A stretch of DNA of 64,000 nt from Gemmatimonadota bacterium. GTDB taxonomy: Bacteria; Gemmatimonadota; Gemmatimonadetes; Gemmatimonadales; Gemmatimonadaceae. The stretch is from assembly GCA_040389905.1 (NCBI GenBank), contig JAZJZK010000005.1:160001-224000 (forward strand), read 5' to 3'. Of the stretch, positions 1 to 64,000 are shown one piece after another (the stretch's first letter is position 1; each line of letters opens with the position of its first letter). The notes below the pieces were generated by a model, which searched no databases, was not told the DNA's origin, and saw nothing but the letters and a program-made list of their open reading frames with translations. The position numbers and the translations under genes are program-made.

Positions 1-279
1 CGCGGTGCGGCGCAGGTGGCGGCGGATCGCGTCCGCGCGGTGATGTGGCTGCACGCGGGCATCGCGCGCACGGCGAAAGGTTTGCGGATGGCAGTGGCCG
101 AGCTGGCGGAAATCGAAGAGCGCCTGCCAGAGGGAGCCACGGAAGAACTGAATCTGGTGCAGACCGCACGCCTTATCGTGGAGGGCGCGCTGCGGCGCAA
201 AGAGTCTCGTGGCGGACACTACCGGAGCGATTTTCCGCGATCGAAAAGCACGTGGCGTGGCCGTCACATAGAGTTGTGA
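1..279 (+). CDS. nadB: L-aspartate oxidase, C-terminal fragment (5' truncated by window edge)
   Basis: C-terminal flavoprotein motif RKESRGGHYRSDFP; lies upstream of nadA and nadC. Confidence 0.85.
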   Translation, partial: RGAAQVAADRVRAVMWLHAGIARTAKGLRMAVAELAEIEERLPEGATEELNLVQTARLIVEGALRRKESRGGHYRSDFPRSKSTWRGRHIEL

Positions 280-388
280 CCACAGGCCGGTCACTGTCAG
301 ACTGACAGGCACCGCGATAAGTTGACCCTCTGTCGGGGTCGGCTCGCATGCCGGCGCGCCGGGCCAATACATCCGGGAGAATGACTGC

Positions 389-769
389 GTGAGGGTTCTC
401 GTTGCCGATGATGATCGCATGCTGTCGCAGATGCTTTGCAGCGTTCTGCGGCAGGTTGGTCATAAGGCTACGCCCGCATTCGACACCATCCAGACGATGA
501 TGCTGGCGAAGCGCGAGCCCATGCCGGAGCTCATTCTTCTCGACATCAACATGCCGGGCGGATCAGGGCTGGGGACGCTCACCAGTCTCAAGAACAATTC
601 CAAAACCTGCGACATTCCGATCATCATCATCAGCGGTAGCCCGGACAAGACGATGCCGGAGCAGGTCAAGAAGCTCGGAGGCAGCCGCTTTGTCTCGAAG
701 CCCGTCGACCCCAGCATGCTTCTCCAGATCATTCGTGAAGTGATGGAGGAAAACGGCGTCGTCGATTAG
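389..769 (+). CDS. Stand-alone CheY-like response regulator receiver protein
   Basis: VLVADDD, LLDINMPG (phosphoacceptor Asp), ISG and SKP motifs; no output domain; GTG start. Confidence 0.9.
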   Translation: MRVLVADDDRMLSQMLCSVLRQVGHKATPAFDTIQTMMLAKREPMPELILLDINMPGGSGLGTLTSLKNNSKTCDIPIIIISGSPDKTMPEQVKKLGGSRFVSKPVDPSMLLQIIREVMEENGVVD

Positions 770-778
770 AATTCACGG

Positions 779-1813
779 ATGGGGACGACCAGCGCGCCGA
801 TTCGCTCGCGAGACGAGTTGATCGCCGAGATGCAGGGTGAGATCAAGATGCTCGCCCGCGCGAAGAACGCCGTGATTCTCGCGCACAATTACGAGCGACC
901 GGAAGTCCAGGACGTCGCCGACTTTGTCGGGGACTCGCTTGGCCTGTCTCGCGAAGCCGCCAAGACGGAAGCCGAGGTGATCGTCTTCTGTGGCGTGCAC
1001 TTCATGGCGGAAACCGCTGCGGTTCTCTCGCCATCGAAAACAGTGCTCCTGCCTGACCTGGCCGCAGGGTGTTCACTCGCGTCGATGATCGATGCGAAAC
1101 AGCTCCGCGCATGGAAGGCGGAGCATCCCGGTGCGGTCGTCGTGTCGTACGTCAACACGACCGCCGAGGTGAAGGCCGAGAGCGACTACTGCTGCACGTC
1201 GGGGAATGCGGTCGAAGTGGTGAACGCCATTCCCGCCGACACCGAGATCCTCTTCTGTCCCGACATGTTTCTCGGCGCGCACGTCAAACGCCTGAGCGGC
1301 AGACAGAACATCCATATCTGGCTCGGCGAATGTCACGTGCATGCGGGCATCGATCCCGAGGACATTCGTCTCAAGCGTGCGCAACATCCGGGCGCGGAGT
1401 TCCTGATTCATCCCGAGTGCGGTTGCTCGACGAGCGTACTCGAAGCGATGTCGGCCGGCGACGTCGACCCCGAGGGCGTACAAATCCTGTCCACCGAAGG
1501 GATGATCAAGCGGCCGGCGCTTTCTGGTGCCGACGAGTTCATCGTCGCGACGGAGGTTGGAATCTTGCATCGCCTCCGCAGGGAAAATCCGTCGAAGCGT
1601 TTCTTCGCCGCGAACGAGCGCGCATCGTGCACGTACATGAAGGTGACCACGCTTCCAAAGGTGAAGCGTGCACTCGAACGGATGGAACACCGTATCACCG
1701 TGCCGGCGGCGATCGCCGACAAGGCTCGCCTTGCCATCGAACGTATGATCGCTATCGGGGGCCAGCATCCGCTGAGTCCCGTGCCGGAAACCACGGTTGA
1801 TCCCGGGGAATAG
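779..1813 (+). CDS. nadA: Quinolinate synthase A
   Basis: AHNY, FCGVHFMAE, AGCSLA, YVNT, CHVH, HPEC and C-terminal CxYMK Fe-S motifs. Confidence 0.97.
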   Translation: MGTTSAPIRSRDELIAEMQGEIKMLARAKNAVILAHNYERPEVQDVADFVGDSLGLSREAAKTEAEVIVFCGVHFMAETAAVLSPSKTVLLPDLAAGCSLASMIDAKQLRAWKAEHPGAVVVSYVNTTAEVKAESDYCCTSGNAVEVVNAIPADTEILFCPDMFLGAHVKRLSGRQNIHIWLGECHVHAGIDPEDIRLKRAQHPGAEFLIHPECGCSTSVLEAMSAGDVDPEGVQILSTEGMIKRPALSGADEFIVATEVGILHRLRRENPSKRFFAANERASCTYMKVTTLPKVKRALERMEHRITVPAAIADKARLAIERMIAIGGQHPLSPVPETTVDPGE

Positions 1814-1946
1814 CAAACCGCAACGAAATGAACGCGGGTTGAGCGGATTGAGGCGGATCACATCTGATCAAAAAGCGTTCAAGGCATGTTTTATCAGTTT
1901 TTTGCTGTGTGATCCGCTCAATCCGCGTTCTTCTGTTGCAGTTTGC
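1813..1946. repeat. Palindromic REP/MITE-like element, family B (copy 1), between nadA and nadC
   Basis: Left arm GCAAACCGCAAC..GAACGCGGGTTGAGCGGAT pairs with right arm GATCCGCTCAATCCGCGTTC..GTTGCAGTTTGC around an AT-rich loop; same core recurs at 14768-14943. Confidence 0.8.
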
Positions 1947-1961
1947 TCAAGGAGGGCCACG

Positions 1962-2891
1962 ATGGAACTTCGCCAAGCGGAACCCGACCGCCCCCCGCGC
2001 ACGATCACCCCGCTCAGCACACCAGCGGTGATGAGCGTTGGGTTGCTCAGATTCCCCTATGCGCAGGTCGAGCTGCATGGCCTGGTCAAGGCAGCCCTCG
2101 ACGAGGACGGAGCGTTCAACGACCTCACCACGATTGCGACCGTGGTGTCGGACCGCCACGCGCGCGGCCGGCTCGTCGCGCGCGCGCATGGCGTGCTGTG
2201 CGGCATACCGCTCGCCCTCGAGGCGTTTCGCACGCTCGACCCCAAAGTCACTATCCGCGTGGACAAGGAAGATGGCGCCACCCTCGCACCGGGCGATTCG
2301 ATCCTCTATCTGTCGGGCCACGCGCGCGCGCTACTCGCTGCGGAGCGGGTATCGCTGAACTTCATGCAACGGCTGTCCGGCGTGGCGTCGATCACCGCCC
2401 GCTATGTCACCGCCGTCACGGGCACACGCGCGAAGATTCTCGATACGCGAAAGACGACGCCGGGGTGGCGGTTGCTCGAGAAGTACGCGGTGCGGGCCGG
2501 TGGCGGCACTAACCATCGCCTCAACCTCTCCACCGCGGTGTTGATCAAGGACAACCATCTCGCCTCCGTTGACGGCGATGTCGGCGTCGCCGTGCGGCGC
2601 GCCCGCGAGCTCGCTCCCGCGGGAACCAAGGTCGAGGTCGAGTGTGACCGCATCGAGCAGGTCCAGGCAGCGATTGACGCCAAGGCCGACATCATCTTGC
2701 TCGACAACATGTCCATCGCCGTGATGTCGCAGTGCGTCGACCTGATCGCCGGGCGCGTCATCACCGAAGCATCCGGCGGCGTCAACCTCGACACCGTGCG
2801 CACGATCGCCGAAACCGGCGTGGACTGGATTTCCGTCGGCGCCCTCACTCACTCGGCGCCCGCGCTCGATCTTGCCCTCGACTTCGAGTAA
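1962..2891 (+). CDS. nadC: Nicotinate-nucleotide diphosphorylase (carboxylating), QPRTase
   Basis: AERxxLN, DTRKTTPG, NHR, LIKDNH, EVE, LLDN, EASGG, SVGALTHS motifs; ATG at 1962 follows AAGGAGG. Confidence 0.97.
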   Translation: MELRQAEPDRPPRTITPLSTPAVMSVGLLRFPYAQVELHGLVKAALDEDGAFNDLTTIATVVSDRHARGRLVARAHGVLCGIPLALEAFRTLDPKVTIRVDKEDGATLAPGDSILYLSGHARALLAAERVSLNFMQRLSGVASITARYVTAVTGTRAKILDTRKTTPGWRLLEKYAVRAGGGTNHRLNLSTAVLIKDNHLASVDGDVGVAVRRARELAPAGTKVEVECDRIEQVQAAIDAKADIILLDNMSIAVMSQCVDLIAGRVITEASGGVNLDTVRTIAETGVDWISVGALTHSAPALDLALDFE

Positions 2892-4002
2892 CGAATCCCT
2901 CTGGGCCGGCGTTCAACGCGTTCAGTATCCAACACTCGTTGGAGAAGCGTTCGCGGACGTCTGCGTTGTCGGCCTTGGTGGGTCTGGGCTCGTCTGCGCC
3001 GGTGAACTGCTGCGCCTGGGCGCGAGTGTCATCGGCATCGATGCCGGCGCGATTGGTGGCGGGGCCGGAGGACGGAATGGCGGATTCCTGCTGGCCGGTG
3101 TGGCGAAGTTCTACCACGACGCTATCGACGCCTACGGCCGCGAGCGTGCGCGGCAGATGTATCAGCTGAGCCTCGACGAGATCGAGCGAATCGCCGCTGC
3201 GACACCGGATACCGTCTCGCTCTGCGGCTCACTTCGCATTGCCGACTCGCCCGAGGAGGAACGCGACTGTCTGGCGCAGGTTGTCGCGATGCGGCGCGAT
3301 GGACTCGCCGCCGAGGCGTATGACGGTGCGGAGGGCCGTGGCGTGCTCGTGCCTGGCGATGGAGCCTTTCAGCCGCTCGAACGGTGCGCGTCGCTCGCGG
3401 CTGCGGTGCGCGCGGCCGGGGGCGTGTTGTTCGAAGGGTCGCCGGTGACGCGCGTCGCGGCTGGCGCAGTGCACACCCCAACGGGCGTCGTGCGTGCCAA
3501 ACGCGTCGTCGTTGCCGTGGACGGAGCGCTCGACCTCCTCCTGCCGGAGCTCGCGAGCGAAGTGCGAACGGCTCGGCTGCAGATGCTGGCGACGGCCCCG
3601 ACGACGGAGATCAGTCTCACGCGGCCCGTGTACACGCGGTGGGGTTACGACTACTGGCAGCAACGTCCTGATGGCGCGATTGCGTTGGGCGGCGCCCGCG
3701 ACGTTGGCGGCGACGCCGAGTGGACACATGACACATCGCCGACAGAGACGGTCCAGCGTGCGCTCGACGACCGGCTGAGAGCCACGCTCGGCGTCAGCGC
3801 AAAGATTACGCATCGATGGGGCGCAAGCGTGAGCTATACGAAATCAGAAGTGCCCATCGTGCGCGAAGTGCGTCCATCGGTGTGGGCGGTCGGCGGCTAC
3901 TCGGGTACGGGGAATGTGATCGGGTCGCTGCTTGGTCGCGGAATCGCGCGGCTCGTCATCAGGGGCGACGACGCGCTGCTCTCGCCATTCCTGCACGCGT
4001 GA
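2872..4002 (+). CDS. FAD-dependent oxidoreductase (DAO / glycine oxidase / PuuB-like family)
   Basis: GLGGSG dinucleotide fold, GAGGRNGGF, GGYSGTG near C-terminus; TTG start overlapping nadC is uncertain. Confidence 0.85.
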   Translation: MPSTSSNESLWAGVQRVQYPTLVGEAFADVCVVGLGGSGLVCAGELLRLGASVIGIDAGAIGGGAGGRNGGFLLAGVAKFYHDAIDAYGRERARQMYQLSLDEIERIAAATPDTVSLCGSLRIADSPEEERDCLAQVVAMRRDGLAAEAYDGAEGRGVLVPGDGAFQPLERCASLAAAVRAAGGVLFEGSPVTRVAAGAVHTPTGVVRAKRVVVAVDGALDLLLPELASEVRTARLQMLATAPTTEISLTRPVYTRWGYDYWQQRPDGAIALGGARDVGGDAEWTHDTSPTETVQRALDDRLRATLGVSAKITHRWGASVSYTKSEVPIVREVRPSVWAVGGYSGTGNVIGSLLGRGIARLVIRGDDALLSPFLHA

Positions 4003-4015
4003 CCATCTTGGTGGA

Positions 4016-5044
4016 ATGAACGCTCCGCCGCGGACGGCACGTCCGATCGCCACGCTCCTCGAAGGAATCCTGCGCGTCCCGCTCCTGGCCAAGCTGGCGG
4101 GCGCGAATCTGATCATCGTCGCGTCCGCCCTGTTCGGCGTCATGATCGAGCGGCGGCTGAGTTCGACGGCGAGCGCCGTCTCGATTCTTGGCATCGCGCT
4201 CGGCGTCAGCCTCGTCGTCAACCTCGTGCTGGTCTATGTGGCGCTGCAGCCGTTGAACGACCTCGAAGCGACGGCCACCCGCCTGTCCACTGGTGACATG
4301 AGCGCTCGGGTGCCCGCGAGTGTGCTGGCCGACCGCGACATGGCACGCGTAGGCACGACGCTCAATGCGCTGCTCGACCGACTGACGGAAGATCGCGCGC
4401 GCGAGCGTCAGCTCGCGGCGCTTGTCATCAGTGCGCAGGACGAGGAGCGTGCGCGTGTCGCCCGCGAGCTGCACGACTCCACCGCGCAGATTCTCACGGC
4501 GGTCATGCTCCAGCTGGGTGCTGCCGCGCGGGAGAGTACCTCACCGCCGCTCGATGCGCGCATTGCGACGCTGCGCGAGTTGACCGCGGAAGCGCTCGAA
4601 GAGGTGCGGTCGATGTCGCACACGATGCACCCGCGCGTGCTCGATGACCTCGGGCTCGCCGCCGCGCTGGAGTGGCTTGCCCGGAAGACGGGTGCGCAGG
4701 AGCCGCTCGATGTGCATGTTGCAGCCGTCGAACTCGATCCACCGCTTTCTCCGCCATTGGCCGCCGCGCTGTATCGTGTTGCCCAGGAGGCGTTGCGCAA
4801 CGTTGCACGGCACGCCGATGCTCGACACGTGAACGTCCGGCTTCGCCGGGAACGGGAGGTCGTGTTGCTCGAGGTCGGTGACGATGGCCGTGGGTTCGAC
4901 GTGGCGAGCGCGGAAAAACGGCGGCCGGGAATGGGATTGTTTTCGATGCGTGAACGCATAGGCTTGGTAAATGGCCACCTGCTCGTGAAGAGCGCGCCGG
5001 GCCAGGGCACAACGGTCGTCGCGACGGTGCCGTTTGGAAACTGA
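4016..5044 (+). CDS. Membrane sensor histidine kinase (HAMP + HisKA_3 + HATPase, NarX/UhpB-like)
   Basis: Two hydrophobic helices, QDEERARVARELHD H-box, EALRNVARHA N-box, DDGRGF, GMGL and GTT boxes. Confidence 0.92.
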   Translation: MNAPPRTARPIATLLEGILRVPLLAKLAGANLIIVASALFGVMIERRLSSTASAVSILGIALGVSLVVNLVLVYVALQPLNDLEATATRLSTGDMSARVPASVLADRDMARVGTTLNALLDRLTEDRARERQLAALVISAQDEERARVARELHDSTAQILTAVMLQLGAAARESTSPPLDARIATLRELTAEALEEVRSMSHTMHPRVLDDLGLAAALEWLARKTGAQEPLDVHVAAVELDPPLSPPLAAALYRVAQEALRNVARHADARHVNVRLRREREVVLLEVGDDGRGFDVASAEKRRPGMGLFSMRERIGLVNGHLLVKSAPGQGTTVVATVPFGN

Positions 5045-5058
5045 CGAGGTGCACTAGA

Positions 5059-5721
5059 ATGAACATTCGGGTCGTGCTCGTGGATGACCATGCCATCGTT
5101 CGCACGGGACTCAAGGCGGTGCTTGGTTCCGCGCCGGACGTGGATGTCGTCGGGGAGGCAGCTGGCGGACACGAGGCCGTGACACTGCTGGCGAGGACCC
5201 CAGCAGACGTCGTCGTCATGGATATTTCCATGGCGGACGGCGACGGCATCGCGGCGACGCGGACGATTACCGCCGCGGGAAATGATGGGCCGCGTGTACT
5301 CGTGCTGACCATGCACGCGGAGGAAGCGTATCTGGAGGCCGTCCTCGAAGCGGGTGCCTCGGGGTACCTGGTGAAGAGCGCTGCCGACCGCGAGCTCGTG
5401 GATGCAGTCCGGGCGGTCGCGCGCGGGGAGGTCTGGGTGCAACCTGCTGCCGCGCGCGTGCTTGCGCAGGGTGCGCGTCGGCGAGAAGAACATGCCACGG
5501 ACAGGGCTCGCTACGAGCGGCTGACCGATCGCGAGCGAGCCGTGATGGGGTTGATCGCCGAGGGCTACACGGCGCCGGAAATCGGAGAGCAGCTCTCGAT
5601 CAGCCCAAAAACAGTGGATACGTACAAGCAGCGGATCAATGACAAGCTTGGCCTGACGCATCGCGCAGACTACGTAAAGCTGGCGCTCAAGCTTGGCTTA
5701 CTGAAAACGCCGGTGCAGTAA
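5059..5721 (+). CDS. NarL/NreC-like response regulator (receiver + LuxR HTH)
   Basis: VDDH, MDISM, LTMH, GYLVK; LTDRE..ISPKTVDTYKQRINDKLG HTH; adjacent to kinase. Confidence 0.95.
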   Translation: MNIRVVLVDDHAIVRTGLKAVLGSAPDVDVVGEAAGGHEAVTLLARTPADVVVMDISMADGDGIAATRTITAAGNDGPRVLVLTMHAEEAYLEAVLEAGASGYLVKSAADRELVDAVRAVARGEVWVQPAAARVLAQGARRREEHATDRARYERLTDRERAVMGLIAEGYTAPEIGEQLSISPKTVDTYKQRINDKLGLTHRADYVKLALKLGLLKTPVQ

Positions 5722-5746
5722 TGTGAGGCGGGCCAGACTGACAGGC

Positions 5747-5786
5747 GTGCAGACCCCTCGACTCGCTTCGCTCGCTCGGGGTGACA
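5747..5786 (+). repeat. REP-like palindrome, family A' half element
   Basis: GTGCAGACCCCTCGACTCGCTTCGCTCGCTCGGGGTGACA matches the right arm of the element at 15776-15891. Confidence 0.75.
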
Positions 5787-5810
5787 GGGGCAGTTCACGA
5801 TGGGAACCAA

Positions 5811-5951
5811 TCAAAGATCAGCGCAACTCTTGGCGATGCCGTTACAGTTGCGACACAACAGCTTGCAGTTGCGCCACCACAGATCCGTAGAGCCGCAGTG
5901 ATCGCACACCTCTTCCGACGGTTCGGGCAGGGGCGCTGGAATATCAGGCAT
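5811..5951 (-). CDS. Small Cys-rich putative zinc-finger protein (46 aa)
   Basis: CDHCG..CKLLCRNC..SCADL; TGG-TATCTT -10-like box 5 nt upstream of this ATG; divergent from the oxidoreductase. Confidence 0.7.
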   Translation of the reverse strand: MPDIPAPLPEPSEEVCDHCGSTDLWWRNCKLLCRNCNGIAKSCADL

Positions 5952-5990
5952 GTCTGAAGATACCATTTTCTCTCCGCGAGCCACTATCTC

Positions 5991-7097
5991 ATGTCGATGA
6001 CACCCACAGTGTCGAATGTTGGACTGATCGGCTTCGGCCTCGGCGGCGCTACCTTCCATGCGCCGTTCATCGCCCGGACGCCGGGCCTGCGCCTTGCCGC
6101 AGTGATGACCAGCGATCCTGCACGGCGCGCCGCAGTGGAGCGTGAGTATCCCGATACGGTGATCGTGAGTGACTTCGCCGAGCTCATGGCGCAGTCTCCC
6201 AAGCTCGACCTGGTTGCGATTTCCACGCCGAACGGCACCCACTATCCACTCGCTCGCGCCGTGCTCGAGGCTGGGTGCCATGTCGTCGTCGACAAGCCAT
6301 TTGCGGCGACCGCGAGCCAGGCGCGCGACCTCGCGTCGATCGCGGCCGCGGCAGGCCGGCGTGCCTTTCCCTTCCAGAATCGCCGCTGGGACGGCGACTA
6401 TCTCACGCTACGCAAGCTCATCGCCGACGGCGCGCTTGGAGAGATTCATCGCTTTGAGTCACGGTTCGACCGGTGGCGCGTCGATCCGAAACCTGGCTGG
6501 TGCCGGCCTGACGCGCGCGAGCGGACGGAGAATATCGTTCACGATCTGGCGACACACCTCATCGACCAGTCGCTCTGCCTGTTCGGGCCGGTGGCCTCCG
6601 TGTACGCCGAGCTTCGGCGCGTCCGACCGAAAACGGAGAGCGTGGACGATGCGTTCATCGCGCTGACGCACGAGAGCGGTGTCTGCTCGCACCTCACGAT
6701 GACCATTCAAGCCGGAATTCTGCCAGCGCGGATGAGTGTGTTCGGTGCGCGCGGGGCGTACGTGAAGTTCGGCGTGGATGTGCAGGAGGAGCAACTGCGT
6801 GCTGGGGTCCGTCCCGACACGCCGGGTTACGGCGACGACCCAGAAGAGCGTTGGGGCGCTTTCGGCGCCGGCGAGGACAAGCGCATCATCCCCACCCTGC
6901 GCGGCGACTACTCGCCATTCTATCTGGGCGTTGCGCGGGCCATTCGAGAGGGTGCGCCGAGTCCGGTGGCGATTCCCGACGTCGTGACGCAATTGGAAAT
7001 CGTCGAGGCTGCCTTTCGTTCGGCGGAGAGTGGCATGGTCGAATTCCTGAGCCCCATCCGCGGCGCGCGCCTATCGCTCGCGCGTCGTCCCTTCTGA
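5991..7097 (+). CDS. Gfo/Idh/MocA family oxidoreductase (YdgJ/IolW-like)
   Basis: GLIGFG..TFHAP, TPNGTH, VVVDKPF, FQNRRWDGDY, DLATHLID motifs. Confidence 0.92.
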   Translation: MSMTPTVSNVGLIGFGLGGATFHAPFIARTPGLRLAAVMTSDPARRAAVEREYPDTVIVSDFAELMAQSPKLDLVAISTPNGTHYPLARAVLEAGCHVVVDKPFAATASQARDLASIAAAAGRRAFPFQNRRWDGDYLTLRKLIADGALGEIHRFESRFDRWRVDPKPGWCRPDARERTENIVHDLATHLIDQSLCLFGPVASVYAELRRVRPKTESVDDAFIALTHESGVCSHLTMTIQAGILPARMSVFGARGAYVKFGVDVQEEQLRAGVRPDTPGYGDDPEERWGAFGAGEDKRIIPTLRGDYSPFYLGVARAIREGAPSPVAIPDVVTQLEIVEAAFRSAESGMVEFLSPIRGARLSLARRPF

Positions 7098-7100
7098 AAC

Positions 7101-7135
7101 GACAGGTATCAGGAGACAGGGGACAGGGGACAGGA
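7101..7135 (+). repeat. Heptamer tandem repeat (GACAGGR-like x5)
   Basis: GACAGGT ATCAGGA GACAGGG GACAGGG GACAGGA; reverse complement of array at 7792-7840. Confidence 0.8.
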
Positions 7136-7217
7136 GCTCGGTGCTGGGGTTTAGGAGCTAGGACGTGCAGGCGAAGCCGCTCGCCGATCGTGCGCCGACC
7201 GTGCAGCGAAGGCTCTT

Positions 7218-7258
7218 CCGCTCGTTTTGTCGCCCTGAGCGCAGCGAAGGGCCCGCAC
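7218..7258 (-). repeat. REP-like element family A (left arm of inverted pair)
   Basis: Reverse complement matches 7747-7787 at 39 of 41 positions (manual alignment). Confidence 0.85.
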
Positions 7259-7326
7259 ACTCCCCGGCGGGCGCACACAGCGGCCTTCCGCTGGAAGTGG
7301 ACTTAGGACTTCGAAGCGGGCAATCG

Positions 7327-7668
7327 TTAATGTCGCTTGTTTCCCGTCTTCGAGGCGTACGGAAGGTCTCCAGTCTTTAACCACTTCCAGAGCCAATCAT
7401 ACTGGGGCGGCAGCATCGTGAAACCTTCTTTGGTCAGAAGCCACCATGAATCTATGCCGGCCTTGACCGAGACAATCCGCTGAGGGTCGTTCGACAAGGC
7501 GGCCATGATGAAGCTCCCCGGCACAACGAAAAGGAAGAAAACCATGGGGGTCAGCAGGAACCAGAACTGGAAACCTGCGAAGAGCACGACTAACAGCAGC
7601 CATGTCCACGCCGCGGCGGCTAGCACGAACGGCAGTCGAATTAGCAGAAACACCGTAGATAGACGCAT
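7327..7668 (-). CDS. Hypothetical membrane protein (113 aa) enclosed by inverted repeats
   Basis: Long hydrophobic N-terminal half; GAGG before ATG; no family recognised. Confidence 0.6.
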   Translation of the reverse strand: MRLSTVFLLIRLPFVLAAAAWTWLLLVVLFAGFQFWFLLTPMVFFLFVVPGSFIMAALSNDPQRIVSVKAGIDSWWLLTKEGFTMLPPQYDWLWKWLKTGDLPYASKTGNKRH

Positions 7669-7746
7669 TGTGCCTCATCGGGCTGAGTTCGGCGCAAGAA
7701 GGACGGTGACACGATGGCAAAGGTCTCGAAAGATGGGAAGTGCGGG

Positions 7747-7787
7747 GTGCAGGCCCTTCGCTTCGCTCAGGGCGACAAAACGAGCGG
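7747..7787 (+). repeat. REP-like element family A (right arm of inverted pair)
   Basis: GTGCAGGCCCTTCGCTTCGCTCAGGGCGACAAAACGAGCGG; related copies at 14680, 24556, 33304, 50648, 52353. Confidence 0.85.
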
Positions 7788-7791
7788 TTCT

Positions 7792-7840
7792 TCCTGTCCC
7801 CTGTCTCCTGTTCCCTGTCCCCTGTCCCCTGTCTCCTATC
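7792..7840 (+). repeat. Heptamer tandem repeat (YCCTGTC-like x7)
   Basis: TCCTGTC CCCTGTC TCCTGTT CCCTGTC CCCTGTC CCCTGTC TCCTATC. Confidence 0.8.
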
Positions 7841-7900
7841 ACCTAGCTCCCGTCCCCTGACTCCCTAGATTCAAGGAAGCCACCTCCTACGGAGCTACAT

Positions 7901-8908
7901 ATGCGCCCGCTCGCGATCGCACTCGCTTTCACGCTGCCCCTTTCACTCTCGGCACAGCAAGGCAAAGTCGGCGCGTCAGAACCGAAGACGTACGACACGC
8001 CCTGGACCAACACGAGGCCGCGCGACCCCTACGTAGCGCCGAGCGGGCACGTGTGGTTCGTAGGACAAACGGGCAATTACGTCGCGAACCTCAATCCCAA
8101 GACGGGCGAGTTCAAGCGCTTCGAAATCGAGGAGGGCACGAATCCGCACAACCTCGTTGTCGATGCGAAAGGGACGGTGTGGTTCACCGGCAACGCGAAT
8201 GGACGCATCCTGAGAATGGATCCAGCGTCGGGCAAGGTGACGACGTTCATGATGCCGGATCCCGCAGTGAAGGATCCACACACCATGATCTTCGACAAGA
8301 AGGGCGACGCGTGGTTCACGGCACAGAATTCCGGATTCGTGGGGCGACTCACGCAGGCGGACGGCAAGATTCGCCTCTGGAAGATGGACGCCGGCTCTCG
8401 TCCGTATGGCATCTGGCTCGACTCGCATGATACCCCGTGGTTTGACCTGTTCGGGACCAACAAGCTCGGGACGATCGATCCCAAGTCGGGGGAGTTCAAG
8501 GCCGTACCGTTGCCGAACGAGCGCACGAGACCACGCCGCATCGCGATCACGCCCGATGACGTCGTCTGGTACGGCGACTACACGCGCGGAATGCTCGGGC
8601 GGCTCGATCCGAAGAGCGGCGCCGTCGAAGAGTTCGCGCTACCATCGGGAGCGGGGTCTCTGCCCTATGCAATGACCGTCGATGATCGCGGACGCATCTG
8701 GCTCGCGGAGACCGGGGTTCAGCCGAACCGGCTTGTTGCCTTCGATCCCGCTCGCCGCGCCTTCACGGAGAACGTGCCCATCGCCGCCGAGGGCAACAAC
8801 GCGATCCGGCACATGGTGTTCGACAAGAAGACTCGGCAAATCTGGTTCGGTGGCGACGCCAACATGATTGGGCGGTTGAACGTGTCCGCTCCGCCGCTCA
8901 TCCCCTGA
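7901..8908 (+). CDS. Exported Vgb (virginiamycin B lyase)-like beta-propeller protein
   Basis: Signal peptide; repeated P(H/Y)x(L/I)xxDxxGxxWF..G.IGRLDP blades; GGAG RBS. Confidence 0.85.
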   Translation: MRPLAIALAFTLPLSLSAQQGKVGASEPKTYDTPWTNTRPRDPYVAPSGHVWFVGQTGNYVANLNPKTGEFKRFEIEEGTNPHNLVVDAKGTVWFTGNANGRILRMDPASGKVTTFMMPDPAVKDPHTMIFDKKGDAWFTAQNSGFVGRLTQADGKIRLWKMDAGSRPYGIWLDSHDTPWFDLFGTNKLGTIDPKSGEFKAVPLPNERTRPRRIAITPDDVVWYGDYTRGMLGRLDPKSGAVEEFALPSGAGSLPYAMTVDDRGRIWLAETGVQPNRLVAFDPARRAFTENVPIAAEGNNAIRHMVFDKKTRQIWFGGDANMIGRLNVSAPPLIP

Positions 8909-9755
8909 CGACCAGCCGGCGCAGCCGACGTCCAATCCGCTCGAGTAAACGGGGAAACACGAGGCTCTCAGGCTCGGTGATCGTGTCGAAATGGGCAATG
9001 CGACCGATATAGCGCGCCGAGAAGCCGACGCCGCTGCACACGTTGCCGACGATCGCGCCGCAACGGGACAGCGCGAAGAGGTCGACGAAGAAATCCGTCG
9101 CGTCGGTCTGGCGAAGCCGATCGGGATGGAACGCGGCATCATGCACGAACACCGGCACTCCCAGGGTGCTGAGGCGTTCCATCCAATCGTGTCTCCCCTC
9201 GGCGGAATCGCTGGCGATGAAAACACTATCGATTGCACCGGAGCTCACCTTGCGGCGAACGTGCTGTTCCATCGCCTGGTCTCCGCGCGCGGATTCCTGT
9301 GGTGAAAGTTCATAGCGGCTTGGCCATTCTCGCACCTTGTCCGTTCGCCGCACATGTACGCCAAGCGTCCGCCGCGATACCGGCAAGGCGTCGAGAAGCG
9401 CCCGGACCGCTGGCTTCGGCTGAATGAGCGTGTACGAATCGATCCAATGGTGAAGGAAGTCGACAGCAGTGACATCGAGACCGGCCGGGAGATGTTTCTG
9501 CGCGCTGTCCAGCGCGGGACTCGCATGCGGCGTAAGGCTTCTGCTCCCGGCAGGTGGGGTCCCCTCAAAGGGGCGCAGCTCGAGACCGTCGAATTCGATC
9601 GAATCGCACATCCGGTAGGGACAGTGCTTCGAGGGCGGTTCGTGGAGTTCGAGTAACGCATCGCCGCTCAGGCGCGCGACCGCCATGAAATAGGTAACGG
9701 CCCGCAGCCGGTCACAAAGTCCGTGGTCCCGCGATATGGTGAGATCGACGATCAT
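8898..9755 (-). CDS. Putative GT-B glycosyltransferase (NodZ / O-fucosyltransferase-like)
   Basis: GLCDRL N-terminal motif, GVHVRRTDK, FIASDS, DLFALSRC, SGVG resemble GDP-fucose-binding motifs; start moved to ATG 9755. Confidence 0.65.
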   Translation of the reverse strand: MIVDLTISRDHGLCDRLRAVTYFMAVARLSGDALLELHEPPSKHCPYRMCDSIEFDGLELRPFEGTPPAGSRSLTPHASPALDSAQKHLPAGLDVTAVDFLHHWIDSYTLIQPKPAVRALLDALPVSRRTLGVHVRRTDKVREWPSRYELSPQESARGDQAMEQHVRRKVSSGAIDSVFIASDSAEGRHDWMERLSTLGVPVFVHDAAFHPDRLRQTDATDFFVDLFALSRCGAIVGNVCSGVGFSARYIGRIAHFDTITEPESLVFPRLLERIGRRLRRLVVRG

Positions 9756-9823
9756 CCGGAATCCTACACGTCGAACGGTTGTCCGACATACGCACCGTCG
9801 GAGGCGCTCGCCAAATGAAGCAC

Positions 9824-10552
9824 CTAGCGACCGCTCCGATCGGTCCGTTCCTGGGCCACTGTTCCGGCCAACTCCGCTCGGATCTGTTGACGAATTGCGA
9901 CCGCACGCTTCAGCGCGGCGCGGTAGACGGATAACTGTGCGTCCTTGAAGATCTTGTTTGTGCGAACGAGGTTCCGGAACTGGTCGCGCTTCTGCACGCT
10001 GCGATACACGGCACTCATGCCAGTCGCTTGCTCGGCACCACCCGTCCCCTCCACGAAGGGCGCCGTCTCGTCGAGGTACGGAATGAATCGGTCGAGAATG
10101 AAGTTGCGATTGATCCCATCCCATTCTGCCGTGCGGATGTACTCCCGGTTGTAGAGACTCGTGAGCTCCGAGAGTAGCGCCCGATTCCGGATCAACCGCG
10201 AGCCCGCAAGTTGTTCGAGTTCATGGTACGCCGTCTGTGTTGGAGTGAACACCGCGTAGCTGATGGCCTGATCCATATACGAATCGAGACTGTCTGGAGG
10301 CCCTCCAGACAGCAGGCCATTGTACGCGCTGACGATTCGTTCGAGCTGCACGCACCGCTTGGCAAGGTACGCCGAGTCCGCGGTAAGGTTCTCGCCAATG
10401 GCGGTCCAGTGGCGTCGTTCCTCGCGCCGGTCCTCGCGATCGCGTCGCCACTCGTCGAGCGCAAACGAGATCGAGATCCCCGCCACCACGACGAAGAGCT
10501 CGATGATGAGGCGCGGCCAGTCGGTGCGGATGGTCCTTAAGAATCGCTGCAC
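9824..10552 (-). CDS. Membrane-anchored hypothetical protein (DUF6090-like)
   Basis: ELFVVVAGISISFALDEW anchor followed by charged helical region. Confidence 0.7.
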   Translation of the reverse strand: MQRFLRTIRTDWPRLIIELFVVVAGISISFALDEWRRDREDRREERRHWTAIGENLTADSAYLAKRCVQLERIVSAYNGLLSGGPPDSLDSYMDQAISYAVFTPTQTAYHELEQLAGSRLIRNRALLSELTSLYNREYIRTAEWDGINRNFILDRFIPYLDETAPFVEGTGGAEQATGMSAVYRSVQKRDQFRNLVRTNKIFKDAQLSVYRAALKRAVAIRQQIRAELAGTVAQERTDRSGR

Positions 10553-10676
10553 GATGCGATGGGATTACGAGTCCAGTCGAAAATCGTACGCCGAGCGCTG
10601 CATTGCCAGAGGACCCACTCGATTGCACTTTCTGGGACGTCCATCGTGGCTCACCGCCTCTCACCAGGATACAAAC

Positions 10677-13600
10677 ATGTTCGCACGGATCGCGTCGTCA
10701 CGACTCGCTTGCGCTGCTCTCTGCGCCGTGGCCCTGCTCCCTGCGCCAGCACGCGCACAGCGAGGTGCGGCAGGGCCGCCGCGAGATTCCATGCAGGAGC
10801 TACTCCCGCTTCGACCGACCCGGACGCTGTCCTTCACGACGAAGGTGGGCAACTGGATGTCCTCGGATGTGAGCTCCGACGGAAAGACCATCGCCTTCGA
10901 CCTGCTCGGCGACATCTACACGATGCCGATTACCGGCGGCAAGGCCACGGCGCTGACGCGCGGCATGGGATTCGATGCGCAACCGCGTTTCTCCCCGGAT
11001 GGAAAGAAGATCGTCTACGTGAGCGATCGGACCGGCGGCTACAACCTCTGGACGATCACCGTGGACAAGAAGGACACGGTGCAGATCACCACGGGTAACA
11101 CGAATACCTACGAGTCGCCGATCTGGACGCCGGACGGCAAGTACATCATTGCGACGCGCGGCTCCAAGCTGTGGCTCTTTCCCGCGTCCGGCGGCGCGGG
11201 CATTCAACTCATTCGCGATTCAACCGCAGCCGGTGGAGCGGGAGGACGTGGGGGCGGCGGCGCGGACGTTGGCCGCGAAGAGGGGCCCGCCTTCGGTAAG
11301 GATCCGCGCTACATCTATTTCGCCGAACGTCGGGGCCGCTGGGTCTACAACACGCCGCTCGGCGACTATGACCTGATGCAGTACGATCGCGAGACCGGAC
11401 GTGTCACGACGAAGGAGAATCGCTGGGGATCCGCTTTTCGTCCGACGCTTTCGCCCGACGGAAAGTGGCTCGTCTACGGAACGCGCTACGTCGATCAGAC
11501 TCGCCTTCGCATCCGGAATCTCACGACGAACGAAGAGGAGTGGTTAACGGGGCCCGTCCAGCGCGATGATCAGGAATCGCTCGCGACGCTGGACGTCTAT
11601 CCCGGCATGAGCTTCACGCCCGACTCGAAGTATCTCGTCACGACCTGGAGCGGCAAGTTCTGGAAAGTTGCCGTCGACACGAAGCAGGCAACCGAAATCC
11701 CGTTCGAAGCCGACGTGTTCCAGGCGCTGGGACCAAAGGTCGCGTTCGATTATCGGATTCCGGACTCGACGACCTTTGTCATCAAGCAGATCCGCGATGC
11801 CGTTCCCAGCCCTGACGGGAAGAAGCTCGCGTTCGTTGCGCTCGATCGGTTGTACGTGATGGATTATCCGAACGGTACACCGAAGCGCCTCACGAATGTC
11901 GATCGCGGCGAGTTCGAGCCGGCATGGAGTCCGGACGGGCAATGGATCGCGTACACGACGTGGGACGACAGCATTGGCTATCTCAATCGAATGCGGAGCG
12001 ATGGCACCGGCCGTCCTCAGCGCGTGACCCCGCAGGAAGGGCTGTGGACGAACCCCGTGTACACGCCGAACGGGACGCGCATCGTCGCCACGAGAGCGCC
12101 ATCGCGCGCATTTCGCACGGCGGCCAGCGGCGGAGGTGGCCGAGGTGGTGGGGGTGGAGAACTCATGTGGATCCCCGCCGGTGGTGGACCATCGACCTTC
12201 ATCGCCGACGCCGCGGGCGACGTGCATTTCAGCGCACGTGATACCTCCCGCATTTTCGGCTACTCTGGCGGTCGAGGTCTCTACTCGATGCGCTGGGACG
12301 GAACGGACATCAAGCAGATCCTTCGTATCACGGGCGCCGCTCCAGCTGGCGGCGGCGGTGGCGGGCGTGGCGGCGGCGCCGCGTGGGCACAGATTTCACC
12401 AGACGGTCAGCACGTGCTCGCGCAGATCAACACCGATCTCTATTACATCCCTGACATTCCCTGGCCTGGCGGCGCGGAGCCGACAATCTCGGTTGGCGAA
12501 GGTCGAGGCGGCGGGGGAGGAGACGCCGCGGGTGGCGGTGGTCAGGCCTTCCCGTCGCGCAAGCTGACGGACATCGGCGCACAGTTCCCGCATTGGGGTG
12601 CAGACGGCAACACGATTCATTGGTCCATCGGCAACGCGCACGCCGTGTATGACGTCGCACGCGCTATGGCGTTCGATGATTCTGTCCGCAAAGCCAACCC
12701 GGCACGCGCCGGGGGTGGTGGTGGCGCCGGCGCCGATTCGACGGGAGACGCTGGAGGCGGACGTGGCGGGCGAGGTGGCAGGCCTCCTCTTCCGACGTAC
12801 AAGGCCGTTGAGACGCGAATTCGCGTCAACGCCGAACGCGACATTCCGAAGGCGACGGCCGTTCTGAAAGGCGCTCGCATCATCACGATGAACGGCAATC
12901 AGATCATCGAGCGCGGGGACATCGTCATCACCAACAACAAGATCACCGCGGTTGGACCCAGTGGCACGCTCGCTGTTCCATCAGGAGCGCGCGAGATCGA
13001 CGTCAGCGGGAAAACGATTGCGCCCGGATTCGTGGACACGCACGCGCACCTTCGTGTCGCGAACAACGTCCACCGCGATCCCGTGTGGAGCTACGCTGCG
13101 AACCTCGCGTACGGTGTCACAACGGCACGCGATCCACAGACCGGATCGACGGACGTCCTGACGTACGAGGACCAGGAGAAGGCCGGAAAGGTTCTCGCGC
13201 CGCGCATCTACTCGACGGGCCCCGGCGTTTTTGCCGCTGAGAATATCCGGAGCCTCGAGAACGCACGAACGGTGCTCAAACGCTACGCCGAGTACTACGA
13301 CACCAAGACCATCAAGGAGTATCAGACCGGCAATCGTGAAGTCCGGCAGTGGGTCATCCAGGCCGCCAATGAGCTGAAGCTCATGCCGACGACGGAAGGT
13401 GGCCTCGACGTCAAGATGAACATGACGGAAGCCATCGACGGGTACAGTGGCCACGAGCATACGATTCCGACGTACCCACTGCAGTCTGACGTGATTCGCT
13501 TGCTTACGGAATCCGGCATCACCTACACCCCGACGATCATCGTCGCGTACGGCGCGCCGTGGGGCGAGAACTACTGGTACGAGCACATGGACCTGCTCCA

Positions 13601-14156
13601 CGATGCGAAGCTGCAACTCTTCACGCCATGGAGTGACCTCGAGAGCAAAATCCTGCGTCGCGGCGGCTCGCCAGGAGCCGTTACGACGATGGCGCAGGCC
13701 GGATGGTTCCACGACACCCAATATCCGATGAAGCTCGTCGGCGGCGACATCAAGCACCTCATCGATGCAGGCGGCAATGCGGGTGTCGGTTCACACGGCC
13801 AGCAGCAAGGTATCGGCTATCACTGGGAGCTGTGGAACCTCGGTATGGGCGACGGCATGACGCCCATGGACGCCCTCAAGATCGCAACCACACTCGGCGC
13901 GAACGCCCTCGGACTCGGCAAGGATGTCGGGTCGATCGAGGTCGGCAAGATGGCCGACCTCGTGGTGTTCGACCGCAACCCGCTCGACAACCTGCAGAAC
14001 ACGTCGTCTCTGAAATACGTGATGAAGAATGGCAGGCTCTACGACGCGACCAACCTCGACGAGGTGTATCCGCGGAAGGTGAAAGGCGCGCCGTTCCCGT
14101 GGAACGAGGACGAGTCGCCCACGCGCGACAAGCTCAAGGCGACACTGCCGAAATAG
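10677..14156 (+). CDS. Exported amidohydrolase with N-terminal TolB/PD40-like beta-propellers
   Basis: Signal peptide; repeated PxxSPDGK blades; PGFVDTHAH metal motif; GSIEVGKMADLVV; start moved to ATG 10677 after AGGA. Confidence 0.9.
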   Translation: MFARIASSRLACAALCAVALLPAPARAQRGAAGPPRDSMQELLPLRPTRTLSFTTKVGNWMSSDVSSDGKTIAFDLLGDIYTMPITGGKATALTRGMGFDAQPRFSPDGKKIVYVSDRTGGYNLWTITVDKKDTVQITTGNTNTYESPIWTPDGKYIIATRGSKLWLFPASGGAGIQLIRDSTAAGGAGGRGGGGADVGREEGPAFGKDPRYIYFAERRGRWVYNTPLGDYDLMQYDRETGRVTTKENRWGSAFRPTLSPDGKWLVYGTRYVDQTRLRIRNLTTNEEEWLTGPVQRDDQESLATLDVYPGMSFTPDSKYLVTTWSGKFWKVAVDTKQATEIPFEADVFQALGPKVAFDYRIPDSTTFVIKQIRDAVPSPDGKKLAFVALDRLYVMDYPNGTPKRLTNVDRGEFEPAWSPDGQWIAYTTWDDSIGYLNRMRSDGTGRPQRVTPQEGLWTNPVYTPNGTRIVATRAPSRAFRTAASGGGGRGGGGGELMWIPAGGGPSTFIADAAGDVHFSARDTSRIFGYSGGRGLYSMRWDGTDIKQILRITGAAPAGGGGGGRGGGAAWAQISPDGQHVLAQINTDLYYIPDIPWPGGAEPTISVGEGRGGGGGDAAGGGGQAFPSRKLTDIGAQFPHWGADGNTIHWSIGNAHAVYDVARAMAFDDSVRKANPARAGGGGGAGADSTGDAGGGRGGRGGRPPLPTYKAVETRIRVNAERDIPKATAVLKGARIITMNGNQIIERGDIVITNNKITAVGPSGTLAVPSGAREIDVSGKTIAPGFVDTHAHLRVANNVHRDPVWSYAANLAYGVTTARDPQTGSTDVLTYEDQEKAGKVLAPRIYSTGPGVFAAENIRSLENARTVLKRYAEYYDTKTIKEYQTGNREVRQWVIQAANELKLMPTTEGGLDVKMNMTEAIDGYSGHEHTIPTYPLQSDVIRLLTESGITYTPTIIVAYGAPWGENYWYEHMDLLHDAKLQLFTPWSDLESKILRRGGSPGAVTTMAQAGWFHDTQYPMKLVGGDIKHLIDAGGNAGVGSHGQQQGIGYHWELWNLGMGDGMTPMDALKIATTLGANALGLGKDVGSIEVGKMADLVVFDRNPLDNLQNTSSLKYVMKNGRLYDATNLDEVYPRKVKGAPFPWNEDESPTRDKLKATLPK

Positions 14157-14167
14157 GAGGAGATCGC

Positions 14168-14674
14168 TTGGCTGATACGGAATGGTGGCAGCGTGGGCCG
14201 GTGGACGGTGTTCCGCCCGCGCTGCAGCCCGTTGCGCATATCCTGCTTCAGGTGCGCGAGAGTGTGCATGAACTGGTCGAGGGCTTATCGGACGAGCAAT
14301 GGAATGCTCGCCCCGCAGGAGTCGCTTCCGCGGCCTTTCACGTGCGCCACATCGCGGGCGTCGTGGACCGATTGTTCACGTATGCGCGCGGATCCGGTCT
14401 TTCGGAGGAGCAGTTTGCCGCGCTGCGAGCGGATCAGCTGCCCGTTCTCGTCGATGATGTACCCATTATCATGACGGCGCTCGACGACCGCATTGAGGCA
14501 GCCGTCGCCGAACTGCGCAGGGTCGACCCCGCGACGCTCGGCGACTGGCGCGGTGTGGGCCGTGCGCAACTACCGTCCACCGTCATCGGCTGCCTTGTGC
14601 ACGGCGCGGAACACGCCATGCGTCACGTGGGGCAGCTTTCGGTCACCGTGCGCGTTGTGCGCGGGACGTCCTGA
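14168..14674 (+). CDS. DinB/YfiT family protein
   Basis: TTG start after GGAGGAG; FHVRHIAG and HGAEHAMRHVGQ His motifs. Confidence 0.85.
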   Translation: MADTEWWQRGPVDGVPPALQPVAHILLQVRESVHELVEGLSDEQWNARPAGVASAAFHVRHIAGVVDRLFTYARGSGLSEEQFAALRADQLPVLVDDVPIIMTALDDRIEAAVAELRRVDPATLGDWRGVGRAQLPSTVIGCLVHGAEHAMRHVGQLSVTVRVVRGTS

Positions 14675-14679
14675 GCGTT

Positions 14680-14714
14680 GCTTGTTTTGTCGCCCTGAGC
14701 GAAGCGAAGGGCCC
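14680..14714 (-). repeat. REP-like element family A
   Basis: GCTTGTTTTGTCGCCCTGAGCGAAGCGAAGGGCCC, reverse complement of family consensus. Confidence 0.8.
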
Positions 14715-14767
14715 GGACCTGCCTTGCAGTTCGAGTGGAGCGTTTCGCAAGTATCGATAGCACGGTA

Positions 14768-14943
14768 GCACCGGCACATTGAACGCGGATTGAGCGGATT
14801 GACCAGCGAAACAGTGATGGGTTCGGGGAGTCACGACAGAAGCAGTTGACCGTGACGTCTTCAAGCAAATGCTTCTCGTGTTTTCACGCTTGATCATTGT
14901 TCTTCTTTTCGATTCGCTCAATCCGCGTTCAAGGTGCCGGCGC
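14768..14943. repeat. Palindromic REP/MITE-like element, family B (copy 2)
   Basis: About 33-nt inverted arms (14768-14800 and 14911-14943) containing GAACGCGGATTGAGCG / CGCTCAATCCGCGTTC, AT-rich interior. Confidence 0.8.
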
Positions 14944-15094
14944 GCCGACCGACTCGGACCCGGCAGAACGAGCGGAAATTCAGCGCAGGAGCGCGACACT
15001 CAGCACCGCACGACCGCCGGCCGCAGACCACCGGAAGGATCCGTGATTGTCTCTTCGTCAGCATCCGGTGAAGTTATCTGGAGACCCGACGGAC

Positions 15095-15757
15095 ATGACG
15101 ATGAGTGAACGAGTTGGTTTGTACCTCAGAGTGACGCCGGGGCCGGGCGTCCTCCATCAGTTGACTGGCGTGATTGCGCGGCATGGCGGCGATATCGTAT
15201 CGGTTGACATAGCGAGCGGCGCCGGGGACGAAGCCCGCGTCAACTTCGAGATCATCGTCGATGGCGATGCAGCGCCGCTCGTCGGCGAACTCGACGCCTT
15301 GGCGATCGTCCACGAAGTGCAGCGCGTAAACACGCTTCAGCAAGTCTACGGAAAACGGATCATCATCATGGGGGGCGGCGCACAGGTGGGGCAGGTCGCC
15401 ATCGGCGCCATCTCGGAAGCGGACCGGCACAACATCCGCGGTGAACGCATTTCGGTGGACACGATTCCCCTCGTTGGCGAGCAACCGCTCGCCGACGCGG
15501 TACGCGCCGTTGCCCGGCTGCCGCGCGCTCGTGCACTGGTGCTCGCCGGTTCATTGATGGGCGGTGACATCGAACGCGCGGTGCGCGAGGTTCGCACACA
15601 AGGGCTGTTGGTCGTCAGCCTCAACATGGCGGGGAGCGTTCCCGACGCGGCGGATCTCGTGGTCACGGATCCGGTGCAGGCCGGCGTCATGACCGTCATG
15701 GCTATTGCCGATACGGCGCGGTTCAACGTCGAACGTTTGCAGCGTCGAGTGTTCTGA
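15095..15757 (+). CDS. ACT-domain protein with DUF5612-like C-terminal domain
   Basis: N-terminal ACT (PGVLHQLTGVIA..GGDI); GKRIIIMGGGAQVGQVAIGAISEADRHNIRGERISVDTIP, LAGSLMGG, DPVQAG. Confidence 0.85.
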   Translation: MTMSERVGLYLRVTPGPGVLHQLTGVIARHGGDIVSVDIASGAGDEARVNFEIIVDGDAAPLVGELDALAIVHEVQRVNTLQQVYGKRIIIMGGGAQVGQVAIGAISEADRHNIRGERISVDTIPLVGEQPLADAVRAVARLPRARALVLAGSLMGGDIERAVREVRTQGLLVVSLNMAGSVPDAADLVVTDPVQAGVMTVMAIADTARFNVERLQRRVF

Positions 15758-15775
15758 GGCCGGCGCGCAACCCTG

Positions 15776-15891
15776 TTGTCATCCCGAGCGAAGTCGAGGG
15801 ATATGCACGTTCAGTCTGGGTTTGTGGTGCAGACCCCTCGACTCGCGGAGCCTGCCCTGAGCGTAGCGAATGGGCTCGCTCGGGGTGACAA
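15776..15891. repeat. REPIN-like inverted doublet, family A'
   Basis: TTGTCATCCCGAGCGAAGTCGAGGGATATGCAC ... GTGCAGACCCCTCGACTCGC..GCTCGGGGTGACAA, with an inner CCCTGAGCGTAGCGAATGGG hairpin; between convergent genes. Confidence 0.8.
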
Positions 15892-15914
15892 ATCGTTTAC
15901 AAGACGGCAGCGTC

Positions 15915-16313
15915 CTACCGGACGGCGACGAAACCGCGCTCGCGGAGCAGCGCGCGATCGAACGTCGCTACGGTGTCGCACTCAGCGGCTCGCGCGTGCT
16001 CGCGGATGAGATAGTCAGCGAAATCACCCTTGCCCGTCTCGAAGGCATCGAGCGCGCGGATCAACTCGTCTGCCGCGCGGAATCTCAGGTGCCGTGCGCG
16101 AAAGAGATTTCGGAGCACGCTCGCGACCTCCTTTCGCCCGACGCGATAGCTGACGGACATCACCCAGACAATCTCACACACCACCACGTCGGACACGAAG
16201 AGCGTCTCGTCCTCGGCGATGGCGCGATCGATGAGCGACGCCGCCAACGCTCCCTGCTTTGCGTCGTCGTCGACCAGATACCGGACGAGGACGTTGGTGT
16301 CCAGCGCGATCAC
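15915..16313 (-). CDS. vapC: PIN-domain toxin (VapC family)
   Basis: IALDTNVLVR, E in VVCEIVWV, DFADYLI, TFDR acidic PIN residues; overlaps antitoxin stop (GTGA). Confidence 0.92.
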   Translation of the reverse strand: MIALDTNVLVRYLVDDDAKQGALAASLIDRAIAEDETLFVSDVVVCEIVWVMSVSYRVGRKEVASVLRNLFRARHLRFRAADELIRALDAFETGKGDFADYLIREHARAAECDTVATFDRALLRERGFVAVR

Positions 16314-16549
16314 GTCCCCGATCCGCCCCGACGCACGGCGTCGTTCATCTGCTCGATGCTGACGTGGCGTCCGCCGGCCTTCACGATACCACGCAACGAC
16401 GGAAGATCCACCGTCTCCGCCTCGACCGTGACGGTGCCGTCGTCATGGATGACGAAGCTCATTCGGTCACCGGCCTGCAACTGCAGCGTCTCGCGCACCA
16501 CCTTCGGTACCGTGATCTGTCCCTTGCTCGTGATCTTGCTGCCGCTCAT
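16310..16549 (-). CDS. AbrB/MazE/SpoVT family antitoxin
   Basis: ITSKGQITVPKVVRETLQLQAGD swapped-hairpin motif; directly upstream of PIN toxin. Confidence 0.92.
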   Translation of the reverse strand: MSGSKITSKGQITVPKVVRETLQLQAGDRMSFVIHDDGTVTVEAETVDLPSLRGIVKAGGRHVSIEQMNDAVRRGGSGT

Positions 16550-16584
16550 CCTTACCTCCGATACTATTCCTTACACAAGGTAAT
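16550..16584 (-). promoter_or_regulatory. Putative TA promoter/operator
   Basis: On minus strand: ATTACCTT-GTGT-AAGGAAT inverted repeat, TAGTAT -10-like box, two GTAAGG copies, GGAGG RBS. Confidence 0.5.
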
Positions 16585-16615
16585 GCCACCACGACAGGTT
16601 GCCAATACCGATCCA

Positions 16616-16795
16616 CTACGTCGTCGAGCGAATCGTGGCCAAACGCAATGCCCACCCACAGAGCGCCGCCGCGACAACGGTAATTGCGACGAACGGCGGC
16701 TTGGCCACCCCGCTGCCCTCGACGAAAATGCGCCACACGTGTGCCGCGGCGAGCAAGCCAAAAACAACTCCAGTCGTGATGACATAGGCTCTCAT
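16616..16795 (-). CDS. Small two-helix membrane protein (59 aa)
   Basis: MRAYVITTGVVFGLLAAAHVWR.. two hydrophobic segments; GGAG RBS. Confidence 0.65.
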   Translation of the reverse strand: MRAYVITTGVVFGLLAAAHVWRIFVEGSGVAKPPFVAITVVAAALCGWALRLATIRSTT

Positions 16796-16916
16796 CTGGG
16801 TAGCTCCGGTCTGAAGAAGAGGGTGGCGGCGAGATAACAAATCCTTATGTCTGTTGGCCCGAACCGCAACAGCATACGGCATCGACGTTCCTCTCGATTG
16901 GTGGTAAGCTACGCGA

Positions 16917-19580
16917 ATGAAGAGACGCGATTTTCTCCGCCACGGGCTTGTCAGCGCGGCAGTCGTACGCGGATTGGCCTGGCCTCCGCGCGCCGCACGC
17001 AATGTTGTCTTTGTCATCGAGCCAGGTGACCCGGTGGCCGACGCGCCGCCGGTGAAGGTGGCGCTCGCGCTGCTCGAACAACAACTGATCGCCGTCGGCG
17101 CAACGGTCAGCACGGTGTCGGCAATCAATGAGAGCGCCAAGGGCGACCTCTGTCTCGTGATTGGCGGGAAGGAGAGCGCGACGGCCCGAGCTGTCCTTCG
17201 CTCCGCCCGCGCGACGGCGCCGACCGCCGCGGAAGGCCTGGTCCTCGCAGGAACGACGATGTCCGGACGCAGCGCGATTGTCGCCTGCGGTGCGGACGCG
17301 CGCGGGCTCTCCTACGCGCTACGCGAGCTCGCGGACAGCGTCGAGCACGGGACGCCGGCAGTGTCCGCGCTGCGTATCTCGCGCCCAATCGCACAGCAGC
17401 CGGCGAATGCAGTGCGAAGCGTCATGCGGCAATTCACCAGCGAGCCGCTCGACAAGCCGTGGTACAACGACCGCGACGGGTGGACGCGCTATCTCGACAT
17501 GCTCGCGACGCACCGCTTCAATCGCCTGCACCTCGCATTCGGTCTCGGCTACGACACGCTGTCGCGCGTGACCGATTCCTACATGGTCTTCCTGTACCCG
17601 TTCCTGCTGTCTGTGCCGGGTTACCCCGTGCGGGCGACGAACCTTCCCGATGCGGAACGTGATCGCAATCTCGAGATGCTGCGTTTCGCCAGCGAACAGG
17701 CCGTCGCCAGGGGGCTCGACTTTCAACTCGGCATCTGGATGCATGGTTATGCCATGCCGAACAGCCCCGGCGCGAAGTACGTCATCGAGGGACTCACGGC
17801 GGAAACGCATGCGCCGTACTGCCGCGACGCGCTCACGGCCGTGTTGAAGGCCTGTCCGGCGATCTCCGCGGTCGCACTGCGTATTCACGGAGAGAGCGGG
17901 ATCGCCGAGGGCAGCTACGAATTCTGGGGTACGGTGTTCGATGGCGTGCCGCGTGCGGGGCGACAGGTCGAGATCGACCTGCACGCGAAAGGGATCGATA
18001 CGACAATGATTTCCCGTGCGTCGAAAACCGGGATGCCGATCAACCTGTCGCCAAAATTCGCTGCGGAACACTGCGGCATGCCCTATCACCAGGCAGCGAT
18101 TCGCGATCTCGAGATGCCTGTTGCCGGGCATACGGGCGCGGGGCTGATGACGCTGAGCGAAGGCCAGCGTGTATTCACGCGCTATGGCTACGCGGATCTC
18201 ATGCGCGACGATCGCGCATACACGGTGCGCACGCGTGTGTTCGCGGGAACGCAGCGATTGCTCGCGTGGGGCGATCCGGAGTGGGCCGCGGAATATTCCC
18301 GCGCTTTCCAATTTGCGGGCATGACGGGAGCTGACCTCATGGAACCGTTGACGTGTCGCGGTCGACGAGGCACCGGCGTGGGGCGTCGTGATGGCTATGC
18401 CGATGCGACACTTGCTCCAGCGCGCGATTGGGAGAAATATTCGGCGTGGTATCGTGCGTGGGGACGCACGATGTATGACCCGCGCACCGCGCCTGACGTC
18501 TTCAGTCGTTCGTTTGGAAGCGACGCACGTTCGCGCGCGCTCGCATCGGCGCTCGCGCGCGCGAATCGCATACTGCCCATCGTAACCAATGCACATCTCC
18601 CGTCCGCGGCATGTGATGCGTACTGGCCGGAGATCTACTGGAACCACCGAATCGTCGGCGACACGCCGCGGAATCCCTATGGTGACTCGCCGTCGCCGAA
18701 GAACTTTCAGCATGTGAGCCCACTCGATCCGCAGCTGTTCACGTCGATCAGCGAGCATGCGGAGGAATTGGCCGCGGGTGCGCGAAGCGGGAAGTATTCG
18801 CCGATCGACGTCGCACAGTGGCTCGAGGACCTTGCCACACGTGCGGATGCCGACCTGGGGCGCGCGGGATCCGGCACGTCACCAGACCGCCGCCGCATCG
18901 CAGTCGACGTGGGAATCCAGATTGGCCTCGGCCGCTTCTTCGCGGCGAAACTGCGGAGTGGCGTGCTGTACGCACTGTTCGAGCGCACGGGCGATCGACG
19001 AGCGCTAGTCGAAGCGCTGGCACTTTATCGCCGTGCGCAAGCGGCGTGGTCGGCGATGTCCGAACAGCAGCGTGGTGTGTACCAGGCCGATCTGTCGGTC
19101 AGCGACAAGATATCGGAGCACGGACAGTGGGCCGATCGCCTACCGTTGATCGAACAGGACGTTCAGCAGATGGAGCAAAAGCTTTCTGCGGCGGCGACGA
19201 CCGACCATCCGCGCGTTCCCGCGGCGATTGCCGAAGCGAAGAGTGTCGTGCGCAGGACGACCGCGGTCGTAACACATACGCCGCCCGCACGATTCACCCC
19301 CGGTAGCGGGGTCGTCATCACCGTGGCGGTACCGAACCGAAAGGCGAGCTCGGCGCGGTTGTATTACCGCCACGTGAATCAGGCGGAGCGATACGAAGTC
19401 GTCGAGATGACCGCGCACGGCACGAATTACTCGGCGAGCATCCCTGGCGCGTACACGGATTCGCCGTATCCGCTCCAGTACTATTTCGAGATACGAGAAA
19501 GTCCGGCGATGGCGTGGCTCGCACCGAGTTTCGGCCCGGATCTCGGGAATCAACCGTACTACGTATTGCGTCGCGTCTAA
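16917..19580 (+). CDS. Large Tat-exported hypothetical protein, possible glycoside-hydrolase-like fold
   Basis: KRRDFL twin-arginine signal; EGLVL..GADARGLSYALREL resembles the N-domain of GH20/GH67-type enzymes; C-terminal beta-rich domain. Confidence 0.7.
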   Translation: MKRRDFLRHGLVSAAVVRGLAWPPRAARNVVFVIEPGDPVADAPPVKVALALLEQQLIAVGATVSTVSAINESAKGDLCLVIGGKESATARAVLRSARATAPTAAEGLVLAGTTMSGRSAIVACGADARGLSYALRELADSVEHGTPAVSALRISRPIAQQPANAVRSVMRQFTSEPLDKPWYNDRDGWTRYLDMLATHRFNRLHLAFGLGYDTLSRVTDSYMVFLYPFLLSVPGYPVRATNLPDAERDRNLEMLRFASEQAVARGLDFQLGIWMHGYAMPNSPGAKYVIEGLTAETHAPYCRDALTAVLKACPAISAVALRIHGESGIAEGSYEFWGTVFDGVPRAGRQVEIDLHAKGIDTTMISRASKTGMPINLSPKFAAEHCGMPYHQAAIRDLEMPVAGHTGAGLMTLSEGQRVFTRYGYADLMRDDRAYTVRTRVFAGTQRLLAWGDPEWAAEYSRAFQFAGMTGADLMEPLTCRGRRGTGVGRRDGYADATLAPARDWEKYSAWYRAWGRTMYDPRTAPDVFSRSFGSDARSRALASALARANRILPIVTNAHLPSAACDAYWPEIYWNHRIVGDTPRNPYGDSPSPKNFQHVSPLDPQLFTSISEHAEELAAGARSGKYSPIDVAQWLEDLATRADADLGRAGSGTSPDRRRIAVDVGIQIGLGRFFAAKLRSGVLYALFERTGDRRALVEALALYRRAQAAWSAMSEQQRGVYQADLSVSDKISEHGQWADRLPLIEQDVQQMEQKLSAAATTDHPRVPAAIAEAKSVVRRTTAVVTHTPPARFTPGSGVVITVAVPNRKASSARLYYRHVNQAERYEVVEMTAHGTNYSASIPGAYTDSPYPLQYYFEIRESPAMAWLAPSFGPDLGNQPYYVLRRV

Positions 19581-19609
19581 AGGGCGCGCGATCGGCGCGC
19601 TCAGCCGTT

Positions 19610-19762
19610 CTATCCTTGCCGTTTGAAGAACTGGACTGCGCGTTCGTGCTTCTGCGCGGCGGCGCGCGTGCTGAAGGTCCCGAGGTTCCGGCGCTTCCCG
19701 GTCTTCGGGTTCTTCTTGCGTGAATAGAGGCGGAACTCGCCGCTCTTGAGATTGCGTATCAT
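19610..19762 (-). CDS. Small basic hypothetical protein (50 aa)
   Basis: MIRNLKSGEFRLYSRKKNPKTGKRRNLGTF..; strong GGAGGAG RBS; fills an intergenic gap. Confidence 0.75.
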   Translation of the reverse strand: MIRNLKSGEFRLYSRKKNPKTGKRRNLGTFSTRAAAQKHERAVQFFKRQG

Positions 19763-19841
19763 CGCGCTCCTCCGGTTGACCGTTCGCATCAATCGTGGGC
19801 GCGAGAAGCGTGCCAGTCAGGCACGGTAACGGCGCGACGAC

Positions 19842-19887
19842 TTGACACGGTACGGGCGATGGCGCTACATCTTGATTATCAAGATGT
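19842..19887 (+). promoter_or_regulatory. Putative promoter with perfect palindromic operator upstream of PadR gene
   Basis: TTGACA at 19842-19847; ACATCTTGAT-T-ATCAAGATGT at 19867-19887 overlapping the expected -10/+1 region. Confidence 0.7.
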
Positions 19888-19914
19888 GACAGTCAACTGG
19901 AGCCGAGCGTCGTC

Positions 19915-20250
19915 GTGGACGAACCGAATACCGATGTCATCCAGGGAACCCTGGACATGCTCATCCTCAAGTCGCTCAGCCTCGAGCCCATGCACGGCTT
20001 CGGGGTAGCGCGGCGAATCGAACAGATCTCGCGTGGCGTATTCAAGGTCAATCCGGGCTCGCTCCTCGTGGCCTTCCAGCGGCTCGAGCGCAACGGCCTC
20101 ATCGACGCCGCATGGCGCCAGACGGAAAACTCGCGCCGAGCGAAGTTCTATCAACTCACGCGCGCGGGGACGAAACAGCTCGGCATCGAGACCGCGGATT
20201 GGGCGCGTCGTGCCGCGGCCGTCGCACGCCTGCTGCGCGCGGAGAGCTGA
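19915..20250 (+). CDS. PadR family transcriptional regulator (acidobacterial type)
   Basis: QGTLDMLILKSL..PMHGFG, GSL, RRAKFYQLT..G motifs. Confidence 0.93.
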   Translation: MDEPNTDVIQGTLDMLILKSLSLEPMHGFGVARRIEQISRGVFKVNPGSLLVAFQRLERNGLIDAAWRQTENSRRAKFYQLTRAGTKQLGIETADWARRAAAVARLLRAES

Positions 20251-20253
20251 CCA

Positions 20254-22935
20254 ATGTCGGTAACGAGCATCTGGCGACATGTCACACGTGGCGTCCGCGC
20301 TCTCGTCCCGGGATCCGGGCACGATCGCGATCTCCAGGACGAGCTGACTCACTATCTCGATCAGGCGACCAAAGCGCATATCGCCAATGGCCTGACGCTG
20401 GAAGACGCACGCCGCGCAGCGCAGCGCGACGTCGGCAACCTGACCGTGGCCCGCGAGTCGGTCCACGCCTCGCTCTGGGAGAATACCATCGCAACCCTTG
20501 TCACCGATGTTCGTTATGCGATGCGGATGCTGCGTCGCAGTCCGGTCTTTACAACGATCATCGTGCTCGTCATTTCGCTGGGGATCGGCGCGGTCACCAC
20601 GATCTTCAGCGCGGCGAATGGCATCCTCTTCAAGCCGCTTCCGGGCGCGAGCGACCCGGGCCGGCTCGTTGGCATCGATCGCATCGAGCCAGCAGAACGC
20701 GGTGGCACGCAAGCGACCTATCCCTACTACCGGTTCCTTCGCGAGCGCACGCGCACACTCTCGGGTATCGCAGCGTGGGGCAAGGCCACCTTGACGCTGA
20801 ACACAGGCCAGAGTGGGCATTCCGTCTACGCGAACATCGTCAGTGGAAACTTCTTCTCCGTCCTCGGTGTGCGACCGGCGCTAGGCCGGTTCTTTCTGCC
20901 GGAAGAAGACGTTACTCCGCTCACGCATCCGGTCATCGTCGTCTCACACGAATTCTGGGAATCCGCACTCGGTGCGGACAGCAGTGCCATCGGTCGCACC
21001 ATCGGCGTGAACGGCGCCGCATTCACGCTCGTCGGCGTAGCGCCGCGTGGTTTCCGTGGTGTGTTCACTCCGATCGTCACCTCCGCATGGGTTCCGCTGA
21101 TGATGGCCGAGCGCGTCCGGCCGAGGACCGACTTCGAGAGCGCGGCCGCGAGCTGGCTCTGGACCTTTGGCCGGCTGAACCGGGGTGTCAATCGCGAAGT
21201 GGCGAGGCAGGAGCTCCGCGCGCTCACTGCGGATCGGATCGCACAGGGTGTCGAACCGAAATGGATGGAGCGCAACAACGGTATCAGGCTCATCGGCCTC
21301 ACCGGACTTCCCGACGACGCGCACAAAGCGATGCTCGCGTTCGCATCCGTGCTGCTCGGCGTGGCAATCATGGTGTTGCTGATCGCCAGTGTGAACGTGG
21401 CCGCGATGCTCTCGGCGCGCGCGGTCGCGCGGCAGCACGAAATGGCCATCCGCGTCGCGCTCGGTGCGGGGCGTTTGCGGCTCGTTCGTCAATTGCTCAC
21501 CGAGAGCGTGATGCTATTCGTCCTGGGAGCAGCGGGCGGTGTAGGTCTCGCATGTGGCGCGACCTGGCTGCTCGAGCGCATTCCACTGCCGATCGGTGAG
21601 CCGCTGTCGCTCGAACTGTCCCCGGACTATCGCGTTCTCGTGTTCGCGCTGCTGGTGTCCCTCGTCACAGGGGTGCTCTTTGGTCTTGCACCCGCATTGC
21701 GAGCCGCTCGGCTCGATGTCACGTCACGTCTGCGCAACGACTCGCGGACAGGTGACGCGCGACGGGGACTCATCAGCAATGCGCTCGTCGTCGGCCAGCT
21801 TGCGCTCTCACTGCTACTGCTGGTTTCAGCGGGGCTGTTGTTGCGCGCGCTTGATCATGGCCGGAGCGTCGATCCGCGCTTCGATGTCAAGGGTGTGGCC
21901 ACCGCGGAGCTCAAGGCTGAGTCGTGGGGGTACGATGAGGCCAAGGCGCGCACGTTTTATCGAGCGCTCCGTGAGCGCGTGCAAGGACTTCCGGGAGTAA
22001 CGGAGGTGTCGTACACGAGTCGGCTGCCGCTTCAGATGAGCTCGAGCAGCAGCAACATCCGACTCGACAACGCGCAAACACCGGGACGTGCAGAAGAACG
22101 CGGAACTCCCGTGCAGACGGACGTTGTCGACGTCGACTACTTCTCCGTCGTGCGAATTCCGGTTCTTGCCGGCAGGCCGTTTCGTACCAGCGACGACCAA
22201 GACGCACCACGTGTCGCGATCGTCAACGAGACGTTCGCGAAGAAGCATTGGGCTGTCGGCGGCGCGATTGGCCAGACGTTCGTCGCGGATGGAACGCAGG
22301 TCACCATCATCGGTATCGCGCGCGACGCCAAGTACTCGACGCTGACGGAAACCACGCCGTCGCACGTATACTATGCTGTGGGCCAGGGCGCGCAGACGGA
22401 GCTGACGCTCATGGTGAGGACGACCGGTAGCGCCGATTCGCTGCGCGCACCGATTCGCGACGCGGTGCTTGCACTGGATCGCGGACTTCCACCACCGGCT
22501 GTCGTCAGTCTCGAGAATGCGACGAGCTTCGTGTTATTGCCGCAGAGAGTTGCGGCGATGGTGACGGGTGCGCTGGGCGTACTCGGTCTCTTGCTAGCGT
22601 CGATTGGACTGTACGGAATCATCTCGTATTCGGTGAGTCGTCGCTCGCGCGAGATCGGTGTGCGCATGGCGCTTGGAGCACGTGCAACCGATGTGCATCG
22701 GATGGTGGTACGGAGCGGCATGCGCCTCACAGCGATGGGAGTCGTCATCGGTCTCGTGCTCGCGATGGCCGCGTCGCGACTGCTCGTCGCGTTCCTGTAC
22801 GGAGTTAATCCGCTCGACGCTCTCACCTTCGCCGCGACATCCGCGCTGTTGGTCGCAGTGGCATTTCTTGCCAGTTACCTTCCCGCGCGCCGTGCAGCGG
22901 CGGCCGATCCGCTGGTGGCGCTACGGTCGAACTGA
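20254..22935 (+). CDS. ADOP-type duplicated MacB/FtsX ABC permease
   Basis: N-terminal permease prefix (DELTHYL..ARRAA), two MacB periplasmic + FtsX repeats, REIGVRMALGA, DPLVALR; coupled to PadR. Confidence 0.93.
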   Translation: MSVTSIWRHVTRGVRALVPGSGHDRDLQDELTHYLDQATKAHIANGLTLEDARRAAQRDVGNLTVARESVHASLWENTIATLVTDVRYAMRMLRRSPVFTTIIVLVISLGIGAVTTIFSAANGILFKPLPGASDPGRLVGIDRIEPAERGGTQATYPYYRFLRERTRTLSGIAAWGKATLTLNTGQSGHSVYANIVSGNFFSVLGVRPALGRFFLPEEDVTPLTHPVIVVSHEFWESALGADSSAIGRTIGVNGAAFTLVGVAPRGFRGVFTPIVTSAWVPLMMAERVRPRTDFESAAASWLWTFGRLNRGVNREVARQELRALTADRIAQGVEPKWMERNNGIRLIGLTGLPDDAHKAMLAFASVLLGVAIMVLLIASVNVAAMLSARAVARQHEMAIRVALGAGRLRLVRQLLTESVMLFVLGAAGGVGLACGATWLLERIPLPIGEPLSLELSPDYRVLVFALLVSLVTGVLFGLAPALRAARLDVTSRLRNDSRTGDARRGLISNALVVGQLALSLLLLVSAGLLLRALDHGRSVDPRFDVKGVATAELKAESWGYDEAKARTFYRALRERVQGLPGVTEVSYTSRLPLQMSSSSSNIRLDNAQTPGRAEERGTPVQTDVVDVDYFSVVRIPVLAGRPFRTSDDQDAPRVAIVNETFAKKHWAVGGAIGQTFVADGTQVTIIGIARDAKYSTLTETTPSHVYYAVGQGAQTELTLMVRTTGSADSLRAPIRDAVLALDRGLPPPAVVSLENATSFVLLPQRVAAMVTGALGVLGLLLASIGLYGIISYSVSRRSREIGVRMALGARATDVHRMVVRSGMRLTAMGVVIGLVLAMAASRLLVAFLYGVNPLDALTFAATSALLVAVAFLASYLPARRAAAADPLVALRSN

Positions 22936-23014
22936 ACAGCGCAACATCAGGTTCGCTCCGCCCAGAGACTGCACGTTACTATCGGCATCGGGACGCAATC
23001 GGCTAGAATTGCGA

Positions 23015-24538
23015 ATGCGCCTCCCACTCGTTCCAGTTCGGACGGTCTCACGGCTCGTCCTCATCACCGTGATCTCCACCGAGGCAGGCTGCATCGCGGG
23101 TCGACAAACCGGCGGTGGCCTCCCCGATGATCCGCCGGCGCTCACCGCCATCGTTGAATCCGACCTCCGACGCGACCTGTTCGCGCTCGCGAGCACCGAG
23201 ATGCGTGGCCGAGAGGGCGGAACGGTGGACGAGCTGCGAGCCTCGGCATGGCTGGCCGAACGGGCGCGAGAGGCCGGTCTCGAGCCGGCAGGCGATGACG
23301 GCACGTACTTCCAGTTCTGGCGAATGCGTCGAAGCCGAGTGTCCGACGCCAGCAGCGTTTCGTTGGGTGGTGCGGCCATCCGCATGCCGGACGACGGCGT
23401 TTTCGTAACCCCGGTCAGCGCCAGCGTCGATCTCCCTGTTGTGTATGTTGGCGAGGGACGGGCAGCCGATCTGGCGAACATCGATCTCCGTGGCAAAGCG
23501 GTGGCAGCGCTGTTGACAGCGCCGGAGAATTCACCGCCTGTCGGTCCCCTGCTCACGGCGCGCCGCTACACGATGCTGGCCGTGAGGCAGCGCGCGGCAT
23601 TTCTCTCCGAACGCGGCGCGGCGGCAGTGCTCATCGTCTCCGATTCCATTGGGGAGACACAATTCCAGAACATTGCCACCGGATGGGCGCGCGGGAGCTA
23701 TGCGCTCGATACGGCGACGAGTGTGGTAACCCGTCCAACGCGCGTACCGGTGCTGTGGCTTCGCCGTGCATCGCTCGCGCGTGTGCGTGGTGCCACGGCT
23801 GCGCGGTTCGTCGCGTCCGTCACGACCGATGATTTCGTGGTGCCATCCGTGAACGTCGTCGCGCGCGTACGCGGCACCGACCCTGTGAGACGCGAAGAAC
23901 ACATTCTCTACAGTGCACATCAGGACGGACTCGGTGTTCGCTATGCGTGGGATGGTGACTCAACGTGGAAGGGCGCGGATGACAACGCGACGACGAGTGT
24001 TGCACTGTTGGCGATTGGCCGCGCGTTCCGCGCTGCCCCAGCGCGTCGGTCGGTGCTGTTCGTCTGGCACGGATCGGAGGAGCTCGGTCTCCTCGGGTCG
24101 CGCTGGTTTGCGCTGCATCCTACGGTGCCGCGCGCGTCCCTTGCCGCGGTGATCAACGGCGACATGATCGGACGGAATCACCCGGACACCGCCGCGCTGA
24201 TGGGTGTGATGTCCCCGAACCGAAACTCCCGTGTGCTCGCCGATATGGCGCTGTCCGCCAATGCGCGCGTGAGCCGCTTTGCGATCGATACGTCATGGGA
24301 TGCGCCGACGCATCCCGAGGGTCTCTTCCAGCGGAGCGATCACTGGCCGTACGCGCTCCAGCGAATTCCGGTCATCTATTTCTCGACCGCGTTGAGCGCC
24401 GACTATCACACACCTCGCGACGAAGCCTCGCGCATCGACTATGCCAAGCTCACGCGCATGTCGCAGTGGATGTACGCCACCGGGTGGGCCGCGGCGAACG
24501 CCGATCAACGACCGACGTTGGACGGAGGAAGACGATAG
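23015..24538 (+). CDS. Exported M28 family metallopeptidase with PA-like insert
   Basis: SAHQD, GADDNA, SEELGLLGS, NGDMIG, RSDH, YHTPRD; start moved to ATG 23015. Confidence 0.9.
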   Translation: MRLPLVPVRTVSRLVLITVISTEAGCIAGRQTGGGLPDDPPALTAIVESDLRRDLFALASTEMRGREGGTVDELRASAWLAERAREAGLEPAGDDGTYFQFWRMRRSRVSDASSVSLGGAAIRMPDDGVFVTPVSASVDLPVVYVGEGRAADLANIDLRGKAVAALLTAPENSPPVGPLLTARRYTMLAVRQRAAFLSERGAAAVLIVSDSIGETQFQNIATGWARGSYALDTATSVVTRPTRVPVLWLRRASLARVRGATAARFVASVTTDDFVVPSVNVVARVRGTDPVRREEHILYSAHQDGLGVRYAWDGDSTWKGADDNATTSVALLAIGRAFRAAPARRSVLFVWHGSEELGLLGSRWFALHPTVPRASLAAVINGDMIGRNHPDTAALMGVMSPNRNSRVLADMALSANARVSRFAIDTSWDAPTHPEGLFQRSDHWPYALQRIPVIYFSTALSADYHTPRDEASRIDYAKLTRMSQWMYATGWAAANADQRPTLDGGRR

Positions 24539-24555
24539 CGACCCGTAAAGGAGGA

Positions 24556-24605
24556 GCAGGCCCTTCGCTGCGCTCCTCGAGGCCAGGCAGGCGACAAAAC
24601 GAGCG
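24556..24605 (+). repeat. REP-like element family A (variant with internal insertion)
   Basis: GCAGGCCCTTCGCTGCGCTC..GGCGACAAAACGAGCG between convergent genes. Confidence 0.75.
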
Positions 24606-26024
24606 TCAACCACTGCAGGCCCCCGGCGGCGGCGCAGGTATGGACTTCACGTACGCCGGCGCTGCGACATAGAAATCCGTGGCCGACTGGCTGAAGCTCG
24701 TGATGAATCGCGATTGCCAATTGACTCCCGCGGGCAGTCTGGCGCTGTCGTTGATCCACGTGTGCAGATCATATAGCGTTTTGCCGACAGAGAGCTGCTC
24801 GATGGCGAGCCCGGTGAGCGCATGGACGGGCCCAGGAGTCCCCTGCGCGCTGAGATTCGCTTCAAGTGTCTCGAGGTTCGGAATGCCGGGCGGTTGCCGC
24901 GTCGCGTATTCCGCAATCTCGGCCGCTGCGCAGCTTCGCCACACGTCCAATGACAGGAGGCCTCGCGCGGCGAGTGACGATGCGGCCGCCAACTCGGCGA
25001 TCCCCTCGAACATCCACTCTGGTCCGGCGTTAGGCTGGCCATCTGCCCGGTTCCACGCTGCTTGAAAGCGGTGGTGAAGTTCGTGTGCCACGATCTTCTG
25101 TCTGAACACCGGTCCGCTCGCCAGCCAGCGGGTGCTGGCCATGCAGATCGTGATGGTGCTCGCGTCAGTGCGGGCCGCATTCCCAATACGTGAGTCACAC
25201 AATGGTGACGACAATACCCCGTTGATCTTCGTCGCCCCGACCTGTGGAAGGATTGTACTCGGCAGGCATCCAGGAATCACGATTAGTGTGGAGCATGTGA
25301 AACGGAGCGCCAACACATCACGCAGGTAGGGGTACGCGTACAGAAAAACATCCTTCACCACTTGCTGGTCGGCCTGCGAACTCCCGGCATCGAACGCAAA
25401 AGTGAACGGCGTCAACTGGCTGGCCAAGGCAAACGAGCTACTCGAAGCACCGGCGCTGGCAGTGATGACGACCGTTCCAATCCGCAGCGCGGTAGCCACG
25501 CCGTCAGCATCGATTGATACGAGCGTGGGATCGGAACTCGACCACGACGGCGTAACGGCGACGGGAGTGCCGGCCGCATTACTGAGAATTGCTGTCAGTT
25601 TCGTCGTCGTTCCGGCCTGAACCGTCGCGGCTCCGGAGATAACGATGGACGTGACTGTGCTCGGCGCCGGACCGACTGTGAGACCGAGTGTACCGGATTT
25701 GCCATCGGCCGCTGCGCTGATCGTCGCCGTGCCGACCGCGTGTGCGGTTACGGTGCCGTCCGACGCGGCCGTCGCAACGGATTCGTTCGTACTCGCCCAT
25801 GTGAACGCCTTGCCGCTGATCTCGGTGCCCGACGAGTTGCGCGCGATGGCGGTCAATCGCGTCGCCTTTCCACTCTCGATGATCGTGGCACCACTCACGG
25901 TGATCGTGACGGCGACGGACGATACGGTATTGGTTGCTGGGGCGGTACCCGTCGGGCTCTCAGAGCCGCCGCATGCGGCGATCACGGTCAGCACAGCAAT
26001 GGAAAATTGCGCGGGTCGGATCAT
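24606..26024 (-). CDS. Lipoprotein with two Big_2 Ig-like domains and C-terminal HExxH metallopeptidase-like domain
   Basis: Lipobox IAAC; two WxSxxxxV..G.ATI repeats; AHELHH followed by WMFEGIAE. Confidence 0.75.
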   Translation of the reverse strand: MIRPAQFSIAVLTVIAACGGSESPTGTAPATNTVSSVAVTITVSGATIIESGKATRLTAIARNSSGTEISGKAFTWASTNESVATAASDGTVTAHAVGTATISAAADGKSGTLGLTVGPAPSTVTSIVISGAATVQAGTTTKLTAILSNAAGTPVAVTPSWSSSDPTLVSIDADGVATALRIGTVVITASAGASSSSFALASQLTPFTFAFDAGSSQADQQVVKDVFLYAYPYLRDVLALRFTCSTLIVIPGCLPSTILPQVGATKINGVLSSPLCDSRIGNAARTDASTITICMASTRWLASGPVFRQKIVAHELHHRFQAAWNRADGQPNAGPEWMFEGIAELAAASSLAARGLLSLDVWRSCAAAEIAEYATRQPPGIPNLETLEANLSAQGTPGPVHALTGLAIEQLSVGKTLYDLHTWINDSARLPAGVNWQSRFITSFSQSATDFYVAAPAYVKSIPAPPPGACSG

Positions 26025-26144
26025 CTCGCATCGTGGCGTCAGGTCAATTGTCCAGCAGAGTGCGGACAATTTTGCATGCAGTCGAGTCCAGCGCAAGGGA
26101 GGACGACGGAGGCCGCGCCCTTCACGCCTGACGGCCGGACAGCC

Positions 26145-27050
26145 CTATCGCAATCGCGCCCGCAGTACCGTCGGCGTGATCCCCAGCTCTCGACGGCAAA
26201 TAGTGACGAAGTGGGCATGGCTGGCAAACCCTGCCGAGTGCGCGATTGCGGAGAGATTCGAACCGATCGACGACGTGCGTCCGTCGAGTTGCTCCATCGC
26301 GTACTGGAGGCGCAGGCGCACGCGGTACGAATGCATCGTCTGCCCGGTTTGCTCCCTGAAGACGCGACACAAATGAAAGGCCGAGGTCTGAAGCGTTCGC
26401 GCAAGCTCGGATACGGACCGGTTCTCCAGCGCGGTGCGCGCGAGCTCGGCACGCGCGGCCTCGGCGAGATCCCTTCGGCGCAAGCTGGGGCGCCCGTGAT
26501 CGAGCGGCACTCGCGTGCCAGCCTCGGCGCGCGCCGCGGCGAGCACACTCGCAACGATCGCGAGCACTTCCTCCTCCGCCTCGAGCGCGGAGAGCTGTCG
26601 AGCGGCCGCACGACGCTGGAGGGCCCGCTGGCGCAGGTAGAGCGCCGAGCTGGCTGGGGCGCGCTCGAAGCCGAATGGCCGATCCGCGGACGCGACGTGC
26701 GGCGCGAGAGACGCGGCCGCGTCGCGAGCGAAATCATCGGAAAGGGCGAACCAGTCGCAGTGATCCCCCACGGGGGAAATGGGAAAGCGCTCATACCGCT
26801 GGCCGCGATTGTAGATCGTGACGACGTTGGGGTCGGCAACAAAACGGCGAGATCCCTCGTGGCGAATCCACACGCTTGTGCGGGGAAAGACGACGATCGA
26901 CTGACTGATCGGACCGGTGTTCTGGAATCGAGGGTGATGACGATCGCATCGGAACTGCCCAATGGTGACGTCCGGGCTCGCGTGCAAAATGGAGTCGAGG
27001 TCAGAATCGTGTGTGGGCGAGCAATCATATGGAAGCGCGACGCGTCGCAC
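26145..27050 (-). CDS. AraC family transcriptional regulator
   Basis: LARTLQTSAFHLCRVFR and IAHSAGFASHAHF..GITPT double HTH; start (GTG 27050 after GAAGGA) approximate. Confidence 0.88.
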   Translation of the reverse strand: MRRVALPYDCSPTHDSDLDSILHASPDVTIGQFRCDRHHPRFQNTGPISQSIVVFPRTSVWIRHEGSRRFVADPNVVTIYNRGQRYERFPISPVGDHCDWFALSDDFARDAAASLAPHVASADRPFGFERAPASSALYLRQRALQRRAAARQLSALEAEEEVLAIVASVLAAARAEAGTRVPLDHGRPSLRRRDLAEAARAELARTALENRSVSELARTLQTSAFHLCRVFREQTGQTMHSYRVRLRLQYAMEQLDGRTSSIGSNLSAIAHSAGFASHAHFVTICRRELGITPTVLRARLR

Positions 27051-27088
27051 CTCATATCCTTCAGGGACCGTCACCGGAGAAGTCCTCA

Positions 27089-28027
27089 ATGCGTCGTTCG
27101 ATTCGATTTGCGTTTCTCTTGCTGCCCGCCGTTCTCGCCGGAACCATGAATGCCCAAACCAGCGGAGCGCCACCTGCCGCAGAGCTTCAAAGCGCCGCCG
27201 CTGCCTTCTCCGCCGGCCGGTGGGCCGACGCCAACATGCAATACGAGTCGTTAGCCAAGCGCTTTCCCCAGCATCCACTCTCGCGCTTTCGCCTCGGTGT
27301 GACCCTCACGGAACTCGGACGGGCGGCCGAGGGCGAAGTCGCCCTCCGCGAGGGAGAACGACTTGGTGTGCCGGCGCCGCAGGCCGCCTATCGTCTCGCC
27401 GAGTCCCTAGCGGAGCAGAAAAAACTCGACGCGGCGATCGCCGAACTCCGCCGGTCGGCCGCTGCCGGGTTCTTCGTTCCCAACGCCACGCTCACTGGGA
27501 ACCCGCACTTTGCCCGACTCGTCACACACGCCGGGTGGCAGGGCGCATTGGATGCGTTCGATGCCATTGTCCAGCCGTGCAAGCACGACACGCGTTTTCG
27601 CGAGTTCGACTTCTGGGTCGGCGATTGGGATGTGCGTCCGACGGGCGCACCGGCGGTCGGTCCGGCATCCCGGAACCGGATCACGCTCGAGGAAAGCTCG
27701 TGCGTCGTGATGGAACATTGGGAAGGTCTCGGCGGCTCGACGGGGCAGAGCTTCAACCTCTTCGATCGGTCGATGGGGAAGTGGCGACAGACGTGGGTGG
27801 ACAACACCGCCGGCCAGCACGAATACGCAGGGTCGCTCGTGGACGGCAACATGGTGATGGAGGGCACCACGCCGGCAGCAAGCGGCCAGCTCGGCCGCGT
27901 CCCGACCAGACTCACGCTCTTCCATATCTCGAAGGACAGCGTGCGGCAGCTCTTCCAGACGTCACCGGACAGCGGGCGGACGTGGACACCGACGACGGAC
28001 CTGATGTACGTGCGCCGGAAGCCCTGA
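27089..28027 (+). CDS. Exported TPR-containing protein with DUF1579-like C-terminal domain
   Basis: Signal peptide, TPR-like helices, FDFWVGDWDV, WRQTWVDN, SPDSGRTW. Confidence 0.75.
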   Translation: MRRSIRFAFLLLPAVLAGTMNAQTSGAPPAAELQSAAAAFSAGRWADANMQYESLAKRFPQHPLSRFRLGVTLTELGRAAEGEVALREGERLGVPAPQAAYRLAESLAEQKKLDAAIAELRRSAAAGFFVPNATLTGNPHFARLVTHAGWQGALDAFDAIVQPCKHDTRFREFDFWVGDWDVRPTGAPAVGPASRNRITLEESSCVVMEHWEGLGGSTGQSFNLFDRSMGKWRQTWVDNTAGQHEYAGSLVDGNMVMEGTTPAASGQLGRVPTRLTLFHISKDSVRQLFQTSPDSGRTWTPTTDLMYVRRKP

Positions 28028-28101
28028 CGACTCCTGGCGCGCGGGATCACGCGCCGCCGGCTTCTTCCGTAGCTTTGTTGCTACGCCCAACGGAGCCGTT
28101 C

Positions 28102-30216
28102 ATGCGTCGCACCACCCTCGTGCTGTCCGCCGCGATCACACTGGTCGCCACCCGAGTCTCTGCCCAGGAAAAGGAAGACCGCACCCTGCTCAACTGGGAC
28201 CAGATGCGCGCGATCATCATGGAAGCATCGGGTGAACGCGCCATGCATCACGTCCTCGAATTCGTTCCGTATCAACGCGTGCGGCCCGCGTCGGAATACA
28301 CGACGGGGCCGTTTCGTGAGAGCAGCGTCACCGCGTCCTACGCGAAAGAGTACGGTTTCTCGACGGTCGAGATCGAGAGATTTCCCAGTGGACCGCTCTG
28401 GCAACCGACCAAGGGACAGCTGTGGGTGTCCGAACGCCTGGGCCCCAGAAAGATTCACGACATCTACGACACGCCCGTCGCACTCGGCGGCAATACGCCG
28501 TCCGGCGACATCTCGGGTGACCTCATCGACGTGGGCAACGGTGGCCGGCCTGAGGACTACGCGGGCAAAGATGTAAAGGGGAAGGTCGTGCTTGGGAGCG
28601 CAGGACTGAACGTCCTTCAGCGACTGGCCGTGTTCGAGCGCGGAGCGGTGGGCGTACTGTCGTGGAGCTCGATGCGCCCCATCGAGAAGCCCGACATCAT
28701 GATCTCGTCGTCGATTGCCGGCACGAATCCGAACGGTGGAAGCGTCGGTTTTGGTTGGATGGTGACGACGCGAGTCGCGCGCGACCTCGCGGTGCGCCTC
28801 GAGCGTGGCGAGAAGGTGGCGGTGCGTTCAGTCGTCGAGGCGCAAACGTACCCAGGCCGTCAGGAGGTCATCCACGCGACGATCGCCGGTGATGGCAGCA
28901 CCAATCAGGACGTTGTGGTTTCCGCGCACATCTTCGAGGGACTCATCAAGCAGGGCGCGAATGACGATAACTCAGGCGCCGCGCACATTCTCGAAATGGG
29001 GCGCGCGTACATCGCCCTGGTGAAAGCGGGGCAACTGCCAAAGCCGAAGCGCACGATCCATTTCCTTTTCGTGCAGGAGATCAGCGGAACGAACGCGTGG
29101 CTCAATGCGCATCCGGACATCGCGAAACGCGCCATCGCGGACCTCAACTACGACATGGAAGGCCTTCGTCTCACGGCGAGCGGCGCGACATGGCTGCTCA
29201 TGCGCACGCCGGATTCCTTTCCTTCCTTTCTCAACGACATCTGCCAGAACTTCCTCGAGTTCGTTGCGGAAATTACACGGGAGCGCGTGCGCTATCGGGC
29301 GAACGGCTACGCGCCAGCCCTGGATGTGCTCTCGCCGAATGGGAGTCGCGACGCGTTCTACATCAAGGTGGACAAGTACTATGGTGCGAGTGACCACGCG
29401 ACATACATGCAGCACGGGATTCCGGCGGTGATCTTCAACACGTGGCCCGATCTGTGGTACCACTCGTCAGCGGACACGCCCGACAAACTGGATCCGACGC
29501 AATTCAAGCGCGCAGCGGTGGTGAGCATCGGTGCGATGGCGGTTCTCGCGACCGCAGACGACCCCATGGCGGTCCGTGTGGTCGCGGATGTCGTCGGGCG
29601 TGGCGCGGAACGCATGACCGCGAACCAGCGCAAAGGGCTGGGCTACATCGGAGACGTGACGGACGCGGCGCAGCTTCCGCAGGCATATACCGACGCGAAG
29701 GTCGCGGTTCGGCATCAGGCGAATATCGAAAAGGCCGTCGTCAAGTCCGCGAGTGTGCTCTTTGCGAATCCAGCTGACGCGGAGAAGCGGCTTGTTGCCA
29801 CGTATCATCCGCTGATCGATGCGCGTGCCGGCGCATTGCTCGCCGAGTTGAAGGCGACGTACGCGCTCGCGGCGTCTACCTGGAAGGTGCCCGCCACGGA
29901 ACCGGCGCAATCCGAACTCGAGAAGCAGGCAGCGCGAACGACGGTTGAGCGCGTCGCGCAGGCGGCAGGTGCCGGCGGACGCGGTGCTGGGCCCGGCGGT
30001 GGCGGCCGAGGTCGTGGCGGTATGACGTCGCGCATTCCCGGTCACATGAGTGGAGAGCTGAACGCGGTGCTCGGCCGAGGCGCAACGGTGCTCGAGATTC
30101 GCGATTTCATTTCTGGAGAGTTCGAGCCGGTGCCCCTTCAGGATGTGTGGGACTATGTGAAGGCGCTCGAAGCTCAAGGCTCGGTGAAGTTGACAGTCAA
30201 GCCGGCGGGCAAGTGA
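28102..30216 (+). CDS. Exported M28 / DUF4910-like aminopeptidase
   Basis: Signal peptide; SAH, GANDDNSG, QEISG, ASDH, YHSSADT; start ATG 28102 after GGAG. Confidence 0.85.
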   Translation: MRRTTLVLSAAITLVATRVSAQEKEDRTLLNWDQMRAIIMEASGERAMHHVLEFVPYQRVRPASEYTTGPFRESSVTASYAKEYGFSTVEIERFPSGPLWQPTKGQLWVSERLGPRKIHDIYDTPVALGGNTPSGDISGDLIDVGNGGRPEDYAGKDVKGKVVLGSAGLNVLQRLAVFERGAVGVLSWSSMRPIEKPDIMISSSIAGTNPNGGSVGFGWMVTTRVARDLAVRLERGEKVAVRSVVEAQTYPGRQEVIHATIAGDGSTNQDVVVSAHIFEGLIKQGANDDNSGAAHILEMGRAYIALVKAGQLPKPKRTIHFLFVQEISGTNAWLNAHPDIAKRAIADLNYDMEGLRLTASGATWLLMRTPDSFPSFLNDICQNFLEFVAEITRERVRYRANGYAPALDVLSPNGSRDAFYIKVDKYYGASDHATYMQHGIPAVIFNTWPDLWYHSSADTPDKLDPTQFKRAAVVSIGAMAVLATADDPMAVRVVADVVGRGAERMTANQRKGLGYIGDVTDAAQLPQAYTDAKVAVRHQANIEKAVVKSASVLFANPADAEKRLVATYHPLIDARAGALLAELKATYALAASTWKVPATEPAQSELEKQAARTTVERVAQAAGAGGRGAGPGGGGRGRGGMTSRIPGHMSGELNAVLGRGATVLEIRDFISGEFEPVPLQDVWDYVKALEAQGSVKLTVKPAGK

Positions 30217-30689
30217 GCCGCCGCCTCGTTCGCGCCGGTTTGCTCACAGGTGTGATCGATGGGCTGTGGGCTGTGGTGTTGACACATCTCTACGGAGGTG
30301 AGCAGATCAAGCTCTGGCAGCGCATTGCCGCGACGGCATTCGGCGATTCGATGTACAACGGAGGGGTCAAGACGGCAGCGCTCGGTCTCCTCATGCACTT
30401 CACTGTGGCGTTCACCTGGTCCGCGATTCTTCTGCTGCTGATCACACGCTCGCGCTGGTTGCAGCAGGTGCTTGACTCTCCGCTCGGCGTGCTGAAGATC
30501 GCAATGGTGTACGGGCCCTTGATCTGGCTGGTGATGTCACTGATCGTCGTTCCGATCCTCACCCACAAGCCCTTTACCGTAGACGGCGTGACGGCAACAT
30601 TCACCTATCGGTGGTTCATCCAGGCGGCGGGGCACATCGCCTTCGTTGGCGCGCCGATGGCGTGGGCCCTTCGCAAAGGAACGACATGA
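30213..30689 (+). CDS. Integral membrane hypothetical protein with conserved-looking His residues
   Basis: Four hydrophobic segments, GLLMHF and GHIAFVG; GTGA coupling to upstream gene. Confidence 0.75.
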   Translation: MSRRLVRAGLLTGVIDGLWAVVLTHLYGGEQIKLWQRIAATAFGDSMYNGGVKTAALGLLMHFTVAFTWSAILLLLITRSRWLQQVLDSPLGVLKIAMVYGPLIWLVMSLIVVPILTHKPFTVDGVTATFTYRWFIQAAGHIAFVGAPMAWALRKGTT

Positions 30690-31708
30690 AAACGACACTT
30701 CGATATTCGGTGTTACTCGCATCGGCAGTGGCTGCGGCGAGCGTGCACGCGCAGACCGTACATCAACTGCCCGCGACGCCCACGACCGTGGCCTATGGCT
30801 ACTACTGGTCAGAAGCGAAACCGGCACTCCGGATCAAGTCCGGCGACATGGTCGATATCGAGACGATGCTGACCAACTCGCCGGCGGGCCTCGAGCGAAT
30901 GGGCGTCAAGCCTGCGGACGTGCCGCAGAACCTGCGAGACATTGTCACACAGGATACCGGCTCGCTCAAAGGGCCCGGCGGTCACATCCTCACAGGGCCG
31001 ATCTTCGTGGAGGGAGCCGACTCGGGGGATGTGCTCGAAGTCCGTATCCAGTCGATCACGCTGCCGATCGCGTACGGCTATAACGGCTGCAGCGGTTTCG
31101 TTCGTGAGCTGTGTCAGGTGCGTGGCAGCTCGCTGATTCAGATGGATCGCCAGAAGATGACGGCGGAGATCGTCCCCGGCATGGTTGTGCCACTCCGGCC
31201 ATTCTGGGGCTCCATCGGCGTGGCCCCGGCAGCAGCACTTGGCCGTGTGAGCAGCAACCCGCCGAGTCGACATGCCGGCAACATGGATAACAAGGAACTC
31301 GTCGCAGGTACGACGTTGTATGTCCCCGTCTTCGTGAAGGGCGCGTTGCTCGAGCTCGGCGATGGTCATGCCGTGCAAGGAGACGGCGAGGTGGATCAGA
31401 CCGGACTCGAGACGAATTTGAAAGGCCGAATTCAAGTCGTCGTTCGCAAGGACATGAAGCTCGACTGGCCGCGCATCGAGACACCGACGCACTGGATCAC
31501 GATGGGGACCGATACGTCTCTCGTCGTCGCAACGAAGACGGCGATCGTCGAGATGGTCAAGCTGCTTCAGGAGAAGAAGGGCATTACCCAGACACAGGCC
31601 TATCAAGCCGCGTCGATGGCGGCCGATCTTCGCATCACGGAGCTGGTGGATTTCAACGTCGGCGTGCACATGATGATTGCCAAGTCATACCTGCTCCCGG
31701 TGAAGTGA
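30686..31708 (+). CDS. Acetamidase/formamidase family protein with signal peptide
   Basis: GHILTGPIFVEGA, HAGNMD, GDGHAVQGDGEV; ATGA coupling. Confidence 0.92.
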   Translation: MKTTLRYSVLLASAVAAASVHAQTVHQLPATPTTVAYGYYWSEAKPALRIKSGDMVDIETMLTNSPAGLERMGVKPADVPQNLRDIVTQDTGSLKGPGGHILTGPIFVEGADSGDVLEVRIQSITLPIAYGYNGCSGFVRELCQVRGSSLIQMDRQKMTAEIVPGMVVPLRPFWGSIGVAPAAALGRVSSNPPSRHAGNMDNKELVAGTTLYVPVFVKGALLELGDGHAVQGDGEVDQTGLETNLKGRIQVVVRKDMKLDWPRIETPTHWITMGTDTSLVVATKTAIVEMVKLLQEKKGITQTQAYQAASMAADLRITELVDFNVGVHMMIAKSYLLPVK

Positions 31709-32676
31709 TGACTCGGATCATCCCGCGTAGAGAGTTTCTTGCTCAGTCCGGAAGTTGCGCTGCGCATCTCGCGCTTGCCGCCATGGCGATGCCGGTTGGC
31801 CTGCGCCGAGCATGGGCATCCTCACCACTCGGCGGCATGGCTGCGCGCGAACCGTTTGGGAGCCTCGAGAAGGTTGCGGATGGGGTGTGGGCGCTCATTT
31901 CGACTCCACTCTCAGGTGATCGCACGACACTCTCGAATGGCGGAATCATTGCCGGCCGGAATGGCGTGCTCGCCATCGAGGGATTCAACCAACCGCAGGG
32001 CGCGCAGTGGCTCGCCGAGCGGGCGAAGGAGCTCACGGGAAGGTGGCCGACGCATGTGGTGCTCACGCACTATCACAGCGATCATGCCAATGGCGTTGCG
32101 GGCTACACGACCGCGAGCGAACATCCGGCCATTCACTCCACGGCGCGGACGAAAGAGCTGGTTCTCACGAAGAACCTGCCCGCTGATCCGGCGCGAACGA
32201 CGTCGGTGACTGGTGCGGAGATCCTGAGTGACGGAGCGCCGAGCACGATCGACCTTGGCGGACGGACGGTTCGAATCATCCCGCGCGGTGGTCACACGGA
32301 CAGTGATGTCTCGCTCGAGCTGGACGACCCAAGTCTCGTCTTTGCCGGTGATCTCTTCTGGAATGGAATGTTTCCGAACTTCGTCGATGCGGTGCCGACC
32401 AAGCTGGCGGCGTCGGTTCGCGCGATGAAGCGGGCGAAGGAGACGATCTACGTGCCTGGACATGGGGCAGTGGGTCGAGCTGCGGAATACGATCGTTACA
32501 TCGCGATGCTCGGCGAGGTCGAGGCGGGTGCACGCAAGGCATACACGGCTGGTATATCCGCTGCCGACGGTGGGGCGGCATTCACACTATCGCCATCGCT
32601 CGGTGAGTGGACGCTGTTCAGCAAGGCCTTCTACCCGCGCGCGTTCGAGGCGTGGTACAAAGAGCTCAAGGGGTAG
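31705..32676 (+). CDS. Tat-exported metallo-beta-lactamase-fold hydrolase
   Basis: RREFL signal; THYHSDHANG, GHT, AGD, PGHG motifs. Confidence 0.9.
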   Translation: MMTRIIPRREFLAQSGSCAAHLALAAMAMPVGLRRAWASSPLGGMAAREPFGSLEKVADGVWALISTPLSGDRTTLSNGGIIAGRNGVLAIEGFNQPQGAQWLAERAKELTGRWPTHVVLTHYHSDHANGVAGYTTASEHPAIHSTARTKELVLTKNLPADPARTTSVTGAEILSDGAPSTIDLGGRTVRIIPRGGHTDSDVSLELDDPSLVFAGDLFWNGMFPNFVDAVPTKLAASVRAMKRAKETIYVPGHGAVGRAAEYDRYIAMLGEVEAGARKAYTAGISAADGGAAFTLSPSLGEWTLFSKAFYPRAFEAWYKELKG

Positions 32677-33261
32677 TCAGGGTGTGTAGCGCGTCCAGAT
32701 GAAGATCGCGGCGCATCCATCGCCACGTGCTTCCATCGGGAGTTGTGAGGCGCCGCGGTAGACCTCCATCGCCTCGACGTCGCGCGGTTTCATGTTAGAC
32801 AATGTCTCGAACGGTTCGCTGGCCCTCTGGCCATCGACGTAGAGCGTGACTTGCCTGCTATTCGCAACTCTGGCGAGATTCAGCGCCTCACACTGCACGA
32901 AGCTGATCGTCGGAATACCTAGCCGGTCGCGCTGCACTCGCACACCGGGCAGCTTCTTCAGCAGATCCTCGATCGTTTGCGGGTCCTCGCGCTCGATGTC
33001 CTCGCGCTCGAAGAAGCGGCCGGAGGGCGACGTTTTCTTTCTCTCGTAAAAGAGGTCGAACTTCGTGGTATTGACGTAGCGCGCCGGCTTGATGCCAGGC
33101 GACGCCTCGACGGTTACGCCTGGCAAGACAGCCGGACGTGGCGCACGCGAAGTGTCCGTAGCCTGTGCAAAGGCCGCATTGGGGACAACCGCGAGCACGC
33201 ACAGCCATGCGACGATCGATGATGATCGCACTGTATAGCCATGGTCAGCGCCTCGGTGCAT
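32677..33261 (-). CDS. Small exported TonB-plug-like protein without beta-barrel
   Basis: EDLLKKLPGV, YVDG, DVEAMEVYRG..P, GCAAIFIWTR; start uncertain (ATG 33261 or GTG 33231). Confidence 0.75.
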   Translation of the reverse strand: MHRGADHGYTVRSSSIVAWLCVLAVVPNAAFAQATDTSRAPRPAVLPGVTVEASPGIKPARYVNTTKFDLFYERKKTSPSGRFFEREDIEREDPQTIEDLLKKLPGVRVQRDRLGIPTISFVQCEALNLARVANSRQVTLYVDGQRASEPFETLSNMKPRDVEAMEVYRGASQLPMEARGDGCAAIFIWTRYTP

Positions 33262-33303
33262 GCATGATGCTATCCATAAGCGTCGCAAAGGGTAAGTGCC
33301 ATG

Positions 33304-33343
33304 GTGCAGGCCCTTCACTTCGTTCAGGGCGACAAAACGAGCG
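33304..33343 (+). repeat. REP-like element family A
   Basis: GTGCAGGCCCTTCACTTCGTTCAGGGCGACAAAACGAGCG. Confidence 0.85.
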
Positions 33344-33434
33344 AAAGATCGGACAATGCCTTGGATCCGGCAGTTTCATGAGCATTCGTCAAATCCGCTC
33401 CTGAATATTCCTAAAATCTGGTCATTCGTTGCTT

Positions 33435-35861
33435 CTAGAACTTGGATTCGAGGTACAGATCCACTCGAAATTGCTTTCGTGGGTAGATCCCACGCGCGAC
33501 ATCGAATCGGAACAATCCATCCATGAACGAAACGCCAACGCCCGCGCCGCTCATCGGCCGGCCCACGTTGCCCCAGTCCGCGCGGTCACCAACCCAGCCG
33601 ATGTCTGTAAAGACCGTTGGTCGCAAGCCAACATAGTTCGAACCCAACTCGGTGCGCGTCAACCAGAAGGCGTTACCGCTCTGCGTGACGTCGGGGCTCT
33701 GGCCGCGCACAGTCTGTGAGCCACCGAGGTACCAGTTCCGCTGCGCCGGCAGTCCGCCGACCGAAGTTCCGCCCGACAACGTCAACGAGCCTGCGAGCCA
33801 CTCCCCCAGGCCGTGCGACGCGGTGAAGTCCATTGCCGCGCGGCCGTAGACCGAGTCCCCACGCGCTACCTCAGCCCTTGCGTCAGTGATGAGGCGCATA
33901 CCACGGGGGTCGAGGCCGGACTCGCGATACGCGCGGCCTTCAAGGCCGACATAGGTTGCGCGCGTCGCGACCAGGTTCGCTGGGAAGTCAGAGCCATTCA
34001 TCGAGAAGCTCGCGTGGGGCGTTGCGGAACGTTGGCGCTCCGCGAACGTGCGCCACTCCAGCCGAGTGCCACCACCAAACGAGGACTGCCGGCCGCCGCC
34101 GAACGACAGACCCGACGCGCGGTAGTAAAAGCCTTCGTCGCGCCCGAACATCAACGCGGAGAATGAGCTGCCGAAACTGAGTGGATGCCCCCAATCGCTC
34201 GCCGAGACGAGCCGGTTATACAACGACAGCGTGACAGCATCGGTCATATTCGTGCGAGTCACGGACAACTCGATGTTAGGCTCCCGATCCGCCAGTCCGA
34301 TACGTCCGATTGCCAATCCACTGTAGCCGCCACCCGCCTGCTGTTCGATTGACGCGCCGAGGGAAAGGCCCTCGACCCTGTTATATCGTGTCATGGACAG
34401 GCCGTACTGCACGGTTGGCGGAGGCATGAGTGCGAGACGGAGCTGGAGCGGGCCCTGTGCCGACAGCGACAGTGCTTCCTGCTTGAGCAGTTCAAGCTCC
34501 TTGTCGCCAAACAATTCCTCGCCATCGTCATAGATAGACGCTGGTAGGTCCGGAGAGTGCTCGAGTGCCGCGAGATTGCAGGGTGTGCGCACCGCGATCT
34601 TCAAATCTCCGCCGTAGCGGTTTGTCAGCCCGACACGCGTATCCGATGTATCGCACTGTGACGAACGACGAGGCACTGTCTTCAGTCCAAGCCGAATCGA
34701 GTCAACCGATGCTCGGGTGCGCGCACGCGTCGCGAGTCGAACGGAGTCGCGCCACTGCTGTTGCTGTTCGACGCTCAACGAATCAGGCATCCGAACGCGA
34801 ACAACGGGCGCCAGAACTCCAACTGCTTCGGGAATGGCCGGCAGAGGGTCCTTACCGTTCACGCTCGCGTACTTGAAGCTCTCCTCCATCTTGAACGGCA
34901 CGTGCATGAAGCTCACCTGTGCCGTACCCTCGGCCAGCCGGAGCCGGGGGAGCCAGAAGCGACCCTCGTGCAGTCCGTACTCCACGGCGATCGTGGAGAC
35001 GTCCGCCTTCATCGGCGTGATCATCGGCTTGACCCACGTGGGCACGTCCTTCATCGCGGTCGTATCCTCGATCTGCGCAACGGCCCAGATGTCCATCGTT
35101 ACCGAGAGGCGATATGCAGCCCGCACCAACTGTCCGGACTTCGTATCGAACCACAGGGAGCCGACCGCGAGATTCCACTTGCTCACGCGTGGACGAACCT
35201 TGAGCTCACGCAGCAGGATCGTGGCGCCGTTTGGGAGAGTGAAGCGGACCGAGTCGCCCGTCTCATACGTGTAGTACGCCTCGGCGCCATCCGCGATCGG
35301 ATTGACCAACTCCTTGTCGTTCACCTGCGACCGTGCCATTCCGCTGCCAACCCAGAGCGGTTCGTAGCCTGGGAAGTAGGGGATCGACGCGTTCATGTCC
35401 GGATCATTCGTTTCCTGCCGGATCTCCTCGCGTGCTTCGTCCGGTGCGGCGGGAATTGTCGTCCGCTTTCCCTTGATGTCCATCCAGACGCCGACGCCTT
35501 GCTGCCATCGAACGCGTGCCGCACTCTCGTGACGGAACAACAGCCGATCGCGGCCCATCTTCAGGAACGACATGCCGGCGGAGACGCGCGAGTACGACAT
35601 GGCGTCGTACGAAGTAAGGGCGGAGTCCATCGACATGCGTGCGACGCGCGCCTGAAGCAACGTCGTCCTTGCCAGCGGGTCCTTGAACGCCGACCGCTGA
35701 TCTTCCGCGGTCACGGGCTGCCGCGCGCCTCGTCGGGAACTCCGTCCCGCGCGCCCCGAATCTATTCCCATGCTGTCGCGTACGACTGGGGTGCGGGGCG
35801 ACGACGGACCGATCTGGATTTGCGCGTGCAGGGCGAGCGCGGCACCAAGGACGAGAAGCAT
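33435..35861 (-). CDS. Outer-membrane beta-barrel protein (DUF5686 / Omp85-like C-terminus)
   Basis: Signal peptide; RYNRVEG; LGGSQTVRG; amphipathic strands; terminal Phe. Confidence 0.7.
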   Translation of the reverse strand: MLLVLGAALALHAQIQIGPSSPRTPVVRDSMGIDSGRAGRSSRRGARQPVTAEDQRSAFKDPLARTTLLQARVARMSMDSALTSYDAMSYSRVSAGMSFLKMGRDRLLFRHESAARVRWQQGVGVWMDIKGKRTTIPAAPDEAREEIRQETNDPDMNASIPYFPGYEPLWVGSGMARSQVNDKELVNPIADGAEAYYTYETGDSVRFTLPNGATILLRELKVRPRVSKWNLAVGSLWFDTKSGQLVRAAYRLSVTMDIWAVAQIEDTTAMKDVPTWVKPMITPMKADVSTIAVEYGLHEGRFWLPRLRLAEGTAQVSFMHVPFKMEESFKYASVNGKDPLPAIPEAVGVLAPVVRVRMPDSLSVEQQQQWRDSVRLATRARTRASVDSIRLGLKTVPRRSSQCDTSDTRVGLTNRYGGDLKIAVRTPCNLAALEHSPDLPASIYDDGEELFGDKELELLKQEALSLSAQGPLQLRLALMPPPTVQYGLSMTRYNRVEGLSLGASIEQQAGGGYSGLAIGRIGLADREPNIELSVTRTNMTDAVTLSLYNRLVSASDWGHPLSFGSSFSALMFGRDEGFYYRASGLSFGGGRQSSFGGGTRLEWRTFAERQRSATPHASFSMNGSDFPANLVATRATYVGLEGRAYRESGLDPRGMRLITDARAEVARGDSVYGRAAMDFTASHGLGEWLAGSLTLSGGTSVGGLPAQRNWYLGGSQTVRGQSPDVTQSGNAFWLTRTELGSNYVGLRPTVFTDIGWVGDRADWGNVGRPMSGAGVGVSFMDGLFRFDVARGIYPRKQFRVDLYLESKF

Positions 35862-35977
35862 GGTGTGGACTCAAGGTGGGAATGGAGGCAACACTTTCCG
35901 TACGCACTCCGCACGGGAAGGTTTCCGTGCTATCGTACAGGTCCCTCCGCGCCGCGACGCTCACGTTTTGGAGTCGC

Positions 35978-37219
35978 ATGCTGTTCGTTGACGTCCTCGT
36001 TTCGGCCATCTCGGAAATTCTCGCCAACAAGCTGCGGAGCTTCTTCACGCTCCTCGGCATCATCGTCTCCGTCGCGTTTCTCGTAGCGGTGGTCGCGGTG
36101 ATCCAGGGGATGAATTCCTACGTCACGAACAATCTCGCAAACTCACTGATCGGCACGAACGCATTTCAGGTTCGACGCGTGCCGATTCAGCTCGGCTTCT
36201 TCGACGATGAGGCGTTCAAGAAGATTGCGAAGCGGCCGGTGATCGAACGTGCCGACTTCGAGGCCGTGCGCGCTGCACTCCCCGACGCCGACGCCATGGC
36301 GATCACGTCGGGATTCCCCAATCCACTCTCTGATATTCAGTGGGGCAACCGCGAAGTTGGTGACGTCACGATTCGCGGCGTCACCCCGCCGTACCAGACG
36401 GTGCAGGACTATCGCATCGTTCGCGGCCGGCCGCTGATCGACGTGGATGAGGATCAACGTCGGGCCGTTGCGGTGATCGGCTCGGAGGTGGCGGAGAAGC
36501 TCTTCGAGGCGGCGGACCCGATTGGCCAGACGGTCCGGCTGGCGAAGGAGCGCTTCGAAGTGGTCGGCGTGCTCGCATCCAAAGGGCGAATGCTCGGCCA
36601 GTCGTTCGATGCGATCGCGCTGATTCCATTGTCGCGCTACGAGATGGTGTACGGTCACCGCGCGTCGACCTCCATTTCGATCAAGATGAAGGAGGCAGCG
36701 GATGTCGCGCCCGCGATGGCCCGCGCCGAGGAGGCAATGCGTCTCAAGCGACACCTGCGTCCTGGTCAGGAGAACAACTTCTCGATCGAGACGGCGGCAG
36801 CGCTCGTCGCATTCTGGCAGAATCTCACGGCGATACTGTTCAGCGTGATCCCCGCCGTGGTCGGGATTGGAGTCGTCGTCGGTGGCATCGTCATCATGAA
36901 CATCATGCTGATGGCCGTCAGCGAACGGACGCGGGAGATCGGCATTCGGAAAGCGGTCGGGGCGCGAGCACGCGACATCGAGCGGCAATTTCTCGCCGAG
37001 GCGATCGCCCTGTCGGCGATGGGCGGTATCATCGGGGTCATCAGCGGGTGGGCGTTTGCGGAGCTGGTCGCCACGGTGTCCCCGCTCCCGGCGCGAATCA
37101 CCTGGTGGTCGGTCGTGCTCGCCGTGGTGCTTGGTGCCGGCGTTGGAGTCTTGTTTGGCGTCTATCCCTCGCGCCGCGCCGCGCGGCTCGACCCGATCGA
37201 GGCGTTGCGCGCAGAATGA
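35978..37219 (+). CDS. MacB/FtsX family ABC transporter permease
   Basis: NKLRSFFTLLGIIVSV, GGIVIMNIML, ERTREIGIRKAVGA, LDPIEALR. Confidence 0.93.
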   Translation: MLFVDVLVSAISEILANKLRSFFTLLGIIVSVAFLVAVVAVIQGMNSYVTNNLANSLIGTNAFQVRRVPIQLGFFDDEAFKKIAKRPVIERADFEAVRAALPDADAMAITSGFPNPLSDIQWGNREVGDVTIRGVTPPYQTVQDYRIVRGRPLIDVDEDQRRAVAVIGSEVAEKLFEAADPIGQTVRLAKERFEVVGVLASKGRMLGQSFDAIALIPLSRYEMVYGHRASTSISIKMKEAADVAPAMARAEEAMRLKRHLRPGQENNFSIETAAALVAFWQNLTAILFSVIPAVVGIGVVVGGIVIMNIMLMAVSERTREIGIRKAVGARARDIERQFLAEAIALSAMGGIIGVISGWAFAELVATVSPLPARITWWSVVLAVVLGAGVGVLFGVYPSRRAARLDPIEALRAE

Positions 37220-38469
37220 CGTACCCGCTCTCCGTCGACCAACTCCGGGAGAACCTCGGCATTGCCGTGGACGCGTTGCGCGTCAGCAAGCTGCGTTCGG
37301 GACTCACGATACTCGGCGTCGTGATCGGCGTTGCCACCGTGATGACGATGGCGACGATCGTCAAGGGCATACGCGACCAGATCCTCACGACGATCAACGT
37401 GGCGGGGCCGACGACCTTCTATGTGATGAAGATTTTTTCCACGACGCCGATCAACCCGGATCAGTTGCCGAAGTACGTGCGCGTCAGGCCGGATCTCGTG
37501 CCCGCGGAGGCTGCACGCATCGGCCAGCTTCCGCAGATCGCGTATGCAAGTATCTGGTCACAGTTCCAGGCGCGCGTGAACTACAACGGCTCACGCACAC
37601 GCGACGTCATCGTCTATGGGGCGGACGATCGCTACCAGGAGATCATGGGCGGTGAGCTGGTCGAGGGGCGCTGGTTCACGAAGAACGAGCTTCGAAGTGG
37701 TGCGCCGGTCGTGGTGCTTCAGGAGCGTCATGCGCGACAGATATTCGGCCGCGAGTACCCGTTGGGGAAGGCGGTGATGATCGGTGGGCGGCCGGTGGAA
37801 GTCGTGGGGCTCTATCAGGAACCGGAGAACATCTTCGCGCCGCCGGGACAAGGAGTCGGTGCGATCATGCCATTCGAATACGTGATTCATGCGTACAACA
37901 TCGACAAGACGAACGCGATGTTCATCGTCGTCAAGCCGAGAGGAGGCGTGACGGTTGCGGATGCCGAGGATGCCGCGACGATTGCGCTGAGAGAAATGCG
38001 AGGGCTCCGGCCGAGCGACAAGAACAACTTCGACCTGCTCAGCCAGGATCAGATTCTCAATGTCTTCACGTCGATCACGGACATCTTCTTTCTCGTGATG
38101 CTGGTGCTCGCATCTGTCGCGCTGATGGTTGGAGGCATCGGCGTGATGGCGATCATGATGGTGTCCGTGACGGCCAGAACGCGGGAGATCGGCATTCGGA
38201 AGGCGTTGGGCGCGACACAACGCGACATCATGATTCAGTTTCTGATCGAGGCCGCGACACTGACGGGAATCGGTGGGCTCATCGGCATTCTCGTGGGCCT
38301 CACCGCGGGCCGCGGGGTAACGATGCTGATCAACGTGCAGGCGGATGCGCCACTGCTTCAGACGGCAATTGCGGTCGCGGTTTCCGTCGGCATCGGCCTG
38401 GTTTTCGGTGTTGTGCCGGCGAGACGTGCGGCGAAGCTCGATCCCATCGAGGCATTGCGGTACGAGTAG
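37216..38469 (+). CDS. MacB/FtsX family ABC transporter permease (second paralog)
   Basis: KLRSGLTILGVVIGV, GGIGVMAIM, RTREIGIRKALGA, LDPIEALRYE; ATGA coupling. Confidence 0.93.
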   Translation: MTYPLSVDQLRENLGIAVDALRVSKLRSGLTILGVVIGVATVMTMATIVKGIRDQILTTINVAGPTTFYVMKIFSTTPINPDQLPKYVRVRPDLVPAEAARIGQLPQIAYASIWSQFQARVNYNGSRTRDVIVYGADDRYQEIMGGELVEGRWFTKNELRSGAPVVVLQERHARQIFGREYPLGKAVMIGGRPVEVVGLYQEPENIFAPPGQGVGAIMPFEYVIHAYNIDKTNAMFIVVKPRGGVTVADAEDAATIALREMRGLRPSDKNNFDLLSQDQILNVFTSITDIFFLVMLVLASVALMVGGIGVMAIMMVSVTARTREIGIRKALGATQRDIMIQFLIEAATLTGIGGLIGILVGLTAGRGVTMLINVQADAPLLQTAIAVAVSVGIGLVFGVVPARRAAKLDPIEALRYE

Positions 38470-38552
38470 AAACTGCGATTGTGTATTCGCCGGGTCGGCG
38501 GCATCTTTTCCCGACACCGACCTCAGTCGCCCGTCCCAGAAACGAGCAAATC

Positions 38553-38993
38553 ATGCCCACACGCTATCGCGTGAGCAGTCCCAACATTGTCGCCGACGTC
38601 ATCGATGGCGAAGCGGTGATCATCCACCTTGAAAAGGGAACTTACTACAGCCTCCTGGCGCCCGGAGCAGAAGTGTGGGAAGCCGTCACGCGTGGAGCAA
38701 CGGACGTTGAAACCCAGCGTGAGATGAAGGCTCGTTACGCTGGTGAATCGAGCGACATCGAACATGCGGTATCCGAACTAATCGCCGAGATGGAGCGCGA
38801 AGGTCTGCTACTCGGTGAGTCGGTGACTGGCGAGGGCGCCGTCGTGGTACACACGGACGCGGTGAGCGTCGACCGGCCGCCATTTCAGCGTCCGGAACTC
38901 AAGCGGTACTCGGATATGGAGGCGATCCTGATGATGGATCCCATACACGAAGTGGATGAAGCGGGGTGGCCTGCTGCCAAGCGCCCCGAGTGA
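38553..38993 (+). CDS. PqqD/RiPP recognition element protein with C-terminal leader/precursor-like extension
   Basis: IDGEAVIIHLEKGTYYSL..GAEVW..V..LI.EM..EGLL RRE pattern, then linker and FQRPELKRYSDMEAILMMDPIHEVDEAGWP tail. Confidence 0.85.
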   Translation: MPTRYRVSSPNIVADVIDGEAVIIHLEKGTYYSLLAPGAEVWEAVTRGATDVETQREMKARYAGESSDIEHAVSELIAEMEREGLLLGESVTGEGAVVVHTDAVSVDRPPFQRPELKRYSDMEAILMMDPIHEVDEAGWPAAKRPE

Positions 38994-40038
38994 GTCGGGC
39001 GGCGCTACGCTCGCCTATTTCGATGCGGTCGACGATGCGTACCTCAGGGCGGCAGCGGTTCATGGTGGCACGTTCGATCACAACTATTCCGTTGCGGGAC
39101 GCACCGTTACCGTGCGCTTCGCAGGTGCCGCGCTTGTAGGGGAACTGACGCGCGCCATCAGTCATCTCACTGCTGATGCGGCAGCGGATCCAGACTTGAC
39201 CATCTGTGTGTGGGATAGCGAGTCGAGTGGTATCGCGCTGCCGGACACTCCGTGGCCCGTCCAGGCGTTTCAGGACCGTCGAGAAATGTGGGGGGTGAAC
39301 GGCGAGCGCGTGCGCGTCGTCTACGAGTTTGCGGAAGAGCCACGTCTGCACGTGTACGATCGCGAGCGAAAGACAGCGATTCTGTGGGCGCAGAGCGCCA
39401 AGGGCATTTGTTTTTACGAGCGCGCGGCTCCGTTCTTTCGTCCGTTCCATTGGGCGCTGGGAGAGCGGGGATTGCAGCTCGCACACGCGGCGGCGGTGGG
39501 CAGCAGTGCCGGCGGAGTGCTTCTCGGTGGGAAGGGTGGATCGGGGAAGTCCACCACCACACTCGCCTGTCTCGCGGCGGGGCTCGGCGCGGCGGGTGAC
39601 GACTACGTCATGTTGGAAGATGGCACGACGCCAATGGCGCACTCGCTCTACAACAAGGCCAAGCTCTTCGCCAACCACATGCGAGATGCGATGCCGGCAC
39701 TGCTAGCGTCGGTGGTGAATCGCGAGGAGATGGAGGCGGAGAAGGCGGTGGTCCAGATCGACGACGTGTATCCGGGACAATTGGTCGTGTCCATGCCAAT
39801 CCGTGCGGTGCTGGTTCCCCACATCACTGGAGAGCAAAAGTCGGAACTGGTGGAGTCGTCAAGTGCACTTGGCATTACGGCGATCGCACCGAGTACGGTG
39901 TTTCAGCTTCGCTGGGCCGGGCGAGAGGACTTCGAACGAATTGCGAGCGTCGTTCGTCGCGTGCCCAACTATCAGCTTCGCCTGGGTCGCAATCTCGAGC
40001 ACGCCGCCGAAACAATCGCTCGGCTGCTGGTGACGTAG
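38956..40038 (+). CDS. HPr kinase-related P-loop kinase
   Basis: LAHAAAV, GKGGSGKSTT Walker A, GDDYV (His-Lys-Asp-Asp set as in HprK-like and lasso peptide kinases). Confidence 0.82.
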   Translation: MKRGGLLPSAPSESGGATLAYFDAVDDAYLRAAAVHGGTFDHNYSVAGRTVTVRFAGAALVGELTRAISHLTADAAADPDLTICVWDSESSGIALPDTPWPVQAFQDRREMWGVNGERVRVVYEFAEEPRLHVYDRERKTAILWAQSAKGICFYERAAPFFRPFHWALGERGLQLAHAAAVGSSAGGVLLGGKGGSGKSTTTLACLAAGLGAAGDDYVMLEDGTTPMAHSLYNKAKLFANHMRDAMPALLASVVNREEMEAEKAVVQIDDVYPGQLVVSMPIRAVLVPHITGEQKSELVESSSALGITAIAPSTVFQLRWAGREDFERIASVVRRVPNYQLRLGRNLEHAAETIARLLVT

Positions 40039-40039
40039 C

Positions 40040-40789
40040 GTGCCGCGGCCCGCCGATGTGTCTGTCGTCATTCCCGTGCACAACGGTGTTCGCTTCATCC
40101 GTGAGGCGGTGCGTAGTGCGCAGGGCCAGTCGCGCGCGCCCGCGGAGATCATCGTTGTTGACGACGGTTCGACTGATGGGACGGCGGACGTGGTCAGGGC
40201 ACTTCCCGGTGTGACGTACGTGCGCCAGGAGAATGCGGGGCCGGCCTCGGCGCGCAATCACGGCGTGCGGCTCGCGACCCGTGCGTTCCTCGCGTTTCTC
40301 GATGCGGACGACCTATGGAGCGTCGACAAGACGGCCCTTCAACTCGCCCTGTTCGAGAAAGAGCCAGAAATGGATGTTGTCGTCGGTCACTCGCAACGGG
40401 TGATTCTCATTGCGTGGCGGGAGGGAGAACCGCAATACGAGACGGTTGGTAACCCCATTTTCTATCTTCATCTGGGGAGTTCGCTGTTTCGCCGGGCGTC
40501 GTTCGACCGGGTTGGTGCGTTCGACGAACGGATGCGGATGGGGGAGGACGTGGACTGGTTTCTTCGTGCCAAGGAGACGGGCATGCGGATGCGCTTTCAC
40601 GATGACGTGGTGCAGCCCTATCAGAAGCACGATGCGAACGTGACCCTCGATCGCGAGGAGATGAACCGCTGGCTCGTGCGTTCCTTCAAGCATTCGCTCG
40701 ACCGTCGCCGCGCAGCTTCAACGGATACCCCCGCTTCGCTTGGCGACTGGTCATCGGAAACCCTGCTGCTGAGGAAGCGCCGTGAGTGA
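40040..40789 (+). CDS. Glycosyltransferase family 2
   Basis: SVVIPVHN, VDDGSTD, ARNHG, FLDADD, GEDVDW. Confidence 0.93.
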   Translation: MPRPADVSVVIPVHNGVRFIREAVRSAQGQSRAPAEIIVVDDGSTDGTADVVRALPGVTYVRQENAGPASARNHGVRLATRAFLAFLDADDLWSVDKTALQLALFEKEPEMDVVVGHSQRVILIAWREGEPQYETVGNPIFYLHLGSSLFRRASFDRVGAFDERMRMGEDVDWFLRAKETGMRMRFHDDVVQPYQKHDANVTLDREEMNRWLVRSFKHSLDRRRAASTDTPASLGDWSSETLLLRKRRE

Positions 40790-41465
40790 CGGAGCGGTCA
40801 GTGTCATCATTCCCATGTACAACGCCGAGCGCTATGTCGCGGAAGCGGTAGAGAGCGTGCTCACGCAGACCCTTCGACCGAAGGAGGTCATCGTCGTCGA
40901 CGATGGCTCGACCGATCGCGGTCATGAGGTCATCGCTCAATTCCGCGACGTGCGCTATGTCCATCAGGACAATGCCGGAACGGGCCCGGCGCGGAATACC
41001 GGCGTTGCGTTAGCGCAGGGCGAGTTCCTCGCCTTTCTCGATGCCGACGACTTGTGGGAGGCGGACAAGCTGGCGTGGCAGGTTGCGACACTCCGGGCCG
41101 ACACATCGCTCGACATGGTGTTCGGTTTCGTCGAGCAATTCCCGTCGCCCGAACTGGCGGACGAAATCGAGCGAACGATCCTCTTTGCGAAAGAGCCCGC
41201 ACCCGCGTACTTCGCTGGAACCATGTTGATTCGGCGAAGCGCTTTTGATCGCGCCGGTCCCTTTCCCTCGCACCTCACGGTGGGCGAATTCATCGACTGG
41301 TACCTGCGGGCCATCGATGCCGGACTGACCAGCGTCATGCATCCTCGCGTCGTGCTGCGCCGCCGCATTCACAACACCAACATGGGGATCACGCAGCGTG
41401 GTGCGCAGAAGGATTATGTGCGCATCATCAAGGCAACGCTCGACCGTCGCCGCCGCAACGCATGA
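40782..41465 (+). CDS. Glycosyltransferase family 2
   Basis: SVIIPMYN, VDDGSTD, ARNTG, FLDADD, GEFIDW. Confidence 0.93.
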   Translation: MSDGAVSVIIPMYNAERYVAEAVESVLTQTLRPKEVIVVDDGSTDRGHEVIAQFRDVRYVHQDNAGTGPARNTGVALAQGEFLAFLDADDLWEADKLAWQVATLRADTSLDMVFGFVEQFPSPELADEIERTILFAKEPAPAYFAGTMLIRRSAFDRAGPFPSHLTVGEFIDWYLRAIDAGLTSVMHPRVVLRRRIHNTNMGITQRGAQKDYVRIIKATLDRRRRNA

Positions 41466-42355
41466 GTCTCGCGAGGCTCCTCCTGCGCGCCATCTTTCTG
41501 GATGGTCGCGAGTCGATGGATGCGTGGCACGCGTGGCAGGCGACAACGCAGCTGGATGACGTCGATCCGGAGTGCTACGCACTCCTTCCGATGCTCTACC
41601 GAAAGCTCGAGCGCGTAGATCCCGACCATCCCGATCTGGGGCGACTGAAGGGAGTGCGGAGGAGAATCTGGCTTGAGAATCAGTTAGTACTTCCTCAAGC
41701 CGCTGCGGCATTACGACGGCTTCACTCGGAGGGAATCGAATCTCTGCTGCTGGGCGAATTGGCCATGGGCACGGCGTACTATCCGGAGAACGGATTGCGC
41801 CAGATTCGCCAGACCGACATCGCTGTCCCACGAGGTGACGCGCGTCGGACGAAAGCGCTCCTTTCGCCAATGGCGTCGACCCTGCGGGTGCACACCAGCA
41901 TCATGTTTTTGGGATGTCCGCGAGAGGTTGAACATCTATGGTGGTCGGAGGCCGCTCACGTTCACATCATGGATGTGCCGTCGCGAGTTCTGGCGCCGGC
42001 CGACCAATTGGTTCACACGCTCGTATCGGCAGGGTCATTGTGGTCGAGCGATCCGGCAACATGGTGGATGGCCGATGCGCTTATCCTCCTCGCAGAGTCG
42101 AATGTCGATATCAACCGCGTCGTGGACATCGCGCGGCGATTGAAGGTGACGGCGTTCCTGCTCGACGCGTTGGAGAGGCTTCGTGCGGCGCTCGGGTGCC
42201 CTGTCGCCTTGAACCTCATCGATGCGCTGCGTACGGCACCGACGTCTCTCGCTGATCGTCTGGAACTCGGATACAGCATCAATTCGCGATGGCAGCGGCC
42301 CCTTCTCTCGTGGTTCATCGCTCCCCCTCGTCGCTTCTACCGCAGCTACACATGA
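41462..42355 (+). CDS. Nucleotidyltransferase-like protein (NTP_transf_5-like), catalytic motif degenerate
   Basis: LLPMLY, GIESLLLG..AYY....RQIRQTDIAV, LAPADQLVH, WWMAD layout of the family found in lasso-type clusters. Confidence 0.68.
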   Translation: MSLARLLLRAIFLDGRESMDAWHAWQATTQLDDVDPECYALLPMLYRKLERVDPDHPDLGRLKGVRRRIWLENQLVLPQAAAALRRLHSEGIESLLLGELAMGTAYYPENGLRQIRQTDIAVPRGDARRTKALLSPMASTLRVHTSIMFLGCPREVEHLWWSEAAHVHIMDVPSRVLAPADQLVHTLVSAGSLWSSDPATWWMADALILLAESNVDINRVVDIARRLKVTAFLLDALERLRAALGCPVALNLIDALRTAPTSLADRLELGYSINSRWQRPLLSWFIAPPRRFYRSYT

Positions 42356-43056
42356 CGCTCGTTTCCGTTATTCTGCCCGTCTACAACACCGAAGCGTTCA
42401 TCACTGAAGCGATCGACAGTGTGCTCACGCAGGGTCCGGAACCGCTCGAGTTGATCATCGTCGACGACGGCTCTACCGACGCGACGCCGGACATCGTTGC
42501 CGGATACGGCAGTACGGCGATCAAGTACGCACGACAGGAAAATCGGGGAGCGGCCGCGGCGATGAATGCCGCGGTTCGCCTCATTTCCGGTGAGTGGGTT
42601 GCCTTTCAAAATGCCGACGACGTTTGGCTCCCAGGCAGGCTGCCGTTACAGCGCGCGCTCCTGGATGCGCATCCGGAGGCAGACATCATCATCGGGCACA
42701 TGAAGCGGATGTGGCGCCCCGCCGGCGAGGTGGAGTGGAAGTGCACGGAGAAGGAATTTGCAATGAGCCTCCAGAGTTGCCTCGTTCGTCGCACGGTACT
42801 CGACCGGATCGGATCGTTTGACGAGACGCTTCGCTGCTGCTTCGACTGGGACTGGCTCTTCAGGGCACGCGAGACCGGTGTGTCGTTCCTCACCCATCCA
42901 GAAATCACGCACTACTATCGTCGGCACGAGACGAACATCAGCGGCGAGGCAACAGCCAACCCCGAGGTGGCGATCATCATCAAGCGCTCGCTGGAACGCC
43001 GGCGCGCGAAGGGCATGCAGGGATCGCTCGCGAGTCTCAATCCAAACACCGCGTAG
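42352..43056 (+). CDS. Glycosyltransferase family 2
   Basis: SVILPVYN, VDDGSTD, FQNADD, FDWDW, YRRH; ATGA coupling. Confidence 0.92.
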   Translation: MTLVSVILPVYNTEAFITEAIDSVLTQGPEPLELIIVDDGSTDATPDIVAGYGSTAIKYARQENRGAAAAMNAAVRLISGEWVAFQNADDVWLPGRLPLQRALLDAHPEADIIIGHMKRMWRPAGEVEWKCTEKEFAMSLQSCLVRRTVLDRIGSFDETLRCCFDWDWLFRARETGVSFLTHPEITHYYRRHETNISGEATANPEVAIIIKRSLERRRAKGMQGSLASLNPNTA

Positions 43057-43135
43057 CGTTTCGCGCATAGCGGAACGCGTGCGTGCACGACATCTTCTGC
43101 CTTCAACGTTCCTTCCTCGCAGCCAACTGGCCCTG

Positions 43136-44053
43136 ATGCCGCTCATCAGCGCGCGCAACCTCACAAAGTCGTATCCTGGCGTTCAGGCACTCGACGGCCT
43201 CACCGTCGATGTAGAGCCTGGCATCATTGGATTCGTCGGCGCCAACGGCGCCGGCAAGAGCACCTTCCTTCGCATTCTGCTCGGCTTGCTCGAACCAACG
43301 AGTGGGAGTGTCTCGGTGCTCGGCCACGACGTCCAGGCTGGCGCGATGGAGCTGCGCGGCCTCGTCGGCTACATGCCGGAAAACGATTGCCTTCCTCTCG
43401 ACCTGAGTGGCACGGACTTCGTCGCGCACATGGCGCAAATCTCCGGCCTTCCGTTTACGGCGGCGCGCGAGCGGGCGGCGGAAATGTTGCGGCACGTGGG
43501 ACTGCACGAGGAGCGATACCGCATGATCGGGAGCTACTCGACCGGCATGAAGCAGCGGATCAAGCTCGCCCAGGCGCTCGCCCACGATCCGCGTCTCTTG
43601 TTGCTGGATGAACCAACGAATGGCCTCGATCCCGAAGGGCGGGACGAAATGCTGGCGCTCGTCGAACGCACTGGTCGAGAGTTCGGCATCGCAGTCGTCG
43701 TCACGTCGCATCTCCTCGGCGAAATCGAACGGGTCTGCGACTCGTTGCTCGCGATCGACGGAGGCAAGCTTCAGTATGCGGGCCCGGTGGCGGCGTTCAC
43801 AGAGCGCAGTCGTCACCTGCTCGTCGAGGTAGACGATGACGTCCCTGAGTTTGCCGCGCAGTTGCGTGCGCGTGGGCTGACGGTCGAGGGAGCAGGTACC
43901 CAGTGGCGCGTTGGTCTCGCGGACGACTCCGTATACGACGTGGTGCGAGACGTGGCGGCGGAGCTCGCCGTTCCCTTGTCGCGACTCGAGGTCGCACGGC
44001 ACAAGCTCGAAGAGCTGTTCCGTCAACCAATTGCCGGAGCCGCCAATGGCTGA
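43136..44053 (+). CDS. ABC transporter ATP-binding protein (ABC-2 exporter type)
   Basis: GANGAGKST, YSTGMKQR, LLLDEPT, SH switch. Confidence 0.95.
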   Translation: MPLISARNLTKSYPGVQALDGLTVDVEPGIIGFVGANGAGKSTFLRILLGLLEPTSGSVSVLGHDVQAGAMELRGLVGYMPENDCLPLDLSGTDFVAHMAQISGLPFTAARERAAEMLRHVGLHEERYRMIGSYSTGMKQRIKLAQALAHDPRLLLLDEPTNGLDPEGRDEMLALVERTGREFGIAVVVTSHLLGEIERVCDSLLAIDGGKLQYAGPVAAFTERSRHLLVEVDDDVPEFAAQLRARGLTVEGAGTQWRVGLADDSVYDVVRDVAAELAVPLSRLEVARHKLEELFRQPIAGAANG

Positions 44054-44930
44054 CGCACGCACCGCGGGCGCGATCTATGATCTGGGATACCAGAGGTACG
44101 ACGGCGCACGCCTCGGACGGGGATATGCGTTTCGCACCCTTCTCGCCTTCTCGTTCCAAACTGCGTTCGGACTCGGCCGTGGCGAAAAGGCGAAGTTTCT
44201 TCCCATCATCTGCGGCGCGCTCGTCTACATGCCGGCGTTGATCCAGATCGGCGTCGCATCGCTTGCGGGATCGACCCAGTTTCTCAATTACGCGGACCAT
44301 CTGGAGTTCACCGCATTTCTCCTCGCGTTGTTTGCGGCAGGGCAGGCGCCGGAACTGATCGTAGCCGACCGGCAACAGGGCGTTCTTTCACTGTACCTTT
44401 CACGTCCACTGCGGCCGCTGGATTACGCATTCGCCAAGCTCATTGCGCTCTCCGGCGCGATGCTCGTGCTTACGCTTGGACCGCAGCTTGTACTCTTCCT
44501 GGGAAAGATCTTCATCAGCAACAAGCCATGGCCGGCATTCGTCGCCGAGTGGCCCAAGCTCTTTCCCATCCTCGGCGGGTCGTTGCTGGTATCCATCTTC
44601 TTCGCCGCGGTGGGACTCGCGCTGTCGTCCTTCGCAAATCGCAAAGGATACGCGACGGCGTCCGTAATCTCGTTTTTCCTGCTGTCAGGCGCGCTGTCGG
44701 AAATGGTGCAGAAAATTGGCTTCGGAGGCGTGGAGCGATATGCCGTCCTCGCGAGCCCGGCACTCCTGATTTCCGGCTTTGCCAAATGGCTGTTCGAAAT
44801 CGAAGCGCGGAGGCGCTCTGCCGTGGGCCGAGCGGCGCTGCCTGGACATCTCTATCTGGAAGTACTCACTGTCGTGACGATCATTGCCGTCGTGATCCTG
44901 ATTCGACGCTATCAGCGAGGTGAGGAATGA
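44046..44930 (+). CDS. ABC-2 type transporter permease
   Basis: IYDLGYQRY, LYLSRPL..DY..AK, multiple TM helices; between two ATPases. Confidence 0.88.
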   Translation: MADARTAGAIYDLGYQRYDGARLGRGYAFRTLLAFSFQTAFGLGRGEKAKFLPIICGALVYMPALIQIGVASLAGSTQFLNYADHLEFTAFLLALFAAGQAPELIVADRQQGVLSLYLSRPLRPLDYAFAKLIALSGAMLVLTLGPQLVLFLGKIFISNKPWPAFVAEWPKLFPILGGSLLVSIFFAAVGLALSSFANRKGYATASVISFFLLSGALSEMVQKIGFGGVERYAVLASPALLISGFAKWLFEIEARRRSAVGRAALPGHLYLEVLTVVTIIAVVILIRRYQRGEE

Positions 44931-45892
44931 CCGCGGCGCAACGAGCCGAGCCGCTCGCGCCAGCCTCTCCGGCGGCAGCGAGCCATAGCGTCGAGCTGCG
45001 GAACGTGTCGCGCTGGTACGGCAACGTCGTGGCGGTGAACGACGTGTCGTGTTCGCTCGGCGCCGGGATCACGGGTCTTCTCGGGCCGAATGGCGCTGGC
45101 AAGACGACGATCCTGCACATGATGGCGGGGCTCCTACGGCCGTCCGCGGGCTCGGTGACCGTCGATGGCGACGCCCCCGCTGGCCGACCCGACGTGTATC
45201 GAACCATCGCGCTGATCCCCGAGCGCGAGTCCGTGCAACCGTTTCTCACCGGCTACGAATTCGTGCTGATGAGCGCAAAGCTGCAGGGACTCCGTGATCC
45301 TGTCTCGGCGGCGAAGCGGTGCATCACGCTCGTGGATCTCGAGAGCGCTCAGGGGCGTAAGATTTCGACGTATTCCAAAGGCATGCGGCAACGCATCAAG
45401 ATCGCCGGTGCGCTCGTGCACGATCCAGGGGTCATTCTCCTCGACGAACCGTTCAACGGGATGGATCCACGGCAACGGATCCAGATGATCGACATGCTGC
45501 GCGGACTCGCGGCTGCGGGATGCGTGATCGTAATCAGCTCGCACATTCTGGAGGAGCTCAATGACCTCGCTTCGAACGTGCTGGTCATGGTTGCCGGCCG
45601 ACTCGCTGCCTCAGGCGATTTCCGCGAGATCCGGCGCCTGATGACGGATCGGCCGCACACCTTCACCACCAAGTCCTCGAACGACCGCGCGCTCGGTGCG
45701 TCGCTCCTGACCGATGCATCGGTGTTTGGCGTCGAACTGACGCCAGATCACATTGTCGTCCGAACGGCAGACCGCGGCGCAATGACGCGGAATCTGGCCG
45801 GCATTTCGCGCGCGGCAGGCATCCGGCTCCTCGAGATTCGTCCGACGGACGAGTCGCTCGAAAGCGTCTTCTCGTACCTGGTGGACCGATGA
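44927..45892 (+). CDS. ABC transporter ATP-binding protein
   Basis: GPNGAGKTT, YSKGMRQR, LLDEPF, SSH. Confidence 0.95.
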   Translation: MTAAQRAEPLAPASPAAASHSVELRNVSRWYGNVVAVNDVSCSLGAGITGLLGPNGAGKTTILHMMAGLLRPSAGSVTVDGDAPAGRPDVYRTIALIPERESVQPFLTGYEFVLMSAKLQGLRDPVSAAKRCITLVDLESAQGRKISTYSKGMRQRIKIAGALVHDPGVILLDEPFNGMDPRQRIQMIDMLRGLAAAGCVIVISSHILEELNDLASNVLVMVAGRLAASGDFREIRRLMTDRPHTFTTKSSNDRALGASLLTDASVFGVELTPDHIVVRTADRGAMTRNLAGISRAAGIRLLEIRPTDESLESVFSYLVDR

Positions 45893-46641
45893 ACGCCCCG
45901 CTCGAACGGACGGTGCTCTGGCTGACGTGGAGGCAACTCTTCGCTCGGAAGCGCATCTACCTCGCGATCGCCTTCTCGCTGCTTCCGGTGATCTTCACGC
46001 TGGTTTTCCGCTTCATGGCCGAGGATCGCGAAGGGGCGCGGATGGACTTCTTCAGCGGTTTGAACCGCAACCTCATCCTGGGAACGCTCATCCCGCTCGC
46101 GGCCGCCGTATTCGGAACCACCGCCTTTGGCGGCGAAGTGGATGACGGCACGATCGTCTATCTGCTCGTGAAGCCGATTGCGCGGTGGCGGCTCGTGTTG
46201 TCGAAGTACGTGGTCGCGGTCCTCTCGACGATCGCGGTCATGATTCCCGCGATGGTGCTCCCGTGGTGGATCATGGAAGGCACAGAAGTGACGTACGACA
46301 TGCTGGTGGGATTCATCGCCGGTGGTGCGCTCGGCGTGTCGATCTATTGTGCGATCTTCCTGACCCTTGGACTGGCATCGAAGCGATCGCTGATCCTCTC
46401 CCTGCTGTACGTCATCGGTTTCGAGGCGGTACTTTCGCGGAGTCTCGTTGGCGTCAAGTCGCTGAGCGTGCGCGAGTTCTCCGTTGCGGCGTCGCTCGCC
46501 GCAAGCAACGAATCGCTCACGCTCAAGGAATACGTCGTTCCCATGTCCACCGTGTGGACGATGGGGACGATCTTCCTCGTCGGAGCGATCAGCCTTTGCC
46601 TTTGGAAGCTGTCGCGGTACGAGGTGGCGGAACGGGTTTAG
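45889..46641 (+). CDS. ABC-2 type transporter permease
   Basis: EVDDGTIVYLLVKPIARW..SK motif, about six TM helices. Confidence 0.9.
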   Translation: MNAPLERTVLWLTWRQLFARKRIYLAIAFSLLPVIFTLVFRFMAEDREGARMDFFSGLNRNLILGTLIPLAAAVFGTTAFGGEVDDGTIVYLLVKPIARWRLVLSKYVVAVLSTIAVMIPAMVLPWWIMEGTEVTYDMLVGFIAGGALGVSIYCAIFLTLGLASKRSLILSLLYVIGFEAVLSRSLVGVKSLSVREFSVAASLAASNESLTLKEYVVPMSTVWTMGTIFLVGAISLCLWKLSRYEVAERV

Positions 46642-47818
46642 GCATCGGTGGCGGTGCCTTGTCCTGGACCTTGAAGCGTACCAGGCCGGGCGTCTTTTTA
46701 TCGACGCCCCAGAGGTGGGAACGATTGACCGTGAGTGGAGTGAAGTTGGCGGGAATCTCCAGGCGCGCGATCGGCTCCCCGCGTTCGTCCAGCACCAACG
46801 CCTCTTGCGTCTGCGCTGAGTCACTGACAGGTCGCAGGAAGATCCACGTACTGTAGTCGTTCCCGATCAGTGCATTGGTCAGGAACGTCTTGAAGAACGG
46901 CGTCCGCTTTGCCAACTCGGCGTGGACCTGTTCCGCAGTCTGCTCGCCGTAGCCATTTCGTGACTTGATCGCGCTGTCGCGAGCCATCTGGGTGATCCGG
47001 ACCACGGGCATCGGATAGCGACGCGCGTAGATCGTGTCGCCATTCTCGTTGAGTGCGACGACGCGAACATTGCCGCTGTCCGTCGCGCTGACGGCCGGTT
47101 CGACAAAGGTGATCCGCTTCCCGTCGGGCGTGACGGACCAGAATCGCTGCGCATGGTAGGGAACGATCATCGTGTGCGGCGTCGCGCGCCCATTTCTGAG
47201 CGTGAGTCGTCCGCGGTCGTCGTCATCGAACTGGGCAACGTCTTTCCGGACCGCGCCACCGTTATCGACCCGGAGCAGGTGTGAGACCTTGCGGTTGAAG
47301 CCGGGCGTGTCGAACAGTGTTCGTGGGCTGAGCGGGATGACGAGCTTCGTGCTGTCCGGGTACACGGCGATGGTTTGCATGGACCCGAACAGCGGATACT
47401 TGCGGCGGTCGGCCCACTTCGGATGTACCCAGGTCGGATCGGGGATGTTGTTGATGATCTTCGCATCACGGTCGAGAATGACAACCTGCTTGAACCAGCC
47501 GTCGCTGACCCAGAGCTTGTCGCCGACCCATCCAATGCGCTCGATCCAACCGATTTCGCTTCGGTCGTTGTATTCCGCCTTGAGCTCCCACGCGAGCGGC
47601 TTGCCTGCGGAATCGTAGGCTTTCAGCGTGTTGCTATTCTTCTTCCCGACGATCGTGCGCCCATCGGGCCCAAGCAGGATCGATCCGACGGGCCAGAGCC
47701 ACTTCTTGTTGAGAATCGTGCTCTCGATGCGCAGGTCTTCCGCGAGGTAGCGCTTCGGGACGGTTTGCTGGGCGCTCGCGCTGAGGCTGACGGCGAGGAG
47801 AAGGATCAGAAATCGCAT
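46589..47818 (-). CDS. Exported beta-propeller-like hypothetical protein
   Basis: Signal peptide MRFLILLLAVSLSASAQ; beta-rich repeats (GPDGR, DKLWVSD, TPDGK); 3' end overlaps the convergent permease. Confidence 0.7.
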   Translation of the reverse strand: MRFLILLLAVSLSASAQQTVPKRYLAEDLRIESTILNKKWLWPVGSILLGPDGRTIVGKKNSNTLKAYDSAGKPLAWELKAEYNDRSEIGWIERIGWVGDKLWVSDGWFKQVVILDRDAKIINNIPDPTWVHPKWADRRKYPLFGSMQTIAVYPDSTKLVIPLSPRTLFDTPGFNRKVSHLLRVDNGGAVRKDVAQFDDDDRGRLTLRNGRATPHTMIVPYHAQRFWSVTPDGKRITFVEPAVSATDSGNVRVVALNENGDTIYARRYPMPVVRITQMARDSAIKSRNGYGEQTAEQVHAELAKRTPFFKTFLTNALIGNDYSTWIFLRPVSDSAQTQEALVLDERGEPIARLEIPANFTPLTVNRSHLWGVDKKTPGLVRFKVQDKAPPPMPKPVPPPRTATASKGKG

Positions 47819-47880
47819 ATCGTATGGTGGCCGGTAAGCGAGGCAGGCGCAACGATGATCTTTGGCTGAAGCAGCCCGCA

Positions 47881-50451
47881 TCATCGCTCTCGCGTCCAGA
47901 GCAGCAGCGTGCCGCATCCCGCGCCCGTCGCATTGTACTCCGGCGGTGCGACACCTCCGGAGGGATAGAACTCGAGGCCGGACAGTTCGCGAACCTGCAG
48001 CCGGTTTACATCCGGCGGATCCATACTTCCTTCGACGACAGAGTAGTACAGAACACCATCCATGTAGACCGTGACGTAACAGTCCGGCGACTCACACAGT
48101 CGGAGGACACGCCCCGAGCATTGCTTGCGGCTCGAGACCATGTACGTCTCGCCGTGCTTGCCAGGCACGAACATCATGCCAGACACGCGGCTCAAGATGA
48201 CGCTGCCGAGCACTTTCCCGTCTTCCCGCCTCAGCGCGCTGTCCGCCACGAAATAGCCGGCCACCTGACGCGCACGCCGTTCCTCGAAGCCGCGCAGCGC
48301 CGGAGACGCATACGCCGGCGACGCGACGGTGCGATTCGTATCGAGCAATGTGGCCTGCGAGGTGAGAACGAAATCATGCCTCGTCTCGACGCCGGCGCCG
48401 AGTGTGAGCGTGTCGCGCTCGAGGCGATATCCGATGCTGCGCGCCTGTGCGAACGCACGGCCCGGCGAGAGCCCATTCAGGCGAAACCGTCCGGACGAAT
48501 CCGTCGTGGCATGCCGGTCCAACGCGGGGAGCCAGATGTCGGCTCCGGCGATGGGCCCCCCATTATCACTCCGCGTGACTCGGCCAACGAGAACCGCCGC
48601 CTTGGGTGCGACGGCTCTCTCGAGCGCCCTCGCATCGACAGGCCAATCGACAACAATCACCGACGAGTCTGGTCGGACCAGCACGCGCATCTCCGCGTAG
48701 GATGCGTTCCCCTTGTTCAGCATCAGCAACACGACGTGGTGGTATGGAACTCCGCAAATCGAGAAGCGGCCTTGATCGTCGAGTTCGACTGTTTGTGTTT
48801 CCTGCTCGGAGATTGACTGCGGACGAAGCCACGCAGCCGTGACCTTTGCATCGCGGGGCAGTCGCACGCGCGTCGTGGTGTCCGTCACGCGTCCCATGAT
48901 GATTCCGGATGTTCCCACCGCGGGTGTCGACCCGCAGAGTGACCCCGCGATCTTGTCACGGGAGGGCATCATGATCGGCGGCTGCGTTGCATGACGCAAC
49001 GCCGTTGCCGTCGCCGGATCGCCGACTTCCAATTGTGCCAGCCGTTCCGCGCGCTGCCGCGCCTCGCTCATGGTGTTGCTCGATGTGGCGCCGAGCGTCG
49101 CAGCGACCGCTCCGCCGACCGTGGTCTCGAAGCTCCAGGATCGCGGGCCAATGAAGCGCGACAGCGAGGTGTCGATTACGGTTACTCGGTAGCGGCCGGG
49201 CACCCACGGTGAGAACTCGAAACGCCCGAGACTGTCGGTCGCGACGGTGTCCCCCGTTGCAGGGACGATGATGAGCGCGCCGACAATTGGCTTGCGCGTT
49301 CCCTCCTCCTGCACCGCGCCGAAAAGCGGTTGAAGCGAGAGCTGCCAGTGCACGTCGTCTGGCCAGGAGGCGCTCAGCACCACGCCTCCTGACGTTCCGA
49401 TCTGGCTATCAGGACTCTGTCGAAGCGTGACGCCTCGACTCGGCAGGCGCTGTCCACCATTTGTCGCGCCGCGCTGCACGATTCCCTGCATGACTGGGAT
49501 ATGCAGTTTCCATTCGTCGACGAACACCACACCGTTGGGCATCGTGCGGAAGTAGATGGCGCCGGCTGCGCCAGCGCGTTCCCACGCTGGATCGCCCCCC
49601 GTGTATCGATACTCGAGGGAGCGCAGCGACGGATTGGTTGACTCCATCCACAATGTGCCGCGCACGTCCATGAGCCGCTCTCGTCCGCGCGCGGGCTCGA
49701 AGCCGAGGCCTATGGCACCAGGGTGTGCGGCGTCGGGCGGTTGCACGCTGAAACAATGCGTCGCGGCGAAGCTGTCGTCGAGCAGGACATCGGCATCAGG
49801 GCCCTTGAACCAGCGACCATCCGCATTCTCCACGAGGTATCCCTGCTCGGCGAGCGCCGCCGGTGCGTCCGCGGCGACGAATGGGCGAGTGGTCCTTCCG
49901 GTTGCGAGGCGCGTGGCTTGCTGGAGGACGAGGCCACCGCGTGCCGTGACGCGCTCGTAGGTGAGATTCATTACCGTACTCGGATGCGATTCACGCGCGA
50001 CGATCGACGCGAGGAGTGCCGCGCGCGCTTGCTCCCACAACGAGAGCGCGTCCGTGCGATCGCGATCAGTCGAGCAGATGCGGTCGTCGTTGACAAAGCG
50101 CGTGGACAATAGCGAACCGACTTTCGTCAGCGCAAAGTCCAGCGTCGGACGTGCGGCGCGTGGTGTCGCCAAGGCGATGACGCGTGGCTGATACCCGATG
50201 CGCACGACACGTAGTTGTGTTGCCGACGCGGGCAGGTCAACCGAGTAGCGTCCGTCTTCGCCGGTGATGGCGCGCGACAACGCAATGCGATTCGCATCGA
50301 GCACGACGACAACGACGCCGGATAACGGCGCAACCGACCCCGTATCTCGCGCGATACCTGTGAGCCGCTGCGCGTTGGCGCTCGAAACGAACAAAAGGAG
50401 TGCCACGATAGTGGCACACCAGATCGTGATCCGGTCTCGGGTATCGGTCAT
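47881..50451 (-). CDS. Exported multi carboxypeptidase-regulatory-like (beta-sandwich) protein with C-terminal TonB-plug-like domain
   Basis: Signal peptide; repeated TDxxGRF / RIGY modules; C-terminal YMDG, LEFYP..PPEY, GCGTLLLWTR; no barrel. Confidence 0.78.
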   Translation of the reverse strand: MTDTRDRITIWCATIVALLLFVSSANAQRLTGIARDTGSVAPLSGVVVVVLDANRIALSRAITGEDGRYSVDLPASATQLRVVRIGYQPRVIALATPRAARPTLDFALTKVGSLLSTRFVNDDRICSTDRDRTDALSLWEQARAALLASIVARESHPSTVMNLTYERVTARGGLVLQQATRLATGRTTRPFVAADAPAALAEQGYLVENADGRWFKGPDADVLLDDSFAATHCFSVQPPDAAHPGAIGLGFEPARGRERLMDVRGTLWMESTNPSLRSLEYRYTGGDPAWERAGAAGAIYFRTMPNGVVFVDEWKLHIPVMQGIVQRGATNGGQRLPSRGVTLRQSPDSQIGTSGGVVLSASWPDDVHWQLSLQPLFGAVQEEGTRKPIVGALIIVPATGDTVATDSLGRFEFSPWVPGRYRVTVIDTSLSRFIGPRSWSFETTVGGAVAATLGATSSNTMSEARQRAERLAQLEVGDPATATALRHATQPPIMMPSRDKIAGSLCGSTPAVGTSGIIMGRVTDTTTRVRLPRDAKVTAAWLRPQSISEQETQTVELDDQGRFSICGVPYHHVVLLMLNKGNASYAEMRVLVRPDSSVIVVDWPVDARALERAVAPKAAVLVGRVTRSDNGGPIAGADIWLPALDRHATTDSSGRFRLNGLSPGRAFAQARSIGYRLERDTLTLGAGVETRHDFVLTSQATLLDTNRTVASPAYASPALRGFEERRARQVAGYFVADSALRREDGKVLGSVILSRVSGMMFVPGKHGETYMVSSRKQCSGRVLRLCESPDCYVTVYMDGVLYYSVVEGSMDPPDVNRLQVRELSGLEFYPSGGVAPPEYNATGAGCGTLLLWTRER

Positions 50452-50526
50452 AAGAGGATTCTACGACGTCTGCGAATGGCACGCCATACGACGTATCTTT
50501 CGCCACTCCTTCTGACCGCCGAGTCG

Positions 50527-52014
50527 ATGACAAGCCTTCACGACGTAGCGCTGACTGCATTGCGGGAAAACGGTTTCGTTCCAGCACTCGATGCTGACGC
50601 GGAGCGCGAGCTCGAGACCCTCGGACGGCCGAACTCCGGAACAGCAGGTGCAGGCCCATCGTTCCGCTCCGGGCGACCACACGAGCAGAATGTTCGAGAT
50701 TTACGCGACCTGCTCTGGAGTTCGATCGACAACGCGGAGTCGCGGGACCTCGATCAGATCGAATACGCGGAGCCGCTGGCTGGCGGTGATATCCGGCTGC
50801 TCATCGGCATTGCGGACGTTGACGTTCTCGTGGCGAAGGGCTCGGCCATCGACGCGCACGCCGCCGCGAACGGAACATCGGTCTATACCGGCGTCTCTGT
50901 CTATCCGATGTTGCCACCGGAAATCTCCACCGACTTCACATCGCTCAATGAGGGCGAGAGCAGGCACGTGCTCGTCATCGAACTCGTGATTGGCGCGGAC
51001 GGACCGGTGAAGTCGCACGACATCTACCGGGGCCTCGCGATCAACAAGGCGAAGCTTGCCTATGACGCGGTTGGCGCATGGCTGGAGGGGCGGGGCCCGG
51101 TACCGCCACGCGTGGCGAACACGCCGGGGCTCGAGGAGCAGTTATGGCTTCAGGACCGGGCGGCCAGCATGCTTAAGACGATGCGCCGGAATGCCGGCGC
51201 ACTCGAATTCGAGACGGTGGAGGCGAGTGCGACGGGCGCCGATGGCAAGGTGACGTCCATCGCGGTGACCAGGAAGAACCGCGCTCGAGACCTCATTGAG
51301 GACTTCATGATCGCCGCAAACGTCGCGATTGCGCAGTATCTCGCGGAGCAGGGCAGGTCGGCGATTCGGCGTGTGGTTCGCGAGCCGAAGCGGTGGCCTC
51401 GCATCGTTCAGATCGCCGCCACCTTTGGCGCGATCTTGCCTACCGAGCCCGATTCGAAATCGCTCGCCGAGTTTCTCGCGGCGCGTCGGGCCGCCGATCC
51501 ACTGCGCTATGCGGATCTTTCGCTGAGTATCGTCAAGCTGTTAGGGCCGGGCGAGTACGTGGTCGACCGGCCGGGGCCGTTCGATGACCAAGGGCACTTC
51601 GGCCTAGCCGCGAACGACTACACGCACGCGACGGCACCCAACCGCCGGTACGCCGATCTCGTTACGCAGCGACTCGTGAAGGCCACAATCGTCAAAGCGC
51701 CCGCGCCGTATTCCGACGACGAGCTCGACGTGATCGCGAAGCAGTGCACCGAACGAGAAAATGCCGCGAACAAAGTGGAGCGCATTGCTCGAAAGGCCGC
51801 GGCGGCACTGCTGCTCGCGGACAAGATCGGCCATGTGTTCGATGCGATCGTCACCGGTGTGAACGCGGGTGGCACGTATGTGCGCCTCTTGTCGCCGCCG
51901 GCGGAAGGGCGCGTCATGCGGCACCACGACGGGATGGACGTGGGCGAACGCGTGCGGGTAAAGCTGGTGCGCACGGACGCGGCGCACGGCTTTATCGACT
52001 TTGAGGGACTCTAG
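50527..52014 (+). CDS. RNB-domain exoribonuclease (RNase II/R family, short form)
   Basis: SIDNAESRDLDQ, IADV, LIEDFMIAAN, HFGL..YTHATAPNRRYADL, C-terminal S1-like domain. Confidence 0.93.
   Translation: MTSLHDVALTALRENGFVPALDADAERELETLGRPNSGTAGAGPSFRSGRPHEQNVRDLRDLLWSSIDNAESRDLDQIEYAEPLAGGDIRLLIGIADVDVLVAKGSAIDAHAAANGTSVYTGVSVYPMLPPEISTDFTSLNEGESRHVLVIELVIGADGPVKSHDIYRGLAINKAKLAYDAVGAWLEGRGPVPPRVANTPGLEEQLWLQDRAASMLKTMRRNAGALEFETVEASATGADGKVTSIAVTRKNRARDLIEDFMIAANVAIAQYLAEQGRSAIRRVVREPKRWPRIVQIAATFGAILPTEPDSKSLAEFLAARRAADPLRYADLSLSIVKLLGPGEYVVDRPGPFDDQGHFGLAANDYTHATAPNRRYADLVTQRLVKATIVKAPAPYSDDELDVIAKQCTERENAANKVERIARKAAAALLLADKIGHVFDAIVTGVNAGGTYVRLLSPPAEGRVMRHHDGMDVGERVRVKLVRTDAAHGFIDFEGL
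50648..50686 (+). repeat. Degenerate REP family A copy inside the RNB coding sequence
   Basis: 33 of 39 nt identical to 7747-7785 by manual alignment. Confidence 0.75.
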
Positions 52015-52054
52015 ACGCAATGCTGTTCAGTTAGGACTACAGCAAAGCAAAAGC

Positions 52055-52240
52055 TTACCGCAGAGGACGCAGAGGGCCATGCGCCCTCAGTGACCTCCCA
52101 TGCGCCGGACCGCAAAGGGGCGCAGAGGGACTACGAGAGAACTGGTGCCGCCAACCCCCTTCCGTAATCCTTTGCGCCCTCTGCGGTCCGGCGCACTGAT
52201 AGGTACACGGTGGGCAGAACCTCTGCGTCCTTTGCGGTAA
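52055..52240. repeat. Nested long inverted repeat (MITE/REP-like, family C)
   Basis: Outer arms TTACCGCAGAGGACGCAGAGG / CCTCTGCGTCCTTTGCGGTAA; inner arms TGCGCCGGACCGCA.. / ..TGCGGTCCGGCGCA. Confidence 0.85.
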
Positions 52241-52332
52241 AGCGTTGCTGGTGCTGTTCGGCTGGCGACAATCGAAAGCTAGAACCGCGGCCGGCGCGTT
52301 TTGACGCTAACTGAACCGTATCAACTCTAGAC

Positions 52333-52436
52333 CGGGGACAGGAAAACCACAGGTGCAGGCCCTTCGCGACGTCCCCTTCGTCGCTTGCGCTCCTCGAGGG
52401 CAGGCAGGCGATAAGACGAGCCCTGTCCCTGTCCCC
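52333..52436 (+). repeat. REP family A variant bracketed by GGGGACAGG / CCTGTCCCC
   Basis: GTGCAGGCCCTTCGC..GCGCTCCTCGAGG..GGCAGGCGA..ACGAGC resembles the 24556 variant. Confidence 0.65.
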
Positions 52437-54614
52437 TTAGTTCCCACCCGGATGATATGTCCGCTCGGTATGGCCCTTCAGTTGGTTCTTGTAGAAATAG
52501 ACATCGCGCAACTGGCCATTCGCATAGCGGGACGCCTGGTCGTTGAAGTGGGCGGACTTGACGTCGCCGCTCTCGCCACCCGCGGAGACTGCCTTGGCGC
52601 GAACGCTGTCGCCAAATTCCACGATGGCCAGGAAGCTGTTGCCGCTCGTCCCATACATCTTCTTCGTGCCGCGATACGTTCGCGCTCCGAACGACGCGAG
52701 CGACCCGAAACGCGCCGACGTGAAGGGCACAGGAATGCTTGGCCCAGCATCGTTGAACGGCTGCACGATGTCGCCAGTCAAACGTTGGAAACGGTTGATC
52801 TCACCCCAGGGCGTCTTCCACGTGCCGAAGTCCGCGGTGAGCTTGTCCGACGCAGTGGCAAGCGCCTGAAGCCGTTGCACCGGAGTGCTGCGTGACGCCA
52901 TGTACTCATCGACGTTGACACGAGCACGACGCGCCTCGGCGGCAACGGTGCGCTGCAGTTCCTCCACCCAGAACACGCCCAAAGACGTCGGCACGGACGC
53001 GGCGCCCCAATGGTAATCCCATCCACGCAGCGCGGCGATCTGGTCCGCAACCTTCGCCTTGAGCGGATTGTCAGAGGGCGTTTGATCGTATCCGGCAATG
53101 AGCGATGGAATGAGCTGCGCGAAGGTCGGCAGATAGCTGTCGAACGCCGCGGCGATCACGCCATCGGGCGTAAAATCCTTCTTGCCGCTGAGCACCCGGA
53201 TCGCATGAACGCCGCGTGCGTTTTCCTCCCCCGTTTCCATGTAGGCCGGGTAGTTCTCCTTCTTCGGGCTGCTCTCGCCCGCCGCGGTGAAGGGCCAGTT
53301 GTTCGTGTTGTAGAGCCACCCACTTTTTGGATTCAGCAGGTGCGGGCTCTCCTCGACGCCGTGGAGTCCCTTCCACTCCGTCGCGGGGTTGCTACCGTCC
53401 ACGGGTTTCGACCAATCGAACGACGTATCGCGCTTGGGAATGAAGTTGCCGTGGAAATACGCGATGTTGCCACCGGCGTCCGCGAAGATCGTGTTGTTCG
53501 ACGAGTTGGTGTGAAGGTCCATCGTCTTGCGGAATTCCTTGTAGCTCTTCGCCTTCGTGCGTGTGTACGACTGCGTGAGCGCCTTCACGGGCTCCTGCAT
53601 CATGCGGATGGCAACCCACTTGCCGTCCTGCTCGCGAATGACCGGGCCATGCTGCGTGCGATAGACGGTGAATTCCTTCTTCGCCATGCCGCCGGCAGCC
53701 TTGTACGGAACGACGATGACTTCGCTGCGCACGGGCTTTTCCGACTTCCCATAGGCGTAGACGTACTTGTCGCCCTTCCTCGTCACCGTCTCGAGGTACT
53801 CGTCGAGGTCGTCGACGTTGCTGGTCGTGTGCATCCAGCCGGCTTTGTCGTTGAAGCCCTGATAGATGAAGAATTGTCCCCACGTCATCGCCCCGTAGGC
53901 ATTCAAACCCTGCTCGCTCACCATCTGGACTTCAGAGCGGAAGAAGAAGGACGTGTGCGGATTGATCCACAGGAGCGCGCGATGGTTCGCGGTGTTCGAC
54001 GGCGCGATGGCAAAGCCATTCGAGCCGGACGGTTCCTTCGGCGCAGCGGCGGCCTCAGGGAGAGCGGCTGGCTTCGCAGCGGCCTTCCCGTAAAACGCCT
54101 CGAGGTCGCGGAGATTCACCTTCTCGATGTCGCCGCCGATGCTCCCTTCGCTGAACGAGAGGGCCATCCACGGCTCGAATTTCGTGATGACGCGCGGCTT
54201 CACGTCTGGATGTTTCGCGAGGTAGAAGTTGAGCCCGTCCGCCCAGGCGACCATGAGCGTCTTCAAGAACGCCGGACTGGTCTTGTACTTTGCCTTCAAC
54301 GAGTCCGGATCGATGAACAGCTTCATGCGAAGGTCGCGATACACCTCGGTCTCGCCTTCCGCCTCGGCGAGACGCCCCATCGAATTGATGAAGTTCGTTT
54401 CCACGCGATTGAAGTCGTCTTCGGCCTGCGCATACATCGTCCCGAACACCACGTCCGCGTCCGTCTTGCCGTAGACGTGCGCGATACCCCAATCGTCGCG
54501 AACGATGGTGACGCCCTTGGCGATTCGCTCCCACCTGGAGAGAGCGGGATCGGCGGCGTCGAGCGCCGGAGCTGCGATGACGAGCATCGCAGCAAGAAGG
54601 AGATGCCTATGCAT
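52437..54614 (-). CDS. Penicillin acylase / acyl-homoserine lactone acylase family (peptidase S45, Ntn hydrolase)
   Basis: Signal peptide; RDDWGIAHVYG, YAQAED, GSNGFAI (nucleophile Ser), NPH, NTNN, WGEINR. Confidence 0.93.
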   Translation of the reverse strand: MHRHLLLAAMLVIAAPALDAADPALSRWERIAKGVTIVRDDWGIAHVYGKTDADVVFGTMYAQAEDDFNRVETNFINSMGRLAEAEGETEVYRDLRMKLFIDPDSLKAKYKTSPAFLKTLMVAWADGLNFYLAKHPDVKPRVITKFEPWMALSFSEGSIGGDIEKVNLRDLEAFYGKAAAKPAALPEAAAAPKEPSGSNGFAIAPSNTANHRALLWINPHTSFFFRSEVQMVSEQGLNAYGAMTWGQFFIYQGFNDKAGWMHTTSNVDDLDEYLETVTRKGDKYVYAYGKSEKPVRSEVIVVPYKAAGGMAKKEFTVYRTQHGPVIREQDGKWVAIRMMQEPVKALTQSYTRTKAKSYKEFRKTMDLHTNSSNNTIFADAGGNIAYFHGNFIPKRDTSFDWSKPVDGSNPATEWKGLHGVEESPHLLNPKSGWLYNTNNWPFTAAGESSPKKENYPAYMETGEENARGVHAIRVLSGKKDFTPDGVIAAAFDSYLPTFAQLIPSLIAGYDQTPSDNPLKAKVADQIAALRGWDYHWGAASVPTSLGVFWVEELQRTVAAEARRARVNVDEYMASRSTPVQRLQALATASDKLTADFGTWKTPWGEINRFQRLTGDIVQPFNDAGPSIPVPFTSARFGSLASFGARTYRGTKKMYGTSGNSFLAIVEFGDSVRAKAVSAGGESGDVKSAHFNDQASRYANGQLRDVYFYKNQLKGHTERTYHPGGN

Positions 54615-54738
54615 AGAATGGCTCGGTGTGCGTAGCGAGGTGGCCGATTACGTCCCCTCGGAAGATGCGGCGAAATAACATCGTTTGCCAGAGCGCCGGC
54701 GGCATTGTTGCCGCAATCTCGATCGGCGATTTGCGACG

Positions 54739-54882
54739 CTACACGCCGTCGTCGTGGAGCATTCGAACGGCAGGGGTATCGAGGTCATCCAATTGCCCCG
54801 TCCTCGCGGACCAGATGTAGGCGACCACCGCGATCGCCACGATGAACAGGGCGAGGGGAAGCACGATGAAGATGACGCTCAT
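54739..54882 (-). CDS. ccoS: cbb3-type cytochrome oxidase maturation protein
   Basis: TM helix then WSARTGQLDDLDTPAVRML; last gene of cco operon. Confidence 0.9.
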   Translation of the reverse strand: MSVIFIVLPLALFIVAIAVVAYIWSARTGQLDDLDTPAVRMLHDDGV

Positions 54883-57377
54883 GCCGCGTGCCTCTGCCGC
54901 TCTCGGGTCAACGCGACGTCGCCCTCCACGGTCTCGTGCGCCGGACTCGTGGCGGTGAATGTTCGCCCCAACCAACTCCCGAACACAACGGTCAATGAGC
55001 TCGCGGGCATCATGATCGCCGCAATGAGCGGGTTGATGAGGCCGGTCATCGCGAGCGCGACGCCGATCAGGTTGTAGAGCAACGACAAGGCGATGTTGCG
55101 CCTGATGACGAACATCGTGCGGCTTGCACCCTCGACGAGTCGGACGAGTGGCTCGAGACCAGGCGTCGTCAGGTGCACATCCGCGGTGGCGAGTGACGCT
55201 TCTGCGCCACCGTGCACACCGACCCCGACGGTCGCTGCGGCAATCGCGGCCGCGTCGTTCACGCCATCGCCAACCATCACGACCGGCGAATGTCCAGTCG
55301 CGGCAGCACGCGCGGCGATGATGTACGCGAGCTTCTGCTCCGGCGTCACGCCACCGATCGCGTCGTCGGCGGCGAAGCCAAGCCGAGCGCCCACGGCTAC
55401 GGCGACGGCGGGGTCGTCACCGGAGAGCAAGGTCAGCGCCCAACCACGAGAGCGCAGGGCATTCAACGACGCCAAGGCATCATCGCGAATCCGGTCGCCG
55501 AGTCCCGCGATCGCGACCACTCGTCCGTCGACGGCCACGAGGACCGGCGTGAGCACGGCATCGGACAGGCGGCTCAGATAGGTGCGCGACCCGCTCGCAT
55601 GTGCAGCCACGAAACGCGGCGATCCAACAACGACATCATGACCGAGTACGCGTCCGGTGATGCCGCCACCCACGTGATGCATGACCCCCTCAGCGTCCGG
55701 CGCCTGAAGGTCGGGCCACGCTCGGCGAAATCCATCGGCGAGGAGGTGCGATGAACCGGATTCCAGGGCGAGGACGAACGGCTGATAGCGCGGATCGCCG
55801 ATCCATGTCACGAGCGCCGTGCGACCCTCCGTGAGCGTCCCCGTCTTGTCGATGATGATCCGGCCTGCCTGCGACATCGACTCCAGGGCATCCCCACCCT
55901 TGAGGAAGATGCCAACGCGCGCGGCCCGTCCCACAGCAATCGTGACGGCGAGTGGTGTCGCAAGAGCAAGCGCACACGGACAGGTGACGATCAGGAGCGC
56001 GATCGCGTTGTCCCACGCGCGCGACGGATCGCGCTGCGCCCACAGGAAGAAGGTAAAGGCCGCAAGGGCGAGCACGACGGCGACGAACTTGCCGGCCAGA
56101 CGATTCGCGAATGCCACCACCGGCGTCTTGCGGTCGAGCGTGTCACCGACCTGTCGCAGGAGCTTTGCCAACCGGCTCGTTTCTCCCGCGACATTCACGC
56201 GCACGCGAACGGGCGCAGAGACGTTGAGTGTGCCGGCGTAGACGAGGTCTCCATCTGCCGCCTGCACGCCGCGCGACTCCCCGGTGAGCAACGAGGCGTT
56301 GATGCTCGTGTGTCCCTCTGAGATTACGCCGTCAGCGGGAAATGTCTCGCCTGCCCGCACGATCACTTCCATTCCGGGAACCAGCGCGACGGACGGGATC
56401 TCGCGCTCCGTATCATCGTCCTCGACGACGCGCGCTGTCGTAGGCGCCAGGGAAAACAGCAGCTGCGCCGCATCGGTCGCCGCGCGCTGGCCACGCTGCT
56501 GGAGAAAACGGCCCGTCAGCAGCAGGAAGATGAGCGTTGTCACACCATCGAAGTAGATCGGCCCACTGTCCGTGACCGTATTGATCGCACCGCGCAACGC
56601 ACCCGCGCCGAGCGCGATGGCAATGGGGAGGTCCATGTGGAGCGACCGCGTGCGAAGTGCGCTCCACGCGCCAACGAAGAAGACGCGTCCCGGACCGAGA
56701 ATCGCCGGAATGGTCAGCGCCAGGCACACCCACCGGAACATCCGCTCGAACGACCCCTCCATCGTCGAGAAGTCGCCGGCGTACAGCGCGAGCGATGCGA
56801 GCATTACGTTGCCGGCGATCGCTCCGGCGACGCCGATTCGCATCAACATCGCGCGATCCTCCCGGCGACGAATCGCGTCGCGCGCCACCCCGCGAAATGG
56901 ATGCGGTGCGTACCCGAGCCGATCGAGCGCCCGTGCCACCATCGAGAGCGGCACGGCGGCGCAGTTCCACTCGACTCTGGCGAGCGACCGACGGACGTCG
57001 AGCTCGACTCGCACCACGCCATTCACGAGCAGCGGTACTCGCTCCACGAGCCACACGCATGAAGCGCAGTGAACGCCTTCGAGATAGAGCTCGACCGCGC
57101 TGAGCCCATCCGAAGCTGGGCGGACATACAACTCGGCGAATGCCGGATGGTCGAACTCCTCGTAGCTTCGCCCCGTGGACTGCACTGGCGCGAGTCGCTT
57201 GTCCCGAAATGAGGAGTACGCCGCGAGTCCATTCTCCGATAGGAACTCGAAGGCAGTCCGGCATCCCGCGCAGCAGAACTGCGACGTCGCATCGGGCTGG
57301 ACGAGCGCCGGTGAAACGGGCAAGCCACAATGCGTGCACGAAATACCGATCGTCGCACTCGCACGCGGTATCGTCAT
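54879..57377 (-). CDS. ccoI: Copper-translocating P1B-type ATPase (CcoI/FixI)
   Basis: CTHC, FCCAGC, HCASC, TGES, CPC, DKTGT, MVGDGVND. Confidence 0.93.
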   Translation of the reverse strand: MTIPRASATIGISCTHCGLPVSPALVQPDATSQFCCAGCRTAFEFLSENGLAAYSSFRDKRLAPVQSTGRSYEEFDHPAFAELYVRPASDGLSAVELYLEGVHCASCVWLVERVPLLVNGVVRVELDVRRSLARVEWNCAAVPLSMVARALDRLGYAPHPFRGVARDAIRRREDRAMLMRIGVAGAIAGNVMLASLALYAGDFSTMEGSFERMFRWVCLALTIPAILGPGRVFFVGAWSALRTRSLHMDLPIAIALGAGALRGAINTVTDSGPIYFDGVTTLIFLLLTGRFLQQRGQRAATDAAQLLFSLAPTTARVVEDDDTEREIPSVALVPGMEVIVRAGETFPADGVISEGHTSINASLLTGESRGVQAADGDLVYAGTLNVSAPVRVRVNVAGETSRLAKLLRQVGDTLDRKTPVVAFANRLAGKFVAVVLALAAFTFFLWAQRDPSRAWDNAIALLIVTCPCALALATPLAVTIAVGRAARVGIFLKGGDALESMSQAGRIIIDKTGTLTEGRTALVTWIGDPRYQPFVLALESGSSHLLADGFRRAWPDLQAPDAEGVMHHVGGGITGRVLGHDVVVGSPRFVAAHASGSRTYLSRLSDAVLTPVLVAVDGRVVAIAGLGDRIRDDALASLNALRSRGWALTLLSGDDPAVAVAVGARLGFAADDAIGGVTPEQKLAYIIAARAAATGHSPVVMVGDGVNDAAAIAAATVGVGVHGGAEASLATADVHLTTPGLEPLVRLVEGASRTMFVIRRNIALSLLYNLIGVALAMTGLINPLIAAIMMPASSLTVVFGSWLGRTFTATSPAHETVEGDVALTRERQRHAA

Positions 57378-58081
57378 GGAACGGCGTGCAGCGTGTGCGT
57401 AACGTGCACGGCACTAGCGCCGATACGTCCAACGATGGAGAGGAATCCGAGAACCATCACGGCGGCACCGCTAATCAACGGAAGGCGCGCGGCGAATGGA
57501 CCCATCAGCCGCCGGGCACCGATGCCGACCGCGAACATCATGGGGAGCGTGCCGAGCCAGAAGAAACACATCACAAGCGCCCCTCCTGCGGCGGAACCGG
57601 TCGCTGCGGCGCTGACGACGAACGTGTACAGCCACCCGCACGGCAGCAGCGTAGTGACAAGTCCAGTCGCGGCGGCGCGAACGACCGGCGGGCGCTCTCT
57701 CACGGTTAGCAACACGCCTCCCATGGCGCGCTGCCACGCCACGGGAACGGACACCACCTGAACACGCACGCCACGCGCTGCCAGCACGGTGTGCCCGCCC
57801 CAGATCACCATGAGTGTTCCAGCGACGATCGCGGCGCCGCGCTGGATGCCGGCAAGTATCCCTGCAGCGTCGAGCGCATGGCCGGCGAATCCCGCGACCA
57901 CGCCGAGTAACACGTAGGAGGCCAGTCGTCCCAGGTTATACGCCACGTGCGGCCCCGCGCTCCATGAGCCGCCAGCGCCCCTGGACCCGGACCCATAGAA
58001 GCAGACGAAGGCGCCGCACATCGCCGCGCAATGAACGGAGCCGATGAGGCTCGCCACCAGCACCGCAACAGCAAGTGTCAC
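57374..58081 (-). CDS. DsbD_2 / TauE-like membrane protein of cbb3 assembly
   Basis: GSVHCAAMCG, YNLGR, LLPCGWLY, GTLP. Confidence 0.9.
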   Translation of the reverse strand: MTLAVAVLVASLIGSVHCAAMCGAFVCFYGSGSRGAGGSWSAGPHVAYNLGRLASYVLLGVVAGFAGHALDAAGILAGIQRGAAIVAGTLMVIWGGHTVLAARGVRVQVVSVPVAWQRAMGGVLLTVRERPPVVRAAATGLVTTLLPCGWLYTFVVSAAATGSAAGGALVMCFFWLGTLPMMFAVGIGARRLMGPFAARLPLISGAAVMVLGFLSIVGRIGASAVHVTHTLHAVP

Positions 58082-58632
58082 TGCGCGCCAGCCTTGAGGC
58101 GGTCGACAGGCGGATCGCCTGGTCGCGATTCGATCAACGACCCGCTCGTGGTTAGCGACGCATCGAGCCGCACGTCTGTGGCGAATCGTTCCGCGCCACG
58201 CGTCGCCACGATGCGAAACTCCCAGAGTCCTGCGCGAGCGAGCGGCAACGGGGCATCATAGGCACCGCCTCCGCGCGCGTCGAGCCGCGCACGCACCACA
58301 TCGTCGGCGTGCGCAACCTGTCGACCCTCCAATGAAACGGCGGCGCCGTCAACGGGTGCGCCATCACGCGCACGCAACTCGAGGCGGAGTGTCGCGACTG
58401 AACCGGTAATGGCACTCAGCGCCGGCACCAAGCGCCATCCAAGCGCCTCGCTCCGGCGCGACCTCGCGAGTGACGAGTCCCACGTCACTGCCTTTCGATA
58501 ATAGTCGGCTTCGATGCCGCGGTTCGGATCGTTGCTGGCGATGCGCGCCGCAACGAGTCCAAAGGTGACGTATCCGCTGAGCACGGAGATCACGATGAGC
58601 GGCCAGATGCGCTCCTTCCGAATGATGGCCAT
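58078..58632 (-). CDS. ccoH: FixH/CcoH family protein
   Basis: N-terminal WP + TM, DYY, GLWE C-terminal Ig-like strand; operon position. Confidence 0.85.
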   Translation of the reverse strand: MAIIRKERIWPLIVISVLSGYVTFGLVAARIASNDPNRGIEADYYRKAVTWDSSLARSRRSEALGWRLVPALSAITGSVATLRLELRARDGAPVDGAAVSLEGRQVAHADDVVRARLDARGGGAYDAPLPLARAGLWEFRIVATRGAERFATDVRLDASLTTSGSLIESRPGDPPVDRLKAGAQ

Positions 58633-58634
58633 GC

Positions 58635-60032
58635 TTACGGTACCGCGGGTATTGGTGTGGGGCCGAGCAGGTTGAACGGAAAGTCCTCCGTGTAGTCGCT
58701 CCCGTCAGCGATGCGCACTCGTATGTCACGCCGCCCAGCGTTGAACGCGGAGCGCGGCAGAAGAACGAAGACGCTCGTCGTTCGCTGCTCACCAGCCTTC
58801 ACCGTGAGGGGACTCTCTGGTGCGATAACCTGTGCCGAGTCGGCGCCAAGGATGGAAATGGCATAGGCGTGGTCGCGCAGCGAGCGATTGGCGATCTTCA
58901 CGCGCACCTGATTCGACACGCGTCCATCCAGTTCGATGCTGAACGGTTCGGCCTGGCTCCGGAGGATCATGACGTCGGCCTTTGCCTTCGTCTCGAGCGC
59001 GAAGATGAAGCCGCCAAGCAGCAGTACGAGGACGGCGGGATAGACGATCGTCCGTGGACGGAGCAGGTGCCTCGCCTTTCCGGCCAACTGGTCACGCGAT
59101 GCATAGCGGATCAGGCCGCGCGGCTTTCCAACCTTGTCCATGATGGAATCGCATGCGTCGATGCACTGGGTGCAATGAATGCATTCCATCTGGAGACCGT
59201 TGCGGATGTCGATCCCGGTCGGGCAAGTGGTCACACACGCATTGCAGGCCACGCAATCGCCGGCCTTCGCCGAGCGATCCTTGACGGCGTGTTCACGCGG
59301 TTCGCCGCGATAGGCATCGTAGGCGACAATGAGCGACTCGTTGTCGAGAAGCGCAGACTGCCAGCGTCCGTATGGGCAGGCGATCAGGCAGGTCTGCTCT
59401 CGGAAGTACGTGAAGTCATAGAAGACGAGCGCCGTGGTAGCGGCCATCACGAGAAACGGCGTGGGATGCTGGTACGGTGAGAGCCGCACCCACGCTTCAA
59501 TCGCCTCGGCACCGACGAAATACGCAAGGAAAGTGTTCGCCAGAAAGGCGGAGATCGCGAGATACACCGCGTACTTCAGCAACCGTCGCGGATTGAACCG
59601 GTCGCGATTCTTGTCGATGATGAGTGATCCACTGCGGCCGCCCTCGAGCAGACGTTCGAGTGGCCGAAACACGAACTCCATGTAGACCGTTTGCGGGCAG
59701 GCCCATCCGCACCACACTCGGCCGAAGAGTGCCGAGAAGAGAAAGATCGACACCACCGCACTCGCGAGGAGCAGCATCAGGAGCAGCGTGTCCGTCGGCA
59801 AGAAGGTCGTGCCGAGGATCGTGAAATGCCGGCGCGGCAAGTCGAGTTGAATCGCCGGCATTCCATTGATGCGGATGTGCGGAAGGCTCAGGAACAGCGC
59901 CATCAACGAGTACGCGACGATGCGGCGCCTCTGCCACCAGACGCCGGCCGCCGGCTTGGGACGGATCCAGTTCCGCGATCCGTCCTGATTCAGCGTTGGG
60001 AGTACGCGGCCCATGGCAACAGGAGCGCTCAC
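58635..60032 (-). CDS. ccoG: Cytochrome c oxidase accessory ferredoxin-like protein
   Basis: GRVWCGWACPQT, CPYGR, CVACNACVTTCPTGIDIR, ECIHCTQCIDAC. Confidence 0.96.
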   Translation of the reverse strand: MSAPVAMGRVLPTLNQDGSRNWIRPKPAAGVWWQRRRIVAYSLMALFLSLPHIRINGMPAIQLDLPRRHFTILGTTFLPTDTLLLMLLLASAVVSIFLFSALFGRVWCGWACPQTVYMEFVFRPLERLLEGGRSGSLIIDKNRDRFNPRRLLKYAVYLAISAFLANTFLAYFVGAEAIEAWVRLSPYQHPTPFLVMAATTALVFYDFTYFREQTCLIACPYGRWQSALLDNESLIVAYDAYRGEPREHAVKDRSAKAGDCVACNACVTTCPTGIDIRNGLQMECIHCTQCIDACDSIMDKVGKPRGLIRYASRDQLAGKARHLLRPRTIVYPAVLVLLLGGFIFALETKAKADVMILRSQAEPFSIELDGRVSNQVRVKIANRSLRDHAYAISILGADSAQVIAPESPLTVKAGEQRTTSVFVLLPRSAFNAGRRDIRVRIADGSDYTEDFPFNLLGPTPIPAVP

Positions 60033-60598
60033 CGGACGACGGCCACCCCTTCCGGCGCTTTGGGATTCACAGGCGTGGTGCCATGGAGCGACCAGACGTA
60101 CGCCGTCACTTCATCGACCTCGCGTGGCGCGAGCATTTTTCCCCAGGGAGGCATGCCCTTGGCAAGGACACCATTGGTAATGGTGGCATTGATCTCGTCG
60201 ATCTTGCCGCCGTGCAGCCAGACGTCATCGGTCAGGTTCGGCCCGATCAAGCCGCCAGCATCCGGCCGGTGGCACGACGCACAGTTCTTGGCGAATACCT
60301 TCTTTCCTTCGCCCACTTCGTGCGAGTCTTTCGTCAGCGCCAGCAACTGATCAGGACTCGTGGGCCCACTCGGTGCCGGGTGCGCCGCGCGCGCCGCCGC
60401 GAGGTCTTTCTCGTACGCGGCGATTCGCCCGCCATTCGTGCCCATGCCGCCGACGTTGAGCGCGTACAGCACGGAGAAGATGATCGTGCCCCAGAAGGTG
60501 AGCACCCACCACCGAGGCATGGGATTGTCGTATTCCTGGATACCGTCGTACGAATGCTCGATCAGGCGATCCATCTCGGGCTTCTTCTTGGCAGTCAT
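60029..60598 (-). CDS. ccoP: cbb3-type cytochrome c oxidase subunit III (short, single heme motif)
   Basis: HSYDGIQEYDNPMPRWW; one CASCH; GPNLTD..WLHGG; MPPW. Confidence 0.93.
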   Translation of the reverse strand: MTAKKKPEMDRLIEHSYDGIQEYDNPMPRWWVLTFWGTIIFSVLYALNVGGMGTNGGRIAAYEKDLAAARAAHPAPSGPTSPDQLLALTKDSHEVGEGKKVFAKNCASCHRPDAGGLIGPNLTDDVWLHGGKIDEINATITNGVLAKGMPPWGKMLAPREVDEVTAYVWSLHGTTPVNPKAPEGVAVVR

Positions 60599-60601
60599 GG
60601 A

Positions 60602-60796
60602 TCACTCCTCCCGCTGCGTAGGACTGGACGCCAGCCCGTCATCGAGGGGAAGCCTCGCGTCGGCCGACCAGCGTGCGCGGTTCGCGGGGCGATACACCCA
60701 CCACGCGATCCCGAGAAAGGTGATGAAGAACAGGATCATGCCGATCTCGGCGAAGATCGACAGGCCCGAATGGCTCATGATATCGGTCAGGCTCAC
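60602..60796 (-). CDS. ccoQ: cbb3-type cytochrome c oxidase subunit IV
   Basis: Single TM, LPLDD motif, between ccoO and ccoP. Confidence 0.85.
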   Translation of the reverse strand: MSLTDIMSHSGLSIFAEIGMILFFITFLGIAWWVYRPANRARWSADARLPLDDGLASSPTQREE

Positions 60797-63021
60797 TTGA
60801 CTCCTCCCGCACTGGCGACCGTTCCACCTTTGATATCGCGACCGAGGCGCTGCATGTACGAGATGATCGCGACGATTTCCTTGTCCTGAAGGCCGGTTGG
60901 GCCGCCGGATTGCGCGATGTCCGCTGCGATCTCCATCGCCTGCTTCTTCGCCATTGGCTCCGCACGCGTCAGCGCCTCGCCATACGGAACGCCGAGCATC
61001 GCCATCACGTCGACGCGACGTTGGATAACGGACCAGTCGATGCTGTTGGTCGCGAAATGACCATACGTCGGCATGATGGATTTCGCCGCGATGTCACGCG
61101 GGTTCGCAAAGTGGCGCACATGCCAGAGGTTGGGATACTTGCCGCCTTCGCGAGCCAGATCCGGCCCGATACGCCGCGAGCCCCAGAGAAACGGATGGTC
61201 GTAGACCGACTCGCCGGGCTTCGAGTATTCGCCGTAGCGTTCTGTCTCGTACCGCAACGGACGGATCATCTGCGAGTGGCAGTTGAAGCACCCTTCACGG
61301 ATGTAGATGTCACGGCCGTGCAGCTCGAGCGGGGTGTACGGCTTGACCGAGGCAATCGTCGGGACATTCGACTTGATGAGAAAGGTCGGAATGATCTCGA
61401 AGAGTGACGCGACAGCGACCGCAACGAGCACGAGTACCGTGAAGACGAGGGGCATCCGCTCCCAGTCGCGATGGAAGCGCAGTGAGTTGAAGCGTGCGAC
61501 GAGTCCACCCGCGACCGGTTCCTGCGCTGGCTCGACGTATTGCTTCGACAATGGTGCGGCACGGACGACAGGCACCTCGTACACAGCAGGGCGGCGGCGC
61601 CACGTCATCAGGATGTTCCATCCGAACAGGAACATGCCGACGATGTAGAGTGATCCGCCGACGACGCGCATCCAGTACATCGGAATCAGGCGGGCCACGG
61701 TCTCGACGAAGTCCGGATAGCTCAGCCGCCCCGTTTCGTCGAATGCGCGCCACATCAGCCCCTGCGTAAGACCGGCGCTGTAGATCGCGACGACATACAG
61801 CACGATTCCGAAGGTGGCGATCCAGAAATGGTAGGATGCGAGCTTCTTGCTGTAGAGCGGCGCCTGGAAGAGGCGCGGCAACAGCCAATAGATCATGCCA
61901 AAGGTGATGAACCCATTCCATCCGAGTGCGCCGGTGTGGACGTGCGCGATGATCCAGTCGGTGTAATGGGCAAGCGAGTTGACGCTCTTGATGGAGAGCA
62001 TCGGCCCTTCGAACGTGGACATGCCGTACGCGGTGATGCCGACGACGAAGAACTTGAGGATCGGATCATCGACGACCTTGTGCCATCCACCACGCAACGT
62101 GAGCAGTCCATTGATCATGCCTCCCCAACTCGGCGCCCACAACATGACGGAGAACAGCATGCCGACGGTCGATGCCCATTCCGGCAATGCCGTGTAGTGG
62201 AGGTGGTGCGGGCCCGCCCAGATGTACAGAAACACGAGCGACCAGAAATGCAGAATAGAGAGCCGGTAGCTGAAGACCGGCCCCTCCGCGGCCTTCGGCA
62301 TGAAGTAGTACATCAGGCCGAGGAATGGCGTCGTCAGGAAGAAAGCAACGGCGTTGTGGCCGTACCACCACTGCATGAAGGCGTCCTGCACACCGGCATA
62401 GATGCTGTAGCTCTTGAGCGCATCGGCCGGGATGGCGAGGTTGTTGAAGATGTGGAGGATGGCGACGGTGACAATACTCGCGACGTAAAACCAGATCGCG
62501 ACGTAGAGGTGCCGCTCGCGTCGCTTGACCATCGTGCCGATGAAGTTGATCGCGAAGAGGACCCAGACCACCGCGATCGCGATGTCGATCGGCCACTCGA
62601 GCTCCGCGTACTCCTTCGCCTGCGTGAATCCGAAGGGCAGCGTGAGGGCGGCTGAGAGAATGATCGCTTGCCAGCCCCAGAAATGAATCTTGCTGAGTGT
62701 GTCGGAGAACATGCGCGCCTTGAGCAGGCGCTGCGTGCTGTAATAGCATCCGCAGAAGAACGCATTCCCTGCGAATGCAAAGATGACCGCGTTCGTGTGC
62801 AGCGGCCGCAGCCGCCCGAAGCTCGTGAATGGCAGCCCAAAATTGAAGGCCGGATTCGCGAGCTGAAGCGCGATCAGCAAGCCCACCAGCATGCCGATCA
62901 GTCCCCACACGAACGTGGCAAAGAGAAACTTCCGTACGACGTCGTCGTCGTAGGAAAACTCGTCCATCGCATGCGACGGAGGAGCGTACGTGGACGGAAC
63001 GGTACCGACAAATCCTGTCAT
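60793..63021 (-). CDS. ccoN: Fused cbb3-type cytochrome c oxidase subunits I and II (CcoN-CcoO)
   Basis: GRLRPLHTN, WWYGHNAV, GPHHLHY, HVH heme/Cu ligands; then EGCFNCHSQMIRP, WGSRRIGPDL, SIMP in one frame; start moved to ATG 63021. Confidence 0.96.
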   Translation of the reverse strand: MTGFVGTVPSTYAPPSHAMDEFSYDDDVVRKFLFATFVWGLIGMLVGLLIALQLANPAFNFGLPFTSFGRLRPLHTNAVIFAFAGNAFFCGCYYSTQRLLKARMFSDTLSKIHFWGWQAIILSAALTLPFGFTQAKEYAELEWPIDIAIAVVWVLFAINFIGTMVKRRERHLYVAIWFYVASIVTVAILHIFNNLAIPADALKSYSIYAGVQDAFMQWWYGHNAVAFFLTTPFLGLMYYFMPKAAEGPVFSYRLSILHFWSLVFLYIWAGPHHLHYTALPEWASTVGMLFSVMLWAPSWGGMINGLLTLRGGWHKVVDDPILKFFVVGITAYGMSTFEGPMLSIKSVNSLAHYTDWIIAHVHTGALGWNGFITFGMIYWLLPRLFQAPLYSKKLASYHFWIATFGIVLYVVAIYSAGLTQGLMWRAFDETGRLSYPDFVETVARLIPMYWMRVVGGSLYIVGMFLFGWNILMTWRRRPAVYEVPVVRAAPLSKQYVEPAQEPVAGGLVARFNSLRFHRDWERMPLVFTVLVLVAVAVASLFEIIPTFLIKSNVPTIASVKPYTPLELHGRDIYIREGCFNCHSQMIRPLRYETERYGEYSKPGESVYDHPFLWGSRRIGPDLAREGGKYPNLWHVRHFANPRDIAAKSIMPTYGHFATNSIDWSVIQRRVDVMAMLGVPYGEALTRAEPMAKKQAMEIAADIAQSGGPTGLQDKEIVAIISYMQRLGRDIKGGTVASAGGVK

Positions 63022-63154
63022 CCGGCGGGCCTCGGACGTGTGGTGAGCGCGGGGAGTGATGCGACAGTCCATGCGACCGCAGCGCGCGCACCCGATGTCC
63101 GGGTGTGCTCGACGCGACGTGACAGAATGATCGGATCGAATGCAGCGGGCCGTA

Positions 63155-63218
63155 GGCAGGAGTTCCCCGGCGGTACGCACTGCAAACTCTTACCGCGCTG
63201 TCGGGAGTTTCCCGACAG
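63155..63218. promoter_or_regulatory. Tandem palindromic sites upstream of cbb3 operon
   Basis: CTGTCGGGA-GTT-TCCCGACAG (63198-63218) and related GGCAGGAGTTCCCCGGC (63155-63171). Confidence 0.5.
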
Positions 63219-63238
63219 GCGGCAACGTCCTGAAGCGG

Positions 63239-63625
63239 CTAGGCCGCCAGGGCAGCCATCACCGGGCCGGCGCCAACGAGACGCTTTCCGACGAGGTCGA
63301 CGACCATGTTCATACCTTCGAGTGTGCGCGCGCCGAGCAACACGAGGTCGCCCGGTTCGCCGAAGACAATCTCGTCAACAGTGACCGTGCCCGCGGCGTG
63401 CACGACGGCGAAGCCCACCGAGCGAACGAGCACCGTGCCGCTCGCCTGCTGAAAGCGAATCTGCTTCACACGCGTGATGCCCAGCTCCTCGAGCACGCTC
63501 GCGGGCGCCCAGGACAGCTCGGCGCCGGTATCCACCATCACCGACTGCAGGATTCTGCGCTCCCCGGGGTTGGCGTGATTCTCGAGTTCGATGTCGATTC
63601 TGAGGATTCCCATGTCGTCGGACAT
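63239..63625 (-). CDS. Stand-alone clan AA (retropepsin-like) aspartic protease
   Basis: MVDTGAE catalytic motif, LLGARTLEG; AGGAG RBS before ATG 63625. Confidence 0.85.
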   Translation of the reverse strand: MSDDMGILRIDIELENHANPGERRILQSVMVDTGAELSWAPASVLEELGITRVKQIRFQQASGTVLVRSVGFAVVHAAGTVTVDEIVFGEPGDLVLLGARTLEGMNMVVDLVGKRLVGAGPVMAALAA

Positions 63626-63691
63626 GATAGCTCCTGAAGACGTTGAATGAAGCATCATTCGAACGCGCGGCGTGTCAATCCCACGCGGGCG

Positions 63692-64000
63692 TCAGGCGGT
63701 CGCCATCGCTGGCCAACGATCACGCCATGGCCGCGCTTGCTCGAGCTGGCCAGCCAACCGAAAGAGCATGCCGTCGTTCCCGAACGCCGCCGCGAGTTGC
63801 ACACCAATGGGAAGGCCCTCAGCGTTCCAGTACAGTGGAACCGACATCGCCGGCTGGCCCGTGGTGTTGAACAGTGGCGGATACGGGATGAAATCAAAGA
63901 CCTGTGCCGCCGCCTGCTTGATCGCACCACCACGCTTCATCAGGCCTCCGGCACGCAACGCACCCAGCGTGCGAAGCGCCATCTCCTCGGACTTCTTCGG
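63692..64000 (-). CDS. Amidase signature family protein, C-terminal fragment (5' truncated by window edge)
   Basis: FNTTGQPAMSVP..GLPIGVQL..G.D..L..LAGQLEQARPW. Confidence 0.88.
   Translation of the reverse strand, partial: PKKSEEMALRTLGALRAGGLMKRGGAIKQAAAQVFDFIPYPPLFNTTGQPAMSVPLYWNAEGLPIGVQLAAAFGNDGMLFRLAGQLEQARPWRDRWPAMATA

Follow-up and report, generated by a model that had tools for sequence, protein, structure and literature searches.

The closest known system to the locus described here is that of the linear polyphosphorylated peptide (LPP) clusters found in Bacillota (LppA/B/K/S/D/N; Popov et al. 2026, PMC13381572); for this and for the other systems cited below, statements refer to the accessible portions of the respective papers. 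LPP clusters and the family described here have in common an RRE together with a kinase of HprK-like type, an NTP transferase, a glycosyltransferase-rich context and the lack of a cyclase, and furthermore an aromatic-xx-P-x-L recognition motif with an invariant acceptor position 18 residues past the aromatic residue (PMC13381572). LPP clusters often encode an MsbA-like exporter as well (PMC13381572), and an ABC exporter is seen in a part of the loci compared here. The LPP phospho-acceptor is Ser3, located 18 residues after Tyr-16, and the kinase LppK rejects the substitutions S3T and S3Y (PMC13381572). In the Bsf lasso system, Ser3 of BsfA is located 19 residues after Tyr-17, and its phosphorylation is strongly boosted by the RRE (PMC10368454). 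Hexose addition onto the phosphate has been described as PsmN-dependent in the Psm system (PMC6993621); the accessible accounts of LppN (PMC13381572) and BsfN (PMC10368454) demonstrate no function for these two proteins.

RREs are assumed to bind a separate precursor and genome mining seeks the small gene that encodes it; a family in which the RRE is fused to its own leader would be missed or called precursor-less. No such fusion is described in the accessible portions of PMC13381572, PMC10368454, PMC6993621, PMC7470986, PMC12710340, bioRxiv 2023.03.08.531785 and PMC7533575, and a literature search with thin coverage of subscription papers returned no description of the cassette family, its motif strings retrieving unrelated papers only. 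Among PF05402 proteins, 21% exceed the discrete size without any other annotation (PMC12710340), and the tail-fused RRE family may be found among them.

The window, that is, the whole stretch of 64,000 nucleotides analysed here, contains a cassette with the LPP enzyme set of RRE, HprK-like kinase and NTP transferase (Table 1). We tentatively read its RRE protein, at a probability of about 0.45, as a self-presenting protein primer, which the kinase would phosphorylate, probably at D129, before the adjacent transferases add sugars to it.

Table 1. Positions in the window of the RRE protein's segments and of the cassette genes.
Feature	Positions	Strand	Basis or remark
RRE domain (PqqD-family, lasso B1-like), residues 1-90	38553..38822	+	PF05402 E 2.6e-9; AF2 pLDDT 88-98 per block; TbiB1 TM 0.89
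Ala72, helix 3 aromatic-pocket position	38766..38768	+	strongest tail-linked RRE column
Variable linker, residues 91-110	38823..38882	+	poorly conserved, low pLDDT
Leader-like segment F111-M128: FxxPxL, predicted strand 116-119, DMxxxLL helix	38883..38936	+	aromatic-Asp spacing, AF2
Asp129-Pro130, sole post-leader element common to both tail subtypes	38937..38942	+	Asp in LPP Ser3 register
Core of subtype I, I131-P140 (IHEVD..GWP), near-invariant there	38943..38972	+	AF2 block means low, 53-63
Variable C-terminal extension and stop codon	38973..38993	+	3-17 residues past GWP in 111 matches
HPrK-related two-domain PEPCK-fold kinase	38956..40038	+	His177, Walker A, Asp215-Asp216 intact
GT2 glycosyltransferase 1	40040..40789	+	FLDADD motif intact
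GT2 glycosyltransferase 2	40782..41465	+	FLDADD motif intact
NTP_transf_5 (PsmN/LppN-type)	41462..42355	+	PF14907 E 8.5e-18; DxD replaced by Q-x-D
GT2 glycosyltransferase 3	42352..43056	+	Pfam

The RRE protein and its leader-like tail

A single reading frame (38553-38993, plus strand) encodes a protein of 146 aa, which holds a lasso-type RRE, a linker and the tail F111-P140, and which ends in FQRPELKRYSDMEAILMMDPIHEVDEAGWPAAKRPE. The Pfam PqqD model (PF05402) matches residues 20-86 above its cut-off (E 2.6e-9), and the protein has the three-strand, three-helix fold of the RRE/PqqD family; it scores below the cut-offs of both lasso_PqqD NCBIfam models and does not match the HPr-rel-A PqqD model. 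The best solved-structure matches of the protein's model in Foldseek are the lasso RRE-leader complexes TbiB1 (TM 0.89 by target) and 6JX3. A terminator-like hairpin (38487-38501) separates the RRE gene from the MacB-type permeases upstream of it, as would be expected if the RRE gene were the first of a unit of its own; the region has fewer such sites than shuffled versions of it, and a scan for sigma-70 promoters found no site.

The initial annotation had described a leader-like tail following the RRE and a low-complexity linker, and this description is confirmed by the homologues. In all 103 of them the tail is conserved, with D121, D129, P130, H132, E133, V134, G138, W139 and P140 invariant. 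As this search was possibly biased by tail words, it was repeated with an RRE-only profile; among the best 120 of its 270 matches, the tail motif is present in 115, present as a variant in 2 and absent in 3, so that 117/120 are tailed. The three tail-less proteins comprise one of 86 aa on a 1-kb contig, one of 113 aa, and one of 154 aa with an unrelated, possibly frameshifted end. To judge from these sequence comparisons, conservation of the tail is far above chance. Synonymous codons vary at all invariant tail positions that allow change (72 distinct DNA copies, from loci picked by tail pattern), which points to selection on the protein; a DNA- or RNA-level cause of the conservation was ruled out on this basis. 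The spacing is fixed as well, with an aromatic residue exactly 18 positions before Asp129 in 115/115 tails, and the likeness of FxxPxL to the motif of lasso leaders, also proposed initially, is borne out by an aromatic-xx-P-x-L RRE-binding motif in 111/115 tails. In one branch of the family (many of P0069-P0091 and P0103; L125), FxxP has decayed, for example to W-x-A-x-x-L-R-F, and D-M..D-P-I-H-E-V..G-W-P is intact.

Near-invariance of this kind across phyla is unlike that of RiPP cores, those of LPP being highly variable (PMC13381572), and it would suit a docking scaffold, in which the tail stabilises the RRE and an invariant D-P..GWP surface recruits the kinase, the transferases or the exporter, the modified molecule being a sugar, a lipid or another protein rather than the tail. 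As LppB is insoluble (PMC13381572) and PbaB1 marginally folded without peptide, a fused leader could be of purely structural benefit.

The AlphaFold model of the RRE protein alone, computed with a 103-row alignment, reaches pLDDT values of 88-98 in the RRE blocks, 58-66 in the linker, 95 over residues 111-120 and 53-63 beyond; it contains a strand at 116-119 and a helix at 122-126, the latter within the low-confidence stretch 121-146. The output comes without a contact list, and the docking pose is read from confidence and secondary structure. A single-sequence model from the ESM Atlas is weaker (pTM 0.59). The initial annotation had suggested that the tail docks on its own RRE. The predicted strand, the structural matches to lasso RRE-leader complexes and the covariation described below support this as likely, and FxxPxL is very probably held in the cleft of its own RRE, with residues 116-119 extending the sheet.

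Residue 72 is Asp in 15/19 proteins with a Tyr tail versus 1/253 with a Phe tail, the strongest association among the RRE columns (303 distinct tailed proteins, of which 31 with other residues were left out); one further case of a Tyr tail with Asp72 was found outside this count. On the best tree the Phe/Tyr trait changes about 10 times, with only 2-3 independent pairs on supported branches. In random pairings, pairs were concordant or without difference and never opposite (p 0.25-0.5), the tree-corrected test being underpowered, and we regard the covariation as a suggestive sign of docking. Asp70 of LppB forms a hydrogen bond with the Tyr of the leader (PMC13381572), and residue 72 is equated with this Asp by spacing (D70/F74/M78/L83) rather than by alignment. 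The distance from L85 to the aromatic residue is 17-39 residues and never below 17 in the 303 proteins, so that the linker would be long enough for binding in cis; a domain-swapped dimer is a conceivable alternative to cis docking.

A tail that equals a leader in sequence and predicted pose could also act as an autoinhibitory mimic, as the initial annotation had proposed, occupying the RRE until a precursor from a separate gene takes its place. However, a screen of 97 loci yielded no free precursor; short ORFs that bear a leader motif are about as numerous there as in shuffled sequence (92 versus 90-106), and no free copy of the tail was seen apart from a single RRE/tail pair that an in-frame stop divides. 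A search for the free tail as a homologue of 30-79 aa, of low sensitivity as it needs three shared 5-mers, gave no candidate, and the source genome (85% complete) has a single PqqD. Nor would a mimic require invariance at 18-29 residues beyond the binding motif, and we consider this reading very unlikely. The split pair belongs to a locus with two RRE-kinase pairs (L015; 170-586 and 7034-7500), in the second of which the tail is left without its own start.

Tail subtypes and the candidate acceptor

A sister subtype of the tail, subtype II (L114, L116-L118, L124; two phyla), reads YxxPxLxx(Y/F)x(D/E)MA(D/E)xLALDPP(M/L/T)P and has no His and no GWP, Trp not being fixed. The segment DPIHEVDEAGWP, initially taken as the core, is thus not universal, as subtype II carries DPP(M/L/T)P instead. 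The kinases of subtype II form a separate branch (SH-aLRT 100 in a quick tree), and its RREs adjoin those of subtype I. Beyond the leader, the two subtypes share Asp-Pro only, which invariably follows the aromatic residue at a distance of 18 and 19 residues. A universally conserved hydroxyl residue is absent from the tail (103 homologues, 115 tails, 72 copies), which would agree with a scaffold function, and a C-terminal Ser occurs in 11/115 tails only.

Tyr119 forms the end of the predicted RRE-bound strand 116-119, and this position is Phe in 73/103 homologues. Position 120 is Ser or Thr in 89/103 homologues and in 111/115 tails; it is another residue in 14/103, and 10/72 distinct tails have N, I, E, G, R or A there. 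Loci with Phe119 or with a residue other than Ser/Thr at position 120, and with full-length kinases, include L014, L021, L024 and L040. The Tyr-Ser pair, which had been suggested as the site presented to the kinase and the glycosyltransferases, was rejected as acceptor on these grounds.

Since Asp-Pro is common to both subtypes and its Asp stands in the register of LPP Ser3, a match that concerns one position and two known systems differing by one residue, D129 is probably the leading acceptor candidate. The same register, occupied by an Asp that both subtypes share, speaks against the scaffold, as does the fact that the characterised sets of RRE, HPrK-like kinase and NTP_transf_5 (LPP, Bsf, Psm) phosphorylate the peptide itself. 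If Asp129 is the acceptor, the chemistry would be new for this kinase family. Several points count against it. In HPrK, the second Asp of the HPrK motif is the base for the Ser hydroxyl, and the kinase of the window retains this motif as Asp215-Asp216, which fits a hydroxyl acceptor better; furthermore, the rejection of Thr and Tyr at Ser3 by LppK indicates that such kinases can be narrow, and acyl phosphates are labile.

The cyclase and peptidase partners of lasso peptides were not found, and the initial expectation that the chemistry should differ from that of lasso kinases is supported. Neither a lasso cyclase (Asn_synthase-like) nor a B2 leader peptidase (Transglut_core3) was found by Pfam in the window's cassette or among 212 neighbour ORFs (mostly at least 110 aa, one per cluster, best five Pfam families each), and the same scan detected both in a lasso cluster used as positive control (L119). 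Signal peptidases or SpI-like enzymes (S24/S26) were likewise absent among the 212 ORFs, in a scan whose positive control covers the cyclase and B2 only. In the source genome, one borderline B2 match (26.4 bits versus a cut-off of 26) lies on another contig.

The protein could instead be a fused RiPP precursor with another acceptor, be it His132, Ser/Thr120, Trp139 or a sugar attached first, which a housekeeping protease or cleavage at Asp-Pro would convert into an exported glycopeptide. Within subtype I, neither His132 nor Trp139 varies, the frequency of Ser/Thr at position 120 agrees with such a role, Asp-Pro bonds are acid-labile and related loci often encode an exporter (see below). Subtype II, however, has no His and no fixed Trp, several of the tails with other residues at position 120 belong to loci with full-length kinases, and no protease family recurs across the loci, Rce1-like proteins being found in 2 and others once each. 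We therefore consider a fused precursor unlikely.

The cassette, its kinase and its distribution

The RRE gene is followed by genes for the kinase, two GT2 enzymes, NTP_transf_5 and a third GT2, and neighbouring genes abut or overlap. The kinase has a two-domain PEP carboxykinase-like fold and matches HPr kinases over the stretch of His177, Walker A and Asp215-Asp216; PEPCK being a small-molecule enzyme, this fold would be compatible with the scaffold. HPr-rel-A kinases have a PqqD protein and a nucleotidyltransferase as neighbours. These systems, HPr-rel-A and HprK_rel_B (TIGR04352, TIGR04355), have an HprK-related kinase as found here; the kinase of the window scores 28 and 28.7 bits with the two models, against a cut-off of 200.

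The kinase ATG (38956) lies within the tail-coding DNA, as initially noted. It derives from the Asp-Glu codons of the tail, is the sole canonical in-frame start before the first conserved kinase helix, and is identical in the nearest relative (L003). The tight coupling of the two genes deduced from it is only local. By reading of the junctions, a start inside the tail is needed in about 4 of 58 homologous cases, most kinases start within 50 bases of the stop codon, and in some loci the kinase is located 0.8-3 kb from the RRE gene; a family-wide overlap was ruled out. Kinase and GT2 are joined in a single ORF in a clear fusion (L066:11539-13350) and likely in two further cases (L112:9436-11301 and L110:6290-8281), which suggests that the two activities act sequentially on one substrate.

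The metal-binding DxD of NTP_transf_5 is intact in 40 of 48 aligned copies, and the window's copy, which lacks it, is probably catalytically degenerate. At each of the loci L016, L024, L007, L111, L113 and L118, which carry copies without DxD (8/48 aligned), an intact copy is also present. The source genome has its intact family member on another contig (C14; L130:9162-10340; 34% to that of L082), where it stands alone, with no match to another cassette gene for about 9 kb to each side. Such intact and DxD-less copies may form pairs of active enzyme and pseudo-enzyme. The cassette is followed by ABC-2-type transporter genes (43136-46641) and contains no MsbA-type exporter. As the exporters of related loci are mostly of the ABC_membrane type, the ABC-2 genes were not adopted as part of the cassette and probably lie outside it.

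Comparison was made with 82 related loci, namely the best 80 of 532 confirmed metagenome stretches and two genome loci from a search of genome contigs with a single protein (Ca. Binatus, a delta proteobacterium). Among the 37 loci with at least 3 kb downstream, 35 have the kinase (31 adjacent), 35 have GT2 (33 with two or more), 25 have NTP_transf_5, 14 have GT4 and 13 have an ABC exporter, the last being a point in favour of an exported product and thus of the fused precursor. Among the accessory genes are those for epimerases, methyltransferases, sulfotransferases and further sugar enzymes. These sugar-handling functions would also fit the scaffold, which, given the peptide phosphorylation in the characterised sets, we hold to be doubtful. 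GlcNAc 2-epimerase-family genes recur in the cassettes of both subtypes (L070:12290-13663, L069:2738-4027, L114:6207-7601, L116:4649-6034) and hint at the sugar used.

The cassette is, on the evidence of sequence searches, widespread in bacteria and forms a large family. At least 532 stretches were confirmed in roughly two thirds of a metagenome scan, and the present sampling falls short of the full family and of its rarer tail subtypes. Cultured cyanobacterial carriers include Calothrix, Scytonema, Nostoc, Fortiea and Crinalium epipsammum PCC 9333, the last on plasmid NC_019735.1 with the RRE protein and the kinase as CRI9333_RS23855 and RS23865. In the phylum of the window, a kinase-anchored search matched 12 of 401 genomes, with the source genome among them. 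Ten other published genomes were chosen by their kinase alone; in 8 of them the kinase has a tailed RRE as its neighbour, 1 has a tail end only and 1 a lasso cluster. The tail end, of subtype II, appears to precede the kinase at L115:4869-5300 (G214), where an ORF for a TonB-dependent receptor overlaps on the opposite strand and no RRE was found in 16 kb. The lasso cluster (L119, G237), which has the weakest kinase match, is a Bsf/paeninodin-like set in the window's phylum, in which a discrete RRE is accompanied by B2 and cyclase, a kinase, an ABC-2 exporter and NTP_transf_5.

Proposed mechanism and relation to known systems

The protein-primer reading starts from an observed arrangement, in which RRE, linker and conserved tail form one reading frame beside a kinase, GT2 enzymes and NTP_transf_5. 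FxxPxL is predicted to occupy the RRE cleft, where residues 116-119 would extend the sheet. By analogy with BsfB1/BsfK and LppB/LppK, the RRE would then hand the kinase the residue 18-19 positions past the aromatic, Asp129, yielding an acyl phosphate. As in PsmK/PsmN, an NTP_transf_5 enzyme would place a hexose on the phosphate, and GT2 and GT4 enzymes would extend it. Because the loci share no protease and the tail is invariant, the protein presumably stays whole as primer or carrier of a phospho-glycan, without a variable peptide product. Against this best reading stand the lack of DxD in the window's NTP_transf_5, the location of the intact copy on another contig and the lack of an MsbA-type exporter here.

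A more far-reaching version, and a rather improbable one, would assemble RiPP parts into a protein-primed pathway for glycans. The RRE with its fused leader would serve as a reusable carrier, an HPrK-fold kinase would convert its invariant Asp to an acyl phosphate, an NTP_transf_5 enzyme would load sugar, GT2 enzymes would extend it, and cleavage at the labile link would unload it. If this version is true, it would introduce a linkage of the aspartyl-phosphoglycan type and, as carrier, a protein of RiPP origin without peptide product. The RRE protein and the kinase together offer a two-protein test of the roles of HPrK-like peptide kinases and NTP_transf_5.

Compared with the pseudomycoidin/paeninodin-type lasso clusters (PsmK/PsmN), the family has in common an HprK-family kinase and NTP_transf_5 (PMC6993621). 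The acceptor of PsmK is the C-terminal Ser of the lasso peptide, whereas here no such Ser is conserved and no cyclase is found; PsmN needs its DxD, which the NTP_transf_5 of the window lacks (PMC6993621). The Bsf lasso cluster of Bradymonas sediminis resembles the present family in its RRE-assisted HPrK-like kinase, which acts just past the leader, in a nucleotidyltransferase alongside and in a penultimate residue other than Thr; Bsf, however, encodes its RRE as a discrete protein and its precursor as a free one, along with a B2 peptidase and a cyclase, none of which were seen here (PMC10368454). LPP has a discrete RRE and a separate precursor, YxxPxVLxHQxIxFETxxS, whereas here RRE and leader are one chain, and the SpI-like peptidase of LPP has no counterpart among the 212 neighbour ORFs (PMC13381572). 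The LPP motif starts with Tyr, whereas the motif here is mostly FxxP with the Tyr-binding Asp lost; at the acceptor position, LPP has Ser and the present family Asp, and the core is near-invariant here versus highly variable in LPP (PMC13381572). Finally, small GT2 enzymes are fixed members here, unlike in LPP, and the family is carried by cyanobacteria and other phyla, whereas LPP belongs to Bacillota (PMC13381572).
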